Of a DNA stretch of 41,806 bases, positions 1 to 41,806 are shown piece after piece. Each line of letters starts with the position of its first letter. Position 1 is the first letter of the stretch. The notes under the pieces are model-generated. The model made no database searches. It was not told the DNA's origin and was given only the letters and a program-made list of their open reading frames with translations. The position numbers and the translations under genes were made by a program. The stretch lies in the IMG/VR virus record IMGVR_UViG_2711768061_000003, positions 1 to 41,806 of that record, one strand, 5' to 3'. The DNA comes from a virus. Taxonomy: Duplodnaviria > Heunggongvirae > Uroviricota > Caudoviricetes.

Positions 1-1182
1 ATGCTCACCGTTAAGCAGATTGAAGCAGCAAAGCCGAAAGAAAAACCATACCGCCTTCTCGATGGTAATGGCCTGTACCTTTATGTCCCTGTATCAGGGA
101 AAAAGGTATGGCAGCTTCGCTACAAGATTGACGGTAAGGAGAAAATCCTGACCGTCGGAAAATATCCGCTTATGACTTTGCAGGAGGCAAGGGATAAAGC
201 ATGGACCGCGAGGAAAGACATCTCGGTTGGCATCGATCCGGTAAAAGCGAAAAAGGCTTCGTCTAACAACAATTCCTTTAGCGCCATTTACAAGGAATGG
301 TACGAGCACAAGAAGCAAGTCTGGTCAGTAGGCTATGCAAATGAACTTGCCAAAATGTTTGATGACGACATTTTACCCATCATCGGCGGTCTTGAGATTC
401 AGGATATTGAGCCGATGCAACTGTTGGAAGTAATCCGCAGATTTGAAGATCGCGGTGCAATGGAGCGAGCCAACAAAGCACGCAGAAGATGCGGCGAGGT
501 TTTCCGTTACGCTATTGTCACCGGAAGGGCTAAATATAACCCGGCACCTGACCTTGCTGACGCCATGAAGGGATACCGCAAGAAGAACTTCCCGTTTCTT
601 CCTGCAGACCAGATACCGGCATTCAATAAAGCACTGGCAACATTTTCAGGAAGTATCGTATCGCTCATTGCGACCAAAGTTTTACGCTACACAGCCCTAA
701 GAACGAAAGAGCTTCGTTCCATGCAATGGAAGAACGTCGATTTTGAAAACAGGATTATCACCATCGACGCCAATGTGATGAAGGGACGCAAAATTCATGT
801 GGTTCCTATGTCAGACCAGGTAGTTGAACTTCTCACTACGCTAAGCTCAATCACTAAACCAGTGTCAGAGTTTGTTTTTGCCGGGCGCAACGATAAGAAG
901 AAGCCAATCTGCGAGAACGCGGTATTACTTGTGATCAAACAAATCGGCTATGAGGGTCTGGAAAGCGGTCACGGATTCAGGCATGAATTCAGCACGATTA
1001 TGAACGAGAACGAATGGCCTGCTGATGCTATTGAAGTGCAACTGGCACATGCCAACGGCGGATCTGTGCGCGGTATTTACAACCACGCTCAGTATCTCGA
1101 TAAGCGCAGAGAAATGATGCAGTGGTGGGCGGACTGGCTTGATGGAGAGAAAAATAGCGCAACTTTTAGGCCACATCAATGA
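1..1182 (+). CDS. int: tyrosine integrase, P4/IntS family
   Basis: 393-aa ORF starting at window position 1; translation closely resembles E. coli CPS-53 IntS as recalled; C-terminal catalytic region with R...HxxR...Y-type motifs (HGFRHEF, YNHAQY). Confidence 0.95.
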   Translation: MLTVKQIEAAKPKEKPYRLLDGNGLYLYVPVSGKKVWQLRYKIDGKEKILTVGKYPLMTLQEARDKAWTARKDISVGIDPVKAKKASSNNNSFSAIYKEWYEHKKQVWSVGYANELAKMFDDDILPIIGGLEIQDIEPMQLLEVIRRFEDRGAMERANKARRRCGEVFRYAIVTGRAKYNPAPDLADAMKGYRKKNFPFLPADQIPAFNKALATFSGSIVSLIATKVLRYTALRTKELRSMQWKNVDFENRIITIDANVMKGRKIHVVPMSDQVVELLTTLSSITKPVSEFVFAGRNDKKKPICENAVLLVIKQIGYEGLESGHGFRHEFSTIMNENEWPADAIEVQLAHANGGSVRGIYNHAQYLDKRREMMQWWADWLDGEKNSATFRPHQ

Positions 1183-1354
1183 AATTGTTTTCCCATGCAT
1201 GAGCAAAAATTAGAATAACATTGCATAGTCACAGTATCGATCATGATTCACAGCAATGATAGAATACAAATAAATTTAACATGTTTCCACCGAAACAATC
1301 ACACATGTAGCATTCGTCTTTTTTTGATGTAATTAACATTAAATGGTATAACAT

Positions 1355-3142
1355 ATGGAACTGAAATACAGACCCGAAATTGATGGGTTGAGAACATTAG
1401 CTGTTTTACCTGTTATCTTTTTTCATGCAGGTGTTCAATGGATTCCTGGCGGCTTTCTTGGAGTAGATGTTTTTTTTGTTATTAGTGGTTTTTTAATTAC
1501 CAGCATTTTGCTGAAAGAATGCAGCAATAGAACATTTACATTCTCTGGGTTTTATGAGAGAAGGGTTCGTAGAATTGCGCCTGCATTAATTCTAATGACA
1601 TCAGTAATATTCATTATATCATTATTTATGATGGTTCCATATGACCTAAAGAATCTAGGCCAATCAGTTGTTGCAACAATTTTTTCAGCAAACAATATAT
1701 TATTGTACTTAACGTCAGGATATTGGTCTACAGCATCTGAATTTAAACCATTGTATCACACATGGAGTCTTGCTGTAGAAGAACAGTATTATCTTGTAGC
1801 CCCTGTAATAATATATATAATTTACTCAATAAATCATAATAAACTAATAAAGAATAGTTTTATGTTTTTACTGGTAATATCAATTGCCAGTTTTTTATAT
1901 GCAACAATTACAACAGTGCATAATATGGAGTTTTCATTTCTTATGCTCCCTTCAAGGGCGTGGGAGATTGCTCTTGGTGGGGTTGCCGCTATTGCGCACT
2001 ATAAAATAAAAATAAAAAGTAACATCTTATCATACCTTGGTTTTTTATTGATAATATCAAGTTACTTCCTTGTGAATGGTAAAAAATCACACCCTGGATT
2101 TGAAACATTATTTCCAGTTCTTGGTGCATGTTTGTTTTTAATGCATTCAAATGCATCTAAAGGAATTGGAAAGATCATGTCAATAAAACCAATTGTGTTA
2201 TGTGGCATGATAAGTTATTCGCTATACCTTTGGCATCAACCTGTTTTTGCATTTATAAGATTAAACTCAAAATTTGAACCGTCAACAACATATTTTATCG
2301 CATCCATTCCTTTAATTTTTATTATATCGTGGATGTCTTATGTTTTTGTAGAAAAACCATTCAGAAACAAGAGAAAAACATCTACAAAAAAAATCTTATC
2401 ATATACATTAGCATTTTCGTTGGTGTTATCAGCATCAGGAATTTTGATGCACAAAACATATGGATTGCAAAATGTCAGGCCTGATCTTGCATATGGAGGA
2501 AATCCACAGGAGTATGTGGATACCCCGAAGAAATTAAAGAATATTGAGTTCTCAGACAATGGAAAGAAAATATTAATCATGGGTAACTCATATGCGAGAG
2601 ATTTAATTAATGCAATATCTACAAAGATTAAAACAAATGATCTTAATATTGTATATTTTGAGGGTGGATGTGATTGGTCAATAGATAATAAAAATAAATT
2701 AGATTACTACTTGAATGACTCAGACATTATTTTATATTCGGAGAATTGGGGTGCAGGCGACTATAATAATAACGTTGAAAAGTTAAAACACTGTTACGAT
2801 TACATAAAGTCAAAAACAACTGCAAAAATGTACTTGATTGGCACAAAAAACTTCGGGTATAACAATAACTTTGCTGTTAACCTGTCTCTTAATGACAGAG
2901 TTTTAGCAAAAACATACCCGCTATCAAGATATATAGAGTTTAACAATAAGGCGAAAATGATTTTTGGCGATGACTACATAGATTTGTTTGACCTTATAAA
3001 AGACAACAATGGAATGGTTAGAGTTTTTGATGAGAATGGCAAATTTTTATCATATGATGCAAACCATCTAACGAAATATGGAGCAAGTTACATTGGAGAA
3101 GTCTTAGACAAAAAAACAGACTTACTTCAATCTTTGAAATAA
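1355..3142 (+). CDS. membrane O-acetyltransferase (acyltransferase-3 family N-terminal domain with SGNH-like C-terminal domain); likely O-antigen or polysaccharide modifying moron
   Basis: 595-aa ORF; N-terminal motifs typical of acyltransferase-3 (DGLRTLAVLPVIFFHAG, VDVFFVISGFLIT); multiple hydrophobic segments followed by a soluble C-terminal domain; markedly AT-rich versus neighbouring genes; sits in the int-tailspike moron slot. Confidence 0.8.
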   Translation: MELKYRPEIDGLRTLAVLPVIFFHAGVQWIPGGFLGVDVFFVISGFLITSILLKECSNRTFTFSGFYERRVRRIAPALILMTSVIFIISLFMMVPYDLKNLGQSVVATIFSANNILLYLTSGYWSTASEFKPLYHTWSLAVEEQYYLVAPVIIYIIYSINHNKLIKNSFMFLLVISIASFLYATITTVHNMEFSFLMLPSRAWEIALGGVAAIAHYKIKIKSNILSYLGFLLIISSYFLVNGKKSHPGFETLFPVLGACLFLMHSNASKGIGKIMSIKPIVLCGMISYSLYLWHQPVFAFIRLNSKFEPSTTYFIASIPLIFIISWMSYVFVEKPFRNKRKTSTKKILSYTLAFSLVLSASGILMHKTYGLQNVRPDLAYGGNPQEYVDTPKKLKNIEFSDNGKKILIMGNSYARDLINAISTKIKTNDLNIVYFEGGCDWSIDNKNKLDYYLNDSDIILYSENWGAGDYNNNVEKLKHCYDYIKSKTTAKMYLIGTKNFGYNNNFAVNLSLNDRVLAKTYPLSRYIEFNNKAKMIFGDDYIDLFDLIKDNNGMVRVFDENGKFLSYDANHLTKYGASYIGEVLDKKTDLLQSLK

Positions 3143-3175
3143 AATATATAATTTATTAGTCGCTCCCCAAAAAAT

Positions 3176-3203
3176 ATACCACCTCTTATGTTGAGGTGGT
3201 ATA
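3176..3203. terminator. putative bidirectional rho-independent terminator between convergent acetyltransferase and tailspike genes
   Basis: Inverted repeat ATACCACCTC-(8 nt)-GAGGTGGTAT flanked by A-run on one side and AT-rich sequence on the other. Confidence 0.5.
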
Positions 3204-3233
3204 TAGATAATAACTATAGACTATTGCGTTTGT

Positions 3234-5408
3234 TTATTTCTGCATCCTTTTTATCTCTCTACGCATATATGCAGCCTCAAGACAAAGTATTTCTTCGTAG
3301 CGTACAGTGTAACCTGAGTGAGCCTCCTGTGCAGCCTGAAGCAGCACCTTAGTGCCGTCGTCTAAAGTATCATACACCGCCTCTGTCGCGGGGGTATCAT
3401 CATAGCAAAGGATGCCGTACTCGAAAGGGTCCACTCCGTGGGCCTCAAATGCCGCCTTGATGTCTTGCGCGATAACCCCAATATGTCTCCGGGCTTTACT
3501 ACCTTTTTCTGCCACGCTTGCCTTTAATTTATAAGCCACATACTGGACGTCCCCCCAGGCGTCGAGAACAGCATCAGGTATTTGTGACTCTTCTGTTTTT
3601 GAGTTTCTGTCTGACGTGACCTGAAAAGCTGTTTGTGTATACCCACCTGACCATGCATATGCTGACGTTCCACATGTTTGAGCGTTCTGCCGACCAGGCC
3701 TAACATAATCTACGCCCCAAACAAGAACCGATGAATAGCCTATTTTCCAGTATGCTATTTTTGATACGCTATCAACTACTTGCTGCTGCTCATACAGGCC
3801 GTTTTTTGTGCGATAGGTCGTTGTTTGATAGCTTCTTGGAAGAAATTGAAGCCCCTGCGTACTTAAGCTCCTTATTGAATTTATAATATCAGGATTGGCG
3901 CCGCCTTGTGTTCTTGCAATAGTCATTCCGTCTGAACAAGCTGGGTGACCATATTTAAGACGAAGATTTTTTATCTCTGTAAGAGACTCTGCCCGGTTTG
4001 TATCGTCTCCTGATTTAAGCAAGTACCAACCAGCCACTGAGCTGTTATGCTCAACTAGGTTTTTAAACACGAATTTAGGGTCTGTGAAGTTTTCTGCGTA
4101 TTGCGGAGGATTCATAAGAACCAGCCCTTTAAACCCTGAATCGGTACGAGAGTTGTTAATGTGCAGCCCATCTATAATGATGTGGTCTGACTGGGTATTT
4201 TCGGTGCCGTCGGTTTTAAGATAAATCAGATTTTGGCCTTTAAAGTATTCAAACCAGCCATCGTTAATCTTAAAGTTAAAGAACTGTTGCAGATAGAAAA
4301 ACGCCCCGCCAAATACCTCGTTTTTCTCAAACCATGGGTTGTTTATGGTGAAGTTAAACCCACCTATAATACGGAAGAACATTCTGGCGCGAGCATCAAG
4401 GAAGATTGGGCTTTCCATGAAGTTTAAATTAAACGCTGCAAAAGGGTTGTTGTCATCCACAGGGGTATCAACAATGTAACCGGAGTCGTTAACCGTTTTG
4501 AAAATTGGGTTATAGTGGTAAACAGCAATCCATGACGCTTTCCATACAGTATGAAAGCCTTGCCATACACAGTTATGAGTGGTAAATGTTGCCACCCAAT
4601 TACCAGCGGCGGCTTCCATGAAAACGTTGGCGCTATTTAAAACATTAGAGCCATCGAAAATAATATTTTTAAAAGTGCAATACTGGAACTGATAAGGACC
4701 ATCTTGCGTGAACATAGTATACCCGCCAGATGATTTAATAGTGGCTTTCCCGTTAGGGCAGATGATATTGAAAGACTTCCAAGCCTCTGTATGTAAAGGT
4801 TTACTTGTCACGTAGACAAATCCAGCAGGAATTAACAATCCAGCATTAGCATTAAGCACAGAAATAACTTTGTCATCCACCTCTGGATTAGCTAAGCCAC
4901 TTATTGCCCCTAAATCTTGTATGGATAGCAGGTCAGAATTTTTATCATGCTGAGTCCTTCTTATTGCATCAAAAAAAGGCTGTTTAACGCCAATTAACGC
5001 ATCACCTTTACTTTCATCATCTAAATATTTACCCGTTTGGGCAAGCTGATTAACGATGTCAATACTGAATTTGTCGGGGTCATATTTCAGTACATTATGG
5101 AAATAGAACTGCTGCGCACCATACGCATCATAAACAGCCATAGAATGGCCTTGTACAGTTACGAATTTGGCAATCTGTCCGTTATATACTGGGTAACCAG
5201 CAGCGTTAATGATGATTGGTTGCGAAACAGGAACGTGAGAACCGTCTTCGTTCTCCACATAAACCTGAATCTGGTTTTCAGGATTTACCGGGTCAGTGTC
5301 AATTTTACCGATATAAATTTTGCCATTGGCTACGGCTTTAAAAGAACGAGCCATAGTGAAGAGTTGCGAAGGCATCGATACGATCACATTGGCTGTAATG
5401 TCTGTCAT
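3234..5408 (-). CDS. tailspike protein: P22-gp9-like N-terminal head-binding domain, divergent central receptor-binding domain, C-terminal intramolecular chaperone (S74-like) domain
   Basis: 724-aa ORF; first ~110 aa ([11 protein letters not shown]...[21 protein letters not shown]...VLKYDPD) match the P22 tailspike N-terminus as recalled; C-terminus contains [26 protein letters not shown], resembling auto-cleaving chaperone domains of endosialidase/tail fibre proteins. Confidence 0.9.
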
Positions 5409-5465
5409 TTAATTTGCTCCAGATACAATGAATCGCCGCAGCATGGCTACGGTGAATTTTGGGCA

Positions 5466-5490
5466 TAAAAAAACCCAGCCGAAGCTGGGT
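5466..5490 (-). terminator. putative rho-independent terminator downstream of ant (minus strand)
   Basis: Hairpin ACCCAGC-CGAA-GCTGGGT followed on the minus strand by a U-run (plus-strand A-run 5466-5473). Confidence 0.5.
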
Positions 5491-5508
5491 CGTTGCGTTG
5501 GTTATCTG

Positions 5509-6432
5509 TCAGTAGTTATGTACTGAAGGAGGTAATTCTTTATTCTTAAGTCTCATCCATGCGGAAAGATTCGTTGGTCCTTCTGGCTCATTGATATCAA
5601 CATCTCGTGTGTGATTGATTAAAACGTCCCTCGCCATTCCGATAACATACGAGAACTCATGACCGTAGTCGTAGCATCTGCCGGAATAGTTCGATTGAAT
5701 TTGTTTTAATGCCGGATACAGTTCGCGGAATAATGCCTGTGAGCGGTTGGCATAATCCCATAACCATACAAGGCTGTTTGCTTCTTTTGCAGAAAGCTCG
5801 TTGGTTTTCTTCTCTTGTTTGCCAATGAACTCACCTTCAAGCGGAACGCGAGCAGCAAGTGACAGTGCTTCGGTAAACTGCTCCTCACTGATTTCTTTGT
5901 ACGAACATCCAAAATGGGATTTCAGTGACGACCACATGGTGATCATCGCCTTAGCCTGTTTTTCTTTTGGCAGAGACTGACCGCGACTCATGACGAGTTG
6001 TTTAATGGCTTCCTGCTGTTCAGTGGTGATTTTACCCGGCAACGCTTTTTTAGCTTTGCGTGGGTTAACTACATGGCCTTTAGTCCAGTACTCGTATAGC
6101 ACATCGTCACACTCTTCTTGATACTGGATTACATTGTCGCGGATTTCAGGGCGGACTTTGTTAGGGCTGATGGTTTGCAACCAGCCATTCAGTTTACGTA
6201 AAGCAAGGCAAATCATGGTCTGCACACCGCCAACTGAAGGTATTGCGATTTCCACAATACCTTTAGCAAATCTTTGTTTTAACTTTGTAAACTGTGAAGC
6301 CCAATCCATACCCATTCCCTCAACGATAGGTTTCATTGGGGTGTACGGCTCACCGTTGTGATTGACAACATAAAGCTCTGCGCCGTGGAATGGTACATTG
6401 ATAGTAGATACTGCTGTTGCTATACTTTTCAT
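5509..6432 (-). CDS. ant: antirepressor Ant (immI region)
   Basis: 307-aa ORF immediately downstream of arc on the same strand; size and position match P22 Ant; N-terminal antirepressor-like domain. Confidence 0.85.
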
Positions 6433-6500
6433 GTCGTTAATTCCTATGCGTGGTTTTACGATATCGAAGCCCTGACTGTTCCCGCAGTTGGGGCTTCAAC
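6420..6500 (+). ncRNA. putative sar-like antisense RNA covering the ant ribosome-binding site (approximate bounds)
   Basis: Inference from P22 immI biology; strong hairpin at ~6465-6497 in the arc-ant intergenic region on the strand opposite to ant. No promoter verified. Confidence 0.3.
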
Positions 6501-6501
6501 T

Positions 6502-6663
6502 TTACGCGCCAATGCGTCCTTCCTTCTTAAAACTTTCCATTACTCTCTGATAAATCTCAGAGTTAACAGACCGACCATTCTCTTCCGCCACCTTGCGTAC
6601 CAAATCCAATACTTCTTTAGGCCACCGCAAATTGAACTGCGGCATTTTGCTCATTCCTTTCAT
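6502..6663 (-). CDS. arc: Arc repressor (ribbon-helix-helix)
   Basis: 53-aa product MKGMSKMPQFNLRWPKEVLDLVRKVAEENGRSVNSEIYQRVMESFKKEGRIGA, near-identical to P22 Arc as recalled; the longer ORF from 6726 would overlap the Arc operator. Confidence 0.9.
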   Translation of the reverse strand: MKGMSKMPQFNLRWPKEVLDLVRKVAEENGRSVNSEIYQRVMESFKKEGRIGA

Positions 6664-6678
6664 ATTCACCTCACAATA

Positions 6679-6697
6679 TGGGTCCACGGTGGACCTA
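6679..6697. promoter_or_regulatory. Mnt operator (palindrome GGTCCACGGTGGACC core)
   Basis: Near-perfect palindrome in the arc-mnt divergent promoter region, matching the P22 Mnt operator as recalled. Confidence 0.7.
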
Positions 6698-6705
6698 TTG
6701 AGAAT

Positions 6706-6726
6706 ATAGTAGAGTGCTTCTATCAT
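6706..6726. promoter_or_regulatory. Arc operator (ATAGTAGAGTGCTTCTATCAT)
   Basis: 21-bp partially symmetric site in the arc-mnt intergenic region, matching the P22 Arc operator as recalled. Confidence 0.7.
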
Positions 6727-6753
6727 GTCAATACACTAACTTGGAGTGATGGC

Positions 6754-7008
6754 ATGGCTAGAGATGATCCGCACTTTAACTTCCGCATGCCTTTGGAAGT
6801 AAGAGAAAAATTAAAATACAGAGCAGAGTCAAATGGTAGATCAATGAACTCAGAATTGTTGCAAATCGTCCAAGATGCTCTATCGAGACCATCTCCTGTA
6901 AAAGGTTATCGCAATGAAGCTGAACGATTAGCCGAGATGCAGGCTGAACAGTTCAAGTCTGTGGTATTTGAGACACTTAAAAACATGTATGGCAAGGATG
7001 CAAAATGA
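6754..7008 (+). CDS. mnt: Mnt repressor
   Basis: 84-aa product MARDDPHFNFRMPLEVREKLKYRAESNGRSMNSELLQIVQDAL..., closely resembling P22 Mnt as recalled; it is the C-terminal part of the 6358-7008 track ORF, whose upstream portion is antisense to ant. Confidence 0.9.
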   Translation: MARDDPHFNFRMPLEVREKLKYRAESNGRSMNSELLQIVQDALSRPSPVKGYRNEAERLAEMQAEQFKSVVFETLKNMYGKDAK

Positions 7009-7586
7009 TCGATTACAACCCAGCAAAAAAAGAAATCATCGCAGCTAAAAAGTGCCTAGAGCAGATGAAATCATCTACAAACCATGATGATTTTGAAATG
7101 CACTGGCGAGAATGTCTTGGGCATATAGAAAAGTCTTTCAGTAAGTTGCTCTGTGCAACAAAGCCGGTTAGTGGAAAATTTAGCAGCCACTTCAACCAAA
7201 AGTTCATGCTTAGAAAAACAGACAAAACACTTGCTTACCTTCACCAAGCAAGAAATGCTGATCATCATTCCACTATGGAAATCTCAAAACTTGAACCTCC
7301 TTATACTACTCTTGGGGCATTTCCGGGAGCAAGAAGCCATTATATTAAAGAGTTAATCATTGATTCAACAGGGAAAATAGCAAAATACGAAGGCGACCCT
7401 ATGATAGTTGAGTTTCATCCAGCAACAACTATGCCTATAACCGTAAGAAACCAAGGCAAAGATTATCCACCTCCAACAGAACATCTTGGCGAAAAGCTTG
7501 TTGATATACATCCATCTGTTCTTGCCTATCTCGGTATACAATTTTATGAAAAATGGATAGATGAGTCGTGTGCAACGTTTAGATAG
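7005..7586 (+). CDS. hypothetical protein, translationally coupled to mnt (ATGA overlap)
   Basis: 193-aa ORF; its ATG overlaps the mnt stop codon; AT-rich; no hydrophobic segments; no motif recognised. Confidence 0.6.
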   Translation: MIDYNPAKKEIIAAKKCLEQMKSSTNHDDFEMHWRECLGHIEKSFSKLLCATKPVSGKFSSHFNQKFMLRKTDKTLAYLHQARNADHHSTMEISKLEPPYTTLGAFPGARSHYIKELIIDSTGKIAKYEGDPMIVEFHPATTMPITVRNQGKDYPPPTEHLGEKLVDIHPSVLAYLGIQFYEKWIDESCATFR

Positions 7587-7803
7587 TTATTTTTGATAAT
7601 TTCAAGTATTTCCTCTTGACTTTGATTTACCCAAACGTGATCACACTCATGAAACCAGATTATGCTTCCTGTTTCGCCTTGTGCAATATAGGTGATCATG
7701 TTTTCATTAACAATTATTACTGAGTTATCATGTGCGCAATTTAGTTTTATCAATTCGCATATCCTATTGTGACAAAGTAACTAGAAAAACTAAAGAGGTT
7801 GGT

Positions 7804-8298
7804 GTGTCTGATTCTATGAGTTACGCTGTGCTAGTTGCCGCAACTCTATTTCTGGGGATAGGGTTGCAGATTGCGTGGTTCTTTTTTTCTAGTTTTATTA
7901 AACGTAAAAGAATTGAATCAAGGATATCTGAGATTTCTATTGCTATAGGGAAAAATGCTGAAAATCCAGAGAATGAGGCCTACGCACTGAATTACCTTAA
8001 AGAAAAGTTTTCCCCTGAAAAATTTGAAAACAGAATTACTGATGCTCTTGGATTGGTAATATCAGTAATTCATATGCCACTAAGTTTGCTGATAACAGTG
8101 TGGTACTTCGCCATGATCGCCGGAAGAATATTTGGTTTCATGAATATAGAGCCTGTAGTTCTTTGGGTTCCAATGATACTGCAATTGTTGTTAAGCGTTG
8201 CTATCTTTATTTTTTCTGTTTTTATAAAAATTGTCTTCGGAAGATACCCCGGAGAAGCGAAGGGATTTAATAAAGAATTCATAAAAACTATAAAATAA
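7804..8298 (+). CDS. small inner-membrane protein, possible SieA-like superinfection exclusion protein
   Basis: ORF with 3-4 predicted hydrophobic helices ([54 protein letters not shown]); GTG at 7804 is preceded by AAGAGG with 5-nt spacing (alternative ATG at 7816); occupies the slot between mnt and the gp16-like gene where P22 carries sieA. Confidence 0.55.
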
Positions 8299-8320
8299 AT
8301 GCCGTCCTTGGCTTACAGTG

Positions 8321-10162
8321 CTACTGCCGGGTAGCTTCGTTAACTAAGAGCGGGCGCACGGCAGTAGCCGCCTGATTTAGCGCTCTTTCATAAGCTGGCG
8401 TTCCAGCTTTAGTGTTTGCCAAACGTAAGAGCGCATTCCTTGCTGCTTTGGATTCATACAAGCGCATCATTGCACCGAAACCAGCCTCAAGCCCCATTGA
8501 TACGCCAAGGGTCGCAGTTGCGCCAATCGTCCTTATCCTGTTGGCTTGCGATTGCCCCGTCTGAGTTACTACATTTGCGGTGTCTGACCTTGCTGTTTGC
8601 TGTAGAACTTCATGAAGAGCATCAAGCTCTTTCATGTGCTTTCCAGAAAAAATAGTGTTGTAAATTTCACCGCCTGACTGAGATTTCAGCTTATTAACTT
8701 CAGTGATGAACTTGGCTGGAGAGTCCCCGGCCTTTTCCGCTATTTTGCTGACGTAAGCTGCACGCATAGCATCTTTCCCCTTATCATCCAGTGCGCTCCA
8801 GATTCGTTTCACGTCAGATGGTTTTCTGCTTAATACAACGGTATTTATAAGTTCAGGACTGGCTTCACTGCTTGCCTTGTTGAGCTTGTTGGCAATGTTT
8901 TTATTAAGCACCTTATTATAAACGTTTGCATAATCGGAATTTGCTTTAAGGTATTTTGCTGCGTCTGATGCACCGAGGTTTTTAGCAACTGCGTTACGAA
9001 GGTCTTTTGACATTGCATTCTCTACCATATTGGTAGCTGCTTTTGCCTGGTTGGGGAAGACCATAGCATCTCCCTGAACATTAGATCTAAATGCTGTTCT
9101 GTGCTGACGCAAGAGATCAAACGTAACATCCAAATCAGTTGCAGGGTTTGCTAATTCTTCACGTAGGTTACGCAAGGATGTAAGCAGGCTTTGATTGGCA
9201 GACGTCCCAAGCCGTTCCTGTCTTGCGATCGCTGTATTCAGAGCATTCATGGTATTTGTGGTATCAACTGCGGCATTACCCATTTTATTGGTGACGTCAT
9301 TGATAACAGCGCCAGCGGCATCCTTCCGCCCCCTTAACGTGGTGGTCAGAGATTTCACCACATCATCAGGGTTATACTCACCAAAACGGTCAAAATAATT
9401 GCTTACCAGTTTACTACGCGTTGCATATTGCTCCGCTCGCTTTGAGCCTGTCCCGAGCAAAGCACCCTCGGCATCCTGAGTAAGGCCACGAGTGAAAGCA
9501 TTTTTCGGCGGGATAACATCAGATGTCATTGGTGTCACGCCCATCGATTCTGATGTGGCAATTTTCTTCGCCACTTCTGGCGCAATATCACCTTTTATAG
9601 CCGTTATTCCACGCCCTATTCCCTTTGCTGCTGCGGAAAGAACACCCTGAGCGGCAAGGTTAACTCCGGCATTTTTAGCTGCATTTTGTGCGAAATCGCC
9701 TTTCTGATTTGCGGCCTCTGCCAGTGATCCAATAGCCATGCTTCCTGCCGTTCCAACTCCTGGAACTAAATACCCACCAATTGTTTCACCGGCTTGCGCG
9801 TAGGGGTCTGTCGGTCTGTCTACTGGACGATAAACATCATCCAAAACCTTGGGTCCACCAAGCCCCTGGCTGATTGCATTAATCAGACTTGCGCCGCCCT
9901 GTAATACGTCAAATGGTATGTTTACCAGACCACGACCAGCCTGTTCTGCAATTTGCCCTGCACTTTGACCACCAGTGAGCCAATCGCCAGCTTGTTGCAT
10001 CAATGATGGTTCTTCCCGTGTTGGTGCATTATTGGCCTGATTAACTGTTTGTTGCTGAACAGCCTGACCAGCAAAATACTCGTCAATGGCGGTGCCAATA
10101 TCTTCGGTGCTCGTACCATCAGGAAAGGTAAATGTCTTACCGTTTGCAGTTACTTTCATCAT
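8321..10162 (-). CDS. ejection (E) protein, P22 gp16-like
   Basis: 613-aa ORF; size and position in the gp7-gp20-gp16 series of P22-like phages. Confidence 0.8.
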
Positions 10163-11565
10163 TCCACCGTAAATTGAATGCCTGATTTTGAGGTATATGA
10201 TCCAACCTGATTCCGTGGTTCTCCTGAAGGTGTCGAATCTTGTGCTGGCGCTGCGTCAGTATTCATTGACATATACCGCTTGACGGCACTCCCCAATGAT
10301 TCACCTTTTTTAACATCCAACCCCAATATCTGACCGCCATTACGCGATTGTCCAGGGTTGCCATTCGCGCTCATCCACTCGGCTTTAAACTCATTAAACT
10401 GCGCGTTTCGTCGCTCAAGGTTTGCCATAGCATCAAGCCATCTTGCGACCGTCTCAGGGTTATCCATGTCAGTTGGTGCACCCTGACGAACGATCTCAAC
10501 GTCTTTATCCGTTGCGGGGCCGGGAGGTAGGAATTTAAGAACCTGACTGTTAACAAGGGCATTTTGGCGAATGCGCAAATCACGCAATGTCGTATCGCTT
10601 CCGGTAAGTTTTGCGAACATGTTCTGTGCGTTACCGAACAAACCTGTCGTTGGTTTTTCTGCTCTGAACTGTTGAGCAAGCGCACTCATAGAATTGGCTG
10701 AGTTTGATGATGCTGTGGCATTGTTTACAGCCGTCTCGATGCCTTTTTCCATGTTTACTGACAGCTTAGGTGCTTCGCTAATCAACTGCTGAGCCTTTTC
10801 CTGCGCTTGCTGCATCTTAAACCCGAACTCTTGCTGATCCAGAGCCAAGCGTTGTGCTGCGATATTGTGCCCAGTCATTGCTGACTGATAGGAAAGGTTT
10901 TGCCCTCTCGCCTGAAGCGCCTCGCCAGCCTGATTGCTGCGGATTGTCTCTGCAAGTTTTCCGCGGTCAATCTCACGACCAGCCATCTTGTCCTGAACAT
11001 TGAAGTAGTCAATCGGACCGAGAGCAGCCATCCCAAGGTGATCAACAAACTCACCAAATCCTGAAGGATTCTGCTGATACATCTGAGCAACGCTGTTAGG
11101 GTCAACACCGACGCGAGTCAGTTCCTTGGCGTTGTTTTGCAGCCATGATTGCATTGCTTCTGGAGACGATGACGCAAGGCGTGCGCCAGCCGCTAAGGTG
11201 CCGATAGAATTACGCTGCTCTTCATCAATGAATCCCATGCCTTTACGAACGGATTCAATCTGGTCTGGATATTGAGTAGCCAACTGACGCAAAGCACCGC
11301 GATCACCAGACGCATAAGCATTAGCGTATGCCTGCTGAAATTCTTTCTGCCGCTGAGCCTGCTTTTCCTGCTGAAACACCCCTGCAATACCTGAAAGACC
11401 TTGCAAAGCAGTCAGCCCAACATTGTTAGCGCCTGAACGCTCAATATCATTGTTCTGCCTGATAAGCTGAAGCGTATTGCCGATGTCATTTACGCTCGGA
11501 GCGTTTGAGTTGACGCCGCCGATACCAGCTAACAATCCGCCATTTGATCCTTGCCAAGTAGCCAT
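10159..11565 (-). CDS. ejection protein, P22 gp20-like
   Basis: 468-aa ORF overlapping the downstream gene by 4 nt; synteny with P22 gene 20 (471 aa). Confidence 0.8.
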
Positions 11566-11574
11566 GATTACCCC

Positions 11575-12267
11575 TTAAAACAACGAGCCAAGCAATCCGA
11601 TACCAGCACCAATGCCAGCGCCCCAAGGTGTTGATGTCCCCAAAAGGCTGGCAAGACCTGCACCGGCAATCGCACCAGACGTTCCGCCACTAATTGCTGT
11701 CTGAAGACTTGATGGTTTGTTGGCATTAGCAGCGGCAAGAGCTGCGCTTTGCTGTGCAATGCTGCTCATGTTGTTGGCGTACGTCTGCCCGGCGTTTGCC
11801 TGACCTTGCAGCGCACCAAGCCCAACGTTTGCCAGATTGTTGTAATTGCTCATCTGGTTTGATAACCAAGACTGACCGAGTGTCGGCGCGATCGTAGCCA
11901 GTTGATTGCTTGTGGCTGTCGAACCAAGTCCACCCGTAGCCTCCGCAGCAGCAAGACTCTGGTAACGAGCCTGACCTGCAAGGTCTTTATACTGCTGAGA
12001 GTTGTAATACTGATTAAGTGCCTGCCCCTGACCTTCTAAACTGGAAAGGTTCTGAAGCTGGTTAACATACTGCTCCGCAAGAGGCGTGAACGGAGCAAGG
12101 TTTTTCATGATCGTCTGCCACTGCTGATTTTGCAGGTCTGCGGCATACTTCTGAGCTTCTGCTGCATACTTTGCGCTTTTATCAGAGCTACCACCTTTCC
12201 CGCCTTTTTCATGGCACCAAGGTTCCTCGCCGCTCAGTTTTCTGCCCAGCTTAAATGCATATAACAT
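11575..12267 (-). CDS. ejection protein, P22 gp7-like
   Basis: 230-aa ORF with Gly/Ala-rich C-terminus; synteny with P22 gene 7 (229 aa). Confidence 0.75.
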   Translation of the reverse strand: MLYAFKLGRKLSGEEPWCHEKGGKGGSSDKSAKYAAEAQKYAADLQNQQWQTIMKNLAPFTPLAEQYVNQLQNLSSLEGQGQALNQYYNSQQYKDLAGQARYQSLAAAEATGGLGSTATSNQLATIAPTLGQSWLSNQMSNYNNLANVGLGALQGQANAGQTYANNMSSIAQQSAALAAANANKPSSLQTAISGGTSGAIAGAGLASLLGTSTPWGAGIGAGIGLLGSLF

Positions 12268-12269
12268 GG

Positions 12270-12728
12270 CTATCTCCCGTGATTCAGGAAGTCGATTAGT
12301 TCTTCGCGTGTGGCGCTGTAAAAAGTCACGTCATCCACGCCTTTGAAGTATTTCTTGATGGTTCCTACACGCTTAAGGCCAATCATTGCGCAGTACATCT
12401 GACCGTGGCGGAATTTGCGCGCAGCGAACGATGTGACGCACTGAACGGTGGTGTTAGTCAGAATGTATCGCCAGAACGCCAGCCCGATTTCCTTGCTGAA
12501 GCCGCGAATCTCTGGCAGGTACATGGCGTGGCAATCGAATGTCAGCGGCTGAATCTCCTGATAGTAAACAATGCCGCCAAACTGACCGTGCACGTTAACC
12601 TCAAAGTAACGGCATTCAGGCTTGTAGTCGTATCCATCACCGTTGTTGCTCCCGGCAATAATGTCAGGGTGATTTCCGACTGCTTCGATCAGGTCGATGT
12701 TTCGCGTTGGTTTGAACTGAATCATCAC
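12270..12728 (-). CDS. P22 gp14-like virion protein
   Basis: 152-aa ORF between tail needle and gp7-like genes, as in the P22 order 26-14-7. Confidence 0.65.
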
Positions 12729-13573
12729 TGCTCCGCGATTATCTTGATGGTTGTGGCAGTAAACGCCGCACCATTTGACTGGATGGTTAACGTACTGCCA
12801 TTTGTGGCAAGAAATCCGTCTTTATCCACGCTGAAGAACGTGGCTAACAGGATGTTATCGGTTGTTGTCGCCGCATTACGACTGCTGACCAGTGTGTCAG
12901 GAACAGAGCCGGAAAAGGTTAGCTGCATTGATCTGTTGGTGGTTCCGCTGGGCCACGTCCCGACAATCGACAGCTTGAAGAACAAGGTTTTGTTCTCGTT
13001 GAACACAACCATCTTGTTGTTAACGGTGTCGAAGAATGGTGACAACGTGCCGGATGACGGCGTGAGCGTTTTCAGCAGGCTAACAAGGTTGGTCGGCGCT
13101 GTCGGGATGGTTACTGATACGCCAGAGTAAACAACCTCTGACTTCTTGCGAGTAGTGGCATACTCCAGAGCATCGATGCGCGTTTCATGGTCTGAAACCT
13201 GCGATTCCAGCGACTGAACTCTGGTATCAAGCGACGCAATATCGCTTTCATTCTGAGCGATTCGCGTTTCATGTTCCTGAAGAGTTGATTCTGCCTGGCT
13301 GATTCGCTCCTCATGATTAACAAGCGTTGCTTCCGCAGCAGAAATTCGCTGCTCATGGTCAGCGAGAATCACATCCTGCTCATCGTTCCTGACTTGTGCG
13401 TCATAAGCGCCCTGTCCGGCCTCGTTGGCCTTGTTCGCCACGTTACCAACATCAGTACCCTGTGCGATAACGTACAACAGATATGACTGCGAGAAGATAT
13501 TGCGTGGAAGGACTGATGTATCGAGCCGCGTAGCCTGGATGATTACCGGCACATTGAGATTCGAATCCGCCAT
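12725..13573 (-). CDS. tail needle protein (gp26-like N-terminus with C-terminal knob-type domain)
   Basis: 282-aa ORF; N-terminus [43 protein letters not shown] matches the P22 gp26 N-terminus as recalled; coiled-coil heptad region, then a ~130-aa Ser/Thr-rich C-terminal domain absent from P22 gp26 (Sf6-type architecture). Confidence 0.85.
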
Positions 13574-14991
13574 TACTCAATCCTTATCTGGCAGCCAGAC
13601 AGAGTGACAGGTGACTTCGTGATAACGCGCAATTTGAAGCCAATGTTTTTCCTGATGCGCCCTACTTTCTTCCACAAAACGCGTTTGTCGTAAACGAACG
13701 GTTCATTCTGCTCAATCATCTGCTCACGCCCGTAATTGATGCCGTCAGTGGTTGCAGAGAGGAACAGGCGGTCAGCATACTGCGCAACGCCAGTTGAAGA
13801 TTCAACTTCAAGGTCGAAAACTCTGGCGTTATCCGCTTTGAACAACGGAGTAAACAACAGGTGTTCCTGTTGCTTGTCGTACTGGCTGCTGATATCGAAC
13901 TGCAATTTGCCGATAACCGATTCCAGCTTATCTCCGCACGTTATCTGATTGCCTTCGTAAATGAAGTCGATAGCGCGGTACACATCGTCATACAGGCCTG
14001 TTTTCAGCACACACCATTGCGGACCATTGGCGCTTGAAGATGCGTCGTACACGAGAACATGGCGCGGAAGGTGGATAATCAGCAACTCATGCGCATCAAA
14101 GCGCAACGATTCCATCACGCCATCAGCCAGTTCATCAGCAGTGTAGGAGCGGAGAATTTTCTCAATGCTCGCGCTGGCGATTGGTGACACCTGACCGGAG
14201 CCGATGATGTACACAGACGGCGCACCTGTTGCCGGATTGCTGATGAACGCATACGAATCAGCAAACGGCGTTTTGCAGTAAGTCCCGGCAATGCCTTTCT
14301 GCACCATCAGCGATGGCTGTGCAACATACAAAGCGGCACCAACGGTGGTTGCCCCAGTCAGGGAAAAATATTCAATCGTCGATGAGCCAAAGCAGACGAT
14401 GAAGTCTCGCCATGTTCCGATGCCGATGATACCGTCCGGCTGCGATTCTGCGCGATATTGTGCGCTGTATCGGTCAGGATGCGATTCGTCTTCAAGGTCA
14501 GTGATAAACCATGAATCAGTGCCGTCTTTTGACCACGCATAACGCCCACGCAAGCGCGTAATGTCGCGAACCGAACCTAACTCATACTGCGTGAATCCGC
14601 TGTCTGTAGGCCAGTTTGAGACGGTTTTAACCGTGCCATCATAGCGGTATTCGACCAGTTGCCCGTTAACACCTACCGCCTGTGATGTCCGACCATGTGC
14701 CATTGATACGCGACCACTTCCGGCAACATCACCGACTTCACTTTCGCCTTTGTACAGCTTGCCACCACACACGCGATAAACAGCATTCTGCGCCATGTTG
14801 TACTCGACGCCACGCGATACGCCGTTCACATCAGAACGTTTGGCAATGCCCGGGAATGAGCGAAGATATCCGCTGCTGTTAAGGATTTCTTTTGGTGTAG
14901 CCAACATATTCACTGGCAGATAGTCGATATAGTCGGCGTTTCGGAAGTCTTTGCCGACACCTTTCATAAGCGGAAGTTGCTGAATCGGCAT
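13573..14991 (-). CDS. tail accessory/hub protein, P22 gp10-like
   Basis: 472-aa ORF, same length as P22 gp10, in syntenic position. Confidence 0.8.
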
Positions 14992-15000
14992 TTATTCACC

Positions 15001-15462
15001 TCACGTACTCGGATCATCTTTCTCGATGTAAAACCGATTCCACGTAAACGCGCTTTTGTTACCACTACCGCGAGGCATGTCATTTCGCCGCTCAAGTGGT
15101 GGTATTTTGGTTAAAGCGATACAGATTGTCTGATATGCACTGTCAGCAGCGGTAAGGAGAGCGTCTGACGGCTGAATGACGTTATCCATGCACACTTGCA
15201 CAGCGAGTTTCAAAGCGACGCCATCATTTGCCCATGCAGGGATACCTGAATCATCGTCAGGTAACGGCATGATGCCGTTTTCTGTATCAGCAAACTGATA
15301 CCCAAGCTCGATACCTTTAGCCTGCCATGCTGCCATCATGTCTTCGAGGTCATTAATGGCATCTTCAATTGCCTGAGGGTCAGCATCTGTCAACGTGGCA
15401 TTGGAATACAGCCCGGCTTTTCGTAAAGCCTTTAGAACGAGATCACCCTTCGTTTTCGCCAT
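15001..15462 (-). CDS. head completion/tail adaptor protein, P22 gp4-like
   Basis: 153-aa ORF immediately upstream (in transcription order) of the gp10-like gene. Confidence 0.75.
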   Translation of the reverse strand: MAKTKGDLVLKALRKAGLYSNATLTDADPQAIEDAINDLEDMMAAWQAKGIELGYQFADTENGIMPLPDDDSGIPAWANDGVALKLAVQVCMDNVIQPSDALLTAADSAYQTICIALTKIPPLERRNDMPRGSGNKSAFTWNRFYIEKDDPST

Positions 15463-15631
15463 CTTCTTCCGCCTTAGCCACTTTTTGCTTCGTTGCGGTT
15501 TCTTCAGGAGTTTTTACCCAGCCTTTTTTCAGGTGAGATTTAACTTCTTCGTCATCAACAATGATGTAATCGACAGCAAACTGACCACAGGTGATCATGT
15601 TGCCCGGCTTATAGAGCATTGTTCGTGCCAT
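15443..15631 (-). CDS. small hypothetical protein between coat and gp4-like genes
   Basis: 62-aa product from an ATG preceded by GGGAGA with 5-nt spacing; overlaps the gp4-like start by 20 nt. Confidence 0.35.
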   Translation of the reverse strand: MARTMLYKPGNMITCGQFAVDYIIVDDEEVKSHLKKGWVKTPEETATKQKVAKAEEDGENEG

Positions 15632-15642
15632 TGTCTTCTCCC

Positions 15643-15665
15643 AATAAAAATGGGGCCGAAGCCCC
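15643..15665 (-). terminator. putative rho-independent terminator/attenuator immediately downstream of coat gene
   Basis: Hairpin GGGGC-TTCG-GCCCC followed by ATTTTTATT on the minus strand. Confidence 0.45.
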
Positions 15666-15672
15666 ACTAAAA

Positions 15673-16926
15673 TTACTGCCCGGCAATAACGATGCCCGTA
15701 TATTCAGGAACCAGTACAGAGCAACCGTACAGAGTGGTGAAACGCGCAGTGGTTACGCCTTTGATGTGGTCGAAGGCGTAAGACATGATCAGCGTAGCGC
15801 CCTGCTCGGTGGTTGCTGTCATTACCTGTGGACCCTGACCAGTCGGGAACGCCAGTTTGCCGTACATCAGCTCAACAGAACCATCAGCCCAGAACAGGTT
15901 AGCCGGTGCGGCATTCTTGTTGAGAATGGTAATTGCTGCACCATTTGCCGCGTTAGCATCAACGTTTGCATATGGACGGCTGGCGACATCTGCGTTGTCA
16001 GGCGGCAGAATTTTCGGGGAGATAGTTACTGTCGTTCCGCTTACTGCCAGAACGCGGAATACCTGCGGCTGCCCGGTGGTGTCTTTGGTGATCTGGTGTA
16101 CAGAATTCACGCCAGCAATGGTGAACGCATCGCCAACCTGCAACCCAGATGCAGATACCGTAATAGTCCCCTGTCGGTTATCCACTGGCATATCGTTGGC
16201 ATCTTTCGCTTCAACCTTGTGCGCAGGTTCAGCCGCCAGCGTCAGGGAAGTTTCTGTACCCTTCGGAACACGACCAGAAATATCGGTCTTGTAGCTATCG
16301 AAGGACGCAACCGGAGGGATCTGCGCTTTTTCGTATGCTGTCAGGGTTGCGCCCTGAGCATAGGCACGGTGACCAAGCTCGCCAGCAAGGTCTTTGTAGT
16401 TGAAGGGGTTCCAGAAAGAGCTACGATTGATACCCTGCGGTACACCAATCGCCGTCATGGTGGCATCAATACCTGCCGCACAGTTCCACAAATCACGGCC
16501 CTGTGAACCAGTGGTTGAATCAGCCATTGTGATCACGTTAGTAGCACGCTGCGTGACCATGGAAATCAGGTCAGAGTCAATCTGTGCAGCAAGGCGCATA
16601 CCTGCGGCGCGACCAGCTTCAGTTTTATGTTCCGGGTCACGCATTTCACGCGCATCCAGAGTGTACAGAATGTTTTTCGGCTCCTTGAACACAGAAGGAA
16701 CAAGGCGCTGAACCAGTGCTGTTGGCGTTTTGCTGCTGAGGTCGAGCCCTTCCTCAATGTTCATGTGGTAATGCTGCGGACGATACAGAACATCACCTGC
16801 TCGCTGCATTGCTGTATCACCGGGACGGAATTTTTTAGCGTTACGGGAAACTACGCAGGCGGCCTCAAAGCCTTCAACGTAGTTTTCGAACATGATTTCA
16901 AGGTCTTTTGCTAATTGGTTAGCCAT
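15673..16926 (-). CDS. major coat protein (P22-like/Sf6-like HK97-fold coat)
   Basis: 417-aa ORF following the scaffold gene; local similarity to P22 coat (e.g. NLFWADGSV vs NVFWADDAI as recalled). Confidence 0.9.
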   Translation of the reverse strand: MANQLAKDLEIMFENYVEGFEAACVVSRNAKKFRPGDTAMQRAGDVLYRPQHYHMNIEEGLDLSSKTPTALVQRLVPSVFKEPKNILYTLDAREMRDPEHKTEAGRAAGMRLAAQIDSDLISMVTQRATNVITMADSTTGSQGRDLWNCAAGIDATMTAIGVPQGINRSSFWNPFNYKDLAGELGHRAYAQGATLTAYEKAQIPPVASFDSYKTDISGRVPKGTETSLTLAAEPAHKVEAKDANDMPVDNRQGTITVSASGLQVGDAFTIAGVNSVHQITKDTTGQPQVFRVLAVSGTTVTISPKILPPDNADVASRPYANVDANAANGAAITILNKNAAPANLFWADGSVELMYGKLAFPTGQGPQVMTATTEQGATLIMSYAFDHIKGVTTARFTTLYGCSVLVPEYTGIVIAGQ

Positions 16927-16944
16927 GCTTAATGCTCCGATAGG

Positions 16945-17838
16945 TTATTTTTTTGCCTTTTTAGCGGCGAAATACGGCGTCCAGTCACCAGTTTCCAGCA
17001 CCTTGGCTTTCAATTTGTCGAGGTTGTTGATTACTGCGCCGTTGCTCCCCTTAACTGTCGGGGTTGTGGCTGCCGTGGTTTTTGCTTTTGGCATGATTCT
17101 GGCCTTCGATTCGATACGTTCCAGCAGACGACCAATTGCTACGGGGTTGGTAGCTTCTGCCAGTTGCTTGCGCAGTTCAGCGTTGCGACCGAGTGCCAGA
17201 ACAACGATTTCCGGCTTCTCTGACTCAAACAGGATCGCGTTTTGTGTCTCGATGGGGATTTCCTCGAGTACGGCCTGTTCTGCTTCCTGATAGCCAGGAA
17301 CTTTGAGAGCCTTAACACGTTGCTGATATTTGGATAATCGCTCTTGATAGGCAGCCTGAAGCTCCTGCTCCTTCTGCTTGCGAGCCATCTCCTGTTGCTG
17401 GTACTTGCCGTTATCCTCTGCCCACTTAGCCATGCGTTGCTGGTAGATTTCTTCATCGAAACCGATGTCCTCATCATCCAGTTTTGGCATTCGCGGTGGT
17501 TGAGTGATTACCGGCTGCTGCTCGACGGGTTTCTGAGACTGACGCATCAGCTCTTTTAGCTCGCGGTCTTTCTCTTTAATCGTCTTGCGCAGGTGTTTTA
17601 CCAGTCCATGCTCTGCGCTATCTTCGCTGGTTGGCGAATCCAGCTTTTCGTCACCAAAGTAGAATTCCTGCTCTGATTCGTCGTCATCAGTTTCAGTAGC
17701 TTCCTCTGCATCATTGCCAGAGGACTCACTGCCATCTTCTGTTTCGACTTCTTCAGCCAGTTCGACATCATCAGGAATCTGCTCTGACGCGTCGGTTTCG
17801 ATTTCAACTTCTGGTGTGTTTTCTGCCATCTGGTCCAT
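16945..17838 (-). CDS. scaffolding protein
   Basis: 297-aa highly acidic, helix/coiled-coil-rich protein (Glu/Gln/Lys-rich) between portal and coat genes. Confidence 0.7.
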   Translation of the reverse strand: MDQMAENTPEVEIETDASEQIPDDVELAEEVETEDGSESSGNDAEEATETDDDESEQEFYFGDEKLDSPTSEDSAEHGLVKHLRKTIKEKDRELKELMRQSQKPVEQQPVITQPPRMPKLDDEDIGFDEEIYQQRMAKWAEDNGKYQQQEMARKQKEQELQAAYQERLSKYQQRVKALKVPGYQEAEQAVLEEIPIETQNAILFESEKPEIVVLALGRNAELRKQLAEATNPVAIGRLLERIESKARIMPKAKTTAATTPTVKGSNGAVINNLDKLKAKVLETGDWTPYFAAKKAKK

Positions 17839-17928
17839 TTGTTACCCCTGTTTACTCGATGTTCAGCCCATCGGAAGGCAATAGGGTGCCAGGCCTCATA
17901 AAGACAGCCATTGCACGTTATGGGTTAA

Positions 17929-20145
17929 TTACTGCTGTGGTTGTTGCTGAGTTGATTTTTGCAGGATGCTGCTGATGTCCATGCGCTGCGCATGGCCATG
18001 TGCCTGACTTTTCAGGACAAGCTCTGCATCAGCACGGGCATTATCTCCTTGCTGTTGCTGGAACTGTCCGAGCAGTTTCAGCGCCTCACGGATATCAGAT
18101 TTTTGCTGGCTATCGGCAGATGCGAGGATTTTCACAACATTTGCCGCAGCAACCTGAGCATCCGTCTGTGCCTGGAATGCTTTAACCTGAATGGCTGCTT
18201 GTTCGTTCTGCGCTTTCTGCAATTCAGCCTGACCAGCAAGAAGCTGACCTTGCGCAGCAACCATAGCCGGATCTGGCTGACTGGCCTGTTGTTGTTTCGC
18301 CTGCTCAACCATCTGCTGTTCTTCTGGTGTTCTCGGCTTGATAACTCCAGACAGAAGCAACTGATTGCGGTTGTATTCTTTAAGGTCGTCCATCCCTTCG
18401 CCGTCCATATTGTCGAGAATCATCGACGATACAAGGTCGTGCTTCGGCGTTCCTGGTGGGATAAGTGCCAGCATGGAAAGTAACGACTTAACCGTTGCAT
18501 CACGGCGAGTAGCGAACGACTGACCAACATCGACAGTCACTTCATAGTTACCCTGCGAAAGGTCGTTAAGCGCGATAACCTGCCCTGTCTGACGGTCAAC
18601 CACTTCACCAGTCATCAGCGCCACGTCATCGCTGCCGTCCTCATTAACGATACGCATCGGCGTATCACTGCCATAGACCTCACGCGCCATAGAAAGCCAC
18701 ACAACGCCAGCGCGGCGCATGGATTTAGCCATGTTGTCCATGTAGATATAGGACTGCGTGTCCATCCGGTTAAAAATGCTATCAACGGTATCGGTGGCGA
18801 CGTTGCTCGGCATGTTCTCAAGCTGCGACGCACCTGTAATTTGCTGAATAGCCGTTCCGGTGTACTGCAATAGCCCGGCAAGAGCAGGAGGCATTTGTGT
18901 CGGAGGTGTCCAGCCAGCAACCTGAGCCTCTGAAATGACCGTTCCGTTTTTGTCCTTCTTGCTGGTCATGGGAAGAACTGCAGGTCTTTTCTTATTCCTC
19001 TCTGCCCAGTGATTCATTAATGGACCGGGAATGAAATCAACATCCACGATAGGAATACCATCACCGCCAGCCTGAGTAGCGTTATCTGCAATCATGGAAA
19101 CCATCAGGTTCTCAAGACGCTGTGCATCCATCGCTTTTGCTGCGTGGCCTTCAATTCGCTCCTGATTATCAACAAATGAGCGACGCCCATATACCGGGAT
19201 GAGAGGAATATGTTCACCCGGAATACGCTTCGGTTCTTCCAGCCATTCAGCGCCAGACAGAAGACCGCAATAAACGCGGCGCTTCTTCACCGTTCGCTCG
19301 CCAATCAGTTCGAATGCACCATCGGTCAGCTCGTCGACAATATCTTTGATTTGCTCTTCATCATAGATTGCCGTTTCTCCGCTAACAGGGTTACGCCATG
19401 CTGTGAGCTTCACCTTCTCTATGCGTACTTCGTAGTAGCGCCCAACATAGATAGCATCTGGCGTTGACCAGTCATATTGAGTGCCAGTGTCATCACGAGA
19501 GAGGCTTGCCGCGATGGAATCAGGGTATTCAGCCTCGAACGCTTTAGGCGTCATGGAGAACATTTCCATAGCCCACATAGCATCAGAGCGGTCATATTGC
19601 TTGCTGTCCTGATCGAAGAAGACGCATGTCGCTGGGTCGTAAACAGGAAGAAGGCTGATGCGTCGCTGCTCGTTACTCGGATCCATTTCATCTTCGTAAT
19701 CGGCACACATGCGGAAACAACCGAATCCGCCCGTTACAGCATCATCAAATGCGTTATCACACGCTTCGCCACCGGATGTTTCCTGATAGTCAGCGCGGAA
19801 TTTGCCGTTCATCTTTTCGGCTAACGCTTCCGATGCCTTGTCGTCCTTCGGCCTGAATTTAACGCTGATGCGATTCTGTCGATACTCGCCAATGATGCGA
19901 TCACATTCACGGGCAATCTTATTCAGTTCAAAGCGCGGGTAATGCTCAAACCTGCCTTCATCAAATGAGTAACCAGCGTTTGTGCTGCCTTCCCACTGTG
20001 CGCCGGATACCCGGACGAAACGTTGAGCCTCAATAATCTGCTCACGCATATCCTGCGTTGCTGACCAGGCATTATCAAAGTTGCACAGCACCTTGCGATG
20101 CCAGTCAGCCATCTTTCTATCATCAGCCATCATCCAACTCCGCAA
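17929..20145 (-). CDS. portal protein
   Basis: 738-aa ORF downstream of terminase large subunit; size as P22 gp1 (725 aa); Gln-rich C-terminal helical barrel-like tail. Confidence 0.9.
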   Translation of the reverse strand: MRSWMMADDRKMADWHRKVLCNFDNAWSATQDMREQIIEAQRFVRVSGAQWEGSTNAGYSFDEGRFEHYPRFELNKIARECDRIIGEYRQNRISVKFRPKDDKASEALAEKMNGKFRADYQETSGGEACDNAFDDAVTGGFGCFRMCADYEDEMDPSNEQRRISLLPVYDPATCVFFDQDSKQYDRSDAMWAMEMFSMTPKAFEAEYPDSIAASLSRDDTGTQYDWSTPDAIYVGRYYEVRIEKVKLTAWRNPVSGETAIYDEEQIKDIVDELTDGAFELIGERTVKKRRVYCGLLSGAEWLEEPKRIPGEHIPLIPVYGRRSFVDNQERIEGHAAKAMDAQRLENLMVSMIADNATQAGGDGIPIVDVDFIPGPLMNHWAERNKKRPAVLPMTSKKDKNGTVISEAQVAGWTPPTQMPPALAGLLQYTGTAIQQITGASQLENMPSNVATDTVDSIFNRMDTQSYIYMDNMAKSMRRAGVVWLSMAREVYGSDTPMRIVNEDGSDDVALMTGEVVDRQTGQVIALNDLSQGNYEVTVDVGQSFATRRDATVKSLLSMLALIPPGTPKHDLVSSMILDNMDGEGMDDLKEYNRNQLLLSGVIKPRTPEEQQMVEQAKQQQASQPDPAMVAAQGQLLAGQAELQKAQNEQAAIQVKAFQAQTDAQVAAANVVKILASADSQQKSDIREALKLLGQFQQQQGDNARADAELVLKSQAHGHAQRMDISSILQKSTQQQPQQ

Positions 20146-21626
20146 GGTATGTTGTAGTTTGAGTAATCAATCTCTTTAGGATCTTTGATGTCTCGCATCT
20201 GTATTGCAAAACGCCTCATCATGTAGCCATAGCGAACAGCAGAAAGGATGTCGTCATTTAGCTTGACGATCTTCCCGTTCTCATCACGGTGATACAGGCG
20301 AAACTCTTCAAAGAATGGCTCGCAGGTGTTAAATACCTTGAAACGACCTTCGAGCATCATGTCGCGTATCTCTGCTATTCCTGGTTCGACCGCATTACCT
20401 CCATCAGGCCATGTTGCATGATCTGGCAACATGTCGAACCCAGCGTCGGCGTATTGTTCCTTGAGCTGAGCACCGCCTCCCTTTTCGTGCTGATGCCCGT
20501 CATGAGGCCAAGCCGTAGGGGTGTTTTTGCTCCATGCTTTAACAGCACTCCATGCCTCTGTCGCCTTCTTCTGTTTGGCCTTCCAGACGCGAGAAAGATA
20601 AATCACGTCCTCGTCTTTATCCCACCAAAGCTGGATGTGTGCCTGTGGGTGATCCCATCCGAAGTCCATTGCATTGATGACGTAGAAGTGATCAGGACAC
20701 TCGAACGGCTGACACTTAATCGTCTCTTCCGGTATCTGGAAGATTCGACCGCTACCCATCGTAGGAATACCGCGAGCACGCGCCTCTCTCTCATGCTCAG
20801 GATAGGATGCGATGATTTGCTCTTTCTGTTCGTCTGTGTAGTGCTCAGCGTCATAGATGGTCATGTTGACCACTTTCTGCGACTTGCTGGGATTCTTCAG
20901 GAACTTGGTAACAACGTCAGACATCCCCATCAGCGGGGTAAACGTCAGAATTGAGAATTGACCGTATTTGTTGGTACGGGTAAGGCCTTCGCCATAAATG
21001 CTGTATGGTGGCTCTTCGTCAAACCACACACCGTGGATTGTGTCACCCTGCCAGCGAGCGCGGCCTTGCGAGTATGGCTTGAAGTAGCAGATTGAAATGC
21101 CATCTTCAACGCCATCAGCCGTGTGATGCTTAACCAGAAGGTGATCAACAAGGTTCGGAAAGAAAGGAGACTTCTTCCAGCTAATGATGTCTTCTTTCGG
21201 TATGGAACCGTAGCCAGGCTCGTCATTCTCTTCGATACGACCGCACAGGATGCGTTGAGTCGTTTTGGTTACAGTCTCGTTTGTCTCGCCACCAATCCAA
21301 AAGACAACAGGCTCATAAAAACGCTTACCTTTCCACTCACCGCCATATTTACCATCAGCAGGATAGCCTTTTGTGCCCGGATAACGCCCGGTAAGGTGAA
21401 ACGCGACTTCAGCAGCACCAGTAAATGACTTACCAAGCTGGTTACCAGCCATAAAACAGCGCTCTGGATAGTCATGCCCGGCGTCGATGAACTCACGCTG
21501 TTTGCTGTATGGCGTAAATTCATATAGCAGGTGTGTGTTACGGTAGTTCTCTTCTTCTTCGAGTAGCTCGAGCAATTCGATTTGCTCTTCGTCGCTCAAG
21601 TTATCAAGAATCGCGTCCAGTTCCAC
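20130..21626 (-). CDS. terminase large subunit
   Basis: 498-aa ORF (P22 gp2 is 499 aa), following the small subunit gene with overlap. Confidence 0.9.
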
Positions 21627-22092
21627 GGTTGAATAGCTCCTTGATACGAGAGCGCCGCTTATCGCGATCTCCCTTATCAGGTGTCACGTCTTCAACTTGC
21701 GACTGCTCTTTGAGGCCCAAATCACGGGCGATGATATTAGCGTTGAGAAGGTCAGCGGCTGCGCCAGAGAATTTCTGGTCGTAGATGATGTCTTCCGCTC
21801 GTGATGTGACGTCAGAAAAACCTTCCATTGACCGGAAGGTTCCCCATGTTTGTCTGGTGATATCAAGGAAGGTACACAATCCTGAAATAGTCATGGCTCG
21901 CATCTTAGGGACATTAGCCTTAATTATTTCTCCCTGATATGAAAATACCTTACCCTCCCATAGCGGGTTATCATCAGCCCACTCGAAGTATTCACAACAA
22001 GCATCCCACAGCGCCTCAGGCGATTCGAATTTAGGATTTCGCCCATGACTACTGCGGGCCTCCCAAAATCGGTTGCCCTTTGGTGCTGCCAT
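21604..22092 (-). CDS. terminase small subunit (P22 gp3-like)
   Basis: Product [29 protein letters not shown]...[18 protein letters not shown] closely resembles P22 gp3 as recalled; the track ORF starts two codons upstream (22098). Confidence 0.85.
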
Positions 22093-22127
22093 ATTCATCT
22101 CACTTAATCGTTATTTCAGGTTGAGCA

Positions 22128-22370
22128 TCATGCTCCGGTGGTGAACAGGTCTAACGCTTCCTTCGATTTACGCACCGCTTCGATAGTGCGGGTCGTGATA
22201 TCTGAATTAGCGCCGCCTGACTGGAAGTGAATTTTGAATAGCTCAAGCTTCAACTCGTCAGTGCCAATGAATTGAAATGCTTCCTCCGCGGCTGCGTTCT
22301 GGTTCATGACCAGCTTGTAAATCTCTAACTGGAATTTCTGTTCTTCAGTCATGGGAATAATCTCTGCCAT
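22128..22370 (-). CDS. hypothetical protein (P22 orf80-like position upstream of terminase)
   Basis: 80-aa ORF in the slot between the Rha-like gene and terminase small subunit. Confidence 0.5.
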   Translation of the reverse strand: MAEIIPMTEEQKFQLEIYKLVMNQNAAAEEAFQFIGTDELKLELFKIHFQSGGANSDITTRTIEAVRKSKEALDLFTTGA

Positions 22371-22722
22371 TGTTGGCTCCGTTTATCCGTTAAAAGGGAT
22401 ATCAATTAAGTTATCCCGTGTAGGGTATAAGCCATTGTCGAGACCACTCATTGAATGGCCTCTGCAATAACCGATGTCTTTCCATCAGTCCGCCACCACA
22501 AAGAATCTTTTTTGCCTTAAGGCTGGAGGTTCATCTTTCAGTGGCTGCCAGTGTTATTTCCCCACTTTCTGGCTTGGGTTGTTTCGCTGTACTGCCGCAA
22601 CTGGTGGTGCACAGATTTAGTTAAATCTGTTCTCGCCTGAACTATCTTTTACATACCCGGATTGTGGGGATGTAAATCACGGTTTCATTATCAAGCCCAC
22701 CCGTAGATGAGCTTTGGAATGG

Positions 22723-23241
22723 TCACTTTGGCAGTCCGGGGATCGATATTTGCGCCTGCTGCTCAAGCCTTTCGATTCTTGCTATGAGTTGCGGTTTTTT
22801 GATCCTGCCCCAGCGGTTCAGCAAGCGTCCTGACATACTGGCAACATCCTTTTCCTTCATGAACTCCAGCATTAACTCGTTGTGCTCTCTTTGGTATGAG
22901 TGAGCCATCTCCATCAGCCTGTCACGCATCCAATTAAATGCTTTGATAAACGCCTCTTTGATGGCGGCAGCTTTTTTGCCGGTAAACGACATGATGATGT
23001 ACATCGCGCCGTCTTTGGAAATTTCATATTCAACATACTGATTACCCTTGTGTTCATAGGTAACCCGCGAAAAGTTGCTGGTTAGAAATTCATCCGAACA
23101 GTCTAGCTTTTCGATTTTCTGAATGATGTGGTGATGCTGCTTGTCGAAGTAAGCTGCTACCTTGCGGGAGGTTGTGATCACGCGATCACCAGAAACAACC
23201 ACCATGTCCCGGAAATCGAGATTAGCCAATTGATGATTCAT
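22723..23241 (-). CDS. rha: Rha-family phage regulatory protein
   Basis: N-terminal region MNHQLANLDFRDMVVVSGDRVITTSRKVAAYFDKQHHHIIQKI typical of the Rha domain; start chosen at the internal Met (track ORF extends to 23277). Confidence 0.7.
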   Translation of the reverse strand: MNHQLANLDFRDMVVVSGDRVITTSRKVAAYFDKQHHHIIQKIEKLDCSDEFLTSNFSRVTYEHKGNQYVEYEISKDGAMYIIMSFTGKKAAAIKEAFIKAFNWMRDRLMEMAHSYQREHNELMLEFMKEKDVASMSGRLLNRWGRIKKPQLIARIERLEQQAQISIPGLPK

Positions 23242-23391
23242 AGCGTCTTTACCTTTTAGAAAGTGAGCCTGTCTCACAGAAAAGCCGCCCCGAGATGGTC
23301 GCCACCATATACGGCAGTTCTCAGGCTCAACTTTCTGAAAGGCTCGGGTGATGTAATATGCGCGTGAGATGCGCTGTGAAATTCAGATGTA

Positions 23392-23418
23392 AAAAAAGCC
23401 CCGCATCGCGAGGCTCAT
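23392..23418 (-). terminator. putative rho-independent terminator downstream of Rz
   Basis: Minus-strand GC-rich imperfect hairpin (GCCTCGC...GCGGGGC) followed by a U7 run. Confidence 0.4.
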
Positions 23419-23446
23419 TAAATTGACTTTGTGATTTGCAAAAAAA

Positions 23447-23884
23447 TTATTTCAGGCATTGCGTCCTGATGTATTCCTGCAGGTAGTTAACCTGCGCGGT
23501 TATCCTGTCGATTCCACTTCGGAGACGGTAATAATTGAGTTCAGCATCTGCTGTAAGTCTTGGGCTTTCTCCATCGCCCATGCTGCTGGCTCCGGTCGTT
23601 GACTTTGCACAGGTGGCGGCGACTTGCAGGCGCTTACGACCAGCAGAAACATCAGCACGGAGACTTTCGATAGTCGCGTTAGCATCAGCAAGCTCCTTTG
23701 TGTATCTGGCGTCGAGTTCTGCTACATCACGTTGACGCTTCTGCATGTCAGCGATGATGTACGTGGCTTTATCGCGCTGGGTTTTGTAGGTAATGGCGTT
23801 ATCACGGTAATGATTAACAGCCCATGACAGGCAAACGATGATGCAGATAACCAGAGCGGAGATAATCGCGGTTACTCTGCTCAT
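23447..23884 (-). CDS. Rz: i-spanin Rz
   Basis: 145-aa protein with N-terminal transmembrane segment and coiled-coil periplasmic domain, directly after the endolysin gene. Confidence 0.85.
23500..23691 (-). CDS. Rz1: o-spanin Rz1 (lipoprotein embedded in Rz in an alternate frame)
   Basis: ORF entirely within Rz; lipobox LVVSAC followed by a Pro-rich segment ([17 protein letters not shown]), as in lambda Rz1. Confidence 0.65.
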
Positions 23885-24357
23885 ACCTCAATCTCTCTGA
23901 CCGTTCCGCCAGCCTCTTTGAATTTTGCAATCAGACTGTCAGCCTTATGCTCGAACTGACCATAACCAGCGCCCGGCAGTGAAGCCCATATATTGCTGCA
24001 ACGGTCGATAGCCTGACGGATGTCACCGCGATCAATCATCGGTAAAGCGCCACGCTCTTTAATCTGTTGCAATGCCACAGCATCCTGGCTTTTCGGAGAG
24101 AAGTCTTTCAGGCCAAGCTGCTTACGATAGGCATCCCACCAACGGGAAAGAAGTTGGTAACGTCCGGCTGCTGTTGATTTGAGTTTGGGGTTTAGCGTGA
24201 CAAGTTTGCGAGGGTGATCGGAGTAATCAGTGAATAGCTCTCCGCCAACAATGACGTCATAACCATGATTTCTGGTTTTTTGACGTCCGTTATCAGTTCC
24301 CTCTGACCACGCCAGCATATCGAGGAACGCCTTACGTTGATTATTGATTTCCACCAT
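23881..24357 (-). CDS. R: endolysin, lambda R-type lytic transglycosylase
   Basis: 158-aa product essentially identical to lambda R as recalled ([39 protein letters not shown]...). Confidence 0.95.
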
Positions 24358-24664
24358 CTTCTACTCCGGCTTTTTTAGCAGCGAAGCGTTTGATAAGCGA
24401 ACCAATCGAGTCAGTACCGATGTAGCCGATGAACACGCTCGTTATATAAGCGAGATTGCTACTTAGTCCGGCGAAGTCGAGAAGGTCACGAATGAACCAG
24501 GCGATAATGGCGCACATCGTTGCGTCGATTACTGTTTTTGTAAACGCACCGCCATTATATCTGCCGCGAAGGTACGCCATTGCAAACGCAAGGATTGCCC
24601 CGATGCCTTGTTCCTTTGCCGCGAGAATGGCGGCTAACAGGTCATGTTTTTCTGGCATCTTCAT
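24341..24664 (-). CDS. S: holin, lambda S-type (dual start S107/S105)
   Basis: 107-aa product essentially identical to lambda S as recalled ([39 protein letters not shown]...). Confidence 0.95.
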
Positions 24665-25164
24665 GTCTTACCCCCAATAAGGGGATTTGCTCTATTTAAT
24701 TAGGAATAAGGTCGATTACTGATAGAACAAATCCAGGCTACTGTGTTTAGTAATCAGATTTGTTCGTGACCGATATGCACGGGCAAAACGGCAGGAGGTT
24801 GTTAGCGCGACCTCCTGTCACCCGCTTTCACGAAGACCATGTGTAGAAGGCCGCAGCGTAACTATCACTGATGAATTCAGGATAGCCAGTGGCTACGGCT
24901 CAGTTTGGATTGTGGCGACCGGTGCTGATCTCCGGTTTGCTGCAACTGCCTACAGCGGGCTACGTGGCCACACCGAATCCAGCGAAAGATTCTTGCCCTT
25001 ACACATCAGCCTGTGCATTCACCACAACGATAAGAGCACTGCGCGGCACCTTTCACCAATTCCGCGAGGTCTGCGGGTTCAATGCTCTTACCTGTTGTGC
25101 AAACAAAAAAAAGCCACCGTTGCAACTTAAGAGTCACTAACGGCAGCTTACCTTCTAATTATGG

Positions 25165-25683
25165 CTAAATGGATAATTGCATGTCAAGGCTTTTAACAGC
25201 AACATGCTTAACTTTCTCAACACGTTTACGCATTTTGAAAGCATTTTGCATTGGTTGGTACAAAACAAATAACGACGCTTTCAGGATGTCGTCAATTTCG
25301 TTTCTACAGGTTGCCAGTGAAGGTTTTCTCCATCCCTCGCCACCACGTCCACACATCTTGCGTGGCTTTGCAGTCGCGTGATAGTAGGATGCAATTGCTC
25401 GCTTAGATGAACCATGAGCGTAGTAGCTGAGGAGGATGCCAAAGGCTTTCTTGTCAATGTACATGACGGAATCGACGACCTGAGAAATCAACATTCCATC
25501 ATCATCATTGCACATTGGCCTTGTCATAACTCTTCCCGGCTCTACGCTCTCCATGAACTTCGCTATTACGCTGCTCATGCGCTTTTCCAGACGACCTGAA
25601 TAAACCCATGCGCCCCACAGTTCAAGCCAGCCATTAAGCCACTCATGCTGTTCTTTGGTGAGGTTTAGTTCTCTTATGCTCAT
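25165..25683 (-). CDS. putative late-gene antiterminator (Q-like)
   Basis: 172-aa ORF between ninH and the S holin gene with a ~480-bp noncoding region downstream, the positional hallmark of Q; sequence not specifically recognised. Confidence 0.55.
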   Translation of the reverse strand: MSIRELNLTKEQHEWLNGWLELWGAWVYSGRLEKRMSSVIAKFMESVEPGRVMTRPMCNDDDGMLISQVVDSVMYIDKKAFGILLSYYAHGSSKRAIASYYHATAKPRKMCGRGGEGWRKPSLATCRNEIDDILKASLFVLYQPMQNAFKMRKRVEKVKHVAVKSLDMQLSI

Positions 25684-25868
25684 CGTCTTCCTCTCTTGCC
25701 CTGTTTGACCATCAGGACGCCGTTAACTATTACGTGACGCTCGCCTTTGCTGTCTCGGTTGTACTTGAGCACTGTTCCTCTTGCGCAGGAAAGCATCCTC
25801 GCCACTTCGGTCTGATTGCCTCGTGTCTGGATAAGAAGCTCTGGTATCGTTTGAATTGTGGCGTTCAT
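25680..25868 (-). CDS. ninH: NinH-like protein
   Basis: 62-aa product with GNQTEVARMLSCARGTVLKY helix-turn-helix-like segment resembling lambda NinH as recalled. Confidence 0.8.
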   Translation of the reverse strand: MNATIQTIPELLIQTRGNQTEVARMLSCARGTVLKYNRDSKGERHVIVNGVLMVKQGKRGRR

Positions 25869-26227
25869 GCGTTCTCCAGTTCGGTGATTTTTATTCCAAG
25901 CCGTCCGCCTGGTACTTTCACACCACGAATTACGCGAATGTCATCGAATTGCTCGTCGTCTTCCGCAAATCCGGCGTGGATAAGGGAGTCGAGTAAACCT
26001 TTCAGGATGTTGTCGAGGTCGCGGCGGCGGGAGTCTGGAACGTCTGCGATGACTTTGATGCGGAGTCGTGATTTGGTGAAAATATCTAACTTGAGTTGGC
26101 GGATGATTTGCTGAACGTCTTTTCGGTATTTCTGGCCTTTATCGCTGATGTAGTATTGGCTTCCCCGTCTTCGCCAGTAGGTATTCACCGACGGCGGGTA
26201 TGGAAGCACAAACTGATATTCGTTCAT
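25865..26227 (-). CDS. rusA: Holliday junction resolvase RusA-like
   Basis: 120-aa product with RRRDLDN motif and GGRL C-terminal segment, resembling E. coli RusA as recalled. Confidence 0.85.
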   Translation of the reverse strand: MNEYQFVLPYPPSVNTYWRRRGSQYYISDKGQKYRKDVQQIIRQLKLDIFTKSRLRIKVIADVPDSRRRDLDNILKGLLDSLIHAGFAEDDEQFDDIRVIRGVKVPGGRLGIKITELENA

Positions 26228-26514
26228 GACTTAATCTTCCCCTCCTTCAGCAGTATCGCCTGCGTCCTGATCACGCCTTCGAGGTGGTAAAGTCTGGCGT
26301 CTTTGTTGTCGAGAATCCTTGTGCGTCGGTCGATCTCCGCGTGGCAGTCACTACAAGCCCATGCACCGATCAGGTCGTCAGGCTTCATTCCCGTTCCGCA
26401 AATTCCAGCCATCCGGTAATGTGCCAGAACTGTAGTTTCAGGGTTGCCATTGCATATGCCGTAAATACGTACCTGGCATGCTCTGCCTCGCGCTTCTTTG
26501 CGTAGGTTAGCCAT
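26224..26514 (-). CDS. YbcO-like (DUF1364) Cys-rich nin-region protein, putative nuclease
   Basis: 96-aa product MANLRKEARGRACQVRIYGICNGNPETTVLAHYR... resembling DLP12 YbcO as recalled. Confidence 0.75.
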   Translation of the reverse strand: MANLRKEARGRACQVRIYGICNGNPETTVLAHYRMAGICGTGMKPDDLIGAWACSDCHAEIDRRTRILDNKDARLYHLEGVIRTQAILLKEGKIKS

Positions 26515-27236
26515 TAAGCAGCCTCCCCTGTTACTTTCAGCATTCCGTTATCGAGCAGCTTTCTGGTCAGCCACTGTTGACCACGCCCGGTGATTTTTGT
26601 GGTGAACGATATCTGTATTCCGTGATTTGTATTGACCGCTGTTTCTTTCACTGTGAAATAGCCGCGATCCATATATTCCTGCATTGGCACATTGCGCCGG
26701 GAACCTGAAGCAATAAGGATTTTGTGATCGCGCATCCATGCAAACAGTTTGTTTGGACCAATACCAACAACCTTTGCATAGTTTCCAATCAAAATTCCGC
26801 TCGCCTCGCCAACGCGATCGGCAAACTCAACTTTAGGTGCGGCAATTGCGAGCTGGTTTTCCAGTTGCATTTTCTGCTCAGCAAGGTCAGCAGCAAGGCG
26901 CAACGCTTCTGGTAGCGTTTTGGGGATATTAACCGCAGCTTCTTCAAGCTCTCGCCAACGGTCAACAAGACGAGCGGTGAATTCCGGCGACAACTGGGCA
27001 ACAACAACAATACTATCTCGCTTACCTTGTTCGCCTTCGAAGACGTAATGCTCGTACTGAACATTGAACCCTAAATTATTGATTCTTTCGGAAACCTCAA
27101 TCTGAGGAAGCCGGATAACACCATTTTTAGCCAGCGTTTCGATGGTACGTTTCACATTGTCATGACGCTTACTCACCAACTCAGCGATTTCAATGCTTGT
27201 CATTTTGATGGCATTGCCATTTATTAACTCATTCAT
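26514..27236 (-). CDS. phage regulatory/antirepressor protein (Rha-like N-terminal domain, KilA-C-like C-terminal domain)
   Basis: 240-aa ORF; N-terminal MTSIEIAELVSKRHDNVKRTIETL is Rha-like; C-terminal half resembles antirepressor KilAC domains. Confidence 0.75.
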   Translation of the reverse strand: MNELINGNAIKMTSIEIAELVSKRHDNVKRTIETLAKNGVIRLPQIEVSERINNLGFNVQYEHYVFEGEQGKRDSIVVVAQLSPEFTARLVDRWRELEEAAVNIPKTLPEALRLAADLAEQKMQLENQLAIAAPKVEFADRVGEASGILIGNYAKVVGIGPNKLFAWMRDHKILIASGSRRNVPMQEYMDRGYFTVKETAVNTNHGIQISFTTKITGRGQQWLTRKLLDNGMLKVTGEAA

Positions 27237-27441
27237 CGTCTTCTTCCTCGTACATTGAGCTATTCGGATCGCTCATCAGTTCTGCGCAGCAGTGCTCACA
27301 CACGTGAACTTCCAGCACATGCAGCTTCTGACCGCAGTTAGCACACGTTAAAGCCCGCTCGACGCTTTCTTGTTCGTAACTTCGATTTGGGTCAATCACC
27401 TTGTATTCCTCGCACGATGTCTTAGCCACCGGATATCCCAC
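27229..27441 (-). CDS. ninF: NinF-like zinc-ribbon protein
   Basis: Product contains [38 protein letters not shown], resembling lambda NinF as recalled; true start may be downstream of the first ATG (overlap with ninE otherwise). Confidence 0.65.
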
Positions 27442-27578
27442 AGGTGAGCCGTGTAGTTGAAGGTTTTTACGTCAGATTCTTTTGGGATTGGCTTGCGTTT
27501 ATTTCTGGAGCGTTTCGTTGGAAGGTATTTGCAGTTTTCGCAGATGATGTCGGTGATACTTCGTCGCTGTCGTCTCAT
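27396..27578 (-). CDS. ninE: NinE-like protein
   Basis: 60-aa product [52 protein letters not shown]... resembling lambda NinE as recalled; start at internal Met of the track ORF. Confidence 0.75.
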
Positions 27579-28102
27579 GCCGCCCTCCTGACGCCCTGCC
27601 CGATCGCCATCAATGCCGCTTTGGATACGGTAGTAAACATCCGTCGAGGACTGATGAACGGTCGCCAAATCAGCAGCATGGAACCTTTGCTGTTTCCCTT
27701 CTTCTCCAGCCCTGTCGATGGTTCGATAAAATTAATCCGTCCATCAGTAATGATGCGAACTTCGTCAACACTCTCCAGAGCCTTGCTGAACCATCCGACA
27801 GACATATCCTCTGGCACAAGCATCACTATCGTCTGTCGCTGTTGTATGCACTGCTCAGCGGCTTTTTCCACCCACGGCCTGATATTGCTGTACGGTGGGT
27901 TATTCCAGATTGCACCGTGGCTTACCCACTCAGAATTGAGTGCGTCGTCGGCCTCAGTTAGCCAGTGAGCACACAGAGCATTTTTGTCGCTCGCTGCCGA
28001 ATCCAGCCAGAATCCAAACTCAATATCCAGTGCATCAAAAAGCCAAAGCGGCGTTTGCCAGCAGTCCTTGTCGTGTGCTGGCGTATTTGATTTGATAGTC
28101 AT
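27575..28102 (-). CDS. DNA N6-adenine methyltransferase (phage Dam family)
   Basis: Product begins [25 protein letters not shown] and contains the NPPY catalytic motif; start at internal Met overlapping the ninB stop (ATGA). Confidence 0.8.
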
Positions 28103-28539
28103 GCAGCCCGATCTCCCCATCGCGCTTTCCACTCCAGAGCCAGTCGCGCTTCGTCTGACCACTTAACGCCACGCTCTGTACCGAATGCCTGTATAAGCTC
28201 TAATAGCTCCGCAAATTCGCTTACACGCATCCTGCTGGTTGACTGGCCTATTACCACAAAGCCATTCCCGGCAAGGTTAGGAACAACGTCCTGCTGCTTT
28301 AATGCTGCGGTAAACACACACTTCCAGCTTTCTGCATCCAGCCAGCGACCATGCCATTCAACCTGACGAGAGACGTCACCTAAGCAGGCCCATAGCTTCC
28401 TGTTTTGGTCTAAGCTGCGGTTGCGTTCCTGAATGGTTACTACGATTGGTTTGGTTGGGTCTGGAAGGATTTGCTGTACTGCGTGAATAGCGTTTTGCTG
28501 ATGTGCTGGGGATCGAATTTCAAAGGTTAGTTTTTTCAT
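28099..28539 (-). CDS. ninB: NinB (recombination protein, Orf family)
   Basis: 146-aa product, same length as lambda NinB, with strong similarity as recalled. Confidence 0.85.
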   Translation of the reverse strand: MKKLTFEIRSPAHQQNAIHAVQQILPDPTKPIVVTIQERNRSLDQNRKLWACLGDVSRQVEWHGRWLDAESWKCVFTAALKQQDVVPNLAGNGFVVIGQSTSRMRVSEFAELLELIQAFGTERGVKWSDEARLALEWKARWGDRAA

Positions 28540-28732
28540 GACTTCCCTCTCTAACAGATTTCAGGTTATTCCACTCCGTTACCGCACTGCGATAATTCGC
28601 GGCCGCCACAACAGCGTGGTTAGCGCAGTAGATTTGGCACCCGTTCTCCATGTCGAATATTGTCGGTGATTTTCCGCATTTACATTTTTTGGCACGCGGT
28701 GCGTCTGAACACATTCCGTTAACGGTGTCCAT
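28520..28732 (-). CDS. small Cys-rich hypothetical protein
   Basis: 70-aa ORF with C-x8-C-x-C and C-x3-C spacing; overlaps the ninB start by 20 nt. Confidence 0.45.
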   Translation of the reverse strand: MDTVNGMCSDAPRAKKCKCGKSPTIFDMENGCQIYCANHAVVAAANYRSAVTEWNNLKSVREGSHEKTNL

Positions 28733-28816
28733 CAGGCTCCCCCTCGTTCTTAATCCAATAAAAAAGGGCTACTGTGTAAATAGCCCCTGTTATTAGCTCA
28801 GTGATGTAGATGGTCA

Positions 28817-30079
28817 TCAGAATCCTCCTTTCTTCTTGGACTGCGGTTCCTCGCGTTCACGGCGGCGCATTTCAGCAGACTGTTGGTCTGTGTCATAAAT
28901 AGCGCCATTTGCCTGAATGCAATACACCGTGCCGGTATTGCCATGACGATTGAGACGAAGGATTAGTTCAGTTTCACCAGGTGGAACACTGTCATCAAAA
29001 GCGCCTTCACGATGGATCCCGACCCAATAATCGCAATCCTGTTCAATCTGCCCTGTATCTCGTGAGTCACTTGGTAATGGGCGTTTATTGGTTCTGCTTT
29101 CCAGTGCGCGGTTAAGCTGTGTCAGAAGCACAACAACGCAATCAAGCTCTTTGGCAAGGTTCTTCAGTCCTTTGGTGATCATGCCGTAAGCAAGGTCGTT
29201 GCGATCGGCCTTCTCAGCGGTCATTAGTGTCAGGTAATCGACCAGAATCATGCCAACACATCCTTTTTCTCGCTTGATTCGACGGCTTTCGCTGACGATT
29301 TGAGCCAGAGATAATCCCGGCGTGTCGTCGATGTAAAGCAGGTCGATTTCACTCAAGCGATTGGCTGTTTCGATCGCCCTGTTGAAGTCACCATCGTAAT
29401 CACCCTGATAGCCGTCATCAGCGTCATTTGTCGCCGGAAGGTAAAAAATATTCGGGTTAACACCAGACTTCTGCCCTACCAGTTTTTCCAGTATCTGGTC
29501 ACCAGGCATTTCAAGGCTGAACATCAGAGCGGGCTTTTTCTCATGCACTGCGCAGTTGATTGCCATCTGGCTGTATAGCGTCGTTTTCCCCATCTTAGGG
29601 CGAGCGCCAATGACAAACAGAGAGCCTTTCACCAGACCTTTCGGTGACAGCATCCTGTCCAGCGATGGGATCCCTGTGCTCATTCCTCGTTGTTCACCTG
29701 ACGGGTCAAATCGCTTCTCAAGGTCGCTAACCCAGTCTTCCATGACCTCACCAAATGAGCGAAGGCCGCGACGCGATCCGGTTTTTGCATGGTCTGTCAG
29801 TTGCGTGAAAATCGCCTGAATAGCTTCGTACTTCTGCGTCGCAGTCATTCCGTTGCGGGAATAGAGCAATTCCGTCGCTTCAGTCATGCGGTTGATGGCG
29901 TAGCGTTCCATTGCGGTTTCGCGAACCTGCATTGCATAGGCAACGATGTTTGCGGCGCTTGGCGTGTTCTTTGCGATCTCAGCGATATAAGCAAAACCGC
30001 CAACAGACACCGTTAACGATTTGCGCTCCAGTTCATCGAAAAGCGTCAGGCCATCTACTGGCTTTTGCTCCCGGTGCAT
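28817..30079 (-). CDS. replicative DNA helicase (DnaB-like, P22 gene 12-like)
   Basis: 420-aa ORF with Walker A (GARPKMGKTT) and DnaB-type motifs; an in-frame stop 5 codons upstream fixes the start. Confidence 0.9.
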   Translation of the reverse strand: MHREQKPVDGLTLFDELERKSLTVSVGGFAYIAEIAKNTPSAANIVAYAMQVRETAMERYAINRMTEATELLYSRNGMTATQKYEAIQAIFTQLTDHAKTGSRRGLRSFGEVMEDWVSDLEKRFDPSGEQRGMSTGIPSLDRMLSPKGLVKGSLFVIGARPKMGKTTLYSQMAINCAVHEKKPALMFSLEMPGDQILEKLVGQKSGVNPNIFYLPATNDADDGYQGDYDGDFNRAIETANRLSEIDLLYIDDTPGLSLAQIVSESRRIKREKGCVGMILVDYLTLMTAEKADRNDLAYGMITKGLKNLAKELDCVVVLLTQLNRALESRTNKRPLPSDSRDTGQIEQDCDYWVGIHREGAFDDSVPPGETELILRLNRHGNTGTVYCIQANGAIYDTDQQSAEMRRREREEPQSKKKGGF

Positions 30080-30172
30080 TCTGTCTGGACGCGCTCACTG
30101 CTGTCATCATCCAGAAGCAATCCACCAATCACCGCCTGCTCTGCCTCGATGCTATGGGGCGGCGCATAAAAA

Positions 30173-31063
30173 TTATCGGTCATCGTGTTCACCCTCACGA
30201 ACTTTCAGGTAGGTATTATCGTTAAGCAGGAAATCAAATCCCTTTTTGTGCCAGACAGTTCCGCGTTGATGGTTTGGACGCTCTTCGAACATCCATCGGC
30301 AATTTTCGCCTACGTAGCTCAAATAATTTCTCCAGTCCTGCATCGTGAACCCATGCCCGTCAAGCTGGCGGGTTATCACTCCGGCTTTGCGCCAGAACGT
30401 TCGGATCTGGTTTTTACGCTTGTCATTCAGTGCGCGGATTCTTGGCGCTTCAGGAAGGATTTCGTGGTAAGCATCGACAACATCCTGACAGCTAACGGAA
30501 GGTTTTTTCTTGTCAGACTTTTTGTCTGCTGTGGCACTCTCTAATACGTCAGTATTAGAGATATTATTTATATTATTGTTTATGGACAACCGTTGGACAA
30601 CCGTTGGACAATCTCCGCTGAGAGCCGCGCCATTACTGGTGTTTGCGTTGGACAACCGTTGGACAACCGTTGGACAATTTTTTGCCTGAAAATCGTCATA
30701 TTTAACGATTGTAAACAGGCTAAATTTCTTCCCCATCGAGCAAATATTAAGCATCCCTTTCGACTCAAAAGTCCGTAATAAGCTCCGAACTTTGTTGTCG
30801 GGGATGAATGTTTCTCTGACCAGCGACGGGCGTCCAGTTATCATCTGACCGCGATCAACAGTTATCGGACCGATATCCGTATTGACGACAGTAGATTCGT
30901 GATTAGCCTTGAGGATTAAGTGAAGCCAAAGATGTACTGCCTGAGAGTCCTTATAGAGCCTGCTGTCCATAAACTGGCGGTGTATAGAGACATACCCCAT
31001 ACTGGATGCCTCCTGATGTTGTACAGGGTTATGCCTGTAATCAGCTAACTTAACGACGCCCAT
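30173..31063 (-). CDS. replication initiation protein (lambda O / P22 gp18-like) containing the origin iterons
   Basis: 296-aa ORF upstream of the helicase; nucleotide iterons inside the gene produce duplicated peptide CPTVVQRLSN. Confidence 0.8.
   Translation of the reverse strand: MGVVKLADYRHNPVQHQEASSMGYVSIHRQFMDSRLYKDSQAVHLWLHLILKANHESTVVNTDIGPITVDRGQMITGRPSLVRETFIPDNKVRSLLRTFESKGMLNICSMGKKFSLFTIVKYDDFQAKNCPTVVQRLSNANTSNGAALSGDCPTVVQRLSINNNINNISNTDVLESATADKKSDKKKPSVSCQDVVDAYHEILPEAPRIRALNDKRKNQIRTFWRKAGVITRQLDGHGFTMQDWRNYLSYVGENCRWMFEERPNHQRGTVWHKKGFDFLLNDNTYLKVREGEHDDR
30584..30679. repeat. replication origin iterons: two clusters of the 11-bp direct repeat GGACAACCGTT inside the initiator gene
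   Basis: Tandem copies at 30584-30613 and 30650-30679 with adjacent AT-rich stretch (30560-30583); arrangement analogous to lambda ori inside O. Confidence 0.7.
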
Positions 31064-31211
31064 GTTTCACTCCTGCTTTGGCTAGTCTGTAAACACCAAC
31101 AAGGCGCTCTGCGAACGCCCTGTTATTTGCTGCGGCTACCACTAATCCCTCAGGTGAATCAGGGTGTCGAATCTCTTCTTTTTCCTGGTATTTCTTACGA
31201 CGTTTTGTCAT
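31050..31211 (-). CDS. small basic hypothetical protein between cII-like and initiator genes
   Basis: 53-aa ORF (MTKRRKKYQEKEEIRHPDSPEG...) below the track length cut-off; ATG preceded by AGGAG with 5-nt spacing; 3' end overlaps the initiator start. Confidence 0.35.
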   Translation of the reverse strand: MTKRRKKYQEKEEIRHPDSPEGLVVAAANNRAFAERLVGVYRLAKAGVKHGRR

Positions 31212-31243
31212 AATGACTCCTGTGGATTGATCCAGTAATTCCC

Positions 31244-31540
31244 TCAGAATTGCATATCAATTTGCTTAGAGTCCCCGGCGGCCACCGGGGATTTTTTCTT
31301 TGTGATTTCATCAAGCGCATACTTAAAAGCCCTGCTAATCGGACTGATGTCTGATGCCATTCCGAAAGCACACAAGACCGAAGCAATAAATCTCCAGTCC
31401 GTTCTGCTTATCTTCGATTCATGACAGCCAATCATCTTTGCCAGACCGCGCTGGGTAAGCGTTGACAGGTTGATGAGTAAATCAGTTTCAGCGCGATCAA
31501 TTTCTCGCTGTGTTGGCTTGCTGTAGCTTGCTTGTGCCAT
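31244..31540 (-). CDS. CII-like transcriptional activator (P22 c1 equivalent)
   Basis: 98-aa ORF immediately downstream of cro; helix-turn-helix segment (LAKMIGCHESKISR) and position as lambda cII. Confidence 0.75.
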   Translation of the reverse strand: MAQASYSKPTQREIDRAETDLLINLSTLTQRGLAKMIGCHESKISRTDWRFIASVLCAFGMASDISPISRAFKYALDEITKKKSPVAAGDSKQIDMQF

Positions 31541-31609
31541 TTGTTAATTTACCTATATTGATATTGAGTTATAGCGGCACACCCAATGGATTTGCCGCTG
31601 ATGTTTGCT

Positions 31610-31649
31610 CACCCGGTTAGAGGTGAAAGGCCAGAACTGTTAAAGAGCA
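31610..31649 (-). promoter_or_regulatory. putative nutR (boxA-like TGCTCTTTAACA plus boxB-like hairpin)
   Basis: Minus-strand boxA-like sequence followed by hairpin TCACC-TCTAACC-GGGTGA between cro and the cII-like gene. Confidence 0.45.
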
Positions 31650-31655
31650 ATTTGC

Positions 31656-31841
31656 TTATGCCGCTTGGCGGTAAGCACTTTCTTGATACTTCAGGGCGCC
31701 AGCTGTAACGATTTCCAATCGATAGGCGTCTTTCTCTGGGATAACTTCTTTCCACTGAGAGACTGCTGCATCGCTAATGCCTAGTGCTTTAGCAACAGCA
31801 CGCTGGGTTCCGAAGTGGTCAATAACATCTTTTTTGTACAT
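31656..31841 (-). CDS. cro: Cro repressor (P22 type)
   Basis: 61-aa product MYKKDVIDHFGTQRAVAKALGISDAAVSQWKEVIPEKDAYRLEIVTAGALKYQ... essentially identical to P22 Cro as recalled. Confidence 0.95.
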   Translation of the reverse strand: MYKKDVIDHFGTQRAVAKALGISDAAVSQWKEVIPEKDAYRLEIVTAGALKYQESAYRQAA

Positions 31842-31921
31842 AGACTCGCTCCGAAATTAAAGAACACTTAAATTATCCACCAAAGGAATCTTAAGTCAAG
31901 TTTATTTAAGATGTCTTAACT
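31842..31921. promoter_or_regulatory. OR operator region with divergent PR/PRM promoters (P22-type 18-bp operators)
   Basis: Sites ATTAAAGAACACTTAAAT (31856-31873) and ATTTAAGATGTCTTAACT (31903-31920) fit the P22 operator pattern ANTNAAG-N4-CTTNANT; a weaker third site lies between. Confidence 0.75.
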
Positions 31922-32572
31922 ATGAATACACAACTGATGGGTGAGCGTATTCGCGCTCGCAGAAAAGAACTCAAGATTAGGCAGGCTGCCCTTGGCAAGA
32001 TGGTTGGCGTGTCTAATGTTGCTATTTCCCAATGGGAGCGATCTGAAACTGAGCCCAATGGCGAAAACCTATTGGCCTTAGCCAAGGCTTTGCAGTGCTC
32101 CCCTGATTACCTGTTGAAAGGAGAGGATAGTCTTTCAAACATTGCCTATCACAGCAGGCATGATCCAAGAGGTTCGTATCCTCTAATTAGTTGGGTAAGC
32201 GCAGGATGTTGGATGGAAGCTGTAGAGCCATATCATAGGCGTGCAATAGATAACTGGTACGACACAACGGTAGATTGTTCTGAAGACTCTTTTTGGCTCG
32301 ACGTTAAAGGCGATTCAATGACTGCCCCGGCAGGACTGAGTATTCCTGAGGGGATGATTATTCTCGTCGACCCAGAAGTCGAACCACGTAATGGAAAGCT
32401 GGTAGTCGCCAAACTTGAAGGAGAAAACGAGGCGACATTCAAAAAGTTAGTTATTGATGCCGGTAGAAAATTCCTGAAACCACTCAATCCACAATACCCA
32501 ATGATTGAAATCAATGGGAACTGTAAAATCATTGGCGTTGTCGTTGATGCCAAGCTAGCAAACCTTCCTTAA
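31922..32572 (+). CDS. c2: C2 repressor (P22 immC, LexA-like autocleaving repressor)
   Basis: 216-aa product with N-terminal HTH (QAALGKMVGVSNVAISQWERS) and C-terminal S24 peptidase-like domain (GDSM...K), matching P22 C2 as recalled. Confidence 0.95.
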   Translation: MNTQLMGERIRARRKELKIRQAALGKMVGVSNVAISQWERSETEPNGENLLALAKALQCSPDYLLKGEDSLSNIAYHSRHDPRGSYPLISWVSAGCWMEAVEPYHRRAIDNWYDTTVDCSEDSFWLDVKGDSMTAPAGLSIPEGMIILVDPEVEPRNGKLVVAKLEGENEATFKKLVIDAGRKFLKPLNPQYPMIEINGNCKIIGVVVDAKLANLP

Positions 32573-32596
32573 GGGGCTTTCGCCCCTTTTTTATTT
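32571..32596 (+). terminator. rho-independent terminator after c2
   Basis: Hairpin AAGGGGC-TTTC-GCCCCTT followed by a T-run. Confidence 0.6.
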
Positions 32597-32659
32597 CCCG
32601 TTAAAAATCAAAGACAAACTAAATTCACGTCCATAAAATTAAGTTTTCTTCAAAAATGC

Positions 32660-32700
32660 ACTTGACCAATAAATTAAGAAGTCTTAAATTTAAGCCATCA
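32660..32700 (+). promoter_or_regulatory. OL/PL region (P22-type operator AATTAAGAAGTCTTAAAT overlapping a TTGACC -35 element)
   Basis: Operator matching the same 18-bp pattern as OR; TTGACC at 32662-32667 with an AT-rich -10 candidate about 17 bp downstream. Confidence 0.55.
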
Positions 32701-32736
32701 GCAGGACGCTGGAAGCCAAACGGAACAGATTGGCAG

Positions 32737-32776
32737 GCTCTTTAACATCGACGGACTCTCAACCTAACCGTTGAGA
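32737..32776 (+). promoter_or_regulatory. putative nutL (boxA-like GCTCTTTAACA plus boxB-like hairpin TCTCAAC-CTAACC-GTTGAGA)
   Basis: Same boxA-like core as the putative nutR; the hairpin loop shares CTAACC with the nutR hairpin. Confidence 0.5.
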
Positions 32777-32886
32777 CCAGAACTTGAGTGGTTTTGGGGA
32801 TGGCGCGAATTGCAGCTGCAAGACAGCGATCGAGAAGATAAGCACCTCGACGCGTCATGCGCCAAAGCCACTTAAAGGAGACCATC

Positions 32887-33159
32887 ATGGTAACCATTGT
32901 CTGGAAAGAATCCAAAGGTACGGCAAAAAGCCGCTACAAAGCTCGCAGAGCAGAACTTATTGCCGAGCGACGCAGTAATGAAGCACTGGCGCGAAAAATT
33001 GCGCTAAAGCTCTCTGGTTGCGTCAGAGCAGACAAAGCAGCATCACTAGGAAGCCTTTGCTGCAAGAAGGCAGATGAATGCAGTGGAAGTATTTGCCTGC
33101 CAAACGTAGCTATTTACGCGGCAGGCTACCGGAAATCAAAACAACTGACGGCGAGGTGA
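32887..33159 (+). CDS. N-like antiterminator (P22 gene 24-like)
   Basis: 90-aa basic product with arginine-rich N-terminus (GTAKSRYKARRAELIAERR) and C-terminus YAAGYRKSKQLTAR resembling P22 gp24 as recalled; AGGAG RBS upstream of the chosen ATG. Confidence 0.8.
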   Translation: MVTIVWKESKGTAKSRYKARRAELIAERRSNEALARKIALKLSGCVRADKAASLGSLCCKKADECSGSICLPNVAIYAAGYRKSKQLTAR

Positions 33160-33180
33160 CGATCCCCCGCCGTCGAGGAA

Positions 33181-33720
33181 CTAAATTAGCTCATCAGCTT
33201 TACCAGCAAAGCGCATATAACACTCATGGAACCAGACGTCAGGTATAACAAATTTCTCTTTACCTGACGCGCTGTAAGTCACACCTGAGCGATGGAGAAG
33301 GCCTTTTCTCATAAGAGATAAAGCGACCGGATCGCCGTGCTTAAGTACGATTTTGTTATTTGCCATAACAGCAAATGCTAAAACCTCTTTTTCCTGAATA
33401 CTCAGAGAATTGAACAGGCGCTCAGTCTCCACAATTACTTTAGCCTCATCTCTCTTACTGAGATATTTTTTATATCTGTCTGAAGATGCCAGAAATATAA
33501 ACTCCATCACCCTGTTCAGAACATAACTGATACACAAAAGCATTGCGTAATACATCCAGTGATCTGGAAGTATTTCTGGGTTCCTTATATCTACCCACTC
33601 TTTAATTGATGCAGGGGTGATTATTATCAAGGCAATTAAAATAATAAGCATATGAATTAACTGTTGTAGCGTAAGACCACGCAGGAAGAAACGTAATAGT
33701 TCCTGCCACCAGTTACTCAT
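33181..33720 (-). CDS. sieB: superinfection exclusion protein B (SieB-like), membrane protein
   Basis: 179-aa ORF with two N-terminal hydrophobic helices, located antisense within the PL operon next to the N-like gene. Confidence 0.65.
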   Translation of the reverse strand: MSNWWQELLRFFLRGLTLQQLIHMLIILIALIIITPASIKEWVDIRNPEILPDHWMYYAMLLCISYVLNRVMEFIFLASSDRYKKYLSKRDEAKVIVETERLFNSLSIQEKEVLAFAVMANNKIVLKHGDPVALSLMRKGLLHRSGVTYSASGKEKFVIPDVWFHECYMRFAGKADELI

Positions 33721-33937
33721 CGGTGAATCTCCATCATTCTCTCTGTAGGGGGTGAATAGAGTTTATCCGATTTCTCGCTGTAGGGGTACACGAGAACCAC
33801 CGAGCCTGATGTGGTTAAAAGACAGGCATACGAATAAACACTGCACTGTGTATTCATTCCAACGAGTGAATACACGGAGCAATGTCGCTCGTAACTAAAC
33901 AGGAGCCGACTTGTTCTGATTATTGGAAATCTTCTTT

Positions 33938-33964
33938 GCCCTCCAATGTGAGGGCGATTTTTTA
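33938..33964 (+). terminator. rho-independent terminator (tL1-like) just upstream of the next early-left gene
   Basis: Hairpin GCCCTC-CAATGT-GAGGGC followed by GATTTTTTA. Confidence 0.55.
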
Positions 33965-33983
33965 TCTGTGAGGATATGAACAG

Positions 33984-34352
33984 ATGTCAAACATCAAAAA
34001 ATACATCATTGATTACGACTGGAAAGCATCAATAGAAATTGAAATCGACCATGACGTAATGACAGAGGAAAAACTTCACCAGATTAATAATTTCTGGTCA
34101 GACTCTGAATACCGACTCAATAAACACGGCGCTGTATTAAATGCTGTATTAATCATGCTGGCGCAACATGCTCTGCTTATAGCAATTTCGAAAGACTTAA
34201 ATGCATATGGTGTTGTTTGTGAGTTCGACTGGGATGATGGAAATGGTCAGGAAGGATGGCCTCCAATGGATGGTAGTGAAGGAATAAGAATTACCGATAT
34301 CGATACATCAGGAATATTTGATTCAGATGATATGACTATCAAAGCCGCCTGA
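33984..34352 (+). CDS. acidic hypothetical early protein
   Basis: 122-aa ORF in the PL operon downstream of the N-like gene; no recognisable motif. Confidence 0.5.
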   Translation: MSNIKKYIIDYDWKASIEIEIDHDVMTEEKLHQINNFWSDSEYRLNKHGAVLNAVLIMLAQHALLIAISKDLNAYGVVCEFDWDDGNGQEGWPPMDGSEGIRITDIDTSGIFDSDDMTIKAA

Positions 34353-34427
34353 GCGCGGCTTTACCGCATACCAATAACGCTTCACTCGAGGCGTTTTCGT
34401 TATGCAATCAAATATAAGGAGTTACCC

Positions 34428-34562
34428 ATGATGCACTTTCAGCTCGCGGGTAGCGGCGTCATGTCCGCTTTCTACCCGCACGAATCTGAATTATCACGCC
34501 GAGTTAAACAATTAATCAGAGCAGCAAAGAAACAACTGGAGGCGTTATGCGCAATGAAATAG
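34428..34562 (+). CDS. small protein, possibly CIII-like (P22 c3-like)
   Basis: 44-aa ORF with AAGGAG RBS; amphipathic central helix (ESELSRRVKQLIRAAKKQLEAL) reminiscent of lambda CIII. Confidence 0.4.
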   Translation: MMHFQLAGSGVMSAFYPHESELSRRVKQLIRAAKKQLEALCAMK

Positions 34563-34699
34563 CCATCAATCACCAGATGCTTCGTGCGGCACAAAACAAA
34601 GCAGTAATAGCCAGATTTATTGGTGATTCCAAAATGTGGCTTGAAGCAAATAAAGAGATGAAATTAGCTATCAACCTTCCATGGTATCGCAGGAAATGA
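34547..34699 (+). CDS. small protein, possibly Kil-like
   Basis: 50-aa ORF containing ARFIGDSKMWLEA, resembling the lambda Kil motif FIGDEKMF as recalled; overlaps the neighbouring small ORFs. Confidence 0.4.
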   Translation: MRNEIAINHQMLRAAQNKAVIARFIGDSKMWLEANKEMKLAINLPWYRRK

Positions 34700-34854
34700 G
34701 TTTTACAGATAACTGGTCAGACGAAGAATTCATTCGTCAGATGAAAGAATTAATCGGTAACGAAGGAGATATTCATGTCACTTGCAACCACAGTGAAGGA
34801 GAGCAAGTTACAGAGGCGCATGTACACGCAGAAAGCTCTCTGGTATCGACATAA
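34696..34854 (+). CDS. small hypothetical protein upstream of erf (possible arf-like accessory recombination gene)
   Basis: 52-aa ORF whose ATG overlaps the upstream stop (ATGA). Confidence 0.3.
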   Translation: MSFTDNWSDEEFIRQMKELIGNEGDIHVTCNHSEGEQVTEAHVHAESSLVST

Positions 34855-34955
34855 TGGCGACCGCGAAGGAATGCGGGTATGCCTTAACTTGTCCCGAGTC
34901 GAAGTATTAAATCAGCGTTATTTCCTTGGGCCGTGTCCATTCTGAGAACAATCAT

Positions 34956-35561
34956 ATGAGCAAAGAATTTTACGCAAGACTGGCAGCTATTCAGGAGAAT
35001 CTGAACGCGCCAAAGAATCAGTACAACTCATTCGGTAAATATAAATACAGAAGCTGCGAAGACATTCTTGAAGGCGTTAAGCCGTTACTGAATGGCCTGT
35101 TTTTATCAATCAGCGATGAAGTTGTGTTGATTGGTGATCGGTATTACGTGAAAGCCACGGCAACTATTACCGATGGCGAAAACAGTCATACGGCAACCGC
35201 CCTTGCACGAGAGGAAGAAAGCAAGAAAGGAATGGATTCTGCACAAGTTACGGGAGCTACAAGCTCTTATGCACGCAAGTATTGCCTCAATGGTTTGTTC
35301 GGCATTGATGATGCGAAAGATGCAGATACCGACGAGCATAAACATCAGCAGAACGCAGCAGCAAAGCAATCAAAACTATCACCTACACCTGAACAGGTTC
35401 TAAAAGCATTCACTGACGCAGCATTGCAGAAAAACACCGTGGAAGAGCTTAAACAGGCGTTCGCCAAAGCGTGGAAGATGCTCGAAGGCACACCGGAGCA
35501 GCACAAAGCGCAGGACGTTTACAACATCAGACGAGACGAATTAGAAGGAGCTGCTGCTTAA
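34956..35561 (+). CDS. erf: Erf-family single-strand annealing recombinase
   Basis: Position and size as P22 Erf; start chosen at the internal Met (MSKEFYARLAAIQENL...). Confidence 0.8.
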   Translation: MSKEFYARLAAIQENLNAPKNQYNSFGKYKYRSCEDILEGVKPLLNGLFLSISDEVVLIGDRYYVKATATITDGENSHTATALAREEESKKGMDSAQVTGATSSYARKYCLNGLFGIDDAKDADTDEHKHQQNAAAKQSKLSPTPEQVLKAFTDAALQKNTVEELKQAFAKAWKMLEGTPEQHKAQDVYNIRRDELEGAAA

Positions 35562-35944
35562 TGGCACATTCGATTACTGTAAGACTAAACAAGCCCGCAA
35601 GAGAGTTTCAGGCCGGGGAAAATATCGGATTCAACATCCGTGCTGGCGTTCAGTATTACGATCGCCAGACAAAAAAGAAAGAATGGACAAACTACAGCGC
35701 CGTTGTATTTGCCAAGCCAGGAGCGCAAGCGGATTACTACCGTAGCGTTCTTGTTGAAGGTGGCATTGTGGAAATTACCGGAGAAAACATCAGGGTTGAT
35801 GTTTATCAGGGGCAAAATGGTCAATCAATTACTCTTGAATTACTGAATGCAAAGATTGGATTTACAGCTTCAGGAAATGGCCCGCAGCAGCAAAGTAGTA
35901 ACCAGCAGAACACTCCTGTATACGACGATTCCATCCCATTCTGA
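35561..35944 (+). CDS. SSB-like protein with C-terminal acidic tail DDSIPF
   Basis: 127-aa product; ATG overlaps the erf stop; Gly/Gln-rich linker and C-terminal ...YDDSIPF resembling the bacterial SSB tail (DDDIPF). Confidence 0.55.
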   Translation: MAHSITVRLNKPAREFQAGENIGFNIRAGVQYYDRQTKKKEWTNYSAVVFAKPGAQADYYRSVLVEGGIVEITGENIRVDVYQGQNGQSITLELLNAKIGFTASGNGPQQQSSNQQNTPVYDDSIPF

Positions 35945-35967
35945 TATAGAAAAATAAGGATTCCATT

Positions 35968-36264
35968 ATGCCAGCGCCTCTGTATGGTGAGGATGACCCA
36001 CGCCGATGTTCCGGCAATTCCGTATCGGAGGTGCTGGATAAATTCAGAAAAAACTACGACCGGATAATGTCTCTACCGCAGGAAACGAAAGAGGAAAAGG
36101 AATTTCGCCACTGTATATGGCTTGCAGAGAAAGAAGAACGCGAGCGAATTTACCAGACATCAATCCGACCATTCCGCAAAGCCACATATACCCACTTCCC
36201 TGAATATATCGACCCGCGCCTGCGTAATTACCGCTCACGCTATGGCGCTATCAGTAATGACTGA
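35968..36264 (+). CDS. hypothetical protein (possible Abc2-like anti-RecBCD by position only)
   Basis: 98-aa ORF downstream of the erf module. Confidence 0.4.
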   Translation: MPAPLYGEDDPRRCSGNSVSEVLDKFRKNYDRIMSLPQETKEEKEFRHCIWLAEKEERERIYQTSIRPFRKATYTHFPEYIDPRLRNYRSRYGAISND

Positions 36265-36274
36265 GGAATTAACA

Positions 36275-36565
36275 ATGAAAACAATGAAGCTAAACATCGA
36301 CCTCGGAAAATACGTTATTACCGGAACAAAACACGATCTGATTCTTAGCGAAAGAGGAATTATCAAAGAAGGCGAGAATGCAGGGAAAGAAACACTAAGC
36401 CGTATCGGTTATTACAGCAAGTTTGAGCATCTGGTTAAAGAGTTATGCAACCGTGAAATCCTGTTATCTCAGGCGCAGACGCTACAGGATATTCAGCAAC
36501 ATATCGAGACTTTAGGTGTGTCACTTAGCATGGCTATTGACCAGTTCGTGGAGAGTAAATCATGA
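36275..36565 (+). CDS. hypothetical protein
   Basis: 96-aa product from an internal ATG of the 36122-36565 track ORF ([11 protein letters not shown]...). Confidence 0.5.
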
Positions 36566-36726
36566 GAGGGCTTGCATACAATCCCGGCATTCTTCCGGCA
36601 GAAATGATTATTCGCCAACGCGTAAAGCCAATGCCATCGAGAGAGGAATTGCTTAAGAGAAATTCTTTTCCATCAGTGAATCAAAACAAATATCTGAATG
36701 CGATGTTGCGGAGTGGGAAGAAATGA
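36562..36726 (+). CDS. small hypothetical protein
   Basis: 54-aa ORF coupled by ATGA overlaps to both neighbours. Confidence 0.3.
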
Positions 36727-37139
36727 AACAAATGTCACTAATTGAGATGGATGGATTCCTGAAAGGTAAATGCATCCCCCGAGATTTAAAGGTTAACGAA
36801 ACAAACGCTGAATATCTGGTGCGTAAATTTGCTGAAGCGGAGGCCAAGTGCGCGGCGCTGGCGGCGGAGAATGCGGAAATGCATGAAACTATTGAAGCCG
36901 TTCGGAGTGTTGCGGATAACTCCAGTGGAATTGCCGGATGGCATTTGAATGGCGATATCGCTACATGGGAAGAGATTCTTCCTGAAATTAACGATATCGA
37001 AACCACAGCCACCGACGCTTTCCTGGCTGAAGTTCGGGCGCAGGGGGTGGAAATGTTTGCGGAGTGTGCATACACACTTGAACATCATGATCACGCAGTA
37101 GCTTTTGCCGCCGAGCTACGCAAAGGAGGCAACCAGTGA
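36723..37139 (+). CDS. acidic hypothetical protein
   Basis: 138-aa ORF in the coupled early-left gene array. Confidence 0.5.
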
Positions 37140-37828
37140 GTGAAATTAACTATCAGGCACTGCGTGATGCGGCAGAGAAAGCAACGTGGGGAGACTGGGA
37201 CTCATATAAACCACACCGTGGCGCACGTGGTTATGAGGTCCGACTAAGTAGTCAGGCCATTGCGCAACACGTTCTGAAAAACAACGCTGAATTTATTGCT
37301 GCCTTTAATCCAAAGGTTGCTTTGGCACTACTGGATGAATGGGAAAGAAACCAGCAATACATCAAACGCCGCGACCAGGAGAACGAGGATATTGCGCTTA
37401 CGGTTGGGAAGCTGCGCGTTGAGCTGGAAGGCAAAGACAGCAAAATAGCCAATCTTACCGCCGAACGCGATGCTCTTCGTGAAGGTGAGATGGGCGACGC
37501 TAGGCATAGCAACACACGGGCCGCAGCTGATATCTACTTCCAACTGGTCGAGGAGTGCGAAATTCCTGCTGGCGGATCTCTGGTCGAGTACGTTGACGAT
37601 ATGCGCGAGAAGCTGGAAGCCGCAGAGAAGCGCATAGCAGAGTTAGAAAGTGATTCTCAGGCACAAAAGTTAGTTGAAGCAATCATTGTTGCGATAGAAA
37701 ACGAACAGGAACGTCTTTTTGATGAAGATTACCTAATGGATTCGAAAGAATGCATTGACGTAATTCGTGAAGAAGTAAAGCGATGGAATGATTCCCGCAC
37801 CGCTGGCATTCGCATCAAAGGAGAGTGA
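37136..37828 (+). CDS. Ead/Ea22-like protein
   Basis: 230-aa ORF; N-terminus EINYQALRDAAEKATWGDW and coiled-coil middle typical of Ead/Ea22-like proteins of lambdoid phages. Confidence 0.65.
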   Translation: MSEINYQALRDAAEKATWGDWDSYKPHRGARGYEVRLSSQAIAQHVLKNNAEFIAAFNPKVALALLDEWERNQQYIKRRDQENEDIALTVGKLRVELEGKDSKIANLTAERDALREGEMGDARHSNTRAAADIYFQLVEECEIPAGGSLVEYVDDMREKLEAAEKRIAELESDSQAQKLVEAIIVAIENEQERLFDEDYLMDSKECIDVIREEVKRWNDSRTAGIRIKGE

Positions 37829-37829
37829 T

Positions 37830-38417
37830 ATGACCCCTTTAACCGATAAGAAACAGTATCCCAGCGAGCAATATCTTAATGAGCTGATCACCAACATAGA
37901 GTTTGCTGCAAGGGCACCAGTTGAAGTCGTGAGAGCAATGGCAGCAGAGCTACAGAAGCGGCGCGAAGCTGATAGCGCAGAACCAGTTGCTTATATTTTC
38001 AAACATCCGGCCGGAAAATTATTCTGGGCTTTGACGGATGAAAGCAATAAAGATCAATCGGACGTTATTCCTGTTTATGCTGCCTCACCTGCACCGATAG
38101 CGTCGGAGGCCATTGAAAACGCTATTGAATACATCCGCAGTATCGTTTTTCACATCGATGAAGACGATTACCACGGCAAACATATTGCGTATTTCATGCG
38201 ACAAGCATTGGCCTGGCTGGAAGGGCATTCATGCAGTGATGACAGTCAGGGCAAATCCGATAATTCACCATTGCCGCGCTACCAGGTGATCGAATTAACA
38301 ATGCTGGTTAAACAATTGGTCAGCCAACTGAAAAAAGCAAAACCTGATTGCAAATTACCTGATAGGGCGATGGATTATCTTTTGCGAAACGGACTGGTAA
38401 GTGCGGAGGGGGTTTAA
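37830..38417 (+). CDS. hypothetical protein
   Basis: 195-aa product from an internal ATG (MTPLTDKKQYPSEQYLNELI...). Confidence 0.55.
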   Translation: MTPLTDKKQYPSEQYLNELITNIEFAARAPVEVVRAMAAELQKRREADSAEPVAYIFKHPAGKLFWALTDESNKDQSDVIPVYAASPAPIASEAIENAIEYIRSIVFHIDEDDYHGKHIAYFMRQALAWLEGHSCSDDSQGKSDNSPLPRYQVIELTMLVKQLVSQLKKAKPDCKLPDRAMDYLLRNGLVSAEGV

Positions 38418-38419
38418 CG

Positions 38420-38983
38420 ATGACCATTTCTACAAAAAAGCCTCTTTATGCTGAGGTTCACAATGTTCCTGATGATTATGAGTTCACTGACGAGGAACTA
38501 AACAGAATTATTGCAGGTGATATGTTCACTCCTCGTCAGGACGCAATAATGGCACGGGAGATACAGAAACTCCGCGCCGCCATGCTTCATGGTGCAGAAC
38601 CTGTAAAACAGACTTACAAGTTGCCTCCCCTGTCATCCAGCGAAGTAAACGAAGCGGCATGGAGATTACACAACATGCTGACTGAATGCATCCCTCTAAA
38701 TGGTCATCAGTTCAACAATCTGAAGGGTTGGTTCTATGAGGCGTTAAAGGTCGCAATGCGCAACTATCCGGTAACTCCGGATGGTTGGATAAGATGTAGT
38801 GATCGAATGCCGGAAGACACCAAAATGTTACTGGCATTTAGTCAAGGTGAAATCGTGGCCGCATATTGGAACTGGGTTGTAAATCCAATTGATTACAAAA
38901 AATATAGAGCTTTCACGTATTTATCAGGAAATATCTTGGATGACGTAACTCACTGGATGCCGCTACCAGAGCCTCCACTTTGA
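38420..38983 (+). CDS. DUF551-like domain protein
   Basis: 187-aa ORF; C-terminal WIRCSDRMPE...THWMPLPEPP resembles DUF551 domains common in enterobacterial prophages. Confidence 0.6.
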   Translation: MTISTKKPLYAEVHNVPDDYEFTDEELNRIIAGDMFTPRQDAIMAREIQKLRAAMLHGAEPVKQTYKLPPLSSSEVNEAAWRLHNMLTECIPLNGHQFNNLKGWFYEALKVAMRNYPVTPDGWIRCSDRMPEDTKMLLAFSQGEIVAAYWNWVVNPIDYKKYRAFTYLSGNILDDVTHWMPLPEPPL

Positions 38984-39079
38984 AAGCGAAGCTTATACAT
39001 ATCTTTTACATCAGCAATCTATTGTTAATCTCCAATCAATGTTACGTTGTCATCTCACTCATGCTTTGGAGGTAGTGAT

Positions 39080-39259
39080 ATGTCTTGTCCAAAATGCGGT
39101 TCTGGAAATATTGCAAAAGAAAAAACAATGCGTGGATGGTCTGATGATTATGTGTGCTGCGATTGCGGATACAACGACTCTAAAGACGCATTTGGAGAGC
39201 GTGGTAAAAACGAGTTTGTCAAAATTAATAAAGAACGCGAAGGCAACGAAAAAAGCTAA
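39080..39259 (+). CDS. small zinc-ribbon protein
   Basis: 59-aa product with CPKCGSG...CCDCGY (two CxxC pairs); GAGG RBS upstream of the internal ATG. Confidence 0.5.
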   Translation: MSCPKCGSGNIAKEKTMRGWSDDYVCCDCGYNDSKDAFGERGKNEFVKINKEREGNEKS

Positions 39260-39324
39260 TTTATTTATTCATATATGAAAACAATGTAACCAATATTCGA
39301 ATTGAAGAACTGAAAGAACACCAA

Positions 39325-39347
39325 GCCGCCTGATGGCGGTTTTTTAT
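39325..39347 (+). terminator. putative rho-independent terminator
   Basis: Hairpin GCCGCC-TGAT-GGCGGT followed by a T-run. Confidence 0.5.
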
Positions 39348-39359
39348 TGGAGACAAGAA

Positions 39360-39704
39360 ATGTCAGATTTGGCTATGAAGATTTTGAAATGGCAATCGAC
39401 TGGCGATGTCGGCATCAGTAGCGCAACTCTTGCCTCAATCGCATGTGGACTGAAAAAGAATATCTATGGTCATCACTTCGGCGCTCCACATGACGCAGCC
39501 GATTTCCGACGATGCGTTGCACTTGTTGAGCAGATTCCAGAAATCAGAGATTCATTCAACAAGGTTGCAAAGCGCGTTCCGGCATTCAAAGGAATCCTCA
39601 ACGAATGGGATTCACTCGTTGCTCTGTTGAAGTCTGAAATGAAGATACACGGAAACAAAGCACCAGAGACTTACAGAAGAATTAGCGAGTTACGCAAGGA
39701 CTAA
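39360..39704 (+). CDS. hypothetical protein
   Basis: 114-aa product from an internal ATG with GGAGA RBS, just downstream of the terminator. Confidence 0.5.
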   Translation: MSDLAMKILKWQSTGDVGISSATLASIACGLKKNIYGHHFGAPHDAADFRRCVALVEQIPEIRDSFNKVAKRVPAFKGILNEWDSLVALLKSEMKIHGNKAPETYRRISELRKD

Positions 39705-39763
39705 CCACAGCCTCACATTCGATGAGGCATTTTCATTTATCAAGATATCCAGACCTACCATCG

Positions 39764-39785
39764 CCGCATCAATGCGGTTTTTTAT
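39764..39785 (+). terminator. putative rho-independent terminator upstream of xis
   Basis: Short hairpin (CCGCAT...ATGCGG) followed by TTTTTTATT. Confidence 0.4.
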
Positions 39786-39828
39786 TACCTGATTTGCAGG
39801 TTCGATTCCCTATTCGGAGATAGCACTC

Positions 39829-40029
39829 ATGCAACACGAACTACAGCCTGATTCCCTGGTTGATTTGAAATTCATCATGGCTGATACTGGCTTTGGTAAA
39901 ACCTTCATCTACGACCGGATTAAGTCCGGCGACCTGCCAAAAGCCAAAGTTATCCACGGACGAGCAAGATGGTTATATCGTGACCATTGTGAATTCAAAA
40001 ATAAGCTCTTAAGCCGCGCCAATGGGTAA
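39829..40029 (+). CDS. xis: excisionase/regulator, AlpA family (MerR-like HTH)
   Basis: 66-aa ORF with AlpA-type HTH (DLKFIMADTGFGKTFIYDRIKSGDLPKA); last phage gene before attR; AlpA-type excisionases typically pair with P4-family integrases. Confidence 0.7.
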   Translation: MQHELQPDSLVDLKFIMADTGFGKTFIYDRIKSGDLPKAKVIHGRARWLYRDHCEFKNKLLSRANG

Positions 40030-40101
40030 AATAGCGGGTAAAATATTTCTCACATCTAAAAAACACCATTCCAATCAATCCCCTGCCACCTCAAGTAGAT
40101 G

Positions 40102-40116
40102 TCTGCAGGGGACACC
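40102..40116 (+). other. attR core: 15-nt match to the 3' end of tRNA-Arg (argW-type), CTGCAGGGGACACCA
   Basis: Matches the T-stem 3' half, acceptor 3' strand and ACCA of E. coli argW as recalled; sits between the last phage gene and the host permease gene. Confidence 0.6.
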
Positions 40117-40558
40117 AGATACCCTTCAAACGAAATCTACCTTCACCCCGTAAAAGATGGGTTTGGCAGCACACTTGCCTTATATCTACTCATTTTTACT
40201 GCAACAGGTTGAAATCTCAGCACTGTCAGAAAGCGCTGATGACTAAACAGCCCTGGGCCGGGCGATGTAACCATCACACAGAATCCTGATAGCGAAATAT
40301 GGCGTGACTCGATACTTCACTCCGCAATGCATTCCTTGATGAATTCGCAGGACCGTGATACACGGGACAGGTCACTGAATGACGACAATGTCCTGGAAAT
40401 CAGCGAACCGCGCATCTGAAGTACATTTGAGCGACTGTACCAGAACATGAATGAGGCGTTTGGATTAGGCGATTATTAGCAGGGCTAAGCATTTTACTAT
40501 TATTATTTTCCGGTTGAGGGATATAGAGCTATCGACAACAACCGGAAAAAGTTTACGT

Positions 40559-41806
40559 CTATATTGCTGAAGGTACAGGCGTTTCCATAACTATTTGCTC
40601 GCGTTTTTTACTCAAGAAGAAAATGCCAAATAGCAACATCAGGCAGACAATACCCGAAATTGCGAAGAAAACTGTCTGGTAGCCTGCGTGGTCAAAGAGT
40701 ATCCCAGTCGGCGTTGAAAGCAGCACAATCCCAAGCGAACTGGCAATTTGAAAACCAATCAGAAAGATCGTCGACGACAGGCGCTTATCAAAGTTTGCCA
40801 CGCTGTATTTGAAGACGGATATGACACAAAGTGGAACCTCAATGGCATGTAACAACTTCACTAATGAAATAATCCAGGGGTTAACGAACAGCGCGCAGGA
40901 AAGGATACGCAACGCCATAATCACAACTCCGATAAGTAATGCATTTTTTGGCCCTACCCGATTCACAAAGAAAGGAATAATCGCCATGCACAGCGCTTCG
41001 AGTACCACCTGGAATGAGTTGAGATAACCATACAGGCGCGTTCCTACATCGTGTGATTCGAATAAACCTGCATAAAAGACAGGAAAAAGTTGTTGATCAA
41101 AAATGTTATAGAAAGACCACGTCCCCACAATAAATATGACGAAAACCCAGAAGTTTCGATCCTTGAAAACTGCGATAAAATCCTCTTTTTTTACCCCTCC
41201 CGCATCTGCCGCTACGCACTGGTGATCCTTATCTTTAAAACGCATGTTGATCATCATAAATACAGCGCCAAATAGCGAGACCAACCAGAAGTTGATATGG
41301 GGACTGATACTAAAAAATATGCCGGCAAAGAACGCGCCAATAGCATAGCCAAAAGATCCCCAGGCGCGCGCTGTTCCATATTCGAAATGAAAATTTCGCG
41401 CCATTTTTTCGGTGAAGCTATCAAGCAAACCGCATCCCGCCAGATACCCCAAGCCAAAAAATAGCGCCCCCAGAATTAGACCTACAGAAAAATTGCTTTG
41501 CAGTAACGGTTCATAAACGTAAATCATAAACGGTCCGGTCAAGACCAGGATGAAACTCATACACCAGATGAGCGGTTTCTTCAGACCGAGTTTATCCTGA
41601 ACGATGCCGTAGAACATCATAAATAGAATGCTGGTAAACTGGTTGACCGAATAAAGTGTACCTAATTCCGTCCCTGTCAACCCTAGATGTCCTTTCAGCC
41701 AAATAGCGTATAACGACCACCACAGCGACCAGGAAATAAAAAAGAGAAATGAGTAACTGGATGCAAAACGATAGTACGCATTTCTGAATGGAATATTCAG
41801 TGCCAT
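40559..41806 (-). CDS. cscB: LacY-family oligosaccharide:H+ symporter, sucrose permease CscB-like (host gene)
   Basis: 415-aa 12-TM protein with LacY-family sequence pattern; start codon at the window edge (41806); the csc locus is known to lie near argW in sucrose-positive E. coli. Confidence 0.8.
   Translation of the reverse strand: MALNIPFRNAYYRFASSYSFLFFISWSLWWSLYAIWLKGHLGLTGTELGTLYSVNQFTSILFMMFYGIVQDKLGLKKPLIWCMSFILVLTGPFMIYVYEPLLQSNFSVGLILGALFFGLGYLAGCGLLDSFTEKMARNFHFEYGTARAWGSFGYAIGAFFAGIFFSISPHINFWLVSLFGAVFMMINMRFKDKDHQCVAADAGGVKKEDFIAVFKDRNFWVFVIFIVGTWSFYNIFDQQLFPVFYAGLFESHDVGTRLYGYLNSFQVVLEALCMAIIPFFVNRVGPKNALLIGVVIMALRILSCALFVNPWIISLVKLLHAIEVPLCVISVFKYSVANFDKRLSSTIFLIGFQIASSLGIVLLSTPTGILFDHAGYQTVFFAISGIVCLMLLFGIFFLSKKREQIVMETPVPSAI

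Follow-up and report, generated by a model that had tools for sequence, protein, structure and literature searches.

An argW T-Loop Sequence Conserved Upstream of the Excisionase Gene torI in a P22-like Prophage

Results

The Prophage and Its Recombination Module

The window, meaning the whole stretch of DNA analyzed here (41,806 nucleotides; IMG/VR record IMGVR_UViG_2711768061_000003), is identified from its sequence as a P22-like prophage in argW with the known IntS/TorI module of KplE1, HK620, and Sf6. Its first base is that of the intS ATG, and attL and argW lie just beyond the left edge. The intS gene (positions 1 to 1182, + strand) encodes a heterobivalent P4-type tyrosine integrase at the left prophage end, as judged from the ORF, Pfam, and DNA and protein identity. 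The Pfam domains are Arm-DNA-bind_3, Phage_int_M, and Phage_integrase (arm-binding, central, and catalytic, respectively). DNA identity to annotated intS is approximately 98%, and the protein is 99% identical to HK633/Sf6 Int. The adjacency of argW and intS, in the same orientation, is observed in JCKP02, a near-identical genome. JCKP02 has 100% identity across window positions 39600-40400 and is the source of the argW sequence used here (L001, 23878-23952). No E. coli genome covers positions 1-4000 of the window at 80% or more.

The recombination directionality factor (RDF) gene torI (xis) is located at positions 39829 to 40029 (+ strand), at the opposite end of the prophage from int. It encodes a winged-helix protein of 66 amino acids and is annotated as torI in genomes that are 100% identical. 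The TorI protein of the window is 100% identical to K-12 TorI, HK620 HkaC, and Sf6 gp18. A Pfam search with TorI gives a single match, HTH_17, which is below threshold. From position 39763 to 40117, the window has 96-97% identity to HK620 and Sf6, and this homology ends exactly at the end of the attachment core.

Like KplE1 (CPS-53), HK620, and Sf6, the module contains the core CTGCAGGGGACACCA, the GGGTAAAA repeats at the 3’ end of torI, and the gene order xis, core, int. The phage that carries the module here has a mosaic composition different from theirs. The excision of KplE1 (attL x attR to attP + attB) has been published (PMC3509656, PMC2951348), and the locus falls squarely within this experimentally characterized system, which is already known as such. 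The region between the core and intS, which in a prophage is part of attL and so lies beyond the window, contains the P’ arm sites and five TorI sites; in JCKP02, HK620, and Sf6, the sites are found at offsets of 10, 30, 73, 83, and 93 nucleotides after the core.

Sequence Surrounding torI

An intrinsic terminator of the HK620 type is present at positions 39323 to 39342 (+ strand, terminator scan and sequence comparison with HK620). In HK620, this terminator is directly before the T-loop box described below, while in the window the two are separated by a 430-bp insert with an ORF and a terminator. This moron-like insert (39351 to 39786, + strand) is bounded by TTTTTTATT(G/A). The insert-borne ORF is 123 amino acids in length (39333-39704) and has no Pfam match, and the insert’s own terminator is located at 39763-39778 (terminator scan). 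For HK022, 434, and Stx phages, the match is confined to window positions 39600-39786. The Shine-Dalgarno (SD) sequence of torI, GGAG, is at 39816 to 39819 (+ strand), 6 nucleotides after the box, and belongs to a CGGAGAT block that is conserved in the alignments.

At the other end of torI, two direct repeats of GGGTAAAATA overlap the stop codon (40024 to 40045, + strand) and are conserved in all lineage-1 loci. These repeats are presumed to be the IntS arm-type sites P1 and P2. The P’ arm-type sites of IntS have a TAAA motif in common (PMC2951348).

An inverted copy of part of the core, TCCCCTGC, is located in the P arm at 40079 to 40086 (+ strand), 18 nucleotides upstream of its counterpart GCAGGGGA at 40105-40112. 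Of 99 distinct att regions, 72 carry the inverted copy exactly. Where the core differs, the copy has compensatory changes, as in an Edwardsiella locus (L147; core GCAGGGAA, copy TTCCCTGC) and in a Rouxiella locus (L018; core GTAGGGGA, copy CCCCCTAC). The inverted copy, the core, and the CACCA that follows resemble a tRNA acceptor/T-stem minihelix, which may act as DNA or as RNA. Between the inverted copy and the core, GTAGATGTC (40095 to 40103, + strand) is presumed to be the C-type core half-site from its position and because it forms a partial dyad with GACACC. Other genera have the degenerate T-loop (A/G)TTCGATGTA here, of which GTAGATGTC is the form in E. coli.

The attR Core and the Bacterial Junction

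The sequence-only reading of this DNA had reported two fragments of the tRNA-Arg 3’ end on either side of xis. Both strings are present exactly on the + strand, and each lies one base further right than had been given. The fragment downstream of torI (piece 2), CTGCAGGGGACACCA, is found at 40103 to 40117 (+ strand) and consists of the last 15 nucleotides of argW. In the K-12 RefSeq record, the same 15-mer is the pseudogene pawZ, directly after the annotated end of the cryptic prophage CPS-53. The HK620 and Sf6 records carry an “attP core” feature at this position, and a duplicated core, CTGCAGGGGACACCAT, has been described for the KplE1 module (PMC2951348). One copy is at attR in the window, and the attL copy is present in the attL of JCKP02.

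An empty-site test was performed with a synthetic query composed of argW and window positions 40118-40417. This query is matched over its full length at 100% identity, and 1415 E. coli genomes cover at least 80% of it in one match. Because the empty site is reproduced at 100% identity, the junction between prophage and bacterial DNA can be placed exactly after ACCA (40117/40118). The sequence from 40118 to 40558 (+ strand) is bacterial DNA that is normally directly 3’ of argW according to the empty-site match. It contains a terminator-like hairpin at 40165-40179 (terminator scan), and the csc sucrose locus is downstream of the junction. The block of identity between attL and attR is 15 nucleotides in this strain (ACCA is followed by G at attR and by T at attL) versus 16 in K-12 and 17 in Kapi1, because the bacterial flank in the window is of the csc type. 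Piece 2 is the ordinary, already known attR crossover core and duplicates the tRNA 3’ end.

The T-Loop Box

The fragment upstream of torI (piece 1, referred to here as the T-loop box), TTGCAGGTTCGATTCC, is located at 39794 to 39809 (+ strand) and is identical to the T-stem 5’ strand, the T-loop, and the following CC of argW. Its invariant core, GTTCGATT, is at 39800-39807 (+ strand), with the CC at 39808-39809. K-12, HK620, and Sf6 contain the same box upstream of torI, and the K-12 copy is identical to that of the window. The 3’ end of argW in JCKP02 reads ...gctaaTTGCAGGTTCGATTCCTGCAGGGGACACCA (also given as ...GCTAATTGCAGGTTCGATTCCTGCAGGGGACACCA). Within argW, the two pieces are adjacent with one C in common, and jointly they form 30 contiguous nucleotides. 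In the window, they are separated by 293 nucleotides, and torI is the only meaningful ORF between them.

The reported bracketing of xis by argW homology is real, specific, and non-random. The exact 16-mer occurs in 0 of 100 dinucleotide-preserving shuffles, and GGTTCGATTCC occurs once in 41.8 kb, which together rule out a chance origin of piece 1. The box is also found in the attP of both HK620 and Sf6, so it is neither missing from the cognate attP nor a chance match, two outcomes that had been named as refuting the earlier reading.

ARAGORN finds no tRNA gene in the window, since attL and argW lie to the left of the intS ATG with which the window begins. An Rfam search at E ≤ 10 gives no match to tRNA or any other RNA family. 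A tRNA gene or pseudogene was rejected as an identity for the locus because no cloverleaf is detected and only fragments exist, namely the box, the core, and the inverted core copy.

Conservation of the Box

Relatives of TorI were surveyed in GTDB genomes, IMG/VR, and GenBank phages. The exact 8-mer GTTCGATT is present in 102 of 139 distinct leader and Xis combinations, and four more contain it with one mismatch. The box is absent in the remaining 33, often by a clean deletion to ...GCCTGGAGAT. The exact copies occur in 44 immediate contexts and precede 62 different Xis proteins, although some of the diversity sampled reflects mosaic exchange of a single leader and not independent conservation, as with a Citrobacter-type leader that is found before two xis genes. 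The box is found in Escherichia/Shigella, Citrobacter-type, Serratia, Pantoea, Edwardsiella, Erwinia, Salmonella (g341c-like), and metagenomic phages, and the exact copies span approximately nine genera. The modal distance from the box to the xis ATG is 29 nucleotides, and the box is 4-7 nucleotides before the SD sequence.

In the alignments, the sequence on either side of the box varies between leaders while the block itself is invariant. The 8-mer is usually followed by CC, and also by TCC or ACC; only the core-proximal end varies. The T-stem 5’ part differs by lineage and is GCAGG in E. coli and CCAGG, ACAGG, TCAG-, CCTG-, or CAAG- elsewhere. The conserved part of the box corresponds to G53, the T-loop, and C61/C62 of the tRNA, and the full 16-nucleotide identity in E. 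coli is partly lineage-specific. Lineage-specific extra tRNA bases next to the conserved part (three in E. coli, two in Serratia) were considered as proof of ancestry and set aside as weak, since such matches may arise by chance among approximately 10 lineages. Tandem double copies of the box occur in Erwinia Midgardsormr38-like phages with a 16-nucleotide period and in one other locus (L115) with a 15-nucleotide period. Rare singleton mutations of the box are found in E. coli prophages. Viable phages that do not have the box include Klebsiella RCIP0114, Erwinia EhrS49, and several phages of the second xis lineage, the last with the clean deletion to ...GCCTGGAGAT. The exact-or-absent pattern and the variable flanks argue that purifying selection acts on the box in modules that contain it. 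The same pattern shows the box to be dispensable.

The box is kept across two xis lineages with 39-44% identity. The second lineage, which includes Salmonella g341c/Emek and Erwinia phiEt88, resembles the window in its argW core and gene order, in the presence of the box before xis, and in the inverted core repeat. It differs from the window in its proteins (for g341c/Emek and phiEt88, Xis 39-52% and Int approximately 60% identical; for the second xis lineage, 44% and 61%) and in its arm repeats, GGGCATAA. Members of this lineage are mostly box-bearing, and phiEt88 retains the box with an Xis that is 38.7% identical to TorI. The excisionase repeats of the second lineage are RTTACC, GTTCT, or GAAC instead of GTTCGC. 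Across lineages, P’-arm repeats at fixed offsets switch among nAGTTCGC, RTTACC/GTAACC, and CAGAAC, while the box stays GTTCGATT. The box is therefore independent of excisionase specificity.

Every box-bearing module has one and the same core, TGCAGGGGAC, and the argW core is the sole property common to all of them. Distant relatives with other tRNA targets (Pseudomonas F116-like, Yersinia YeP5, Achromobacter AchV4, and Klebsiella Kp4865-2) have a different gene order or are of the ssrA type. Taken from these alignments, the box is a separately conserved element in the xis 5’ leader and a family trait of argW-targeting xis-attP-int modules.

Discussion

Piece 1 Is a Second T-Loop Copy

A nested or sequential integration had been offered as one explanation for the separation of the two argW pieces, and a single att core split in this way is unsupported. 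The main value of the analysis is negative in this respect: the locus is the attR of a characterized module in textbook form and gives no evidence for nested integration. In most lineages, the sequence to the left of the core is the degenerate T-loop (A/G)TTCGATGTA followed by TGCAGGGG, compared with GGTTCGATTCC followed by TGCAGGGG in argW. The same comparison can be written with TGCAGGGGACACCA on the core side, as (A/G)TTCGATGTA then TGCAGGGGACACCA versus GGTTCGATTCC then TGCAGGGGACACCA, and E. coli phages have GTAGATGTC at this place. The attP therefore already has a T-loop joined directly to its core, which makes piece 1 an additional copy and not a missing half. Strand exchange also does not require piece 1. 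Excision takes place in vitro with a 135-bp attR that begins at window position 40007 (PMC3509656); one of its primers, CTCTTAAGCCGCGCCAATGG, corresponds to window positions 40007-40026, and piece 1 is approximately 200 bp outside this substrate.

A nested, sequential, or tandem integration, with the xis module captured between att-like sites, or the box as a secondary att site, is extremely improbable. It would account for two pieces that are adjacent in argW and have xis between them, and tandem elements do exist at argW elsewhere, with extra integrases after attR in two loci (L295 and L361). However, conservative recombination at the core places the argW T-arm beside intS, in attL, and never beside torI, so tandem or nested integration would need extra illegitimate events. 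No second copy of the core is present in the window with up to three mismatches allowed, and no second integrase or other junction was found there; the only bacterial junction is 40117/40118. The arrangement of box, xis, and core is family-wide and is also found in the free phage genomes of HK620, Sf6, Midgardsormr38, and phiEt88. The order xis, attP core, int is standard in HK620, Sf6, K-12 KplE1, Erwinia, Serratia, Edwardsiella, Pantoea, Citrobacter-type, Salmonella g341c, and phiEt88, that is, in every relative examined.

Phage attP sites with a long contiguous tRNA 3’ segment, such as that of epsilon34, are similar in that phage-borne, tRNA-derived sequence restores the tRNA 3’ end upon integration. 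In epsilon34, the 43 bp identical to argU are one contiguous block downstream of int (PMC2629481). In the window, by contrast, the exact identity is 15 nucleotides, the T-loop beside it is degenerate, and the xis leader, 293 nucleotides away, contains another T-loop copy that is exact.

A Proposed Role in torI Expression

On balance, the box is probably a functional, tRNA-derived cis-regulatory element in the leader of torI (xis) that serves expression of this gene and not strand exchange. It would descend from a copy of the argW T-arm in an ancestral attP, and selection would have retained it for control of torI expression, while the module keeps another, degenerate T-loop beside the core.

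The leading mechanism, put forward tentatively and as possible rather than probable, is integrase docking. The box is identical to the argW B-side half-site, which every integrase in the family must recognize. The core-binding and catalytic domains of the integrase could dock on the box while its N-terminal domain holds the P1/P2 arm sites approximately 215 bp downstream. Integrase docked in this way might loop out or roadblock torI, so that the excisionase would be off while integrase is present. Such a mechanism would suit a family in which transcription of xis is uncoupled from that of int and in which excision is considered to be controlled through expression of the RDF gene (PMC2951348). 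The C-type half-sites of attP (TTCGAT, TTAGAT, GTAGAT, and TGTGAT) vary at positions where the box never does, and the box itself varies only at its core-proximal end, both of which count against docking.

Action through the mRNA leader, by SD occlusion or as a processing or pairing site, may be nearly as likely as docking because the box is tightly linked to the SD sequence. Minimum free energy (MFE) folds were computed for 30 diverse leaders. In these folds, the 3’ part of the box, AUU(U)CC, or UUCGA often pairs with the SD sequence, and the partner and geometry differ by lineage. Only the leaders of Edwardsiella, P. stewartii, and Serratia are predicted to form a T-arm-like hairpin. Neither a consensus fold nor usable covariation was found among the 30 leaders, which counts against an RNA mechanism. 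ORFs that overlap the box are short and unconserved.

Other Explanations for the Box

The box could instead be a neutral relic of an ancestral attP with a longer argW 3’ segment, in which rearrangement or duplication left a functionless T-arm fragment upstream of xis. The tRNA-like character of the box fits such an origin (16 nucleotides of identity in E. coli and 15, CAGGTTCGATTCCTG, in Serratia), as does its dispensability in many lineages, and mosaic exchange of leaders explains some of the sharing. A relic is nevertheless unlikely. An 8-10-nucleotide block is invariant while its flanks diverge, the counts are bimodal (102 exact, 4 with one mismatch, 33 absent) without a continuum of decay, and xis lineages that are only 39-44% identical have kept the box. 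An accessory intasome site, the extended attP arm of the earlier reading, would be an additional site for integrase or a host factor and would improve integration or excision in vivo. The identity of the box with the argW B-side half-site, its place on the P-arm side at a near-constant distance of approximately 215 bp from P1/P2, and the single core common to all box-bearing modules are consistent with such a site. It is improbable given that the 135-bp attR suffices in vitro (PMC3509656), that functional phages exist without the box, and that the box is conserved in a pattern unlike that of the C-type half-sites.

Two readings would make the box a binding site for a known regulator. As an operator for autoregulation by TorI, it would be expected to resemble the five TorI sites on attL, whose cores are GTTCG, GATCG, and GTCCG (PMC2951348). 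The box does contain AGGTTCGA, and its GTTCG is the core of mapped attL TorI sites in the same orientation; excisionases often double as transcriptional regulators, for example Apl (PMC7498355). The box always reads GTTCGA, however, while the P’-arm sites read GTTCGC or GTTCGT, and lineages with RTTACC/GTAACC or CAGAAC as their excisionase repeats have the same box, which makes an operator very unlikely. A TorI binding site would be an 8-nucleotide sequence, nnGTTCG(C/T), that matches the P’-arm repeats of its own lineage, and the box does not fit this pattern. The records of HK620 and Sf6 suggest a cII-activated integration promoter, pI, with a TTGC-N-TTGC site overlapping the box and driving int for lysogenization (in HK620, “cII protein” at 1523-1535 and “promoter, phage integration” at 1522-1560 of L003; in Sf6, “pI”). 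The cII sites of lambda have the spacing TTGC-N6-TTGC. The spacing in HK620 is TTGC-N5-TTGC, and the window reads TTAC-N5-TTGC. Edwardsiella, Erwinia, Serratia, Pantoea, and phiEt88 have no upstream half-site, whereas the box, in the position of the promoter spacer, is invariant. No sigma-70 promoter is predicted in a scan of positions 39300-40300, a promoter at this place would co-express xis with int, and a separate promoter for intS has been mapped in attL (PMC2951348). A pI promoter at the box is thus hardly credible, and a conserved TTGC-N6-TTGC is not found there. Readings of the box as a sigma-54 or cII site were also checked against the alignments by eye, and neither is conserved.

The regulation of xis and int in lambda (pI/cII, sib) is similar to the present case in its requirement for Int without Xis at lysogenization and for Xis only at induction. 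It is different in that the module order here is xis-attP-int, so that integration separates the two genes. The intS promoter is also its own and is autoregulated (PMC2951348), and the annotated cII site is non-canonical and unconserved.

Implications

A regulatory leader element for torI could also be part of a larger arrangement, in which xis is bracketed by functional tRNA-like modules that couple excisionase expression to integrase occupancy or to tRNA-recognizing machinery. These modules would be the exact T-loop box in the mRNA leader and the covarying acceptor/T-stem-like palindrome that ends in ACCA at the core. The coupling might act through the integrase, with the box as a B-half-site decoy, or through tRNA processing or modification enzymes. 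This extension is speculative and quite unlikely. If true, phages in which integration separates xis and int would have a further, new level of control over lysogeny.

A 10-nucleotide copy of a tRNA T-loop has been kept before xis across genera, two xis/int lineages, and at least three excisionase DNA specificities. No literature was found on the identity of the box with the argW T-arm or on its family-wide conservation; the 2007 JBC att-mapping and 2013 PNAS Rho/torI papers were outside the search, and an earlier description is possible. The GenBank records of HK620 and Sf6 already contain the box sequence itself, labeled as a putative promoter. As a conserved element of the torI leader, the box is a cheap and obvious target for mutagenesis in the study of integrase and excisionase control. 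The lineages in which the RDF repeat motifs have switched at fixed positions are a ready dataset for RDF specificity.

Inverted copy of the core and repeats of the P' arm

The 15-nucleotide attR core (window 40103-40117), which is the 3' end of argW, has an inverted copy on its 5' side (TCCCCTGC at 40079-40086, against GCAGGGGA at 40105-40112). Among approximately 99 distinct att regions, this copy lies 17-18 nucleotides 5' of the core in lineage 1 (TorI-type xis modules) and 23 nucleotides 5' in lineage 2 (Salmonella g341c-like modules). The core differs in Edwardsiella (L147) and Rouxiella (L018), with compensatory changes in the inverted copy. The inverted copy, the core, and the 3' CACCA look like a tRNA acceptor/T-stem minihelix.

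The excisionase-binding repeats of the P' arm, between the core and int, hold constant offsets of 10, 30, 73, 83, and 93 nucleotides from the core across lineages. Their motif changes by lineage, in step with the recognition-helix region of Xis (GKTFIY, AKYFY, or DRYFY). The repeat is GTTCGC in HK620 (L003), the Erwinia Midgardsormr38-like locus (L005), L006, L007, and L157; RTTACC/GTAACC in L349, L367, and L416; CAGAAC in L409; and GTTCT/GTTCG in L391 and L404. These paired variants constitute a natural specificity-swap series.

A 43-amino-acid ORF (window 40022-40153) overlaps the torI stop codon, the arm repeats, and the core. It is the positional homologue of HK620 hkaB and Sf6 gene 17, has no Pfam match, and has its C-terminus altered by integration. 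This ORF is probably not a real gene.

Attachment junction and bacterial flank

The block of identity between attL and attR is 15 nucleotides in this strain, ending ACCA|G at attR (window 40117/40118) and ACCA|T at attL (position 23953 of L001, JCKP02). It is 16 nucleotides in K-12 and reported as 17 in Kapi1; the length differs here because the bacterial flank is of the csc-locus type. Sucrose utilisation (csc) genes, the first encoding an oligosaccharide MFS transporter, replace dsdC directly past attR (window 40559-41806, minus strand, and beyond, L002). This replacement is the known variable argW-dsdCXA island.

In two other lysogens (L295, approximately 3905-4020; L361, after the core), attR is directly followed by an extra integrase, which is either complete or truncated and whose arm repeats differ. 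Tandem elements thus do gather at argW, though not in the window.

The torI leader

A moron-like insert of 430 bp (window 39351-39786), flanked by TTTTTTATT(G/A), lies between the HK620-type terminator and the T-loop box, the copy of the argW T-loop in the torI leader (39794-39809). Its 123-amino-acid ORF (39333-39704) has no Pfam match, and it carries its own terminator (39763-39778). The same ORF end and terminator adjoin the int/xis region in HK022, 434, and Stx1a phages.

Loci L229, L242, and L295 share a near-identical leader (terminator, hairpin, box, and Shine-Dalgarno) with L014 and L118, while the xis genes are only approximately 44% identical, which places a mosaic junction at the start codon of xis or close to it.

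The T-loop box is doubled in tandem in Erwinia Midgardsormr38-like phages (CAGGTTCGATTCCC twice, 16-nucleotide period; L005 1985-2017 and L111-L113) and in L115 (GTTCGATTCCC/GTTCGATTACC, 15-nucleotide period). One relative, L114, has gone back to carrying the box only once.
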